DNA from: Sphagnum compactum
Taxonomy: Eukaryota
NCBI GenBank assembly: GCA_965153455.1
Contig: OZ234493.1
Coordinates: forward strand, 3,968,001-4,032,000
DNA length: 64,000 nucleotides
Reading direction: 5' to 3'
Of the stretch, positions 1 through 64,000 are shown in pieces. Position 1 is the first letter of the stretch, and each line of letters begins with the position of its first letter. A program made the position numbers and the translations under genes. Below the pieces are notes generated by a model that had not been told where the DNA came from, did no database searches, and saw only the letters and a list, made by a program, of their open reading frames with translations.

Positions 1-2075
1 TTTAATAAAAACGATTATTAATTGGGGTGTGTTGAGGAATTTTTTTAATGGAAAAATATTTAAAAGTATCTTCTGCAACGGATTAGGTATTCAAAAACAG
101 TGTGGCGGGAGAGAGGAGGAAAGGCCAAACTATAATTTAATTTTAAAAAAAAAAAAAAAAAACAGGGGCGGCGGAGGGGGTACAAGACTCAAGTACGTAC
201 TTACTACTTACATGTTGATTTATTTGGTTAATAATTACTTCTCAGGGGGGGTGGGGGGAGGGGGGAAGATATTGGGAAAAGCCAAACTAAAAAGTACAAG
301 TGAGGCCCCCAAAAGTATATATCCTTTAATCAATCATTATTATTAAGTTTTAAAATATAATTTTTATAATTATAATTATAATAAATGAATAAAATTTTAA
401 TGATTAATACTATTTTCTGGATTTTTATTTTCTATTTTTCTCATAATTACTGAACAGTAAATTAATAAAGAAAAAAGAGAGGGGGAAAAAAAAAAGAAGC
501 CCTATTATCTATCTATCTATCTAGCTAATAAAGAGAACACACACACACAGGAGAAGCGTGACAAGAAGGAAGGAAGGAAGGGGGGGATCCCCACCAGGAT
601 CTTCTTCTTCAGGAATATCCAGGGATCAGAAATGGCAGCCAAAGTGGCACTTGTCCAGAGAATTCAGGCATATTCCCACTTATCCCAAATGGGCTGTTGA
701 TCGAGTGAGTGTGAATGAGTCAGTCAGTCTCAAATACATACCTACTTACTTACTTACTTACTTACTTTACCTACCTACCTATCATCGTCATCATCATCCC
801 CCCCATCTCCCTCACCAACAACTAACTAACCCTTGTTCTTACCCCCAAAGATAACCCAAGTTACCTGGTTTTGGTGTCTTCTAGGGTTTAAATCCAGGGT
901 TTATTTATACCCTAAAACCACTACTACATTTTAAAACCCTATAACTATAAACCTTAAAAGACAACCCAAAATTAACCCAAGTTACTTACCCACTCAATAA
1001 AGTTTCTTTTGCTCGCACATTGGTTGGCTGAAACCCCATATAACTCACACTCTTTTGTGTCCTATAAACCGTCGTTAGCTTGACATCCTACCTCACACTC
1101 TTCGGTGTCCCATAACCCGGAAGCTTGAGTTATATGGTATCAAGAAAAGTCTTGACTATTCCTTTGAGTTCCCTTCTTCCGTCCCTTGAGTTCTATCCTA
1201 CATTTTCTCAAGCACAATAACAAGCCCACACAATAACACTTTAAAAAATGCCAAGTCTAGTCATGTGTGTGCGATGAAGCCAAAATTGATGACAAAGGGG
1301 GCGGGGCAGGTATATTCTAGAGTTGTTGTCTTGAGAATAATGTTTTAGTACATTCTTTATATCCCTTTTTTTTTTAAAAAAAAATTTCCGGGGCTTTAAG
1401 GAACCAAAAAACCAGCTTTAGGAATGTCTTTTCACCTTAGGAAAATGTCCATCCGGGGAAGGCCGTTTGCAAAATTGTGTGGTGACACATAACTAGAAGT
1501 GAGAACCCATCATTTGAATGTCATCAATGGCTTCCCCACTTTCCTTCCTACCCATCTCCCCGCACCACCAAAACCCTCCACCCCATCCCTCCCCCCTTTC
1601 CCTTCCTCTCTTTGTCAAGTCATAAGCCAAACCCACGACAATGTCACATAGCATGGGCAAGAAAAGTGCAAGCATACGGAGTGCAAAGCAAAATTGAAAT
1701 GAAGCTTGGATGTTGGATTCTCAATTTGGATACCATATGAAAGGAGGAGAACACAAGAAAGTAGTACTTCACGGGCTTCTTAAGTACTTACATGAACATG
1801 CCATTCGGCATGCATTGGAGTCGAGCGATTGATTGAATGGATGATGAGGCCACCGGCTTATTATAAGGATGTAAATTCAAGAGTTGGATGGAAAGCAAAG
1901 CACGAGGGAGATTTGCTAGTGGAGCGCAACTTGTATCCATGAATATCCTTCATAGAAAAGAGAAGGGATATTACAAGCTAAAAGCGAATGATCCATCGCT
2001 CCGTCTGAAGTGAAGGAGGGATCTAAGTTATATATGATCCCTATCCTTGTGAAGGAAGGAGTAGGTGAAAGGAAT

Positions 2076-3066
2076 CATACCTTCCTAATTCCTTAAAGGG
2101 TAGGTGAAAGAACCCTCGCTTATTATGGTGGTGCATTCACACTTGATATTAAGTCAATGTTGAATGCAAATCTAGGTGGCATCCTAGGTGGCACCCAATG
2201 TTAAATGGGCAATAGTAGCTTAATGTTAAGTGAATGTTAGCTTAACATAACAATTTCATGATACTAAATTTTTTTTAAGTCCTAAATGGTTAGCCACACA
2301 AGGAATAGGTGAAAGAACCCTCGCTTATGGTGGTGCATTCACACTTGATATTAAGTCAATGTTGAATGAAAATCTAGGTGGCATCCTACGTGGCACCCGA
2401 TGTTAAATGGGCAATAGTAGCTTAATGTTAAGTGAATGTTAGTTTAACATAACAATTTCATGATACTAAGTTTTTTTTAAAGTCCTAAATGGTTAGCCAC
2501 ACAAGGAGTAGGTGAAAGAACCCTCACTTATGGTGGTGCATTCACACTTGATATTAAGTCAATGTTAAATGAAAATCTAGGTGGCATCCTAGGTGGCACC
2601 CGATGTTAAATGGGCAATAGCTTAATGTTAAGTGAATGTTAGCTTAACATAACAATTTCATGATACTAAGTTTTTTTAAGTCCTAAATGGTTAGCCACAC
2701 AAGGAGTGGGTGAAAGAATCGTACCTTCCTAATTCCTTAAGGGTAGGTGAAAGAACCCTCGCGTATGGTGGTGCATTCACACTTGATATTAAGTCAATGT
2801 TAAATGAAAATCTAGGTGACATCCTAGGTGGCATCTGATGTTAAATGAAAATCTAGGTGGCATCCTAGGTGGCACCCGATGTTAAATGAAAATCTAGGTG
2901 GCACCTGATGTTAAATGGGCGATAGCTTAATGTTAAGTGAATGTTAAGCTTGACATAACAATTTCATGATACTAAGTTTTTTTGAAGTCCTAAATGGGTT
3001 AGCCTGGTGTTAGGGTACTGAACACTAGAGTCCCTAACACCAAGTGTGAACACACACACACACACC
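2076..3066 (+). repeat. Tandem array of four ~200-240 bp units, each made of flank plus the 5' part of a MITE; only the last unit reaches a right TIR
   Basis: Unit taggtgaaagaaccctc-ttatggtggtgcattcacacttg...ggttagcc recurs near 2100, 2305, 2508 and 2744. Left TIR-like ggtgcattcacacttg (2130-2145, 2770-2785) is inverted relative to caagtgtgaa(ca)n-cacc at 3041-3066. Confidence 0.85.
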
Positions 3067-3085
3067 TTTATCAAGTGTCAAGAGG

Positions 3086-3645
3086 CACTGGTCATGCGAA
3101 TTCGAAACTGGGGATGAAACTGGTCCCCTGAGGACCAGTGCAGGTGACAAAAACTAGTTTGCTCCCCTGTTTTCAACATAAGTTCTCATTTCGTCCCCAT
3201 TTTTGGGCAAAACTGGGGCGCAGTAACCCCAGTTTGATGTTAGCTTGTTCACTTGATAGAAATGTAATCCAAATCTAATTCGTTTAGTAGGGTTATTGAT
3301 ACAGCCACCCATGTTTTTGGGCCTCAATTTGACCCTCTAAAACCCTGTTTCAACCCTTAATTTTGAGTGTATTCATAAAGCGAGTGGAAATTGTCTACCA
3401 TTTCAAATAAAACTGGGTATCAGTTCACAAGATTTTGCCGAACCTCATTTTGACAAGACTTGATTCAAATGAAGAATATGAGCCAGCAGTCAGAGGTGCG
3501 AGTAAGGCAAGTAAGAAAACTAGGGGTGAAGCTCTTGTGAGGATGAATAATAGGTGAGAAAACATGTTTGTTCCTCTCTTGTTTTCATCTTAACTTTTTT
3601 TTAATTTCATCCCCAGTTTTGCCCAAACTGGGGTTCAGTACATTG
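3086..3645. mobile_element. Non-autonomous DNA transposon (MITE-like) with subterminal inverted repeats
   Basis: aaactggggatgaaa (~3105-3119) is inverted to tttcatccccagttt (~3605-3619); tttgggcaaaactgggg (~3201) is inverted to ccccagttttgcccaaa (~3611). No TSD found. Confidence 0.45.
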
Positions 3646-4770
3646 ATTACAAATGTGCCTTAGTATCAGGGTTTTGTTTTTTCTTATTATTCAATTGTAT
3701 GGTATTGAAATTTTGGCAATTTTTTCCCCAATTTTCTAGCAAAACTAGTTGAAATTTTACAATTTGAAAAAAAAAACTTCAAATTTTTGTCCCTTTTTTT
3801 GTTGAGAAAATGACAAAATATGTCCCCAAGAAAAAACCATTGCTTACTACCATGTTATTACAATGTTGGGATGCGTTATTCTTTGTTTATTAACATATTA
3901 ATTATTAGAAATGTTGATTACACTCAATTGGTTATTTTGGACATGTTATAAAAAAGCCATTTAATATAAAATCTGTAATATGGGTTCTCATATGTAACTA
4001 AATATATTTTGAGCATTGTGGTTGGTGGCCAAACACTATGTCAAATATCCAACTAACAATGCAAATTTCACACAAAATGGTATCATGTTGTTGCATGACA
4101 TGCACATACATATGACTCAATGAAAAGGGTAAAACTAGAACATTGGAGTTGTTTATATGTATGATTCGATATCAAATGGTCTTTTAGAATTAAATTTTTG
4201 GAGGTTCAACATACATTTCGTGCACAAAGTAGGTTAATACAAGAGAAATTAGATGGTGCTTATTTCAAGAGTTACATGTTCTCTAATTTGCATGATTTAG
4301 ACAAAATGAATATCCAAAAATTTAATTAAGGAACATTATGGACCATTTCACCCACCATAAATGAGTTCCAAATCCAATTTATCACTAAAATTAGTTTTTT
4401 CATTACCTTGATGTTGATTGTCGAGAAATATATCTAATGACGAATAGGGCCAAGCATTTACATAGCTAGGTGGGATGCAATATGGTATGATCCAAGGTAC
4501 TCTAATGTTCTCTACATTGACTAAGTCATGCCACCGTCTAATGTTTACATGAATCATGAGCATTTTATAGATAGGTCATATTGCCTAATTGTGTTTTGTG
4601 ATCTTGAAGGTCATTCAAAGATTGGGTTGGGATATCATTCGGAAGTGTGACTTTGTATCTATTGTATGGTCAAGCATTTGAAGTTCCTTTCATGATATTG
4701 CATTTGTACAAAATGTTGTATTTGAATTTTTATTTGGACCTTTTTTTAATATTAGCATTTCATCACCTTT

Positions 4771-5500
4771 ATTTTAATATAGTAATATATTTTTAATATA
4801 AAGCATATGTGAATGACATATCAATATTATAGACTTGAATTCCAATAGAGAAATCACCTTGAAAAATGGGTGTTTTGAGATTGCAATTTGAAGTCAATGT
4901 TGTTTGAGGCTAAATATAGCTGTGTTTTGTCTAGGAAAATGCAAAGAATAATTATTCATGGGGTTGAATTGTCATATACATAAAACTAGTGTGAACCCGG
5001 TGCATAATGCACCCGTCGAGCTCCCCCCCGCCCGGTCCTTCTCATTGCCCACTCCGGTTTTTTACCCCGTCGACCCCCCCCCCCGTCCTTCGCATTTTTC
5101 ACTCCGATTCTTTAACTCGTTGATCCCCCCCCCCTTCCCCTGTTATATATAATTAACTTTCCGCCCCATGCTGGCCCCCCCCCCCCCCGTTACCAAGCCC
5201 TGTCACCTGCTGCTTCACCGGCCTCTCCCTCCCCCACCCCCCAAAACCTCTGTCATAGACAGACTTACTGAATTAATATATATGAATTTTAATATAGTAA
5301 TATATTTTTAATATAAAGCATATGTGAGTGACATATCAATATTATAGACTTGAATTCCAATAGAAAAATCACCTTGAAAAATGGGTGTTTTGAGATTGCA
5401 ATTTGAAGTCAATGTTGTTTTAGGTTAAATATAGTTGTGTTTTGTCTAGGAAAATGCAAAGAATAATTATTCATGGGGTTAAATTGCCATATACATAAAA
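4771..5500 (+). repeat. 215-bp direct duplication (4771-4985 and 5286-5500) flanking a 300-bp insert
   Basis: Both copies run attttaatatagtaatat...atacataaaa and have equal length, with about 7 substitutions by eye. Confidence 0.95.
4986..5285 (-). mobile_element. 300-bp non-autonomous Helitron-like element
   Basis: The minus strand begins TCATATATATTAA and ends ggtgcat-t-atgcacc (7-bp hairpin, 4999-5013), gggttcaca, CTAG|T. The 3' end closely matches that at 34942-34971. GC-rich interior in an AT-rich context. Confidence 0.8.
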
Positions 5501-6483
5501 TGTGGAACTACTTTCACGTAACTTTTATAGTCAAATGATCAATATAATCTATCATGTTAATTTCTTTATTCTTTTGACTTTTAACAATTGGATGGAAACT
5601 AAATAGGTAGTTTAATTGTGGAAAATACATTCATGAAAAGCAACATTCTCATTTTATCTTCAAAAGTTGTGAGGAAATTGTACAAAGCTCAAAACATCAT
5701 AAAATTTTACATATTCATTCATATCAAATTAACTTGTAATGATTTGAGTTAAGACCAACATTCACCAATGTTTCATTTTAAAATCAAAGTGTAACAATTT
5801 TCAAACCTCCAATGATTTCTAATTTAATTCTAACCAATTGAATTAACTTCAATATTTTTTCATATGACCCATTTGCACAATTTGGATTTGATTTACTAGA
5901 AACGTATACTTACCTACCACAATCCTTGCCTCCAATACATCCAAATGTACATTATTTTAAATCCTTGCCATCTAATGGAACCATAATGTTTGTTCATCAA
6001 TATCATTCCAATGTTATTATGTAAATATTTGAAGTTTGAACTCTATTTGGTCACAAATTATGCAATTAATATTTTTTGTTCAATTTTCAATGTTTGAGTT
6101 TGAATCTTATTACCCCTTTCTCCACAACCTTTATGGCCAATACCCTATTTAAATATGTATTCAAGCTTTGATGTGCTTTTCATGAAGCCACCCTCTTCAA
6201 TTTGTGGTTATTGTAGTTTTAAAATGTCCCCTTGCAATTTAATGTGTCCTAGGGTTTCAATTGGGAAAAAAGGTGATTAAGCTTGGGGCATCGCTTAAAT
6301 GTCTTAAGCTCTATTCATTTTTTCTATTTTGGGAAGTTCACTCAACAATATGAACTAACCTTACAAATTTGTTACATAACAAAAAGGTGTTCAAATCAAT
6401 GAAATTTGATATTTTCACAAATTTTCATTCATGGGTTTTGTAAAACTATATTAAACTTGTGTTTTTGTTATTGTTGGGAAAAG

Positions 6484-6570
6484 GAGTTGGTTTTGGGGCT
6501 TTGTCCTCCACAAGGAAAGAGGAAAGTCATTGTTGCCACCAACATTGCAAAAACTTTAATCACACTAAAG
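6484..6570 (+). pseudogene. Orphan exon of a DEAH-box RNA helicase (motif V region)
   Basis: Translates ELVLGLCPPQGKRKVIVATNIAKTLITLK, similar to the DEAH consensus GKRKVIVATNIAETSIT. Bounded by AG (6482-6483) and GT (6571-6572). No other helicase exons seen nearby. Confidence 0.75.
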
Positions 6571-9500
6571 GTTGGTGGTATGACTTGTAACTCACTTTTT
6601 TTTCATGTTTGATGGGTGTTTCTTTGGTAAGGAAAATTGGTACTTCACATAATGAACTTGCAAAGCCTTACCTCATTTTCCAACCAAATTTTGTGTCCCA
6701 TCACAAATTAGTGCCATGGATTTTGTTCAATATTATTATTATTTTCACATAATGCAATTCATATAATGGTTTCAAAGGTTGCAATTCGCCATTTTATTGT
6801 GCAAATAGTTTATATGATCATGTTATTGGAGTGTTGTATAGATTTCACACACAAAGCACACAAAATTTTAGAATTGGGGATGATGGTGTTTCTAATAGGT
6901 GATTTGGGTGCAAATGGGATAACACAAACCACACTTACCCCCTTGGGTGGCTACTTATTGGGTGCTTATTTTAAATATTCATGAAGTATTTTGAACAAAA
7001 TTCTTTATAAAGATCTTGAAAAAAATTGAAAATTTTTCATCATTCTATTATGTTTTGGTTTACATCAAAAAATTGCTAAAAATTTGTCATTTTCAAAAAA
7101 ATTCAAGTCCATTTACAAGTTATTGTATTGTTTAAAAGCATGGGTTACAATGCTTTCAAAGTGCTTTTGGGTATTTTTCATTCATTAAATAGATTTCAAA
7201 CTTTTAGAATATATACTAATATGTTGAAAATATCATTATGTAAGAGCAATTCCATTTGAAATTTTATTTTATTTTTCTAAAATGTTAAATGCACAAAACC
7301 AAACACTAATTACACTTGTTATCATACGTGTTAAGGTGATTGTGCATCGCTAAAACCATTTATGAAAGGTTTACATCGCTAAAAAAATTGGTCATCATTA
7401 TTATTTCGCTAGTCAAAAAAGCCCATTTTGCAACTTGTCCAATGCAACTAAAAGTGTCATTCATGTGTCAAATATGGACTGTGTTCTTAATATTCCTACC
7501 ATCCTTGGACTAAAATGATGGAATTTTTCATTTCAAGTAAATCTCATAGTTTGACTTTTGAAAAGAAATAATATTTCAATTTGGCTAAACATCAAATCAA
7601 GGTGATTAACTAACCACTACACATGAAATAATACACATTAATGACAAAGGGCGAAAACATGGTAAAATAGACCAAAGAATTACTTTGCAACATAAATGGA
7701 AATGGTCATCAAATAAGCCTTAAGATATAGAATTTTAAAACATTATTTACTTCAATGTTTAATTATAGGAAGTTCTTTGACTTTGTTACAACTATATTTT
7801 AAAATCACATGTTTAAAGTAGGTTTGTATAATTTTTTAAAATAGTTATGTAAATAAGGTGCCTATAATCCGTTATTGAAAATATACTTAAAGTATTCCAT
7901 TTTTGCATAGTAGATTAAAAATAACCCTCTTACATCAAGTGTTTTAAAAAATATGCAAGGAATGTTTCCTTGGGCTTATCATATTTGTACCTTCCAAATA
8001 CCTTAATACTCTAGACCAGACTAATCGCAAAGAATTGGGATTGAAATTCCCAACAACTAAAGATCAAGGCCTTTATTAGTATGAAGTTGTTCCCAAAAAT
8101 TTTTGCCATTGTGTTGGGTAAGGTATCATTAAGATGACCTAGGGGAATAGAAGTTTCATGCAACCAATGAAAAGGATTTTTTGTTTTTTTGGTCTTTTCC
8201 CTAGGTGTTCCAATTAGGTTCCCAATGTGTTCCCTAAGATGTTCCCAATAATACTTCATTTTTATTCAATATTGTTTGGCCATGGTTTACACAACTCAAG
8301 TGATTGATTTATGCAAGTCATTTCACAAACTGAAGATTATTAATTGAACAATAGACCATGCCAATATCATTATTGAATTTGTCTTATTGTTCATGTCTAC
8401 TACTAGGAATACTCATAAACAAGTTGAAGGCATACAAACATGGCTAGTACAAAAGAGCTCAAATAATGCACCTTGAACTAATGTGCAATTCAAAAGACAC
8501 ACCAAACATGTTTTGTTTATTTGGATGTTAAGGAAATCATATGAGTCCTTGCAAATAAGTTAAGTGGAATTTTTATTTATTTTTAATGTATAGTGACATT
8601 TATAAAAAAAATCTTATTGATGGTATTAGAACATGAGTCACACTTATATATATTTGTGAACTAGGGCAATATTATTGGAATGGGTTGTGTGGAGCTTTTT
8701 GGAATTCATTCTCCAATTAGTATGTAGTTTGTTCATACTCAACTCACACAAATTCTAGTCATGATGCCTATACCCCCACAACAACAATGAAACAATACTT
8801 TTTAAATGTGAACCCAACAAAATGTCAGATTTATTTATAAAATACATTTGTTGAGATTTTAACCTAAATTTTATTATCCTATAATTGCTTATGTAGATAT
8901 CAATACAATGCGTATATGTAACTATATATGGATAATAGCCTTATTAGGTCATGTAAGATATTGACCCTAGTTTTGACCACATTGAACCACAACATGTTTG
9001 GTATAACCCCTATAAATTATTCTACAATGTTGGGATTCCCATTTGTTGTAGTCACTACCTTTGCATTGCAAATGGAATTTCCATATTCCTATTGGGTTTA
9101 TGATTTCTTGCTAGGGCCTTATAAGTAGCCATATACATATAATTGGTGTAATACCTTGTACTATAAATAATTGTAAATGTGTTTATTTTTATTGTCATAA
9201 TAAATTCATGATAATGGTGTCAAGTTTTGTTAAATGACTAACTTGAATGTTAGGAATTTCAAATTCATAATATGTTTAATACAATTTTAGTTTTTGGTTT
9301 GAATTTTGAAATTGATGAACTATTGTGTTAGATAATGTGTATTTTGTGAAGGACTTTGATTTTCTTGATATAATTTTTTTGATGGTCCAAAAAATTTGGC
9401 AACAGGAAACTACAAGTCACCTTCAATAGACAATCAAAATAAAAATATATGTGCAATTTGAAAATTTAAGAAACACATTTGAATTTTTGAATTTTTACAA

Positions 9501-10299
9501 ATTTCAAAAAGTCCTTTACCATATGTAAACATAGTACAATGTAAATAATATACAAGGCAAAGTTCTAGCTTACAATTTTTTATATATGAATGATGAAATA
9601 AAAAACCTATTTCAATATGATTTGAAATTTTGGTTATTTTTCATTTGAAAGAGGAAAACATGTTCACATTTTAAAATGAACATACTTTCAACATTGATAA
9701 TCACATGATGGTGAAGTATTGAAGCAACAAGTTGCCAAAAAGGAAAAAAACATTTTAAAAAATCATTTCAACGTTTTTTTATAATAAGAATTTGATTTTT
9801 GGCAAAAGGATTCATTAGTCTTTTTGTAAATCTTAACACGATTGGTTCATTCATGTTTGGACCCTTTAGCTTCCAGATTTATTTATAAATGGGTATGTTT
9901 GATGTCGGATATCGTAGTACAAGGGTTAGCTTTAGCACATGTCTATCGAGTAATTAAGTAATGTTGAATATTCCATTTTGAAATTAAAATATTGCATAAT
10001 ATTTGAAAAGATTCTTCATTTTCTTCATAGAAAATTGTTCTTTGAAAAAATTATTTTTTTGAAAATTCAGCATTTAAAAATAAAATAAAGTTGTGTTGAA
10101 GCCCCCATGGTAGTAGTATGGATATTCATGAAACTAAAGGATTCAATTGTAGTCCATGGTGGGTGGTGAAAGAGAAATAAAAAGAAGAATATACGAGGAA
10201 GAAGAAGAAAGCGTTGTTCCTTTGATTTATCAAAAGGGTAAATCAAAGGGTATCAAAACAACACATTTGCTTTGTGAATTATAGTCGTCCATGATCCAT

Positions 10300-11045
10300 C
10301 AACTTACTTAATGCAATCAATCCCAACATGTTTATGAATTGTGATCACTTCACACCTAAGAAGCAAAAAGAATGTGTCAAAGACCGATGAAAAAATGATT
10401 GATGTCAACAACATCAATGAAATGACTTAATTATAAAATCAATCCAAACATGTTTAGGAGTCAATCACTCAACAAAAGAATGTGCTAAAAATGATGAAAA
10501 AGTCGATGATTAATGACAACAACATCAATGACTCAATTACAAGAAAATCAATCCAAACAAGTTTACAAGTCAATCACTTAGCACAAGAATGTGACAAATA
10601 TGATGAAAAAATCGATGATTGATGACAACAATATCAATGACTTAGTTATAAAATCAATCCAAAGAAGCTTACAAATCAAATCACTTAGAAAAAGAATGTG
10701 ACAAAGATGATGAAACAATTGATGATTGATGACAACAATATCAAGGACTTAGTTGTAAAATCAATCCAAACAAGCTTACAAGTCAAATCACTTAGCAAAA
10801 GAATGTGACAAAGATGATGAAAAAATCAATGATTGATGACAACAACATCAATGACTTAGTTATAAAATCAATCCAAAATCATGCTTACAAATCAATCACT
10901 CCACTCTTAAGAAGCAAAAGAATATGATGAAGATGACGAAGAAGAAAACGATGATGATGATGATGACGACGACGATGAGCACTTAATTACAAAAATCAAT
11001 CCAAACATGCTCATTAATCAATCACACCACACCCAAGAAGCAATT
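10300..11045 (+). repeat. Minisatellite of ~108 bp, about 6-7 copies
   Basis: Unit aagaatgtgacaaagatgatgaaaaaatcgatgattgatgacaacaa...aaatcaatccaaac...atcact recurs near 10367, 10474, 10583, 10691, 10798 and 10916. Confidence 0.9.
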
Positions 11046-11488
11046 CACTCATGAAGATGAAGAAGAAGATGATTGATGAATTACATACTAAGAGCAGGGT
11101 CAGCTAGGAGCAGTGCAATGGCCTGAACACACTCTACTTTGGATGAAATACAGCCTTCAAATAGCGTGGGACAATGGGTTTGGAACTGTACAGAGGGTTG
11201 CCTTATACTATCTAGTTTCACATGCTTATGGGTTTAGGGTTTAGGCTTCAGGGAAATGTAAAAACCTCTGTCTAGATGATGGAGCCCTACTCTAATAGAG
11301 AGATTCATGATGCATGCATGCATTGATTCAGCATTAGAATCATGTGTGTGTGTGTGTGTGTGTTTTTTTTTTCCCATACAAAGGAATGGTATAGAGAAGA
11401 AGAGGAGGAAGAAGGAAGAAGCAGAAGAAGAAGAAGAAGGTGCTTGTGAATTACAGGCATCTGATACAGCACCACAAGGGCCTAGTAG

Positions 11489-12424
11489 ATGCATGCAGTA
11501 GGTAGCTTCTCAGGCATTGTTGTATCTATCAGCAGGAGAATCATTCTTGAAGAAAACATTCCCTTGTCTGATGTAGGTGGTATGCACTTCAGGTATCTAT
11601 CTTCTTGCTCTTCATAACCCTAGACTCTGAAACCCTAAATGTGTTCATGGTGTGTCATCTAAGCTTTTTTGGCTTTTTTAAATTTTTGTTTACAGTTTTT
11701 CAGGAGATGATCAGCTTGATTTTCCAGGTTTGTCTTTTTATACAAGGGTTGCAAAGCAATACACCTCATGAATTTCACTGTTGCATAGGAGGTTGTAGTG
11801 ATGCTGTGCTGTGGGAGCTGTTCAGATGTGGCAGATGTTGTTGTGATTTTATGTTGTGGAAGCTGTTCAGATGCAGATGTCTGTTGGTGGATTGTGAGAA
11901 CATAACAGTCTACAATCCTCTAGTCCATTCCACTCCATCTCAACTGAGTTCCCGGCTTAGCTATTCCAGTTTCATTGAGTTCAAATTCTGACATAGTACA
12001 TTGATGCAGGCAGAATCCAAGAGAGAGATTACAAGCATTTCTTTTGTTGATCAGGGTAATAATAATGGGGCTAGAGAGATTGTGCCATCTTTTTTCCCTG
12101 AGACCTCTATCTCCATTCCATCGAGCAGGACCCAGTTTGGACTCAGGTGCAACAGGTCATTTGACCTGAGATTTGGACCCAGTTGTAGGCTTGCAAATCA
12201 TTGGAGATGCACTATTCAGTGGCTGACTTACCAGTTTTTTTTTTGCAGTTGTCTCTTCCCATGCAGAACATTGCATTCACATGGCTTGGAAAATTGAGTT
12301 TGGGTGCACATCAGATGTCCAGAAAGTTAGTGGCGTCATGTTGAGCAATCTGTCTGCAAAGACAACATGCATTCATAAGCTGTTTCTAACAACTCTATGA
12401 TTACTGCAGGTCATCTCTGTGTAG
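11489..12424 (+). CDS. Possible 4-exon, 110-aa orphan protein (or spliced lncRNA)
   Basis: Exons 11489-11592, 12010-12146, 12249-12325 and 12410-12424 join through GT-AG introns (417, 102, 84 nt) into one open frame, MHAVGSFSGIVVSISRRIILEENI...SDVQKVISV*. Telo-box-like gggtttagggtttagg lies upstream (~11230). No homology recognised. Confidence 0.3.
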
Positions 12425-14369
12425 TAGATCTGTGATAACAGTGTGTTGATGCTAATTGTTTTAGCATGGAATTGAACAGCTTCAGGAAGATGAGACAGTG
12501 GATGAGACAGCAGAGTCTGCAACATCGCTCCTGCGATGCTCCACTTATGAGCTTTAGTCTCAAGACTCTTCCCGGAATCAGTGAGAAGAAACAGGGGCAT
12601 CTTAGGAGGTGAAAGTATTCCAGGTTTTCTAGTTCTGTGTTGCTCAAGGTTCTCTTTTTTGGTTAGTTCTGGGACCAAATATTGTGTACATGGTTCTGGC
12701 TGGCTGAACTCTGGTAGGACATCCCTTGCTTGCAGTAGAAAAGTGGGAAAACCTATTGCAAGTAGTAGTAGTTATAAGGATGTAGTATCTTAAGGGGCTT
12801 CTGGTGTGTAGCTGTAAGGATCTGTAGTAGTTGTGGCATGTTCTGTGACTTTTGTAATTCTTTCATCAATGTTTATATCGACATAAAAGCACATACGTGC
12901 TGAGTTTGCGGAAGAACTATTGCATGTGTTGATGGGAAATTATTATGATGGTATATGATGCACTTGAATGAATAAATCCTTTGAAGAATGATAGAATATC
13001 ATAGTTGAGTTTTTATGGGTGTTTGCTGTCTGCTAAGAGTGATGCTAGGTGGTGTGACTAACACCCAATTGAGGCTCCTTGACAAGCACAGAGACTGCAG
13101 CCCTATTAAAACAACACACATGACAGACAACAAAGTTCCATTGTGATGTCAGTTTTCTCTTGTTTCTTCGAGCTAGAAAAGGGATGATTAGCATGTGCAG
13201 CCTTTACCAATAATTCTAAGAAAGATTGATTGCTAACCCATGGACTAAGTACTGGATTGACAAGCTCTCTGAGGACGTCTGTGTCCTGGCAGGCCTCTAG
13301 AACAAATATGTAGTGTCAAAAACTTCTTGGAACAACAAACAATCAAAGGGATAATGAAAAGGGTGATATTTGGGAGTCAAAAAACGCACTCAAACCACAC
13401 TCAAAGCAGGAGGTAATAATGCTTGCAACAATAATGCAGCAATATGATGATGATCATCATCTTTTTCAGACAAGAATGACATTAAGACACTGTCATGATA
13501 CCCAATTGCTCTCCTTTTATGATCACAAAACCCTTTTGTATAGTTCAAAAGTTGAGTGACCAAAGCACACACAACAGTGTTTCAATCATTTTGCAATCCG
13601 GTTTTGACACTAACTAAAAGATTTGAGATCTTCCAGAGAATTTTGTTTAAGTGGAGAGAGAATTGGATCAGCTAGAAAAAGCTCAGGAGCAGCAATTACT
13701 TAGAGGAGGTTATGGATGGCAATCAGTTTGTTCATCACTGTTGCTGCTACTGCTACTTGAGTTTTGATTTTGTGATCTTTGTCATTATATCTTGGACTCT
13801 ACTTCATTCCCCCCTTCCCCGAAAAAAAAAGTTCTATCAATCAATCAAGCCAGAGGAGCCCTGGATGTGATTCTGCCACATTTTACCTTCCTCCCCTTCC
13901 CCAACTTCCCACCCAATTCCTTTCTTCCACACAAAAGTGTCAAACTGTTGCAATCATTTGCATGAATGGAACATTTTTAAAAAAAAAAGGTGCAAACCAA
14001 AATTGTTAAGAGATCTGGGTTTTCAGAGAAGAAGAAACTTGGGTTTTGCTTGTGATACATGCATGCCCAAAGGAGAGGGTTGAGAGATGCGATCTTTTGC
14101 TTCCTTCCTCCGTCCCCTCCCCCTCACCCCCCCCCCCCCTCCCAAATCCATCATCAATGTACCTACAATAATGAACCCATAACAAAGATTAAGAAGAAGG
14201 TTAATGATCTTAAAGAAACCAAAATTACTTTCTCTGCAAAGACCAAATCAGATGCAAAAAAGGAAAAAAAATGAGAGGAAAAAAGGAAGAAGAGTCTGCT
14301 GCAGAAGCAAATCAAATGCAAATAAAAATACTACTTTGTTTGCTGCAGAAGAGACAAAATCAGATTCAA

Positions 14370-14373
<4 letters not shown>

Positions 14374-14410
<37 letters not shown>
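14374..14410. repeat. (CT)n microsatellite
   Basis: Direct dinucleotide run. Confidence 0.9.
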
Positions 14411-14412
<2 letters not shown>

Positions 14413-14955
14413 CAAGACACACAAAATCAACACAAAAAAGATTATGACAAAAATAATAAAACTGCGCTGTTCTGAAAAACAAAGTAAAGTAGCCAAGTGG
14501 TGTGTTGAGGAGGGCAAAGGGGGTTTAGGGTTTACAAATAAACCTAGGGAAGGAAGGGACGTACGCGTCTTCTTCTTTCTTCCTTCCTCTTCTTCTATCA
14601 TTTTTTTAGGGCTTCTCTCATGTTCTCTCCCATCCTTGCTTCTCCTTTCCGCCCCCTTCGGTCGAAAACCCATTTCGGAGTTCCAGCTAGTTTGTTTGTT
14701 TCTTTTTCTGTGCTCCTGTTTCTTCTTCCCTTTGCAATGAAGTTTATTCGTTTTCAATCCGGAGCAGAAACAGGAGTTGGTTATGGAGCGGTGATCTTGC
14801 TTCTCTAGCAGCAGTAGCAGTAGCAGCAACAGCAGAAGACTTACCCTTCTTGATCACTGAGCTTCTTCTTCTTCTTCTTATTCTTCTTCTGCTTGTCATA
14901 CAGGTTTTGAAGAGGTTGGGTTTGTGGGTTGGGTTGGTTTGTTTGTTTTGCAACT

Positions 14956-16048
14956 ATGTCAGCGGTGTGGTGGGATATGGAGAGCGTTCCGCCTCCAACA
15001 CACAGTCTGTTGGAGCATACGCTTGCTTTCCACAGGGCAGGGAATTTGGGCTTCTTTGGTGTGCAAGCTCCTGTGATTGTGCATGCTTACGGTCCCGTGC
15101 AGGCGTTGTCTGAGGTTGTGTACGATGCTGTCACCACATCAGGCATCTCCCTGCTACATAGCCGCGCTTCAGCAAGTAAGTCAAAGCACTAGCCTGATGC
15201 TTCTTAGATCTTCGCTTGGTTTTTTTTGGTTTTCCTTTTACCCTATGGCTGCTGCTACTGCTCCTGCTACTGCTGCTGGTAAGGATCCTGCCTCCACTTT
15301 GTCCATTTCCAGCGCTTCTTTCTCACATACAATTCCTCATGAGCAGACCCATGAGTCCTCCAGCTGCTGCTGCTATGGATCCTGTCTCCACTTTGTTGCT
15401 TTCCCAACACTTTCTTTCTCACATACAATTCCTCATGAGCAGACTCTTGAATCCCCCAGCTGCTGCTGCTATGGATCCTGCCTTCACTTTGTTGATTTCC
15501 CATGCTTTCTTTCTGACATTCAACTCTTCACGAGCAGACACATGAATCCCCAAGCCCCTCTATGACTCCTCCTCATTTCAGTTGAATTTCTGGAGTTCGG
15601 TATCAATGGATTGCTTTATTGTAATTGCCAGATTTCCTGATTTCTGTGAACCAGATCATGCTTGTGTCTTTGCAGGGTTTGCATTGTCATGTTACTTCAA
15701 AATGTTGGTGGGAAGATTTGTCTACAATTTTTGAAGATATTATTTATTGTTTTGGTGCACATACACAATATTTTTTGGGGTGTTGCCCTTTCTTCAATTG
15801 TACCCACAGATTCTTATCTTCCTGTTGTTGCTGCTACTGCTGCTCTGTATTCAGAGCTGACTTGCAAGGTTTTAAAATGTGGATGGGTCAAATTTGGATG
15901 TGATTTCTCTCATCATGTTACCTTCAAAGTTGTGGTTGTGGAGATTCCTCTGCAATTTCATAGATATGATTTGCTCATCTAGCAACTCAAAACAAATGCT
16001 TACATTTCTGTGAAGTAATTTGAGTAAATGTTATGGTTTTCTTCTTCT

Positions 16049-16092
<44 letters not shown>

Positions 16093-16946
16093 CTTACAAA
16101 AATATGTATTTGTTTGTGTTGCTGGCAGGGTATGAGAATGACAATAACATGAAGGGAATGATGGTGGACATACTGATATGGGCCTTAGATCATCCACCAC
16201 CTGCAAACATTTATCTGATATCAGGCTTACAGAATGATAGCTTCAAAGACGTGCTACATCAGCTACACATAAGGAGGTACAATATCTGGGGGGCTGAAAT
16301 TTTTCCAGCAAATGTATTCATGCCATTATTTTCAACTCAGTCAATCAAGTTAAATGGAGAATCGACAAACCCTAAGTGTCCACCAACATGGCTCCCACCC
16401 AGTCCCCGGCCCCCAACAACCACGCAGACCTCCAGCAAACGTGTGAATCAAAAGAATACAACTGGGCGAGGTCGAGCACGGGTGCCTATAAGCACTACTC
16501 CTCCAGGAGTGTCTGTTGCAACTGAGGGAGAAGTAAAAGCTTGGCTTGAAGAATTTGCCATGAGCGAAAGAGGATACATGGGCATGAGTCTGGGTTCAGT
16601 TGGGAAGGAATTCCAGAATCAACGGCATAAGAAGCTAGATCACAAAGCTCTGGGATTTGTTACCCTCAAGCACCTACTCATATCTTTTCCATTTTCAGCT
16701 GTGGTACGCATTGAACATCCAAGGACTGGAGTTTATATCATGCTTGCAGCAGCAAATGGTGATGCAGCCAAAAGGAAAAAACCGAAAGTGGGTACTCAAC
16801 TAGAGACACTTACTGAAAATGAGTTGAAACATGTGCAATCAAGAACTGCTACTGCCACCCCAATCTTTTCAGATTGGCCCTCATCCAGTAAGAGCACTTC
16901 ATTTGATGCTGAAGGCAGGAAGACCCTTCAACACGGGCTGCATTAA
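14956..16946 (+). CDS. NYN (PIN-like) domain plus LOTUS/OST-HTH domain protein, MARF1/limkain-b1-like, with a degenerate catalytic site
   Basis: Exon 1 14956-15175 (MSAVWWDMESVPPP...SGISLLH), GT at 15176, AG at 16127-16128, phase-compatible exon 2 16129-16946. Exon 2 has MMVDILIWALDHPPPANIYLISG...LHQLHIRRYNI (plant NYN) and GMSLGSVGKEFQNQRHKKLDHKALGFVTLKHLL (LOTUS). Confidence 0.88.
15283..15555 (+). repeat. 96-bp tandem repeat (~3 copies) in the NYN gene intron
   Basis: tctcacatacaattcctcatgagcagac at 15321 and 15417, a diverged third copy at ~15511 and a partial copy at 15283. Confidence 0.85.
16029..16087. repeat. (GA)n microsatellite in intron
   Basis: Direct dinucleotide run. Confidence 0.9.
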
Positions 16947-17059
16947 TGAAGTCTCAGTTCACTTTGTCATCTTCCAAAGAGTTGAGAGTTCAGATTTAGC
17001 CTTCTTCCAGTATGAGCTGAAGACAGAGAGAGAACCTTCCAATGCAGGTGCCATTGACA

Positions 17060-17300
17060 AAGTCTGGGTGTTTCTCCCATTTTTCAAGAGGATTGAGACA
17101 GATTGCAGCAACCAGTTTGCTGCAAAGAGGGGTTGTAGGAAGATGGAGGTGAATTTGCTAATTTAAGATGAACTGTCTAGTCTCATTTTGGATTATGCTC
17201 TTGGACCATAAAAGCTGCTGGGTACAATGAGCTCCAGGAGCTTTCTGAAGGGCATTTCGATATCTCATGCACACTGAGGAGCCACCAGAGTATCAAGCCA
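17060..17300 (+). pseudogene. Frameshifted remnant of a second LOTUS domain
   Basis: Across frameshifts it reads GVSPIFQE..NQFAAKRG...VNL..*DEL...LDHK/AAGYNELQEL/LKGI/LMHTEEP. This parallels the intact GVSVATEGE..EEFAMSERG..MSL..KEF..LDHKALGFVTLKHLLISF..VVRIEHP. Confidence 0.55.
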
Positions 17301-19876
17301 CATTGGCAAATCATATCTCAGGTACATGAAGTTTATCCACAACTGTTGTCGAGCGTGACAATTTTGATGTGAGTCATCTTTATGCCACTTTTGTACATGT
17401 GCTTCTGTGCTGTGACTCAGTATGGTTTTAACACTCACTAGTACATGAAGGCATGTCCTTCAATTGATACACTGGTGCATCACGCTGCGTGAAAGACATC
17501 TGCAAAACAACCCACTATGCGGTTCTCTTGATGAGTGGATCCCTTGTTAAAACATGTGGATACCAAAACCAGTTTGATGGATTGAACCGATTGAACCTGC
17601 ACATGTGCCATGTGGTAAGTTCGTGTGGTCCTTGATTTGCAAGTTGAATGAAGATGCTTGTCGCTCAGGGTAGCACTACTATCAGTGGTTTCAACCTGCT
17701 TGCTGACAATGTGAAACTCATGTCTGGATTACTTTTGTAAAACTAATTGAATAAGAAAATGGAAAATGAGCAAAGCTAATAAGAGAAACTAACTCATGGA
17801 AATTTAGACTGATCTCGTGGGTCATGTCTCAGAGGAACACAAGCTTCAACCACTGCAGTGTGCTCCTTACTGGAAGTGCTTGTTGATGATGTAAATTTTG
17901 TAACTTGCAATGTGAAACTCCCTGGAAACTTCACTTTAAAGGAAACAAGGATTAGCAAGTTGGAGTGAAGGGTCTGGGTGTTACAGCCCATCCTTTGCAT
18001 GCATTGCAACAAGGGTGTGACAAACCTTGCCCCTTCTTTTGATTGCATAAGTTGCTTTCTCTAGCTCTGACCCTAGCAACGTACTCCTCATCCTTGACCA
18101 CTCCTGTTGCAATCTCTACTCACTTGTCTTCAGTGTGGATGTGTTTCCATACTGGAGAGTAGGCCAGCTTCCAAGTAGTGGTCTTGTGGACCGGTGAAAG
18201 GCTAGCTGCCAGACCTACCTTAAAACTGAGGTAAATGAGAGATTTTGTGGAAAGTTAGAGCGGATTCTCATTTGTTGTTCTTGGGGTTCTTGAGTGAATG
18301 GTTAACAAGTTGAGATCTCTCAGGCTTCTGCATCATTAGCATATGTCCGGCTTATAGTATCATTAATGTAGCTGAACATGAGCTGTTAATGACCACCATG
18401 ACAAGGTTTGCCACAAGGAACCCTTGCGACAAAAGTGACCCATTGCTGCCTAATTGCAATTTTTTCTGCAGCTTAGAACTTTAAAGCACCCTGCATGCTC
18501 TCCTTGAAGGGATCAGGTTGATTGTGCAGTGGAGAACAACAAAGAAATGGGAGCTAGTCAGCTTCATACTCTGGATAGATTCTTAATCTTTCTTGCAGAT
18601 TGCAGACCTAAAGATTTGAGTTCCTGGTAATGTGGCTTAGCACTTTGCAGGTAGGTTCTCAATTAGTTCACTAAGTAGTAGAACTTCAAAGAGGTAATGT
18701 GCCCTGGCTAACCGCCTCTCCCCCACAAACTCTAGAATTTGGTTGTGTACTCTGCTCAGCTGCATTGGCACGCTGTTGCTGTAGTAGGTATTAACAATTG
18801 CATGAAAATTGTCTGGACATAAGCTTGCTGGTGGTCAGCTGACTATTGTCCTGAGTTCGCTGACAATCCAACTGGTGTTCTGAGTTGCCAATTAGAGAGA
18901 CCTGTGTCTTACAGAGCATCAATGGTTGGGTTATCATTCATGGAGTTGATTTTCCTCTGGATGGAATGTTTGCTGTTCTGTACACTACACAAGTGGGGAA
19001 TGTGAAAAGGTGGCAGAGACCTGCATTTGCTATCACACAGCCACCAATTCACCTCCAGCCTTAATGGAAGAGCTGATCTCAAGAATGCACTCCATTTTTG
19101 CTGCTACCTCCATCTGACCTGGGTGATAATCAATCTTGTGCATTAGAGAGGTGGATCAGTATAATCGGATTTCCTTGCATCACATAAGAAAAGAGGGTTG
19201 ATGGAACTTAGGCTACAAGTATGAAACTACTTGCAAGGAATGCAAAGCTTTTGGCAATGCGAACCATATTTCCATTGATCAGCACAACACTTGGTATGCC
19301 ACTCAGAACAGTGTTTAACCTGCCTGCCATCCATTGATGCACTATTTCCCTGGTCAGTGCACGCTAGCACTGCTGCTCTACTGGTGCTTCTTCAGGGTGT
19401 GTTTCCCATTACCTGCCCTTTCAGAGAAACTTCTCAAAGAATGATCGCCACCTCCAAACGATGCATGACAATTCACTAGAATGGAAAAGAAAGGAAGACT
19501 GTAAAATCTCAAATGAAGGGAGTCATGTTCTTAAAATGCCTGCTGCATGAACTGTAATAGAAAAGCTGAGGGCGTAGGAGCCCAATTATATTAAACAGAC
19601 AGTGTAGAAACAGGAGTAAAAGCCATCTATGCCTACTATCCTCCTACTGCCAACAACCAACCCTTGTCTTGCATTATTTTGTACCTCAGAACTACAATAC
19701 TAATGACAGTGTAGCATGACAAAAGTCTGGTAAGAGAGTACACATGTCCACTACTAGCAACTAGACAATCAACTGTAGATTGCAACATACAAAACATGCA
19801 CTACACAATATATTAGAGCTCTTGGAGTTGCTCTTCTGGAAAACATAGATGTGAGAGCCCTCCAATAGCTTTGGTC

Positions 19877-22800
19877 TCATACATCATATAGCATTCCTAC
19901 CTCAAGGTAATTTGCAGGTGGAATCTGTAGTTCCTTGATTGCTGACCTGCATATCAACCTGAGCACAGCATAAATTTTGTTGATAGCAATGCGCCCAAGC
20001 CAGCCAGTGCTGCTACTAGTGCGCACTGTGATCTTCCCCACAACATGAACAGCATCATGGCCTGTAGCACTCTGCAGTTCCACCAAGTCCTCTGGATCAT
20101 ACATGTCCACAGGATTCTCAATTGATTGATATTGAAGATCAGAAGAAGTCCCCTTAGAAATCTGAACAGTTGAGAGCTCCATGTGGTCTTCAGACTGAAG
20201 GTAGGATTGGAGACTTTGAATTGCTTGATTCTTGAACTTGTCACCTTCACAGTCAATGACATCCAGGTAACCATATCGGGCAACACAGCGGTAGACTCCT
20301 TTGAACCCCATCTGTCCAACTAGAAATCGTTCTTCAGGTGACACTGTCTTTACAGGGATGAACCTGAATGTGGTGAAGATCAGGACTTGGTGAAGTGTCC
20401 GTACATTCTTGACATAATGGCTGATTATTGGAGGAACTCCATCAACTAGATCAGTATAGAAGAAGCAGATCCCAGGCACACGTTGCATTCCTGCACTTGA
20501 AAGAAGTGCTCCCAGGTTGTCCAGGCTGATCATGTGGTTCATTTCATATTTGCACTTCTTTTGCCTGCCATAGCTCCAGGTGAGACTGATGAAGAGAAAG
20601 AAAGCTGCAAATCCAAAGGGTACCCAACCCCCCTGTGGGAGCTTGTTCAAGACAGCAGTGAAGTACACTCCCTCAATGGATCCAAAGATTGTTAGGAAGA
20701 GCAACACCAGAGGCCATGGAAGATTCCATATCACAAGCATCACCAGGGTCATCAACAGTGTAGAAATAAACATCACTCCCAACACAGCCACACCTGGCCA
20801 CATCCAGAGCAGTTCAGGTCGAACAGGGTACAGTTCAGTTCAGTACACACGGGTGTAAAACCTTCACAATATGACTGAAAAAAAAGTGGTACTAAAGGGC
20901 CAAGAAAGATTTGGTAAATCTTACCAAAAGCGTTCCCGACCTGTGTTGCATTGCGGAATCCAAGGACCACTGCCACACAGAGAACCATGAGCACATAATT
21001 GACTTCTGGTGAATAAACCTGACCTTCCTGATCAGGCGAAGTGTGCACCATCTTGACACGGGGGAAACACCCCAATGCTATAGTTTGCTTCATAATTGAG
21101 AATGTTGCTGTGATGAGAGACTGGCTAGCCACAATTGCAGCAAGTGTGGCCAAAATAAACAATGGCCAGTATACTGCTTGTGGGATTGACTTGAAGAAAG
21201 CGTTCCGATGATCCATGGGGTGGCTGATGAGGTACGCAGTCTGACCGGCATATGTGAAGAGACATGATGGGTACAAAACAGCTGCGAATCCAATCTGGCC
21301 ACAGGAAGACAGAGAATTCATGTTGTGTCATGGAAGTGAAGTCTGAACTCAAGAAGTTTTCTTGGGATCAACTACTGCATAGAAATGTGAATACTGATAG
21401 ATCAAGGATGCAAGGAGAGACTGCAAGACACTTCGTTGAAACAATGTGTGGAGCAAGTACCCCATAGATAAACAACAAACATACCCATCAATGAACATCC
21501 TTGAGGAACAATCCAGCATGAAGTCTAACTCCTTCAAATCCCTCACCTGGATTGCTCTTTTGTTAAAATGACCTAGGTCTGCAAACATTGCTTCCGCTCC
21601 TGTAAACACAAAAAAATTGGAACAGTTGTAATTGATTTGTATGATGCAGCTGTGTCAACTTGCTTCAAGCAAAAGGCAAGATACAAGGAAAGAGGGGACA
21701 TACCTGTAATACAAAGCACCACTCCACCTAGTGCGACCCAGCCCTGCTTCTGGTTTCGAACAAAATAGTCAACAATGTAGTGTGGTGACACAGCTTTGAA
21801 CACAGTGGGATAGTGAACCACTATATTGTAGATTCCCACAATGGGAGTTGCCACAAACCAGGCCAACATGATTGGAGAGAAAAGGAAACTGACACGATGT
21901 GTTCCAAATCGTTGCATCATGAACACTAGTACTAAGATGACTGCTGATACCCAGGTCACAACAGCTGCCACCCCAGATTATATCCTTTTGGTTAGAACAG
22001 CCCTCCATCGAAGTGTTAGTTTGATTTACCAAACAAGAAGTCTAAATATTGGCATGCATTTATTGCAATATGAAACATGTCCTATCATCCATTCAATAAA
22101 GCACAATGTGTCACCATGGGCTTAGGAAACTTACATCCAGAGATTGAGTTAGCCTCACTTTGAATACCTGCCATGGCTGATAAGACTGCAGCACCGGAAC
22201 AATTTCAGTTCAGATGTTATTCAAGCACCGACATTCATCCACATCACAGTTGCCCTCAAAACTATTACAGTGAGAGACATCTCCACTGCTAACCAGAAAT
22301 TCCTTACTTCATGAGGTGCTAAAAGGATCAGAGGCCCTGGGATTCAATTTTGTCAGATAGCAACATAAGGAATTTAGCTTACTGTCAACACAGCAGCTAA
22401 GAGGTAATCCCATCCAGTGAGGAACTTCCTGCTGCATCATGTTGAGCCATAATAGTGGGCAAGAGTGGTCCAACAAGTTAAGCTATACGATTAGGATTTT
22501 GGCAAAGTGATCTCAGAAGGCCAAAACAATATTTGAGACTGAGGTACTATATTCTTACCAGAGATGGCAGGAGTAAGGATGCCATCACCAATGACCAGGC
22601 AGGTGCCCAGCATAACTACAACAAACAAGGTAACTTGAGCTCCCTTGAAATTTTCAAGCAGGGCAAGAGTTTTTTTGTGAACAGGACCACTTGACTGTGA
22701 GATTTGCTCTTTTAATTTGACACTATCAGATAGTGCCTCGGACTTCTGGCCCAAATTAGCATGCTGGCGGAGCAGAGAATACAATGCAAATGTACCACCT

Positions 22801-23932
22801 GCTCAACCACACAATCAACAATTTGGAAGCCTTCTCCAACAACCTTGTGGCTTTTGGTACATTAAGTTTGCATTCTAGAGGCACAACAAGGTACCATATT
22901 AAAAAAAAGTTGTTCAACAGCTTAGGAGGCTGATAGTACAGCGTCCCAAACTTGTGTGTCACTGAGTCTGCACAGAGAATCGCTGTTGAGTTTATTCATA
23001 AAGAGCAAATGACTTTAAAGATGCAACTTACACAATTCTCTGCCTTGACAGTGGACACTATTAACATCAGAGAGGAAATATAAAAGACATCTCAAGCAGA
23101 CCAACATGATGAAGATTGTACAAACCTTCGCCATGATCATCAGCCTGAATAACAATAAATACATATTTCACCAAGGCGATCAATGTAAATGTCCAGAAAA
23201 TAAGGCTCATTACTCCCAAAAAGTCCTCCTCCTTAGGGTTTGACAGGTTGATACTAGGCCAAACATACAGTGGGGATGTACCCAGTCCTCCAAACACAAT
23301 ACCCAGTGTCTGATATGCCAGGAATAGAGTTCCCCATGTGGTGCATTTCTGCATCCCCCTCACCCAATAAACAGCATCACTTGGTAGGTCAGCAATTCTT
23401 CAAGTCTCTGTCAGCAATTCCACCAATTTTCTCCCCAGGCTTCAAGTTGCTGAACAGACGGATCGTTCACTTTCCCATCTCACTCTTTAAGGCTCCTCAT
23501 GCTTGATTTGCAACTCATCAAAATTCCAGCAGATGGTCAATTGGTTTGAATGTGTCGAACAGAACACAATCACTGCTCTACTAACGTACGCATAATTACT
23601 GCACTGAAGCCACTGAGAAGACAAAAGAACAATACCTGTCTATCTGCATGAAGTGGCACCATTTGTGTTGAAAACTGCATGTCTGATACTTTTCTTCGAA
23701 GCTGGCAGTGTTTGTGATGCACCTCTACTTTCCCATTTGCTGCTTCTTTCACATTCAGCCTCTCCGGGCCTCCAAACCCATTAGTATTCATCACACCATT
23801 GCCGACTGGATGGTCCATGCTATCACCATATTCCTTATCAATCTGGTGCTCAAAATTCAGATCATCACAGCTGTTCTGGTCATGTTCATGCAGTGTGCCA
23901 ACTTCAAGATCCTTCCCATTGGTGGTTGCCAT
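19877..23932 (-). CDS. HAK: KUP/HAK/KT cation transporter, HAK17-like (cluster IV), 8 coding exons
   Basis: Exons 23932-23636, 23348-23126, 22798-22559, 22185-22135, 21964-21704, 21599-21547, 21294-20925 and 20793-19877, all GT-AG. Motifs [89 protein letters not shown] and C-terminal LEVGMLYDV. Confidence 0.96.
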
Positions 23933-24679
23933 AGCTCTTTTGCTTTATATATCAGACAATTTCAGCACACAGATATCAAGCTAGTCCAGACAAATGTAAC
24001 ATGACAGTTGAAAGGAAAAGCTTGCAACCACGAATAAGAGCTCTCCAGGGACAAGATATTTTGTATTAAGTCCCCACACCGACTCAGGCAAGACGCTCTT
24101 TGAAGAATTTTTGTCCTGCTCGCATCAGGAGCTAAGATAGATGTTTAAGAAGATCCCCTGAGGATTCTTCTCTCACTAACATGGCTTCAGAAAGCACTTG
24201 GCACAACTGTATTGATGTTCAAGGGCAACAATATCTGTGGCTGCCCATGATCATTATGGTAAATAGATGAAAGAAGCTGAGGTCCCCATCAGTGAAAGGA
24301 TTTCAGCTCCCTGACCTCAACCCATTGCAATCCTGTCTTCCGAAAGGATTAGCAGCAGAGGAAGAAGCAGAAGAAGAGTCAGCAGGCATCGGCCGGGGGA
24401 GAACACAACTACTGATTCTAAAATGCGAGCCTGGGCCTACCATCCGCCTCCGTCCGCTGCTGCCGAGGCATGCTTGCTTCGCTGTTGAGAAGATCCCAGC
24501 TTCCTGGAGAGAATGAGAATCGGAATTGGCCGGTGTGCAAAGCACCAGTCAGTCTGAAACTTGGTGGCGCTGATCCCAGGCATTTCTTGCGTTGCACAAC
24601 GTGTACGAGATCTGTTCGCCGTCGTGCCTTGATGGTGATGAACCACTCGCTGGCTGGCTTTTTCTTCAGCGATGCACAA

Positions 24680-24778
24680 AACCAAGACGAAGACAGTTCT
24701 ATCTTCTTCTCTCCCTTCCTTATGATGGAAACCAAGACGAAGACGTTCTCTCTTCTTCTCTCCCTTTCTTATGATGGT
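24680..24778 (+). repeat. 50-bp tandem duplication upstream of the HAK start codon
   Basis: aaccaagacgaagac..ttct.tcttcttctctccctt.cttatgatgg occurs twice. Confidence 0.85.
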
Positions 24779-26498
24779 CCAGAATGGAAAGAACGAGATT
24801 CGACTCTCGACAGGCGAGGAGGACTCGTGCTGAAAAAGACTTCAACAAAGATGGAGCCAAAACAAAAGGAAACCAGCAAGATATGGTGCAACCGAGGTTT
24901 GATCCAGATCGGTTCCCTTTCTGCAGCGGGACTTTCCTCCACGAAATTGCAGAAACGCGCTACCGCAACTCTCTAACAACTGAGCGCAAAGGAGAACTAA
25001 GGAGCTCCGAGTTGAATTCTTCTAACAAGAAAACGAATGTTTCCTTCCAAAAATCTCTCAAAAGCTTGTAGTTCTTGTTTCTCTTCAAGACACAAACAAA
25101 ACGCTTGCGCGCACACGCACACGCAGACAATAACCCTAAGGAAGAAAAAAACAAATCAAGAGCACGGCAAAATGAGAAGAAACGAGAAGCTTTCGCTCCT
25201 ATTCTCGCTACCTATTTTGCCTTCCAACACCTTCCGACAAGCAAACAGAAAGAAAGCAGAAGGAAAACACAAAAAATTGCATCCAAAAAAAAAAAAAAAA
25301 AACTACGACGACGACTAACTAGAGCACACAGAGCGTATCTGTTACAAGCGATTCGCTAGAAAGCGTCCAGGAGCAGCACGGGAAGAAAACCAAAAGAAGG
25401 CCACATCGGCGGCGACGACGACGAGTCAGAGTACCGGATCTTCATTTTCTTTACTCTCATCACAAACGCCAAATCGAAGACGATCGATCCCCCCCCAAAA
25501 AAAAACTCCTCCTCCAGGCTCCCTGTGTGGAAAGCAGTTTCAGAGAAAAAGCTTGCAGAATTGTCGAATTCTTCTTCTTCTTCTTCTTCTTTGCTGTGGC
25601 GATGGAAAGCGGAAGCGTAGATCTCTGCCTGCCTGTTCTTCTCGCTTGTTCGTCGCAACGGTGGTCAGAAGAAACGCACGTATACCATCGCCGCAGCCTC
25701 CAAAGCGAAAGAAAGCAACGAACAGCCTTGGCTGCTGCTGTTATCCAACGGTTTCAGACATGCGCCGAATAATAATCCATTGGACGGCTACCAACGGTAG
25801 CTAGTTCAACACCCAACCCATCACAGCCCCCACCCCCGTCTATTCTCCAAAATGTGGTCATGCATAAATAAGGGAGTACTTTGGCACCTTATACACATGT
25901 ACATGTCTAACAATTCATTAATTAATTTTGAAAGATCCCACTTCCTAGAAAAATAATATTATTTGAGAATATTTCACAAATATTCTTTCATTTTCCTTCA
26001 CAAAAAGTAATTTATCTCTTCAAAAAATTTTAAATTAAAATTTAAAAACTTGTCACCATTAAAAAAATAATATAGTTTGAGCCAAAGCCACCAAGGTACT
26101 TCGGTGTTAACCTTATTTGCACCCACCGATTGAAGTTAGGAATTTCATAGTGACCCCCTCATGCATAATTTTTTAAGTTGGTGTTGGAAAAAAAAAAAAA
26201 AAAAACCATAACCATGTCCAATTTGCCTTAAGAATTGTGTCGGAACAAATTGCATTCGAAATATATATGTTTTGAAATTTACACATTGGTCAAATATTAG
26301 GGTTGAGATAATAGGTCTCAAGATGCTTAATATGTTGATGTTAGGCCTACTACTAAGGGGAGTAAGAACCCTCCGAGTGTGCATAAGTAACTAAGAACTA
26401 TCCCTCTCCTCCTATGCCCCCAGATCTTCAGATGTGACCTTCACATCAAAGAAATTTGGATTAAGAAAAAAAATCAAAACATGTCACTTCGACTCAGC

Positions 26499-26837
26499 AA
26501 AATGGTTTTGGCCCAACACTTTTGTTGGCTAGGGTAGTAGTCTCCAGTCTCCACCTATTTGGGATCCCAATTTTAGTTTTATGGGTGGAGGAAAAAAGTA
26601 ACTAACTAAACTTGGATGTGAGAAACATTTGCTGAGAGAGCAGCAGAGCCTCAGGGTGCATGCAAGAACCTACCTATCCAATCATTATGTTTGGCCAATG
26701 AGAAAATAACAGGGAATAGCAGTCACATCATATTCATTACATTCTTCTCTCTACTAAGTTAAGTAGGCGTTAGGCTTTGCTGTGCCTCTCTACCAGCCTC
26801 AGAAAATTGTGCAAAAATGCTGGGCCAAAACCATTTT
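26499..26837. mobile_element. MITE with 20-bp TIRs; related copies at ~27225-27480 and split at 40984-41138 / 45004-45110
   Basis: aaaatggttttggcccaaca (26499-26518) versus tgctgggccaaaaccatttt (26818-26837), one mismatch. The internal core acctatttg...ttttatgggtgg...aaacttggatgtga is shared by three copies. Confidence 0.7.
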
Positions 26838-29800
26838 TGAAAATGAAAATGGTTTTGACTTCTCTTCATTAAAATTTTAACTTTCAGGGTCACATACCGA
26901 GCACAGGTGGAGTTGCTCTTAGTTCGGGGATGCCTCTACCATAGGGCTTCACCCTACATGATTTTGAACTTTTCATTTCAACAAATGAAATATTCCTGAA
27001 TATTCACTATTTTCCTCACAATATTTTTTGATTTGAAAGAGAAATAATTTTTGAAAATTTCAACATTTCTGAAAATAATAGAATTAGTGTCGAATTGGCC
27101 AAGGTAGTAGGGTATTTGTTTTAGGTTCCCTTGTGTTGGGATTGAAATTGTTGGCGAGTAAGAGCATCCCCACAGGTGCTCAGTATGTGACCCTGCACAA
27201 TAAAAATGGGATGAAGAATAGTGTCTCGGGGAAATGGTTTTTCTCCTGCATATCTGTTCAGTTTGTTGAGAACAGTTTTTTAAAAAAACCGCAGCAAATT
27301 TGTGCACCTGCTACAGAAGAGTGTAACAAATATGTTGGTCCTTGTTTTTGATTGGCTGATCATAATGATTGGTCCAGGTGGTTTGCCATTAGTAGTTCCC
27401 ACCTATTTGCAGTCCCAGTTTCAGTTTTATGGGTGGGGTTGCAGAAAAGTAAATAACCAAACTTGGATGTGAGAAATATGGATGTGAGAAAATTTTGACC
27501 ATTGCATATCATCCCACCCATGGGTCATCACACCATCCCATGCGTCTAACTTGCATGGATTTGAAACCCCATTCACCCATCAATGAAGACAATCACCAAA
27601 TCCATTTCCTTATAACATTGCATATGCCCATAGTTGTTAATGAAATCAATACAAGAGCTTGAATGCTACAAATTTTTCCCCTCACTTTACCCTTTTGCAC
27701 TTTCTTTTTTTATAACCTTCTCATGTTTTGCACCCATAACCTCCCATCTCACAAGTACCGAAGCCCACATAACATGCAAACAAACATCTACCAAGGGTCA
27801 TGTAGCATGTTACATACCCTAGCACCCATAACATGCCCAAAATGTGAAGAAAACATGTCTAGTAATGTTGAGGTGAAAAATGGGGCAATGGGTATGTTGG
27901 TACTCTTGTATTGATTGCATTAACAACTACGGGCATATGTAATGTTAAAGGATTGATAATACCCTACTTTTGAAAAAAAAATGTTTTCACATTGATTGGT
28001 CATGGTCGTATTGTGTCATAGAGTTGACATTTTTTTGCTTCATTAGTAAAGTGTGCACAATGTTTTGGAGGTTTCAAGCTAATGATTTGATACATATAAT
28101 GCTTTTTAAATGTTGTTCACATGTTGCCCTTTTACATATCAAGGTTCAAACGCATACATTTTGGAAGAATTGTCTATTCTCATGGTTTTATCATTTAATC
28201 ATAATCATTTGCCTTCACAAGTTCACCTTGATTGGATATATTGAGTAAATTCAAGTTTGTCCTTATAATTGTTATTGAAAGAGTTGATTTTGTTTGCTCT
28301 ATCAAACATCTAGGTGTTTACTTGGATGTGGGTTTTTACGTTTACATGTTGACTAAATTGTTTATGTACATCACCACACTTGTGATCAAAGGGAATTAAG
28401 TGTTTCTTTGGATGGATTTTTTAATAATGTGAAATGTTTTCTTATGGCAATTCAATGTGCTTGATATTTAATTTTTCACATATTGTGGTTTGTATTATTA
28501 ATGAACTTGATTATGTAATGTTCATTGCATTCCATGGTAATTTTTGAAGGCAAGTCCATGTTTACATTGACAGTCAATAAGAAATCAATCTAGGCTTTGG
28601 CATTGCAACTTTTTGCGTACATATTTTGATGTTTCTTGTGACATAAGTCACTGATTTTCATTATGATTAAAATAAAACATTTGTGGGATTTTGTGGAACA
28701 ATGTTCCTACCATTTCATCTATTCGAACATGTCTTAACATTTTTAGATGGTTTTTATTCTTCGTAACTTGGGGAATTTAAAGATTCTCAATAGTGGAAAT
28801 TTTTGTTCTTAGATTATGTCCTCACAATGCATAAACATGATAAACATATGTATTAAAGTCTACCAATTTTAGCGGTTTTGATGGTGATTTTACTTTGTAA
28901 CATTTTTTGTTTGGGCTTGTGTTTTATGGTTATATATATCATGTATGCTACAATGGGAAACTAAGCAAACACATTTGGGTCAATCAAAACACTTTATATA
29001 AAGTGTAATATGCAACATACAATCCAACTAATTGTATTCCAATGTTCATTAAGCTACTTAATATGTTATGTGCCCTTGAATTATGAGCATTAGAACATGG
29101 AATTTATTAACATTGAATAGGCGCATGCAAAAAAATATGTAATAGTATTTGTGGGTTGTTTAAATTTAAACCATTGGCCAACAAATAATTATCATAAGAA
29201 TGTTGAATATGTTACAATGTTCCTTTTTGCAATTTAATGGGATACATTGAATTGATTATTAACTACAATATGATCATTATGATCATCAAGTAAAGTGAAA
29301 TACATCTTCTAAATCACCTAAAGTGTTTTTATGTTTTTGTGTCACTTCTCGAGGGCATTACATTTGTTTGTTTGTGATGCACAATGTCTTCATTTTTTGT
29401 TGGGGGCAATTGGATTGGGTTGTTGTATCTTTCTCCAACATTTAAGGGCCACCTTCGTAATGCCCCCACCAAATGGAATAACTAGTGTGTAAAGAAAAGA
29501 AAACCTTGTTTTAGGCAATTGGATTGAAATTCATGTATTCTTGCCCTTATCATGCAACATTTCCTTCGTTGATATGGAACCATGAACAATCATGTTATCA
29601 CCAAATTGTGAGTTCATTGAAAGGGGCATGTGTGGGAATGTGTACCCCATATTGTCATCCTTCACTTTCAAATCATCAACTAGTGTTTAGATAATACAAC
29701 TTGAATTTTCCTTGTTTAGTCCTCTAGCCATGAACCACCCTAATGTATGGTCAAGTCAAGAATGCATCCTAACAAATGGTTGCAAGTATGTGGGAATGTA

Positions 29801-29918
29801 AACTATTTGCTACATGTGTTTTCATGTGAAACAACAAGGCTCTATGAATGAAATCATCTTGCATATTTAGCTACTACATTATGTTATCATTATACTAACA
29901 TGTGCAAAGGGGTGAAAA

Positions 29919-30870
29919 TGCAACCCCCGAACATTACCTCTTCAAAGAAATAAGGTTGAAAAAACAAGGTCAACTCCTTATTAATCCCAAAAGAAATTAC
30001 TCTCACTTGCTTACTTTACTACTATTCAAGTAATAGTTAAGAATTCATGCAAAGAAGAAAAGGAGAAAGTAGGGTCTGTCATCTAAGGATAGAACTACCA
30101 TCCTAAATATAAGCTACTCAAGTAGTGTCAAAAGAAAAATATATAGAAAGTAAGTAGACAAGATGAAAAGGACTAGGAAGTACCTACCCTCTAGGTCTTT
30201 ATAGTACCTTTAGTACCTTATAATGGTGCCCCAGTGGGTCTACAAGTTTTCCATAGTTGTTATCCCACCTTTATAACGCCTACAAACCTTGTAGGGGCAC
30301 TACCTACCATCTATAGTCACTGCAATTTCTCATGGTTGTTGCCTACTATCTACAATAGCCCTATTTATCTTATAGACATTAACTTTCAAATATTCTCCCT
30401 TCCTACTACCACACATTAACTACTACCTTCCTATGGTAGTAAGTGATTTCCTACTCAATAAACTAAAACCTAACATACATTCTTACCACTTTTTATAAAA
30501 GAAACGCATAACTACTATGTAAAATGTAACAACACATTATGTAAGCTTAAACTATACTACCATTCCTCATATTCTAATAGAATAAGCTAACCAAAAACAC
30601 ATGAAGGTTTTTCAACCATTTTTCATTGAAATAATACACAAGTACAAACACATTGCCAACTACTCCCTCCTTTCTAGTGTTACACCATACACCTTTCCAA
30701 GAGAAAGCTTTCCATTCCAACTCCAAACTACAACTTATCAAAATGCCATAGAATTCTTCCAAATCCTCCTTTAATCTTCCTTCTCCACAAAGCCACACAA
30801 GGTCCACATTGACCCCATGAAAATATGGTCCTTATCCTAATCCCCTCTTGGAAATCTCATAGGTATTGGG
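29919..30870 (-). mobile_element. Decayed 3' end of an LTR retrotransposon (LTR ~29919-30684, PPT, internal remnant)
   Basis: The segment is bounded by TGCAAC...GTTACA. On the minus strand the purine-rich ggaaaggtgtatgg directly precedes TGTAACAC. No second LTR seen. Confidence 0.4.
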
Positions 30871-31920
30871 TGAATTACACCCAACCATTCATTAATATGA
30901 ATTACTTAATCCCATTAACTTCACCCCTTTGGTAAGGGATAGTAAGTCTACCACTAGTAATTAGTAATTACTAGGATGCCTATGGCACTAATTAGTCTAA
31001 ATATTTTCCAATAAAAACATTCATTTTTTTCCCCACATATTTAGCAATCCTCTTTTGACAATCCTCCCACAATGTGCTTCATGCTTCTTATTGTTTGAGT
31101 AACTTGTATTCCATATATTGAACCAATATTTTGAATTTATCCTTCGAATTTGCAAGGTTCATTACATGACTAATAGTAATGTTTGTTGCATCTTGTTGGA
31201 ACTATGAGCAACAATGTTGTGGAAAGTAAATGCAATCAAAACTAATGATTTGAAGGTCCAGTATATGTGATGCATGTTATAACCTTCTTTTTACCCAAGA
31301 ACCTAACCATGTGACATGTTATAGACATGATATGAAACAATCACCTCATAAATACAACAATGAAAGCATGTGTGATATTTGTGAATCCACAACCCAAACA
31401 ATGCCATAAACATGTTATCAATCCATTCATCCCATCCTTTTGGACAAGCTCAATAGCTTGCAAGCCTAGCCTTGAAATTGTTAAGGGAAGAGTTTTCCTA
31501 GTCAAATTTCTTCAACATGTATGGAAGCAAATGAAACAAGCTAAGTGGTAACTTGAACGGTAGAAGTATGAGCAATTTGCATTCAACCATTACATGTTAA
31601 TCAACTTTGTTCTTCACAAGTTTTAAGTAATGATTTTGGGCATCTTGGATGTTTTTCAAAGTGTGCAGGTCCTGTAGAACAAGATTCACGTGCAATGAAG
31701 ATGGATGGATGTGTGAAGGCATCCCAAGTTCACTTTGATTTTTTAATCCATATTTGCGATGAAGTGGACATATTACACAAATATTTGTTGCCTTTAGTGT
31801 GTATTAGAGGATGACACCTTTGTTATCCCATTTTTGTGCATGGTAGTTGGGATGCAACTAGGGATCATTTTAGGTCAATACTTGTTTAACAATCTCGCCT
31901 ATATTACTAACATTGATAAT

Positions 31921-34900
31921 TACATATATTAAAGGAAGAATGAAGCTTCCCCTTAATCCGAACGGACAGTAGCTAAATATAGCGAGGACGTCGTGAAACT
32001 TTCCATCCATCTGTTCCGTCATTCATCCATCCATCCGTCCCGTGATGGTGTGTTTACCCCGACAAGCTTTGTGATCAGCTCTTCGATGCGGGGGAGAAAG
32101 AGTGGAATACAGATTGCTACAGCAACAAGAGCAGCAGCGACAATAGGAAAAGACAAATTATGTCGCTCTTGAAAGAGAAGGAGACGACTACTCGGATTGA
32201 GAAGGATGCGGCGGATAATAAGAGGATGCAGTTGGAGATGAAGAAGAATGCTGCAGATTTTTCTTCTTCTGCAATGCTCATGGTGACGAGGGATTTGATG
32301 TGTGCGGAAGTTGTTGTTGAAGAGTAGCTGACTCACATTCATCAGATCCAGAAGAACAGAAGAAGATCAATCTGCAGTGTTGTTAAGAGATTTGATGTGC
32401 GGGGAAGTCCTACAGTGGCCTACTGAAATTTATAATGGCAATACTGAATCCTTAAGATTATGTACAACCATGCTGCCGTTTGATGATTACACGAAAACCA
32501 GAGCAAATTCCACCAGCAGAAGATGCAGCAGCATCCTTTTCTTCCACACCACAACTGTGTAGTCTCTGATGCATCTGCAATGTCTGAAATTTGCACTTGG
32601 TACAAATCAGGAGCATGAGTTCACTCTTTCTCTCATGTTGTGTCTCTCTTCCAGTGAAATTTTATCACTTACTGGTGTTTGGCATTATGCAGTTTGATGT
32701 TTTTGGAAATGCACTTGGATTGCTTGTAGCTCATCCAGTGACACCCTTCATATCTATGCACCATCTGGAGTTGATTGAACCAGTATTCCCAGGGCCGATT
32801 GCACTTGAAGGCCTGAAGCAACTGATGACGGCCATGCGTACTGATCATGGAAATTTCTTTCAGCAATCAATTTGCTATGATCATGAGCTCGGGTTGTCAT
32901 TCTCCATTTCATTAGGGTATGTTGTACAGGTATTCCCGCAGATTATTCTTCCTCGAACATTGACGATTGTTGAAACTTCCTTTACAGCTTGGAACCATGA
33001 TAATCATGACCTGGAGTTCAACTTTGACACACAGCATGTACCCATGTCCATATGCAAGCATCCATTCCTGTTTTACATGGAAGAAATGCATGTTGTGGAA
33101 AGCAATAGACAAACAGTCAGCATGTATAAGCGGTACTCAAAGGTGGATGAAACAAAGAAACATGCCTATTGCTGGTTCCACCACATGGCTCCTCAAAGGC
33201 TCAAGCAAATTACAGTTGTTATTGATTTTGTGGCCATGCAATGGTACATGGTAAGTCCCTCATGGTGTGTGCCTCAATTATGTATTTCAGTTTGGGGCCT
33301 GCCTATTTCTCATGTGAGCATAGTTTGTAGTCAAGTCCATGACAACAGAATTGCTGCAATTGTTCTGCCATGAATACACCTGGGGTTGTCATTGCTTCTA
33401 TAGCCCTAAATTCAAATGCTTAATAAACAAAGAGAAAATTTACAAGAATTTGGTGTGAAAACATTAAGTTTTTAGCTTCAAAAAAATTATGTTTTAATTA
33501 GTGAAGAGGTGAATTGCTTCAATTCATGTAAAAATTGTGATTGTTAGTATGTGTGGAATGCTTATATGCTTATTGTTCCACACCAAATGTATTGTTTATT
33601 ATTCAATATATATACTATGGTTGACCTTTGACTGAAGGCCTTATTCTTCTAGCAAAAAACAATATTGTGATTGTGGAACTTGAAAGCAAAGTGGGGTGAA
33701 ATTTGGTAGGTGTAGCATATTGAATGGAGAACCTTCAATCCATTGCGGTGAGTTGTATTGTGGAAATAAATTAGCCTAGCAGCTTGGCATCTTTACGGAG
33801 TGGCATCAAACACCATAAAACTTATCCTTATTTTTGGGCAAAAATGGATTCATACTGGATTTTTAATTTAAATAAAATGTATTCATGTTAAATTATTGGA
33901 ATTAGAAAAGGTTCATTACTTCAATAAGTTTTAGTACTTGATATTTTTTGATAAAAATCTTTGTCAAATACACTCACAAAAAATGAAAGGCTGAAAATAA
34001 CACATCCCTTCAATGTAACGAGTAAAAGATACTAAAGTTCCCCATAAAGTCAGGTGATTAGGGGGCGAAAATGACCACTTTCGGCATAATACGGGATCAA
34101 ATGCTTAACTGGGAATGAAATTTTACAAAACAAAGTAACTGGGACACCAACATCATTCAGCATCATTTTGTTATATGTACCGTCAAATACACACACCTGT
34201 GCATTAGGCATGTTAAATGAAGCTTCCCCTGAATCCGTCTCGTCGTCCCCCTATCCATCCGTCCCGTCATGGTCTGTTTACCCTGACAAGCTTTGCGATT
34301 AGGTCTCTGACGCAGTTTTCGGTGCCTGCCTTGAGCAACAACGAGCTGGGCATGCCGGGGGCCATTAGACCCACGCCCCGTTTCTGCTCTTCTCTACTGT
34401 GTCCTAAACTTGACACCGACACCAAGATTCTTCTTTTTCTTTGTTTTTTTGTTTCTTTTTTCTTCTTCTTCGCATTAACTACCCTGAAACCAAACCCTGA
34501 ACCCGTCAAAACCCTGAACCGACCAAAACAAAGGCGCAAGCCAAGGTGCAAGAACGCAACAGTAGACATAACACACTCTTTGGCAGCGAAGCACACGAGA
34601 TAGCGGAACAGGAGGCGACGGTAACGGGCTATTGGGTTCCTACAGAAGATGAAGGAGAAGCAACGAGGAGGAGGTGTAGACCAAGGGACGCCATCGCTGC
34701 TGCTGCAAGCAAAGCTTCTGGGAGGCAGCAGGGGTGTAAGCGCACTGACGTAGGCGATAAGGTAGCCAAAACGGTGCGGTATGTGGGAGGAAATAGAATT
34801 GACCGGTCTGGAACCGGGCGATCGAGCGGCCCTTGAGAGCGACCGTTTTGTTTGGCTATGTGAAACTATGCGGACGCCGTTATTTTGGAACTGTAGTTTG

Positions 34901-34971
34901 TAGTTGTAATTTTGTAATATGTATCGTCAAATACACACACACCTGTGCATTAGGCACGGGGTTCACACTAG
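31921..34971 (+). mobile_element. Compound non-autonomous Helitron carrying a captured gene fragment
   Basis: 3' end is the cctgtgc-attag-gcacggg hairpin (34942-34960), a 7-nt spacer, CTAG (34968-34971), then T. A truncated copy of that end is at 34173-34210. The 5' module aatgaagcttcccct...tccatccgtcccgt.atggt.tgtttaccc.gacaagcttt occurs at 31939 and 34216. The left boundary is approximate. Confidence 0.7.
32693..33423 (+). pseudogene. 3' fragment of a DUF604/Fringe-like glycosyltransferase gene
   Basis: Exon 32693-33250 (FDVFGNALGLLVAHPVTPFISMHHLELIEPVFP...QQSICYD...SISLGYVVQVF) with AG/GT ends. The next exon from 33331 reads SSP*QQNCC, similar to the family motif SPRRQCC, with an in-frame TGA. 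N-terminal exons not found. Confidence 0.85.
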
Positions 34972-37900
34972 TTATATATTGAATAGTTGAAAGAGGCAAC
35001 TTAATCTCCTTAATAATATGTATTGCAACTTTGGATTCTTCAACATCTAAATATTCCTATGCCACATCCACCATGGACATGCCATTTGAAATACTTGCAA
35101 TGATCCAAACACCTTTTGAATTTGTGGTTAGAAAGTCACAACTTATTCCAAAACCATCCCCCTCCACAATACACACATTGGAAATCGGGAGGATCCTTGT
35201 CCACATTTAATGGGGTCACATGCAATAAAAACATCTCCAATAAGAGTTCATTATGAATTTTAAGAGTGACCCATTGCTCTATAAATCAAATAGGTGTCAA
35301 TTTCACATACTCAACAACCCCTCAAACCTAACTATAACTCTTATTTCATTTTTTACAACTATATTAAATAAGATTTTCAAAACACCAAACTCCTCCAATT
35401 GCCATTCGATTTTGTGTTGCTTCCCAAAACAACATAGACCCACCACCACACTAGAAGGAATTGTTTGACAACTAATTATACCTATAATGTGCCAAAAAAC
35501 CCCAAATAAAGCCTCAAGTCATATATCGCAATAATTTCAATAAATTTGTTATGTGAGTACTTGAAACTTTGCAACAAATATCCAACATTTCCTTTTTACT
35601 CATTTGAAGGTTTCAAACCTCTACATTATTTTAGAGATTTGTTGTGAATTTAAAATTCATGGGTTTGCAACATCAAATTTAAGGTTTGATATTAATGTCA
35701 ACACAATTATGGATCTTTTGCCCAACATTGTCACAATATTAGTTGCCATGTTATGCATTAACCCACATTACATTGCAACATGCATCAAATTCAAAAAAGG
35801 ATAATCACCTAATTAAAACTTGAAATTCACCCACTTGGAATACTTGGATGAACACACATGGATTGATTGATTTTGTGCATCCGGATCTGTGAATTTGATC
35901 AATGTATTTTGCACAATGCACTTCAAAGATCATGACCCTAGTACAACAAAACACTCAACATTTTTCAAATATTTACAAGAAAACATGCAAATTTAAATCC
36001 AAACTTGAAAGTTGCAACACTTTCACTCAACAATTTTCTCATTGTTTCATTGAAATTTTACCAAATATCTTTGTTTTTCGTGATTTAACTATTAACACTT
36101 TCACAAATGTTTGCAAATATGTTACTAGCAACTTGTTAATAATTTACTCGCGCATATTTGTGAGGTAATTACCATGGTAAAAGGTTCAAATCAAGCAACT
36201 CAATGACAACCAGACTAAGACAAGGCCGAGAACAAAATTAAAACTTCCACGTCAAATTTGTGTTTGAAGAAAAGCACACACCAAATCCATAGCATTAAAG
36301 TTACAGAAGTTGTTGCACAAGCAAACTCACAAGGAGCATTGAAACTCTATTCAAAGACTAGAAGGATTAGAGGCGCAACACGACTAAAAAATGAAAATGA
36401 AAATGAACACAACAAAATGCATGCGCAAAAGGTGTTGGGAAATGTAAACCCTAACACAAGGAACATCCTATGTTGTTTGCATGCCTTCCATGAGGATGGG
36501 GATGGCATGGTAGGTTATGAATTCAACATAACATGATGACATGGGGGTAGGTTTGGGCAAAGAATATGGGACAAAGTTAGGTGTTATTGGGAACATGTTT
36601 GGGGAAACCATTGGGGAACTTGGGGAACATTTTGGGACCTTGTTTGTAAATAGCTATTACAAAATGAACTATAATTCACTCAAGTTACATTTTAATAAAA
36701 AAAATAAAAAATCACCAAATCAAGCCATAACATTTTTTTTTCACATCGACAAACGAGCCTATTCAACACCCTTTGTATATTAGTACACTAGGATTATAAC
36801 CCTTGTCTGTATGTAGACCGAGTTAAAAACTAGGTCTATTGGGTGCATGTTGTAAGGGAGCCAGTTTTGTCCCTCAACACCCAAGAAACACTATCATAAT
36901 TATGATAGGATACTACACTCTAAATAATTTCATTACTCATATGACAATACCATAGTAGATCATGGAAAATATAGTAATTTAAAAATAATAATTTTTATTT
37001 TATTTTATTTTATTTTTGAAAAAAAATTATTCGTTTTGTCAATGTGGAAATTGACCCTAGACGACGATAGTGAACAGATAAAAAAAGAAAAAGAAGGTAA
37101 GGCAAAAATTGCAATAGTGAGTCTGTCTGTGTGTGCACAACTTGGGTTGCAGGATGGCTATTGTGCAAAGGAAAATCCCTTACCATGAGTTAACAGCCAC
37201 AGTAAACTAACACCCATTAGGGTAATGCAGTGGATGGATGGTTGATGGATGAAAAATTATCTATCAGTGGGCTCATGTTCTGTGTTACCTGGGATGGTGG
37301 TTTACCTTAGTTGTTATTTTTATTTTTTTATTGACCTTTTGTTGTTGCTCAATTCATTAGTATTTGAAGGTCTTAACTTAAATAAGATCTTTAAGACTTG
37401 AAGCTTCTTATGTAGCAAAGTTTGCAAGTGTTTGTAAATGAGTTGTTCTTTATGCCTTGGGGGTTGTTGTTGCTTAATTTGAAAATGCACTTCATGTTTT
37501 GCGCATGTTGTGTTGGCTTAATTTTTGTTTGTCACGCCTCTTGCTTTCATTTCTATCATGACAAGAATATTCTTGGTTCACAATGGGTTTCACTTTTGGA
37601 TTGTTTTCAATTGCACATGCACGACCATATACACTTTTGCTTTGGGTTCCTATCGAAACAAGAATTCTTTGTTCACAATGGGTTTCACTTGTTGGCTCTT
37701 TCAAAAAAACCATTTTTTGACTCTTTTTCAATTGCACATGTATGACGACCATCTACATATGGAGGTTTGATGTACTATTGGGAAAAATTGGTGTTTTTTT
37801 AAAAAAATTGAACACCTCAGCTTGGTCCTAGTATTGGGTCCTTTTTAAAACTTTTGTACCTCCCTGGTCCTGGAATTGGGTCCCAAGTCTGATTTGTGGC

Positions 37901-38117
37901 TAATAGGAGATAAGTATTGCCTCATGTCCCTACCAAGCTCATGACACCATGCCTACTATAGCTTGGTAGATGTTCATCATCCATTGACGATAGCTTGGTA
38001 CATGTTCATCGTCAATGGTGAAGTTTGTGCAAATTAATGAAAGTTATTGCATATGATTGTGTCATCATGGAAAAGTAGTTTGTGGTAGGTGATAAAGATT
38101 TTGTGTGTAATAGAGTT

Positions 38118-38232
38118 ATCCGTAAAGTCAGGCGATTAGGAGGCGAGAATGGCCAGTTTCGGCATAATAGGGCATCAAATGCATAACTGGGAATGAAAAT
38201 TTTACAAAAGGAAATAACTGGGACCCAAACTA
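38118..38232 (+). repeat. Dispersed repeat shared with 34040-34150 (inside the Helitron)
   Basis: taaagtcagg.gattagg.ggcga.aatg.cca.tttcggcataat...tcaaatgc.taactgggaatgaaa is present at both sites. Confidence 0.8.
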
Positions 38233-41138
38233 GTTTTCCCACCAATTTTGGTGGTAAACTGAGTTTCATCCTGTGTTTCCTTTTTCCTGATCGCCTGCAC
38301 TGCAGCTACATATATTTTCACTGCTCTTACCTGTACAACTACTATAATTAGTTTCAAACCTTGTGCATTAAATGCTGAGTTTCAGCATTTCATACCCAGA
38401 TTTAATAAAATTTCCTTCCTTTGCTGATACCACCGAAAGAGGGGGGCGAAAGTAGAGGAGAACGGGGGTGAAACAAGGGGTGACTTTACAGATTAACTCT
38501 ATTGTGATGATGAAATTGTAAGGAGAGGATTTTTTTTTGCTTGCAACACCTACATCAAGAACAAACACAAAACTGATAGTGTGCTTCAAATGCATGTTAA
38601 TGCATGGGACAATTTGTATTTCATGGGTGTGATCACAATCAAATGAGTCCAAAATTGTGTCAAATCCTAATGAACATTTGTAAATTTTGTACATATGTTT
38701 ATGCATTGCCATATGAAAATCATGGTAATCATGTGAAGCAGCGTTTTTTTTTTTTGGCACAATTTTGCCAAAATGTGAGAAATAAATTTTTTAAAAGAAT
38801 ATTTTGTGATAGATTCCTTAAAATTTTGGAAAAGATTGCCACAAAAAAAAGGTTTTGAACTAGTTTTGCCAGATTTAAAAGCCATCTTCTTGTGGGTCGC
38901 CAAATAAAAGAAAGAATACAAAAAAATTCTACCACCTTGCCTGTCCTATTGCCATTAATGTTAAATCTTTCTTGGGATGCTAACCAATGGTGCTACATGA
39001 GAAAATTGAAAAAAAATTCACTAATGGGGAGTTGTGTTAATTTTCCTAACATGACAGTTAAATTATAATTTTAAATTTACGTTTTTATTTTAATTAAAAA
39101 ATTTTGAACTTAAATAATAACTTTGTTAAATAATAATTTTTTGCAAAGGATTAAATTAAGGACTCTTTAATGATTAAAAAATTATAAAATTTTGAGATGA
39201 TAATAGTTTATTATGCACATTCAAAAAAATCAAAATTTAAAATATATGAAATTATTATTTTAAATTAAAAATATTTTAAAATCTCAAAATTTCAAAACTA
39301 TTCTATTGCATGCAAATGGGGATAATGTACATGACATATAAAACAAAATTATAAATTATAATACTAAAAAATGAATCTTAGAATTATTAACATCTTTTTA
39401 TATGATTATAAATTCTAACTATTATATGGGGAAAGATCATTATAAAAGGATTTGCAATTATTTTTTAATAACATTGTTAGCTTGTTTGAGTGTGATTGAA
39501 TGCACTTTCATCACAATACACATTCAAAATCATCATTAGGTAATCATTTCATGCACAATTCACATAATAGGTTATAACCCTAACCTTAGAAAAAAAAAGT
39601 TTTAGGTAAGAAAATGTATGCAAAGTTTTTCATTATTGTCAATTTTCCAGTTCCTCCAACCTATGACAAAAGCAAAAGTTGGTGCAAGGGGTTGCCATGT
39701 AATTTTACACTATTTAAACACATTGCAAAACCAAGTTTTAGGGCAAGTAATCAATGATAATGTCAAATCTAAAAAAATTGACATTACAAGCAATTGATTT
39801 AAGAAAAAATGGCATTTAATGACAATAATTTAATTATTGATGGAATGATAAAGGTAACACAATTTGGTCAAAATCCAAATATTAGTGGACAAATAGATTG
39901 AAAATGTGACTAGAATTCCAAAATTGAATTGGTGCATTGTAACAATTAGGCTTGCATTTTGGCCTCAAGTAAACATTGGTAACTTTTAATGTAGGGGTCT
40001 TCACCAATGTTGAAAACAAGAGTGCATGATCAAAGATATTACACATGTGTACATTTGATGAATGTGTGTGTGCATAGAAAGGGGGAAGTTTATGTGCATG
40101 ACATCAACAAATCAGGGCATTGTAATAAAATCATGTAATAATACATATTAGTGTGGCACGTGCCACTAGCCCAAGTGGAGGTATATTGCTCCAAATGTAA
40201 ACATAGCCTTATGATAAAACTCCATTTTTTAAAAAACAATTGTAAAATTTTAATTAATTTCTAGTGATTATAACGATTCAATATCTCCACTACCTTATAA
40301 CATCTTTAGTGATGCTAATATGTGACCTTGCATAGGAAAATTGGGTGAAGAACAGTCAAAATATATTAGGGTAAAATGACCCATGAGTGATTGTTTAAAC
40401 GCTTGAAACAAACTACATCCAAGGGGAGGGCTCTGTTGTTTTTGGTCTTTAAAAAAACTTGAACCCCTTTTATTGACACATTTGGTGCATTAAAAATCAT
40501 CAAGACATTAAAATTGAAAAAGTTACGGCCCCCAAAAGTAGAGGGGGTCAATAACTCAAAAAAACAAACCATTGAACAATATAAAGCCCATTCCCAATCA
40601 CCCAAAAAATTCCTTGTATATTGTTCTCTTGCTATTATAGTTCAAAGACGATTTGTAGAACTGAAGATGGCGCTCTTATAACACTTTAAATCATTTTAAA
40701 TGGACAAGAAATGAGAAAGTTAGAAGCTTTGAAAGTAGGAGGGGTCCAAAGAGAAGGGAAAAAAAAAAAAAACGTGTTTTGTGAGTTGGAAAGATTTTAT
40801 TTTTCTTGTTTTATTTTTCTATTATTCCTTTTCATTTGGACTTCAAAGATGATTTTTAAAGCTTGAAGTAGCACTGCCATAACATTTTAAATCACTCAAA
40901 ATGAAACACAGATGATGAAGATTTAAGAAAATGATTGGTGATAAGGTAGTGATCAGTGATGGGTAGTTCTATTTTAGTTTGGTTCAAGAAAATGGTTTTG
41001 GTTCAACATAATTGCACGGTTTGTAGGAGTTGGTAAAATGCACAACAAAGTTGTGCACCTATAGAAATATGATTGGACTATTATTCAATATTTCTAATTG
41101 GTCAATCATAATGATTGGTCTAAGTGGTTTGTTATTAA

Positions 41139-44100
41139 AGAAAGTTTTAATCCATGAGTGATGATGGGAGGTTTCAATAGGTATAAGCTTTAAACTAATC
41201 GGATGTTCATGTCTAGATTGAGAGAAAAAGCCGAAAGATAGGGAGCCGGCTTGTGCAATTATCATCCTAAAAACATTTATTTCATGAATTAGTAAAATAA
41301 TTTACTATAGCACGTTCATTGCAAGGTGCACATTGACCTTGATCAAGAGGTTTGAAGGTTTGAAGGCAATAGTGATGGATGTCGGGCAGTAGTAATAGCC
41401 ACCATGGCATTGTTGAGTTTTGTTGTTTGACCACAATGCGCACTAGTAAAGAAAAGGAACTTGGGGAGGAATAGTAGCAATAACTCCTAAGCTACAAGAG
41501 AATCAAAATTCTTGTTTTTGGCAATGGTGAAGCAATTGCAGCTATGTGGCGGGCCTTAACAACCTTTTTACAACATTTGGAACTCCTACAACTATTTTTT
41601 CAGATAGTCTTTATTGTTGCGCTTCTATAACGACTGGGCCCACCATCGCCGACGAGCTTCTATAATAGCAAGAATTTTTTTTTGGGGGGGGGGTTGCTTG
41701 GGCTTTTGTTTCTTAGGGGTTTTGGGTGTAGCCTTTTTTTTGGATGATTCCCTCTTTACATCCCTTGTCTATTCGAAACACCCCTTGTCCTCATTATTCT
41801 GGCATTTACATTTTAGATGGCCTCTCGAAGCATGTCAAGAGTCCTCACCTTCCTATTAACCTCGTTTCCCAGGCTAGCCAGGTTGTTTTATCTTTGCAAG
41901 TGTCCTCCCCCCTGTGTTTCTCCCCGGTTCTATTCCTCTTACTTCTTGGGGTTGACTTTAAGCTTAGTTTAGTTTCGTTATGGGGTTTTTTGAGTTTCGT
42001 TTTGCATGCCTCATTTGTTTCATAGGGTCCCTCAAGCCATTTATGACAAAATTAGGCAAGTTTTTCGCTCACCTTTTAGCGGAATTGTTCAAGACTTGAT
42101 GGATGAGTTAACATGGTTCCTTTTTCTCATGTTGCCATGTTGGTATTTGCGCTCTACTCGAGGAGGTTGTTCAAGTAAACTTTCAAGTAAACGAAAGGTT
42201 ACTACTTGCCTCAAAAGGTTTATGGGGAGTGACTGGTCTTCTCTTTAGGAGGAGTCTTCATGTGCTTCATGTGCACCCCGTTTTCACCATTCATGGGAAG
42301 ATTTTTTGTCCACTTGTTTTTGCTAATGCCTAATTTTAGGGAGAGTTGGTGAATATAGTCACACTGCCAGAACCCTTTAGCCCATGATGCTAGTTATTCT
42401 TTCGAAGGACACCGTTGTTGCTTTGCACCAACTACACCCGCACTCCTTTAAACCTTGTCCTTCCACCTTTTTTAAACTATTAGCTTGAACACATTTTTGT
42501 TTTGGATAAGACCTTGTTTGCCCAAACCTTAACCATTACTCCCCATTCATCTTCGGGTGGGTTTTTTGGGATGGTATATGAGCATCTTTTGAGACTTTAC
42601 ATACTAGAGGACCCATCCTCGTGGTTTTTAAAATTATTCCAGGTTATTGTTATTGTTGTTCGTGGGGATATCCTTAGGTTGGTGGCCCTAATGTTGGGGG
42701 CTAACAAATTGTTGGTAATGGTAAAAAACACTGGTGGTTTTCATCCTATTGCCATAGGCGAGGTGTTTTTTCAACTTATTAATTGTTCCATTGTCTTACA
42801 CCTTTAGGGGCCAATTTAGGAACGCCTATCCCCCCATCAATTTGGAGTATTGATCCTTGGAGGTTGTGAAGCCATCTTTTTTGGCATTTGAACCCTGCTC
42901 AACCTACACCATAATTGGGTCGTGATGCAGGTCAACGTCAAAAACACTTTTAATAATGTTTTTCGAACGCCTATTGTTAGAAAATTATGTGATGTCGGGG
43001 GGCCTTTGGTGAGCATTGTCCTTTTTACCAGGTTGTTTTATGGTGTTCATTATTTCTTTTACTTCCAACATGGGTGGCATGTGGAAGGGGTCATCATTAT
43101 TAAGTCATCTTCAGGCACAAGGCAAGGTGACCCCCTAGGAGGTCCTTTCTTTGTTTTGGCCCATTATCGAATTCTTTTAGAGACCATTGCGTGGGCCTTT
43201 AGCTATGTCTTTCCATCCCTAGCGGATGGTACCCTCATCATGGGGCCTATGAATGAGATTACATGCGCCTTTGACCACCTTTCGACCCAATTAGCCCTAG
43301 TTGGGTTTAGGGTCAAGGTGTCAAAATAGAAGTTTTGGAGTCCATCAGGGATTTATCTAAACATAGAAATTCCTCAAGGTTGCATTTTGGTCACATATGG
43401 CTTATGCATTTTAGGTGTGCTAGTGGGTTTTCAAGACTTTGTCACGCATTTTTTAGATGAGGCTTTATCTTAAGATGTGACGCATATCGATGATTTTCCT
43501 CTCCTATGAGACTCCATGTTGTTTTGGGCATTTTGAGCTCATGTGTAGTTTGTTGACCTTCTTATTTCACACGGACAATACCTCCTTCTTTTTCCTTTTG
43601 GTCTCTTTTGGCGGGTTTTGACAAGAAAGTTATGCAAGTATGTGGGGACATTATGGGTCTAAGATCATGGGAGTTTTTTAAAGGCCCCTTAACGAGGCGT
43701 CAATCTCGACTTCTAATATCTTTTGGTGGTATAAACCTTTTTGTATGGAAGATTGTGCCCCATCTAATTTTCTAAGGAATTGGGCTTTAATGGTTTTGTA
43801 TGTGTTCTAGGTTTCATATTTTCAATAGACCCATTTTGGAGGAGTATGTTTCTCAAGTTGAAGGGGGCCCACATATGCTTCAATCATGCTTACATGCAAC
43901 GTGAGATGGCCTTCTTCCTACAGCTAGGGAGATGCACCTTTTTTTTGAGAATCTGGTAGTTACCAGCGTTTTAAGTCTACAAGCATTTTTTATGGACATC
44001 CACCATGACACATCCTTTAGGTCTATCATGGAGGATGATTCCATTTCCTTAGCATCCAGAACCTACATTCATTCTTGTTCAGACAAGGGGGTAAAGCTAT

Positions 44101-45003
44101 GGTTGGTTGCCAAGCCATCTATCTGTTCATTTCGCATTGCACACTTTATTTTCACCTCAATGTTGTGTTTTCGTTTCAATTTGGTTTAACCCTCGATGTT
44201 TTATTTTTTTCGCGTGTGAATGTGGACACAAGTTGGACACATTTGGCACACACTTAGCTTGTTGCCTGTTTGGAAGTTAGCGGATAATCACACATGATGC
44301 CATCCGAGACGTTATGTATGCCCTCACTCAATAAAGTGGGCACGTTGTATGGAAAAAACGGTGGTACACCCTTTCATCATGAATTTCATTACAAGCCAAT
44401 TTCTACATGACCCGAAAATACCAGGTCTTCATTGCTGATGTGGTGGTTATTGACCTGATGTGGGAGACGATGGCTTTGAATGTCATTAGTCAACCAACAT
44501 GTGTAACTACGAAACTTAATGCTATAGCTAAGATTCGCAAGTATAAAAGGCTTCATGAGGGGCACCACTTTATTCCGATGGCCTTGGAGGTGCACAACAC
44601 ACCCAGGTGTGATATGGGTCGTTTCATTAGGGAATGTGCTCGTCTTTTCCATGATAAACAATCAGGAGGTCATTTATCCTTGTCTTTTTGCATTCAATTT
44701 TCCAGGCAATGTGTTAGTATTGTTTTTCAGTGTGTTTTAGCCTTTGTTATAGAGAGGAAGATTGTGTTGGCGAGCGATGTTTGTTCTAAACCTCCCATTA
44801 CTATTAAATCTCACAATTTGCATACAAGCAACATTAGAAGGGTTGTGGGTGAGATAGTTTCTTACCATGAGAGGGACTAGCTCTCTCCCTTTTTTTGGTT
44901 CCTACGGGCTATACATCTTTTGGCCTTTCTTTGGCCTTCCCTTTTTGTCTCCCCTGTGATGCTTCTGGCCATTGATCTTTTTTTCGATTTTTGTGAATTC
45001 CAA
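41139..45003 (+). mobile_element. Decayed non-LTR retrotransposon with RT and restriction-like endonuclease (CRE/SLACS-like), 12-bp TSD
   Basis: Broken ORF motifs GGFHPIAIGEVF, QFGV..GGCEAI, QVNVKNTFNNV, SSGTRQGDPLGGPFF, degenerate YxDD (SLADG), CECGH..D..G.HL..C with HDAIRD, then ADVVV...IRKY...HFIPMALEV. TSD gtttgttattaa at 41127-41138 and 45004-45015. Confidence 0.88.
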
Positions 45004-47539
45004 GTTTGTTATTAATAATCCCTAACCTATTTGCAATCTTAGTTTTGGTTTTATGGGTGGGGTTGCACAATAAATAAATAATTAAACTTGGATGTGAAAA
45101 ATATTTTCCCAAGGCCACATCCTGAGCACCATTTGGAATGTTTTTAGGTCTAAACATTATTAAATTTTCTTCCAAGAAATCTCATTCATCAAAGGCTTTT
45201 TAATAATACCAAAAGTTTCCCCCAATTTCCTTGAATTTTTAAAAATTTTGTTGATTTTATTTGAATTTTGCTTCATAAATCTAAACACCAACAAACTATC
45301 TTAATGCATGCCTACTCATCAAGGGCTTTCCAAGGATATTAAGGAAAGGGGGCACGGGGGTGGGGAACTATGGCTTTGGAAACCTTAACAAAACAAACTA
45401 CCTTCTTTAATAAATAGATTTGTTCGTTCGAGTAATGGTGGAGGGGTGCAAACCCTAGTTCACACATCTCATAAGACTTGAACAATGGGAATATGAGGAT
45501 TTGGACATCCATTACCATATGGAGATTTAATTCCTTGGGTGAACCCACACCTACATTAGTACCATGGTAAAAACCCCCAATTTGTATGGGTTTTTTAAAA
45601 CATTATCATCATCGCATCCTTAGATTAAATCAAGGTCTTTAAGTCCAAATTCAACACATCCTTTAATACTTAGCTTTAAAAGGATTTATTCAAAAAGGTG
45701 ATGGTCTAATGATCCACCTTAACCAAGACCAAATCATGATTTGAAAAAGAAGGGACAAAAGAAAATCAAATGGATCTTCAACATTCATTCATCTAGAATG
45801 AACTAGCACCCATTACTGGACCATGCATGATGGATGGCGTGTGGAAAAAAAAGACCTTTTGATTGTATTCCTTTCCCAAAACTAACCATTGTGGTTAGTT
45901 ATGAATTAACCATACATATGTTTGTACCTATTTAATAGTCACCAAGTGCTTTACCTACTTATCCATGTACATAATAACCATCTTACACTCCCTATATACT
46001 TATGATACTTAAGGTTTTATAGCACGTAAAGATAAAACCTATTTAAAAAATTTCATTAACATTTAATTTATGTGTGGTAATTTTTTAATATTCAAAACTT
46101 ATTGTTTTTTTTGCCATAAAAACCAACTTATCACTAACTTTTTTAAAAATTCACATGTATTTGCTAAAGGTATGCAACATCTTGTAACAACACTACCATT
46201 ACACCCCATATTCCCAATAGTACATTGTCATGATTAGGGGTAATGCACTTCTCCTTTCCTTGTTCATTTAATTTCTTGACATTCACAATATCTCTTTCTA
46301 CTTTCCAATCTTCATTTTCATTTCTTTGCAAAGCTTGATAGATGTTTGTTGAACAAAGTTTTTTGTTTGTTTTTTTGTTCATTAGTCATTGCAAAGGAAA
46401 GAAATAGACATCATTGTTTTTTGTTAGTTACAACTTTTCATCATCCTTTATTGCATTTTTTATTTAGTAGTCATTGCAAAGGAAAGAAATGCACATCATT
46501 ATTTTTTGTTTGCTATAACATTTCAATGTCTTCTATTGTAACTTTTTTATTTTGGTTCATTAATCATCACAAAGGAGAGAACTCACATCATTGTTTCCTA
46601 TTTTATGCAATAATTTCTTCTATTGCATCAACTAATTTCTTCCACCTAATTGCTTTTTTTTTTTTTTGTGATTGTTGTTGCAATGGTTGTTAGTGCAAGA
46701 AATACATTGTTTACAATTATTATAGTGTTTCTAATACATATTATTTTGAACTTGTTGGAGATGTGAAAATCACATGACGTAAATCTTTAATTTCTTGTAA
46801 GTGTTTATGAACATTGTGGTATTACATTAGATTAAAGTGGGGTGTGAATTTGTTTTTTCGGGCCTGATCTTCAATACTATGTATACAGTTTGAAAATAAA
46901 TTGCAACATAAAAGTGTATTATTTTTTTTAAAGATTATGTAAATGTGTTAAAACTTACTTCATGTTCAAATATATGATCAAATATTTACAAATTACGTCT
47001 TTTCACAAAGTGTATTTTAAGATTTGATTTTTAAAATTTCAATTTAAACATTATTTTAATTTACTTTCACCTACTTTAAAAGAATTGACATTATAAAAAA
47101 TAAACTTCAACCCACTTGCATTTCATAATAACCCACTTGATTATTTATTTATTAGAAAAAATGTTATTATATAAGATTGAAAATCTTGTGAATTTTAATC
47201 TTCTAATTCAATCAAATTACATGTCTAACAATTTTATCATATGTTTTGTGATACTTTTGAATGAAAAAAATACATTAACTAGCCCACTTGACCATGCTTT
47301 CACCTCCCGCAACATCAAAAAATGTGTGCTTGGTCATCTAAAATGATGAATACATCTTTCATCTCCACAAGTAGCAAATAAAAAGTGAAAAAATCACATA
47401 ATGGATCATGGTTAGGTTTACATTCTTATGAAGTTAATAAAAGTATATGTAATGTTCAAAATATTGTAATAGGAGGAGTTTTTGAACTATTTTCATGCTA
47501 ACATGTGAATTGAGATGATTTTAACAATTAAAAATTATT

Positions 47540-48200
47540 ATTTTTCATTCAAAACTATTAATCATCCAAGCAATTAACATGATGTTCAAAACTCTCATCA
47601 CTTGGCTGTCTGGAAACAAGATGTTGATTGGTATGAGGAAGTTCAAAGACTTGTGTGGTCTACTTAATGTCCATGGTGTAATCAATGGGACTCATGTTGT
47701 CATAATCAAGCCTTTTGAACCTTTTGCAAAAGATTATTTTTACTACAAAAGTGGTGGTTACAATGTTTTTGCTCAAGTTGTGGTGAATAATAACAAACAA
47801 TTTATCGATTTTGTTTGTGAAGCTCCTTGATTTAGTGAATGACTCACATGTGTTTTAAAAATTTGGTCACTACAATAGAACAATCTACTAGGATTTGTTG
47901 CATCTTGATCAAGGTTGCCAAAAAGGATTGCCGCTTTACATCTTGGGTGAAGGGTTATCCCTTGTTGAATTGGATTATGGTTTCTCACAAAGAAAGGGAA
48001 CACACAATTCTTGAAGTACTTTACAATAGAAAGTGTAACCGAGGCATTCAATGGTTGAGAATGCCAAAAGCGTTTTGAAACGAATGTTTCATGAATTGCT
48101 AGGTAAGATAAAGTTGCACATTATTTTTGTGCTTGGCACAGTGACTTGATGTGCTTTACTACACAATCCATTCATTGCTAGAAAGGAAATAAACATGGAC
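47540..48200 (+). pseudogene. PIF/Harbinger DDE transposase remnant
   Basis: FKDLCGLLNVHGVINGTHVVI...DYFYYKSGGYNVFAQVVV...FIDF and KGYPLLNWIMV match the GAIDGTH, Y..K..S...Q.V.D and GYPL...L..P motifs, interrupted by stops and frameshifts. Confidence 0.85.
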
Positions 48201-48499
48201 AAGATCATGAACACTTTGGCAAAAAAACAAAAGTTGAGCAACTATGAAGAATTGTTGAATGTCCTCCACATTGATAGAAGCAAAGAAATCAAGAGTCATC
48301 TAATCTAATGCACATGTCAATTGAAGGCTAGGAGGTGAGTGGGGAACATATGAGAATGTAGTTTGAAAATTTTCCTTGGGAGGCAATGTAATGTTTTTTG
48401 ATAAGGTACATCAAATGTTGTAATGTATTTGAATCATGCCACAAAAGTTTTTGAACCCTAAAATTTGACAAGTAAGGATATGATTGTATGCTTTCTATT

Positions 48500-49330
48500 T
48501 TTGAAATCTACCTATTCATCATCACATGTGCATTGTCATTATCTATGGGTTTAGGAGCAAGATTGGCATTGTTGTTGGACATTGTTGCATCAAGTTTTAC
48601 AAAAGCCATGTCCATGACCTATCTTAGGCCAAAGACGGCTTTGCACCAAGCTCCTTGGAGTCAAATTTGTTTAGTGATCTTGTTGCTTGTAATACAGGCC
48701 AGTTACTTGTCATTCACAGCTTCCTGAAATTTGGCACATTTCTTCTCAATTCCCAAATTGCGTATGCAAATTTTGTCAAGGGAGTCAACAAACATTCTAT
48801 TGCCTTTTTCCATCACTTCCATGATACTCTTATTCATTGACGAAGATTGTTTTTTCACCCTGATACTACCAATTGCTTGTTGCTTGCCTGACTTGGAGAT
48901 AACTTGGACTGACGAATCCGAATTTGTAAAGACTATTTGGCACAAAGCATCTACCATTGCATCCTGGAATCTCTCAATTCAAATTGGATGACTTAGTGGA
49001 GATAAGATAGCTTGGGTTATCTTGTCCACATATGTCAAATCCCAATATGGTTCATTGTGACCAGTGTCCTACATATAATTGTGGATACATTTGAAATGAC
49101 CAGAGTTGGAACCCCATTTGTCTTTGTGGGCCGGCCCAATGTGTGGGTTTAGTGAGTTTCCATCATGTGTCACAACTTCTGCAATCTTCCACCATTTGAC
49201 TATTGCTGTTTCAAACTATTCTTGAGGATCTATGAGTTTGAGGCTTGCAAGAAACTGATTACACTTCACTTTGATCAATGACATGATCTCGGCATGTTCC
49301 CAATTTGGTTATTGGGCTTTCCTGGATTGC
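48500..49330 (-). pseudogene. Harbinger-associated Myb/SANT (trihelix) ORF remnant
   Basis: The minus strand reads PNWEHAEIMSLIKVK...KWWKIAEVV...KDKWGSNSGHFKCIHNYM*...PYWDLT, a trihelix Trp pattern with stops. It is convergent with the transposase. Possible terminus tagtgtttgggcc|tta at 49901-49916. Confidence 0.8.
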
Positions 49331-50989
49331 ATTTCAAACAATTCTGAATGTTGCTAGTTCTCATCTGAGATGAGTTTTCTCTTTCCTTTCTCCCTTGCCC
49401 CTTGATCTTGCCCTCTTGATGCATTGATTCTTGTACTTGCAGATTTCTTTGTGGTTTTCACAAATTTCAAGAATTGACAAATATAAATCGAAGGATGTTG
49501 AATTGACAAATGCAATTGAGCGCTGTGTTTGCATTAGCATTTTATTGTGTAGCTGCATCAATTTCAAGTGGGGTGTAGAATTTTGTGCAGCTTGTCAACA
49601 CAGATCCTGTAGAGCAAGAGCAATGATGTGCAACACATGTAGTCTGCAAGAAGTTGCAAATGTTGAATGTAAAGTGTGTAGTGTCGAACACAAAGTGAAA
49701 ATCAAATGTAGAGCAAGCAAAGTGCAAATAAACCTGAGTGAGAGCTGAAAGGACGAGTGAAGTGCAAAGTTTGGAAGCATTGTGTGGAGTGCAAGTACAG
49801 GGAGGATGGAGGGAAACAAATGCTCCATAACATGAAGTTGTATGGACAAAATTCATCATGGCAGTTTTATCATTAGGAAATCAATGTAAAACATTAACAT
49901 TAGTGTTTGGGCCTTAACATGCAGTGTTACCATCAAGATTACAACTTTGAATCCAGTTTAGATTTAGTGTTAGTTACTATTTCTGGTCTAAATGCAGTGT
50001 GAGAATTGTTTTACATAACATGGACATGCCCAAAGGTGTGGCCAGAGTTTAGCCATTGCTTTAGTTAACAGGGGGAATGGCAAGTGTTTACAGGATAGTT
50101 TAGTAATGGACAAACAAATCGTCGTAGGTTGCCTGATAGGTGAACAAAGCTCAGTAAAGGTAGCACATCTCTCTACAACAGATTGCTCCCTATCCACTCC
50201 TCTTGCTATTGAACACGGTAAATCCAGAAATCATCCCACATCAGTCTGCTCCTTAATTAGACTTACTTGGAAAGCCCACTTCATCCTGCCCATGAAGAAC
50301 AGCAACAAAATGCAAGACACAACAGTAGTTCTACCTGCTTTCCATTTCCTCATAATCTTGGGCTTTGGACAAGGTGACATGCTTTCCAAGAATGAGTAAT
50401 CACTTGTGCTATTGGCTTGAAATACACACAAACTATAGACTTACCTTTCAGGTTACTTCTGGCTGTGTAAGACTCACAGGATCCAAGAATCTTCAACCAG
50501 ATATGGATGGCATGGTACACTGGAGGCCCCAGAGACCCAAAAAAGTACAGTTTTGTGAGGTATACTACTTGACATAACCTTCCATACCCACTTTGACAAG
50601 TCCGTTGTCATAAGAATGCTGTAAGGATAAATGGCTGAGGAAAATGACATTAACATTTCACATCCTTGAATGGTCTGTTCTTTACAATGCATGACTAACA
50701 GGAGTGTCAATGAAAGTCACTTATCTGAATGTCTGAACCCATGGCAAGTGTCTTTGAGGACTTGAGTACAGAAAGAGACCGCAACCTTACAAAATCACAC
50801 TTCAAAAACTGGAAATAGAGCTGCCATGAATTCTTTGTATACACTGACAAAATTTGGGAGAAGAATTGAGGAGCTTTCACTGCAGGAGGATAAGCTCAGA
50901 GTCTCCATCTGGCTGAAGACAGGGTGCCCACCACGATTAGGAAAAAGTCTCAGCTTTGTACAAAACTAGAATGCGAGCAAAAAGATATA

Positions 50990-53900
50990 CTACTTTCTTG
51001 CACTGCCAGGTCCCCCACGCTTTTTTGTAGATGGCACAGCAACCTTATGCTTCACCTTAATTTCTACTTGCAGCTCTGACTTTGATGCTACCCACTCCCC
51101 TTCAGCAACTGTTGATTTCAGGAATGAACTCCCATCTGACCTCTTCTTGGCTTCAGATCTTGGCCCTTCAACGCCTCCACTTCTGTGACGCTTCTCTCCC
51201 AGAACTTTTCTTGACTTAGAACCTTCTGGGCTTTGTGTAGTTTTTCCCAAATGTTTGATTGAAGTTTTTCCACGTGTAGACCCTTTGTCTCGCTTCATGC
51301 TGCCAGTCAAGTTTTGGAGGGAGAAGTTTGGATGCACATCTGGACAAATGAGTGAATTCCATGAAGATTTTGGGACCCATTTTGTGTCTCTTTCACCATG
51401 AATTTTTGGGTCTGTCACAATTTTTGATTTCTCTGTCTCCACACTTACCTCATTGTTTTTTCCTTCAATTTCTCGAACATGGCTTTTAGCACTCCGAGAG
51501 ATACTAGAAGTGACCCCCATACCCCTAGCTGGCTGGGGCATTTTTCTTGGAGGCACCCCATTGAGAGGATTAGCTTCACTAACAACCTTGACATCTGTTA
51601 CCCATTCCTCATCTTCACCGTCCTCTCCATCTTCATCTTCATCTTCATCTTCGTCTTCATCATTTTCATCTTCCTTGTCCACATCTTCATCGTCGTCATC
51701 ATCATCTTCACGATCATTTGGATCTTCATCGACATCATCATCAGCAACCTCATCATAATCATCCCCATCATAATCATCCCCATTCTCATCAACATCTGAA
51801 TCTTCCTCGTTCTCATCCACACCCTCATCTTCATCTTCATCGTTAGATTCCTCAGCACTGTAGTCATCTCCATCCACAGCCTCATCTGTGCCAGGGTCTT
51901 GTTTGTCAATGAGAGCATCACTACCCATAGAACCAGGCTTGAGACCAGGCGAAGTGTTCTCAGCATTTGCACCTGTCTGAGGGGATGAACATTGTTCAAA
52001 ACTCGGCTTGAGCGTTGAATCCACATCAAGTGAACCTGAAATTCATTGCCTCATTAGTTGCAGAGACAACTCAATACATGTCTATGTTACAAGGAGGTTC
52101 TGTACAAACTGCACACATACAGGCCAGTGAGTTCACTAAAGTTGATGCAGAGTCCCTTATTTTCAAGGGCTAGCTACTCATGAAGAACTGAAACCACACA
52201 AAAATAACAGACCTAATTCGAAGTAGTTAAAAGTTCCATGGAAATGGATGCCAGAGACTTTCTGATGCAAGCAAATGCTGAATTCACAACATTTAATAGG
52301 GCATCCTAGCCGAGGACTTTGTAGATAACAGCCAAGGGGATCTGCTGGTACGAACCCAAGAAGGAGACTACCTGTCAAGACACATGTAATGCACTAGCAT
52401 CCACTATATAATTGTACCATATCCAAATGACCTATCTACAGATATGTATGTCACAATTAAATTTCATGATTTAGAACAAATGTGACAAGCTACATACATC
52501 ACACTAAAAGTCCATCTTTTTGGCTTATGGGCTTTGTAATTTCACCTGACAAATGTGGATCCAAAGATGCAGGTTCTGCCACAGGGCCAGCAGGATCATC
52601 TTTGTCAAAGTCATCCAGTATACCTGAGAAAACACCTTCCCTGCTCTGAGAATGTGAAGAGGACTTCTTAACACTGGCAGCTTTGAATAGTCTACTCCAC
52701 TTGCTTGCATCTGAAGCGGCACCTAGTGGTGATGGTGATTGAGATTGGAAGAATATTGATTCATCTCCTTGCATCCATGGGTCCTCTTCAGAGTCAACTT
52801 TATCCTCATCAATTGGCACATTGTCATCAGATCCAGTGGGAACAGTGGTAGGTTTTGAGACAAGTTTCGGCTGCCCAGAGAGTTTTGTCTTTGGTACCCT
52901 TATCTTTGTATGTTCGTTATCAACTCCATTTTTTGGTGCCAGCTGCTTTTCTGTTCCCGAGGCAGTTTCTGGTTGCAGTACTGGTTCCTCTCTGCAATTT
53001 TTATCAACACCTCAGAGCAATGAGTTTCATAAATGACCAATGTCGTGTTGCAACATCACATAGTCTCAACAATGATCATGGTATTGCAAATTGAGTGGAT
53101 TTGTAGAAACCATGTGCGCACTTGGGTTCATCATCTGGAAACAACTTGCTAAGAAGCTTGAGCTGTCTCTTCCTTTCTTCAGCTGCCTCAATTGCAATAC
53201 CAATGTTTGCATGTTCATCTGCTGCATTCAAATCTGGTCAAGATTTCCCCAGAGACATGTCCAATATCAGTCTAACAAACTGCAAACAAAAGGAATGAAA
53301 CTCTACATACCAGCATAATGAAACTAGGTTGGGCTTTTGTGAAACTCAAAGGCATGTGCCTCTGTAGATTGGACACTGACATTGAACCTAAGAAGTCCAT
53401 TTTATCAAGTGAGCATCTAAGACTAGTAAAACTGAAAGAGACAACTGCAGATTTCTCTAAGGAACCATGTTCCAAGTAATATCTTTCCAGCGAAAAGTAT
53501 GTCTTCCACACCTGTGAACTCTAAACACTGCATGAAAAAAATCAAGAAGACTGCAAACGCACCATATTAAAGTACAGGACTTAATCAATAACAATGACAC
53601 AATTATACAAAACAGACAAATCCTTGCCAATGAATTCATCCAGTTGTTGCTGCATCAAACCTTCAGAAAAGAATTGCACCCCTGCATTCAGGAAAAACAC
53701 AACTATTCATTCATGTGACCACCATATGGGAGATTTCTCAACAACAACAAAAACACTGCCTGCCTTTACTTCCATGAACACCAAATCAAACTGGCCAAAA
53801 TTACAATGCAAAACAAGTTAAGCACAATGGTGACAGTCAGCAATTTCAAATGGTTCCAATTACATGAAGAATCACATGGGGACAAAAGAAGAAATTGACA

Positions 53901-55338
53901 AGAATGGAGATGTCCACCTTCTGACTGGTCAAGCTTGCTGAGCTTTGAAGGACTTTGCAGAGGAATTTCTCGAGAAAGATCATTCAATGGAAGGCTTGGA
54001 AAATACTGAAAGCTACGCTTATGTTTCCCTGATCCCTTTGCTGGTATTAGTTTCACCTGCCATGGGTACATCAGTTAGATAGTTGGTGATGCAATAGCTA
54101 CAAAACTGACAACTATTGACTCCATCATGACAGGGATACCTGAACTGTCTTCAAGCATTCTCAAACCCTAACAAATTGTTGCTCAATTCCTCTGGCATTA
54201 AGCTCAGAATTGGTTGTTACATGCTTTATGAGCTTGTTGTGCAAAAGTTGATTGCATGCTGTTCAGGTCTATCAACCAAAAGCTACCTGAGAAATCAGCA
54301 AGATAGGGCCTGACTGACTTCTCCACTTAAGGTTTAAGACTTACAGCATAACAGTTATCAGATATGCACAGCTTGAAAACAAAAGGCTGCTATTTGATGG
54401 AGAAGACAGGAAGCAACTTCAAGTGAAAGAGGCATTACTGTAGCTCACAATACCAGTGATTGATTGTGTCAGAACAGGAAGATAAGCACACCTTTTTGGA
54501 GGATGCCATTGCAATCTTTAGAGGCTCGGATTGCATGAAAGACAAGTTGGTTGTCGACAGGTTTGACTGCTTGTTCATGGCATCTCCTCCCAGTGTATTT
54601 GACACTGCACTAAGATAGTCTTCATTGCTTGTCTCCTTAGCTTGTGCTGCAGCCCATTCACGGCGTAATCGGTCCATGTAATGCTCTTTTGCTTTCTCTA
54701 CCCGCAATGATCCACCTTTCCATTTACATCCATTGTACTGAAACGCCCACCAGTAAATCAAGATATCAAGATACCCTGCCCTCACCTTTCAAGGACGATT
54801 TTAGGTTCACATCCAACCTTGTTTCAATTCCCAGTGGGTTCACACACACACGCAGACACAAACACAGACAAAAACAGACACACAGGAAAGAGCTTGAACG
54901 CTTTGCATGGCTCTGATCTTGAGCTAATAACGAAGGGATCTGCCACAAGGAAAGGAGCAGGAGAAAAGTTCAGGTTAAATCTGCACATACCGCACTGAAG
55001 AGTTTGCGAAGGCTAGCCTGGGAAGAAGCTTCGAACTCCACATAAGCAAAGCCACGATGAGCGCCAGCAACAGCAGCAGAATCAACGCCGGCCTTGCTCG
55101 GAATCATCTCAATACGGTGCACAGATCCTAGAGGTGCAAAACGCTGCTCCAAATCACTGATGCTCACTGAAGGTCCCAATCCTCCTACAAAAAGCCTCAA
55201 CTTCACTTCCCCAACCTCCTCTTTCTCCTCTGTCTTCCTCTCCTGCTCTCCAGCCGTCTTCTCTTCTGCCATCCTCCTCCTCCTCTTCGCCTCCCCGACG
55301 CTTGCCGCATCCACAACGTTGGTCATCATCATCACCAT
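50990..55338 (-). CDS. ROS3: RRM protein, REPRESSOR OF SILENCING 3 / NOL8-like, multi-exon
   Basis: Exon 55338-54991 (LRLFVGGLGPSV...RGFAYVEF..SSQASLRKLFSA) and exon 54737-54492 (YNGCKWKGGSLRVEKAKEHYMDRLRREWAAA) match the ROS3/NOL8 N-terminus as I recall it. Further exons from 54056, ~53010-52500 and ~52035-50990 carry a D/E tract, KSSW and a C-terminal SF.KS...E.EW...K motif. Middle exon boundaries are uncertain. Confidence 0.88.
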
Positions 55339-55414
55339 CACCGGCTGACCCGTATCTCTCACTCTATCGCTCTCTCGCAACACCCTCTCTCATTCTACGA
55401 AAGCCTCAGCTCCA

Positions 55415-55459
55415 AAACCCTAACTCTCCAAAGCCTAGCGCGTTTAATGAAAACCCTAA
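55415..55459. promoter_or_regulatory. Two telo-boxes (AAACCCTAA) upstream of the ROS3-like gene
   Basis: Exact AAACCCTAA at 55415-55423 and 55451-55459, a motif typical of plant ribosome-biogenesis and translation gene promoters. Confidence 0.6.
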
Positions 55460-55769
55460 ATTAGGGCAGGGGCGTTCTGCACATAGAATCTCCACTGTGT
55501 AGAATCTGCCTCTCTTTAGAGACTATTTTTTAAATTGTGTAAATTATTATTCTTATGACATCATTATAATGTTATTGAACACGATTTCTTCAACCCAACA
55601 AAAGACCAAAATATACAAAAGAAAATAAAATAACAAAGCTTTACATCAATGATGATTATGTCATGCCCATACATGGTCTCATACATGGTGGCCAGTACGT
55701 CACGACATTGCACATCACGACAATTATTTACAATGTTTATTGTTTACAATTTTACATCCGTTTGGGATT

Positions 55770-56135
55770 AGAGAGTTCATTAAACGAAAGGTAGATCATG
55801 GAGGACAAATTGTCCTCTGGTATTGGCAGCATGCCACAAACTTGGCTAGGGCGATCGTGTTTGTAGTTTGCATGAGCTCAGCAAGAGTGCTAGTGTGGGT
55901 GAGGGGCAAGGTCGAACAAAAGCGTTCCTTAACTTTTTGTGTATTTCGACAAACAAGAAGAAAGTGTTCTTCATTCTCAACCTTCCCCAAATCGTAGCCT
56001 CAACAAAGCCTCTCTACATATGGCACGCCCTTCCACGCACCTAGCACTACCTCAAGCTGTGTGCTACCACATCGAAACTGAGCCAAAGCTTTCTGGTTAT
56101 TTACAATGACATCAGTGATCTAACATACCCAATCT
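55770..56135 (-). mobile_element. 3' fragment of a LINE ORF2 (C-terminal Zn-finger region)
   Basis: The minus strand reads KALAQFRCGSTQLEVVLGAWKGVPYVERLC*GYDLGKVENEEHFLLVC, a pattern typical of LINE ORF2 C-termini. Confidence 0.7.
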
Positions 56136-56959
56136 TTTTACATCTTTTTTTTATGAAATGCAACCCTTCTTCACAACTTGACTAGGAAATGCAACTTTTG
56201 CAAAAGACCACTATGCTTCAAGCAATGGCATTATTGGCATTGGGCTTTTCATCATGTTAACTTTTGCATCAATTTTCATTCCACATAGGAAACTTGACAC
56301 GATGAAGCTTGGTACATTTTTCATTTGGATTCTTAGTGTTGGGATGGTAGATGCAACAAGGTAGGTTGTAACATGTAATATTGCAAAGGTTTTGGATGTT
56401 TCCCCATTTCATGGTAGTGGTAGTAGATTTAGCCACGTTATTGTAGGAAACTTGTTGAGAGTGTTTTGAGTCATGTATAAGTTTTTTTTTTGCTAAGTAA
56501 AGGTTTTTTTTTAGTAATGGCTCCTATGAATCCTATTATCTAGAATATGTGATTGAACTTTGAAGTTGCCACTTCATGTTATATAGATTTGTTTTCTCTC
56601 TAGATTTGTTTACCAAGTTCCAATTTATTTCTTTGTTGACTTCTTTTTTGCATCTATGTATTAGATGTGGTCAATTTTCATAGCACTCATAGTTCCAACT
56701 TTTAAGAGACCAATTGATTGTCAAAAAACATGCTTGCATTTTTTATACGAAATCCGTTGCTATGGGTTTGATTGCATTTGAAACAACATGAGCATGCATA
56801 ACTAAAATATATTTATCTTGATTCATGCTCTTCGTATTCAAGGGTATTTAATGTGGCCTTTGTCATTGGTCCAAATGTAAATGTGATTATGTAAATGTTT
56901 CAAGTGTGAATAGGCACTAATAATAACGTTCAATTGTGAAGTTTTTTTGACAAAAATCT

Positions 56960-57275
56960 TAAGTGACCAATATTATTCAAAATTCAATATCTTTCCAACC
57001 TTAGGTCTAAAACTGTCAAAATCACCTCCAAAAAATCCCACTTATCAAAGGCTTTCCAAGAATACCAAGAATTTGTGCCAATTTCCCCAATTTTTTTGGC
57101 TTTTTTTTAATATTCTTTTACAAAATTGTTCAATATTCAATTATTCCTACATTGTATGTCTAAACATTACAAAACCTCCTCAGCGCACCCTTGTTCATCG
57201 AGAGCTTCCCAACTATACCAAGAGGGGGCGGGTGGGTTGTGGTTTTGGGAAATCTTTCAACTACACAACCTAATC
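56960..57275 (+). repeat. Dispersed repeat related to 45170-45405
   Basis: Shared tcaaaggcttt...aatacca...ccaatttcc and catc.ag.gctt.cca...tgg.tttgg.aa blocks. Confidence 0.55.
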
Positions 57276-58847
57276 TTGTACTTATGGTTGAACTTTTGTT
57301 AGGAAGTAGTTCAAAGTTGAAACCTGTGTTTATATGGGATAATGAAAAGTGTGATGTGACATGGAGTATGCGTCCACTAAATCCAGATAGGGAGCTTTTA
57401 CTAAAAAAAATATGAATTGGGTGTTTTCAGAAATCAGCCCTAGATTTTGAAAACTAAGTCCGAGCAATACGTTGTTAATAGATGATTGACCCTACAATTT
57501 TGTTGGCAATGTGCCATTTTCATATATCCTACCCCAACCATTTGATAATTATTTATTGGCCAATTTGTGGCCGTACTTACTTGGGTTGTCGGAGGTTCAA
57601 GTATTTTAAAGTACCTTGATTGTAATCCACACGAGCAGAAAAAACAACCACATTGGTTTGCCATAAAGGTTTTTGCGTGGTCGTCTAATTTTGCTTAGCC
57701 TAATGGTAGTGAACCCTTAAACCTAGGTTTTTTTTTTTTTCGTGTATATACTTCAAATATTTTTGTATTGTTAAACTTCTAAAAAATAGATATAGTTATG
57801 CTTAAGACCAATGTATTTTAATCATGTGTCTCTAATATGTAGAAATCAAAAGCTACTATAGGCATTTCAAAAACATCAAGAACATCAATTTTGGCCCCCA
57901 AATAAATGATAATCTTTTCTATGGGTTATCAACTAACTCTGAGGTAAACAATAAAGGAATTAGTTGATAGACTAGTTGAAGAAATTCACCCAAATGTAAG
58001 TCAATTACATTTGTGTTTGAATTCATAATTTATAGTTAATTGTCGATACTAAATGAATGATTGTGGGTTTTGGATTTAATTGGATTGTGCATTTGTGTGT
58101 AGTACAAAAAAATCAATGTGTTGTCCTCATGACTGCTCATGGATGTAAAAGGATTGTGTGATTGGCAACTTTGTCAAATTTGGAGGTGGAGATGCGATGC
58201 ATCATAATCGCACCATGCTTGAAGAACGTATTTCTATTGTTATTACATCTTGTATCTTGGTTGGTGTTCATTTGTCGTGTTTAGAGCATGACCATGATCC
58301 TCCCTTCCGCATGGTAGACAATGCAATTGGGTATATCATTTTGGAAACTCATCACAAAATTCTAGTAATTAGCATATGCATTTTCCATAATTAGCCATAG
58401 GTCTTATGCTAGTAGTTCATACTTTGTGCATTACAAATAAACTTTCTAGCTTTTTGGACATGTTACTATATTTCAAGATGCCTTCATGTGTGTAATATGT
58501 GGTGCATTTTAAGATGTTGCAAATGGGTCAATGTTATCATGCCTTATGTTGTGTGAGAATTTAAATTCCCTTTCAAAATATATGTGACTGTATCCATGTG
58601 TAAATATATCAAGTGAATCATATAGGAACTAAGGTTAGAGGTAGGTCAAATTATTGTTAGTTAATTAAATCTAGTAAAAAAATCAATAATAGATATATAT
58701 CTAGCATTGACCACATAAAAATACAAATAATCATTTCAGTCACACTATTAGTCAACACAAACATGACATTTGGCACGTACATTAACTACCATTTGGCATC
58801 ATGTCATCTAGATTACAAGACAATTTAGTCATTATAGACATGATAGT

Positions 58848-59012
58848 TGGCACCCATATCAATTGAAATTTTGGTTAGTTTAGTAAAAAAACCATGCCAC
58901 TTAACACCCACATCAACTGAAATTTTAGTTAATTTAATAAAAAAACCATGCCATTTAACACCCATGTCAATTGAAATTTCAATTAGCTTATTCAAAAAAC
59001 CATCCCACTTGG
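58848..59012 (+). repeat. 54-bp tandem repeat, 3 copies
   Basis: caccca..tcaa.tgaaattt...ttag.tta.t.aaaaaaccat.cca.tt occurs three times; both overlapping ORFs show 18-aa periodicity. Confidence 0.85.
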
Positions 59013-60645
59013 CAGCTATGTTAGAAAAATATACCATTTTTTAGTCGCTTAAAACACAACATCTATCACGCATACAACAACTAAAAGAGGGGTTAATCTC
59101 AACATTTCGTATGTATGGAGTTCCAGAATTTCATACTGAGATTTAATAGAATTTCCTTACTTTGCGGATACAACAACTAAGAGAGGGGTTAGGGGGTGAA
59201 AGGAGGCCCAAAGACAGGGTGTGAAGACAGGGTGAAATCAACTGCAGATATCTCGATTGTGTTCTTACTTAGAATGTGCAAAAAGATATAACTTTGGCAA
59301 AACAAATGGGACAAGCAAAAGTGGTGAATGCCTCCCAGAAATTGTAGGCTTCCCAGAGGGGAGATGTAGATCAGAAAATAGCAGGAATGGTTATTATAAG
59401 TTTGGTACCCACAATTAAAAACAAGGGGGGGGGGTGGTATTAAGTCTTGATAAAGGTACATCAGAAAATAGCAGGAATGTTTAATATAAGAGACTTGAGT
59501 GTTGAACCCAGTTTGGAAGAGGACAAAGCCAATGAGGTGTTGGATCAAGTGGGTGTTCACAAGTGTTGGGTGGGTACCAAAATGTTAAAAATAACCAATT
59601 GATTCAATTCTTTCATTATATAGTAGGTTCAAGAGATTTTGCCCCCAAGAAATAGAAACTAGGTGAGATGATTCATCCTAATTTGGTTGTTAAAAATTCA
59701 TATTCATCTTTTGACATTTTGTTTTCTCCACCGCCTCTTCAAATGTGCACCTAGCCCACCAAGTGACTTTGTCACCAATCCATAATCAGCAAAATTAAAA
59801 TATGAAACTATATTTATTTATTTTTCCAAAAATGGTTATGGCACCCATCATACACAAAAATTCATGTAATTTTTTTCAAAATGTGACCATGTGATTGAAA
59901 ACATTCAAATACACATGTGATGACCAGTTTTGTTTTTTGGTTAAATTTTTTTCACAAATGTGGAATATAAATATGAAAAGGGTATATTTTTATCACTTCT
60001 TTTTTTTTTTTGGGAGAAAAAACCATTAGATTTGTAAAAAATTGAAAATCATGTAAAAAATTGGTAACAATTTTTAAAATGTTTAGATAGGTTCCTAGAA
60101 CATGTCATCATTTAATGTGAATATCCATTTTAGCTTCCTCATAATCAATGTGTTGTTAAAAAATGACACAAAAATCATGACATTTTTATTTTTTTTATAA
60201 CAACATGATGATGTAGTACATTAAAATAGATTTATTTTAAATTTTTCCCGTAGCTATGACCAATTTATCATACAATATCAATTGTTGATATTAAATTAAT
60301 GGCAGGGCCATTGTGTACAAACACACCCTTGTTTTTCCAAAGAATTGAGATGGTTCTATCAAAAAAATATTTATCACTTTTAAATACCTTGCATGATTGT
60401 AATATTTTATTTATTTATTTTCTTTGCAAAATCGATTCTTTCATAACTGATTCTTACTTCATTCTTACTAGTTGATTATATTTACAGGGTGCTCACAATA
60501 ACTGGAATCACTGCAATTAATGGTAAGCAACTGGCAAGGAGATGGAGACCATAATCAGATTAGCATAGGAAGAAACAGAAAGTTCTTACAGATGCGATGT
60601 CTATTACATCCTACTATGATCACAAAGCATGCAAAAAAGACCCGC

Positions 60646-60701
60646 AAATTCTCTCCCTAAGAAAAACTTCTCTCCCTAAGAAAAAATTCTCTCCCTAAGA
60701 A
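60646..60701 (+). repeat. ~19-bp tandem repeat, 3 copies
   Basis: ttctctccctaagaa occurs three times. Confidence 0.85.
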
Positions 60702-61046
60702 TTACAAAAGTGACCGGCCTCTGACTCACTGCCTCACATGGAGCTCAGACTCTGGATATTTACACATGTAAGCACTCATGGCACTGATGCTTGATCACAC
60801 CCACCATGGTATTATTGCACATGGGTTTTACATTCCTAATCTCACTTGCACTGCACTGTGTGATGTGCAGTGAAAAGCACCTTTTTACTAGATCAACATG
60901 GTTCTCCAGTGTGGAGGGGGAAATTGTTGTACACAGCAGGTTGAACAGCAGTGATAGGTTGGATATCAGAACCTAAATGAGTTCATTAGACTGTGATGGA
61001 GGGAAAGGGGTTTTTCACATTCTCTTCCCTGTTGGATATAGATTCA

Positions 61047-63596
61047 TCAGTCGTCATCGTCGTCATCATCATCTTCATCAATGTCATCGAAGTCGTCAAA
61101 GTCATCGAACTGGAAATTGAACAGAAAATTTTCAATACCCCCGACCTCCTCCTGCAGCAAGTACAGAGCACTTCTGTGTTAATCTTCCATCTCCCACGCA
61201 AGAATACCAAGGGGCAGCCTGTCCAGAATACATCAATCTCTCTGTGGTCCCTTTCAGCACCTTAAATTTGCATAATGTCACAACATCAAAACAAACCACA
61301 AGCCTCCTGCACAGGGTTGACTCTTTTACGGGCAACATCCTGCATAGTACCATTCACTGTCCATTACCCAGTATTTACCAGTCAACAGTTTCTTAGGAAT
61401 TTCCTCCAGCTACCTACAATGATTTTCAAAGGAAGGTACAAAGGCCCTTACCACTTCCTTCCACCTGTTATTCCTGATCATGTATTCTTGAACTGTCCAC
61501 ACAGGCCCATCCCTTAGCTGCACAGACATTACCACAATCTTTAATTCCATTGCTAAAAGTGATATAATGTACAAAAACAGATGCATGGTACCCCAGCAAT
61601 AATAATTTCCTCATAGTGGCAGAGGTGAGCTCACATGTGATTCAACAGTTTCAAAGTGAAGCTCCTGTTTGCTTGCTAGATGAGGTGGTCCTGTCTTGAT
61701 GGCTGGTTTTGAAGATGCATGAACAGTTGCAACCAAGTCTTTCAGGAATGTGCTCCTTGGCATTACCACTGCAGGCACAATGGACTGTGCATTTAGTTCC
61801 ACATGACAAACTGTAGGATACTCAACCGTGGAATCTGACTAATTCACTTGGACACTAGTAAAAATTTTGAACAAATATAGTCAGCAAACAAAGTCTCCCA
61901 TTTTCTTGTCTACAAATTTCTCTCATCTTGTCACAATACTCACATTTGGCCTGCCGAGCATCCACTGAACTGTGTTTGGCCTCTCGAGTATGCCATGTAT
62001 CCAATGAATTTTGCACTTTCTCTTCTCTGCTGACCTGCACACAAAGCAGATATTGGGTTTCATTTGTCCTCTATCTCAAAAGAGCAAAGTCATGTGTTCT
62101 TTATAGGTAGTAGCATCATGCAGCAAAGTATGTATGCTTCACTGTGTACTTGACATTTGGTAGAAACAAGAAAGATGTAAATGCACTCTGTTGAAAAATT
62201 GACACAGGACAAAAGAATACAACAATGTACATGGGTAGCTTCAAGCAGTTGCCAGAGACAGACTGAGGTACTCAAAATCCTACAAATAACTCCCATCTTC
62301 AATAGAGAACAATATGAAGTGCAGATAGCAAAGGCTGGACTCACCATAATCCTGTGGAGAAACCTGCTAACTTGCACATGACATTAAAAAAAACCCAATG
62401 CACACAACCAACATTGTCAGCACCAAGTTGTATGACCGACAAAAAAAAGAATACCCTTTAACCCTTTTGGTAGCTACAAGTCAAAAACATTGATGCGACA
62501 GGGAAAAAAGCCAGATGGTAAAACACAGCAGGACAGAGACATACCTCCTTTGGAAGCCTTCATCCGCTCTTTGATGTGCATGCTGGATTGGGGTTCCGGG
62601 GCGGCAAGCTTAACCATCTGCCAAGAAAATTGACAAAACAAAGATGCTCCTGAGAAACGCACTCACATCCCTTGTTGCAGCCACCTGGACAAACCCTTTA
62701 CTCTTCAAAGTAGAATTTGAATGGGAACTCACATTTTCATAAGGCCATGTACATCATGGAAACACATACATACCTCATGGTGGACTCTCTCAGCTTCCCT
62801 CTGTGCCATCCTTTTAGCTTCCTCCCTGGTCTCTTGCTGATTCAGCTCCTCCATAGCAGCTCCCAGCAACGGTTTGTGTAGCAACCGTGAAGAATCCTGG
62901 TAGAAAGAAAAACAATAAGTCCATCTTTCATACCTCCTTTCTCACAGCTCTTGATGCAAGTCAGTCATACCGAAGGCAAGACTGCACATCAACCAAAGAT
63001 CTTGCAGTTTGTAGGGGGGTTCAAGAATTCACAAGAACAGCTCTTACCATGACATGGGCTGCTGATTTACTCCTGTTGTAGACAGGGTTTTCGCCTCCTT
63101 TCCCTGTATCTGTCAAGGGCACAGCAACAGCGCGACCCATCTCACTCCTCCCGCTCCCCATGGGCCCCATGGACTTCATTCTCGTAATCTCGGAGGCTCC
63201 TGCAGCAGGAGGAACGCTACTACTGATGGCCAGTACTCCGCCAGCAGCGCTTTGAGCAGCGGGGGGAGGAGCCGAGGCGTCGAGCTCGAACAAGTCACTG
63301 TCCATCAGATTCCATTGCTGCAGAGGCGGTGGGGTCACAACGGCTGCATTCTCCAGATGTGAACTAGCAGTCCCCTCCACACCCGCGCCGCCGTGTGGTG
63401 CTTGTGGCTGAGCGAAGGTTTCTTGAGATTTAGTGGTTCCCCAGTCGATCAGGTCCACCTCGTTCCAATTCCTTGCCACCGCCGTTGTTGTCGTCGTCAC
63501 GTTACCGTTCGCCTTCGCTAAATCATTGGCCGCGTCCTCTGCGACGCCTTCTTCTCCGGACTCATCAGTGCTCCCCCTAACATCCCTTTCGATCAT
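61047..63596 (-). CDS. Uncharacterised multi-exon protein with a disordered N-terminus and an acidic C-terminal tail
   Basis: Exons 63596-63048, 62896-62774, 62617-62545, ~62034-61943, ~61810-61634, ~61517-61452 and last exon 61151-61047 (EEVGGIENFLFNFQFDDFDDFDDIDEDDDDDDDD*) with canonical splice sites. Some small internal exons and phases are unresolved; family not recognised. Confidence 0.6.
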
Positions 63597-64000
63597 CGTG
63601 TCTCTCTGGTTCTCTTCCTCTCCACTTTTGCACAAATCGCCTCCGACACTCCAAACTACACCTGATCAGAAGAACCCCAAGTCTCACACACCACTGATCC
63701 TCCTACAGGAACCTCGTCACCTGAATACTTTTATCTGGATGTCTCGATCACTCGCAATTTTGTCAACAACACCACCTTGAAGAACCTGCAGGGGCAGCAG
63801 CCCACATAGCTAGCACACCCACAAAAGATATTTCAGTGTAAGGCTCAAGAAAGCTCCTTAAACCCTACACATTTTGGTACACAACCCCCCCCCCCCCCCC
63901 CCAAAAGAAGACAGAAGACTGTTGCCAAAAAAAAAAAGAACCGCGAGAGTATTTTGGTTATGGAAAACGAACTCAAAAGCAACTCCGAAGAAGAAAGAAG

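Follow-up and report, generated by a model that had tools for sequence, protein, structure and literature searches.

A Helitron-type insertion in a Sphagnum genome, probably composed of two fused elements, carries fragments of a DUF604 gene and a cyclin gene

A single insertion of 3,052 bp (31920-34971, plus strand), located between an A (31919) and a T (34972) in the stretch of 64,000 nucleotides from Sphagnum compactum analyzed here (the window), behaves as a Helitron-type transposon and is very probably a head-to-tail fusion of two related elements. The first of them, element A (31920-34210), comprises a 5' terminus, a 5' module, a cyclin gene fragment, a DUF604 gene fragment, and a terminator short by 15 nt, and element B (34216-34971) is missing the first 19 nt of its 5' terminus and ends in an intact terminator. 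Because the terminator of A is broken and the 5' terminus of B is shortened, the chimera has exactly one usable 5' end, that of A, and one usable 3' end, that of B. Among the explanations considered, we lean towards one non-autonomous Helitron-type insertion made of two fused related elements, with end bypass as the favored route of origin.

The extent of the insertion was determined from an empty site. A preliminary description of this DNA had advised looking for an uninterrupted A|T site in relatives, and one was found in a contig of run X13 (organism C, a related moss) joining 31919 to 34972 and skipping 3052 bases. The contig runs on across 34972-35488 with 40 differences from the window; its junction has a 3-nt ambiguity and can be shifted by 1-3 nt, and the observation comes from one contig of one run of unrecorded library type, in a different species with about 8% flank divergence. 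Another X13 contig jumps from 31751 to 35043. All three 5' flanks recovered end in A (the window, contig L015, and one expressed copy in run X22, which parts from the window just upstream of the 5' terminus, at 31918), and CTAG is followed by T in 4/4 of the 3' ends found in the window and 21 further loci. The flanks of L015 show no target-site duplication and no matching 3 bp, and copies with common termini have unrelated flanks (L001 and L015, both moss-associated metagenome contigs carrying copies of element A). In run X21, 414 reads diverge directly past 34972, with an agreement of 0.41; at several sites none of the X21 reads carries the window letter, so the presence of the insertion in that individual cannot be asserted. 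Copy counts and the junction test are based on one read mapping (90%) and one metagenome scan. The empty site, the A|T target, the lack of duplication, the hairpin with CTAG, and the copies elsewhere with unrelated flanks together support a Helitron-type insertion.

As first described, the insertion ends in an intact hairpin and CTAG|T. The terminator of element B (34909-34971), recognized from its pattern, folding, and reads, has a 7-bp stem hairpin at 34942-34960 and CTAG at 34968-34971, followed by T. The 19-nt terminator pattern has two matches in the window compared with 0.01 expected by chance; the second (4985-5003, minus strand) lies at the end of a separate 300-bp member of the same 3'-end family (4986-5285, minus strand), which begins with TC and ends with the hairpin and CTAG, then T. 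Intact hairpins of family members, including those of the window, L001, L015, and the 300-bp element, fold at -6.1 to -8.1 kcal/mol (z -2.4 to -4.1). Rep/helicase sequence was detected in 0 of the 103 ORFs of the window, and mobilization would have been by rolling-circle transposition driven by a Rep/helicase encoded elsewhere. Rfam gave no matches at E up to 1 across 31500-35400, no Pfam domain exceeded its cut-off in the ORFs at 32046-32327, 34267-34926, and 34501-34836, and scans with the 5' module returned no matches in genome_contigs or viral_contigs.

The 5' ends of element A begin with TT rather than the canonical TC in all three cases (the window and L015 twice). In the part of the HELIANO report consulted (PMC11417382), the strict HLE1 definition requires TC, and the subfamily is a 5' variant by that definition; we name it Helitron-type and do not claim strict membership. 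The TT start is also one of the points that could suggest an insertion of another kind, either Helitron2/Helentron (HLE2) or a terminal-inverted-repeat (TIR) transposon that duplicates 3 bp of its target. Given the 3-nt ambiguity of the junction, a T|T target (after a 1-nt shift) or a TTA duplication would be allowed, and HLE2 elements are reported in Sphagnum magellanicum (555, alongside 2762 HLE1, in Table S10 of PMC11417382). However, when the 5' terminus of three A or chimera forms was compared with the 3' 90 nt, the best inverted match was 7-8 nt, a length equalled by 27-113 of 500 shuffles and below the 12-16 nt that HLE2 requires, and HLE2 was rejected on this test; a PIF/Harbinger-like TTA duplication was rejected on the mismatched L015 flanks and the absence of inverted repeats. 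With the constant CTAG and T at the 3' ends also against it, an origin outside the canonical type is highly improbable.

Element A opens with a 19-nt 5' terminus (31920-31938), the same terminus being found after unrelated A-ending flanks in the window and L015. The 5' module that follows (copy 1, 31939-32090) is collinear with L015, has an internal duplication relative to copy 2 in element B, and is covered by raw reads at about 7-9 times the flank depth, a figure obtained by arithmetic from the read mapping. The two modules, whose starts at 31939 and 34216 had been correctly recognized in the preliminary description, share a start motif (31939-31960 and 34216-34237) and are 79% identical over 89 nt (31994-32082 and 34218-34306). 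The module is associated with CTAG ends elsewhere too, as L015 has the 5' terminus, the module, and a CTAG end on one contig. Beyond the captured gene fragments lies sequence of unknown origin (33398-34164), collinear in L001 and L015; part of it (34030-34151) is a piece of a high-copy MITE-like repeat with 85% identity to window positions 38108-38230, and contig depth is very high in the bin 34003-34139.

The element-A terminator (34165-34210) has its left hairpin arm and loop but breaks off 3 nt into the right arm, and CTAG is missing, in agreement with the earlier delineation of a broken terminator at 34173-34210 cut in its right arm. Alignment, folding, and reads all bear on this truncation. 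The sequence is 92% identical to 34909-34956, yet folds at -2.6 kcal/mol (z +0.47) versus -6.1 kcal/mol (z -2.8) for the intact end. Collinearity of L001 and L015 with element A holds to 34210, past which both contigs have an intact arm, CTAG, and unrelated flanks, and 44 raw DNA reads of X21, from other copies, likewise pass 34210 into an intact right arm and CTAG. Since the window copy is without the last 15 nt, comprising most of the right hairpin arm and CTAG, the 3' end of A is no longer signalled.

Between the elements lie 5 nt (34211-34215) that, read from the alignment, resemble neither a terminator nor a 5' module. Element B then starts with module copy 2 (34216-34313, from module alignment), the 19 nt that open the 5' terminus being absent, and its interior (34314-34908) is a multi-copy non-coding repeat by read depth, at about six times the flank depth; depth over the terminator reaches about 90 times that of the flank. 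Antisense polyA reads over the interior all differ from the window (61/61 at 34508). A 219-aa antisense ORF of element B matched only five predicted proteins, domain-less and 67-76% alike, which we read as spurious models over the repeat. The exact A/B junction was found in none of the 21 loci, and similar but non-identical joints appeared only in runs X9 and X22. A DNA contig of X9 joins 34952 to 31938 with one letter between, and five RNA reads of X22 join 34206 to 34215; either joint may come from the orthologous locus.

The gene fragment recognized at the outset in element A is a DUF604/Fringe-like piece, and its interpretation as a captured fragment, made in the preliminary description, is supported by comparison with a donor gene. 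Homology to the donor contigs L004, L002, and L003 starts at 32538 and stops at 33397, and is confined to this interval, which holds the 3' part of donor intron 1 (155 nt, 32538-32692), exon 2 (32693-33250), and the 5' part of donor intron 2 (147 nt, 33251-33397). Exon 2 has 186 codons in a frame that is still open, matches Pfam DUF604 at 2.3e-52 over profile positions 67-247 of 256, and is 89% identical to protein P0001. What had been described as DUF604 3' exons with their intron must be revised, since one exon of three was captured, with stubs of both flanking introns. Exon 3 is absent; in L004 and L002 the donor exon 3 lies about 200 nt beyond the boundary. A degenerate exon 3 with a stop at about 33330 was considered and dropped, as the donor alignment shows intron 2 there and the true exon 3 falls outside the capture boundary. 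The intact three-exon donor was recovered on L004, also a moss-associated metagenome contig (exon 1, matching P0001 residues 1-310 at 99%, then exons 2 and 3). The donor and the further captured copies that the preliminary description had advised looking for were both recovered, L001 and L015 being copies with intact terminators; P0017, initially a candidate for a further copy, shares 97% identity with donor contigs L002 and L003 and was reassigned to donor read-through.

Both capture boundaries are identical in the window, L001, and L015, and at 14 of 846 columns all three copies share a fixed difference from the donors. These shared boundaries and fixed differences are counted in support of a single capture event behind all three copies. 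At least three copies of element A, 95.2%-96.6% alike, have the same boundaries, so that the capture itself was not a recent event at the window locus; it is old and has been amplified. Between the exon 2 sequences of the window and L001 there are 17 nonsynonymous and five synonymous differences, and dN/dS is 0.15 between donors but 0.59-1.01 when the window copy is paired with each of the four remaining sequences. PolyA RNA over exon 2 carries non-window letters at every listed site (for example, 27/27 at 33021) and splices to the donor's exon 3; this RNA derives from the donor gene and not from the window copy. That the exon is instead part of a real, if unusual, host gene at the window locus might be argued from its open 186-codon frame and from similar DUF604 fragments annotated as proteins in Sphagnum genomes. 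Against this, five full-length relatives used as queries found no upstream DUF604 exons that could splice into 32693, nor any other DUF604 exon, in the 64-kb window, the exon sits within a polymorphic insertion, its dN/dS is about 0.6-1.0, and all exon RNA reads bear donor letters and splice to an exon missing here. We consider the probability of a host gene to be negligible.

The preliminary description did not include a second captured fragment, located upstream of the DUF604 piece. This is part of the N-terminal coding region of a cyclin gene (32091-32537), related to P0033 (461 aa, Cyclin_N 1.5e-19) and P0034. Matches by tblastn at 32091-32357 and 32353-32541, at 87%-92% identity, reveal an in-frame stop within the first match and a frame-shifting deletion. 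Both the cyclin and DUF604 fragments of element A are now pseudogenes. The best protein matches bear Sphagnum names, consistent with the bryophyte host first suggested.

How the two elements came to be joined is best considered stepwise. Element A, in one ancestral history, would first have captured a portion of a cyclin gene's first coding region, and next exon 2 of the DUF604/Fringe-like gene with its intron stubs. The terminator of the copy now in the window would later have lost its last 15 nt. At a donor locus, Rep/helicase may then have begun at the 5' end of A, passed the broken terminator, and halted at that of B, and the resulting 3,052-bp unit would have inserted between A and T at the window locus, by end bypass or composite transposition. 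We give this one-step arrival about an even chance. While the empty site demonstrates insertion, it lacks both halves and does not separate one-step arrival from assembly in place. Assembly at the window locus could have occurred if A and B landed adjacent to each other and a small deletion took the last 15 nt of A and the first 19 nt of B, or, in a variant, if a resident B was broken and the repair copied in an A element, starting at the module homology common to both and leaving 5 nt of filler where it returned. These two routes, taken jointly, are tentative candidates that we regard as rather unlikely. They need one step fewer than transposition as a unit and are equally compatible with the empty site of organism C, and the 5 nt at the junction resemble repair filler. 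Helitrons have moreover been reported to insert near or inside other Helitrons, and in bats to have ends abutting 5'-truncated neighbors, in the portions of two studies drawn on here (PMC3288121, PMC4778049). Ends of this family are also locally unstable, as seen in a 63-nt tandem duplication across the 5' junction in L015, in an X9 contig with two terminators 6 nt apart, and in the 215-bp direct repeats that flank the small element at 4986-5285. However, assembly in place demands that a second Helitron land exactly at or beside the end of the first and that a deletion then spare exactly one working end of each kind, 5' and 3', and the joints between left arm and 5' module in the X9 DNA contig and X22 RNA reads hint at fused forms in more than one place.

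A further possibility dispenses with element B as a separate entity: a segment of about 34207-34952 would have been inserted or duplicated within the terminator loop of A, the last 15-19 nt being A's original end. The terminator pieces do form a direct repeat of 46-48 nt, 92% identical, around such a segment. Nonetheless, compared with the A-type terminator of L001 and L015, the final one has one extra CA unit, two upstream substitutions, and TTCACACTAG rather than TTCAAACTAG downstream of the break; these differences, on both sides of the break, argue against it being A's own displaced end. The segment interior is also an independent multi-copy repeat, and the segment would be without transposon-like ends of its own. 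We judge this origin very unlikely, and retain the fusion of two elements.

Chimeras of comparable anatomy are described in other hosts. Maize Helitrons routinely contain internal pseudo-termini and capture several genes, as documented in the consulted part of Dong et al. 2011 (PMC3288121): among helA elements, internal pseudo 3' termini were without an intact CTAG in 99/100, and an additional internal 5' terminus was present in 17.6%. Like these, the moss chimera combines an internal pseudo 3' terminus, an extra 5' terminus, several unrelated gene fragments in one non-autonomous element, and a real CTAG end. It differs in that its pseudo-terminus is truncated within the hairpin rather than point-mutated as in that account of maize, and in its TT start, only two recognizable gene fragments, and moss host. 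Further comparisons come from bats, namely the compound Helitron HelibatN539 and copies of Helibat whose 3' ends arose de novo (Thomas et al. 2014, PMC4224331; Grabundzija et al. 2016, PMC4778049). According to the sections of these papers considered, what is captured in HelibatN539 is a host gene segment between two Helitrons, whereas in the moss chimera just 5 nt separate the elements and the gene fragments are already within element A. Excerpts on Helraiser (PMC4778049) report that hairpin deletion raises read-through from 11.7% to at least 36%; there, as in the mechanism proposed for the moss, loss of the 3' palindrome lets the transposase continue to a downstream stop signal. That result is from an experiment with a reconstructed bat element in human cells, whereas the moss chimera is known from sequence alone. 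Within the same genus, HelenSM92 (HLE2, S. magellanicum), as presented in the HELIANO excerpts (PMC11417382), is similarly a rolling-circle element with a captured domain, yet HLE2 elements are characterized by terminal inverted repeats of 12-16 nt, with a stem-loop following the right one, and insert at T|T, whereas the moss element has no demonstrable inverted repeats and a CTAG end.

With the empty site and the recovered donor, these results document that canonical-type Helitrons of peat mosses take up gene fragments with introns, multiply them, and give rise to chimeras with multiple termini, as described mainly in maize and bats. In the literature searched we found no description of such behavior for Sphagnum or other mosses, HELIANO only counting elements in S. 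magellanicum. The locus would lend itself well to a natural test of whether half a hairpin is still enough to terminate rolling-circle transposition. More speculatively, the chimera may have arisen recently by terminator bypass, in a moss lineage whose canonical-type Helitrons are still mobile, with carriers of the cyclin-DUF604 pair feeding new chimeric ORFs into Sphagnum gene sets, some of them transcribed or giving rise to small RNAs directed at the cyclin and DUF604 donors; we think this unlikely as a whole.

Copies of the captured fragment have already entered gene annotation. In S. fallax, one such copy appears as an annotated gene of 233 aa, and a different gene model joins the 5' module to the cyclin and DUF604 pieces. 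The captured fragment, intron sequence included, has been translated into at least one published Sphagnum gene model and into several without names, and such models inflate gene counts and the sizes of the DUF604 and cyclin families.

Comparing positions 31801-35100 with the whole window recovered the repeats that the preliminary description had reported within the chimera: the 5' module at 31994-32082 returns at 34218-34306 (79% over 89 nt), and the terminator at 34165-34210 returns at 34909-34956 (92%). The 3' end also matches the opposite strand elsewhere (34945-34977 against 5012-4980, 91%), and the window has two occurrences of a 19-nt terminator pattern, versus 0.01 expected by chance. 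At its 3' end the chimera has a hairpin at 34942-34960 (7-bp stem, 5-nt loop), separated from CTAG by 7 nt; 0 of 200 shuffles matched the fold of this intact hairpin (-6.1 kcal/mol, z -2.8). The 5' terminus begins at 31920, and the 27 nt from there recur, with a single change, downstream of an unrelated flank in L015, a metagenome contig with another copy of element A. An A ends all three 5' flanks, and CTAG is followed by T in four of four terminators from the window and the 21 loci returned by a scan of metagenome contigs.

In Hi-C DNA run X21, 414 raw reads depart from the window right after 34972 (agreement only 0.41), which indicates many copies with differing flanks; the point at which reads join the window is 34937 in a further 391 and 34883 in another 131. 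X21 depth, summed over both read directions and rough in a Hi-C library, was 2.9 in the flanks (mean of six bins), 21 and 27 in the two 5'-module bins, 14.4 on average (~5x flank) in 14 bins across 32085-34002, and 271 (~90x flank) in bin 34825-34961.

Several smaller rearrangements were seen at ends of this family. A 300-bp sibling Helitron on the minus strand (5285 to 4986) begins with TC, has a G-rich interior and ends in a hairpin and CTAG, then T. It is enclosed by 215-bp direct repeats (5500-5286 and 4985-4771, 97% alike), in the order flank, element, same flank. Region 4771-5500 resembles either a 515-bp unit repeated 1.4 times or a duplication made locally across the sibling element. 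L015 carries, at 1227-1341, a 63-nt tandem duplication that covers 25 nt of flank and 38 nt at the start of the Helitron, and its 5' module (1440-1620) holds about three tandem units of ~41 nt that are missing from the window copy. A contig from run X9 (organism B) joins 34212 to 34936, placing two family terminators 6 nt apart, the first with a variant right arm, which is another sign that ends of this Helitron family cluster.

Reads or contigs from four runs were placed on 31400-35500 at 90% likeness. One contig of 1,592 nt from run X13 (organism C) joins 31919 straight to 34972, with 3,052 bases absent, which places the chimera between A (31919) and T (34972). Three letters at this joint are ambiguous between the sides, the shorter side measures 97 letters, and the contig also spans 34972-35488 with 40 differences. 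No library type is recorded for X13; we read it as DNA because the skipped ends fit GT..AG in none of the four possible registers and the intergenic flanks are evenly covered. Another X13 contig jumps from 31751 to 35043. No target duplication at the insertion holds up in the second copy, L015.

Between its ends, element A (31920-34210) carries pieces of two genes. An open stretch of 186 codons (32693-33250) matches Pfam DUF604 positions 67-247 of 256 (2.3e-52), and its closest relatives, the proteins P0001 (528 aa, 89% identity) and P0018 (S. fallax, 91%), are source-named Sphagnum. No further DUF604 exons were found in the whole window by tblastn with five full-length relatives (all other matches E >= 0.75). 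An intact donor gene lies on metagenome contig L004, with exon 1 (P0001 residues 1-310, 99%), exon 2 and exon 3; two further contigs, L002 and L003, are of donor type. Nucleotide homology between window and donors is limited to 32538-33397 (93.5-94.7%), and the captured segment thus comprises exon 2 flanked by 155 nt of intron 1 and 147 nt of intron 2. Exon 3 was not captured: homology stops before it, and the earlier reading of 3' exons with their intron was wrong in this detail. That reading had also overlooked a second capture, 32091-32541, which matches the N-terminal region of the proteins P0033 (461 aa, Cyclin_N 1.5e-19) and P0034 at 87-92%. This cyclin fragment is damaged by an in-frame stop and a frame-shifting deletion, and a few bases are shared where it meets the DUF604 intron.

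Collinearity with the window extends from the 5' module through 34210 in full-length L015 and from the contig start (window 32422) to 34210 in L001, another element-A copy; both DUF604 boundaries are identical in all three. Over 1,785 shared columns, identities were 95.2% (window-L015), 95.4% (window-L001) and 96.6% (L001-L015), with 52, 31 and 27 private substitutions in the window, L015 and L001, respectively. Across the 846 captured columns, 14 fixed differences separate the three captured copies from two donors, which points to a single capture followed by amplification. The L015 exon has frameshifts and a stop. By Nei-Gojobori counts, which are small numbers, dN/dS was 0.15 for donor versus donor (4 nonsynonymous, 7 synonymous), 0.90 for the window versus L001 (17 and 5), 1.01 versus L002 (19 and 5) and 0.59 versus L004. 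The S. fallax model P0018 (BDL97_08G151600, 233 aa) is 100% identical over its full length to the translation of L001 194-892; it opens inside intron 1 and runs into intron 2, with intron-derived residues at both ends. This annotated gene is a pseudogene carried by a Helitron. Other gene models of the captured fragment seem to be P0020 (S. jensenii), P0021 and P0023, the last of which fuses the 5' module with both the cyclin and the DUF604 pieces.

The terminator of element A retains its left arm, its loop and 3 nt of the right arm before it breaks off at 34210, and has lost its hairpin fold (-2.6 kcal/mol, z +0.47). Past the equivalent position, L001 and L015 have an intact right arm and CTAG, then unrelated flanks; 15 more nt are present in the other copies and likewise in 44 X21 reads. 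The window then has 5 nt (34211-34215) without any match, after which the second module, starting at 34216, corresponds to the 5' terminus from its position 20 on; element B (34216-34971) is thus without the first 19 nt. Its final terminator is unlike the A type both before and after the break point, and its interior is an independent repeat (depth ~6x flank) matching five domain-less predicted proteins, 67-76% alike. Upstream of the break, 34030-34151 (also 38108-38230, 85%) belongs to an unrelated MITE-like repeat of very high copy number, of which it is a fragment; contig depth in bin 34003-34139 was 7063 for X9 and 3660 for X13, copies elsewhere differ after 34145, and some contigs are without 33873-34127 (joint 33872 to 34128).

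The chimera thus possesses a complete 5' end and a complete 3' end, one of each. We favour an origin by end bypass, in which transposition would have started at the 5' end of element A, run through its broken terminator and stopped at the terminator of element B, based on this single complete end of each kind and on precedents from Helraiser, bats and maize. In Helraiser, the 3' hairpin is described as the terminator, and transduction of downstream DNA rises from 11.7% to at least 36% once it is deleted (PMC4778049); for bats, natural copies with new ends formed beside 5'-truncated Helitrons and a compound element made of two Helitrons are described (PMC4778049, PMC4224331). The account of maize helA gives multiple termini in 28.7% of elements and CTAG missing from 99 of 100 internal 3' termini (PMC3288121). 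The chimera could also have been assembled in place, by an adjacent insertion and a deletion or by break repair copying an A element, which takes one step fewer than end bypass; the empty site, which is without both halves, fits either course. The A/B junction was in none of the 21 metagenome loci. A terminator left arm is joined to a 5' module in an X9 contig (34952 to 31938, one letter between) and in five reads of the polyA RNA run X22 (34206 to 34215); these joints differ from the window junction and could be orthologous. For maize and bats such elements are textbook material, and the moss chimera is a further case of known behaviour. The literature searched yielded no account of mosses in which Helitrons capture genes or carry multiple termini, although subscription papers or supplements may hold one.

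Judged by the definitions in PMC11417382, the chimera agrees with canonical HLE1 in its 3' end, its target and its lack of inverted repeats, although element A opens with TT, not the TC of those definitions. Terminal inverted repeats of Helitron2 type reached at best 7-8 matching bases, as did 27-113 of 500 shuffles, and none of the 103 ORFs in the window encodes Rep/helicase. For S. magellanicum, 2,762 HLE1 and 555 HLE2 are tabulated (PMC11417382, Table S10).

X22 covers 32633-33317, with a non-window letter in all reads at every listed exon site (for example, 33021 in 27/27 and 33222 in 21/21), and 17 reads exit at 33253 into sequence encoding the start of donor exon 3; we read these as donor-gene transcripts. 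No X22 reads were placed on 32085-32632 or 33455-34002 at 90% likeness. Within element B, 34277-34687 is covered 11-32x in the orientation opposite to the donor transcripts, and all these reads carry non-window letters (34508, 61/61); the antisense transcript therefore comes from another copy of B. This interval contains low-complexity A-rich and CCCTGAA-like motifs.

The window is plant DNA of high AT content, and several runs containing parts of it are labelled moss metagenome. The Helitron is housed in a gene-poor, AT-rich stretch between a multi-exon K+ transporter gene (K_trans and K_trans_C; 19880-23399, minus strand), an OST-HTH/LOTUS-domain ORF (16053-16943, plus strand) and an RRM ORF (54973-55389, minus strand). 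Long inverted (CT)n and (GA)n tracts at 14368-14434 and 16029-16092, ~1.6 kb apart, enclose an ORF block without a Pfam match, and two short tandem arrays lie at 2096-2997 (~4 units of ~200 bp) and 10421-11021 (~5-6 units of 107 bp).
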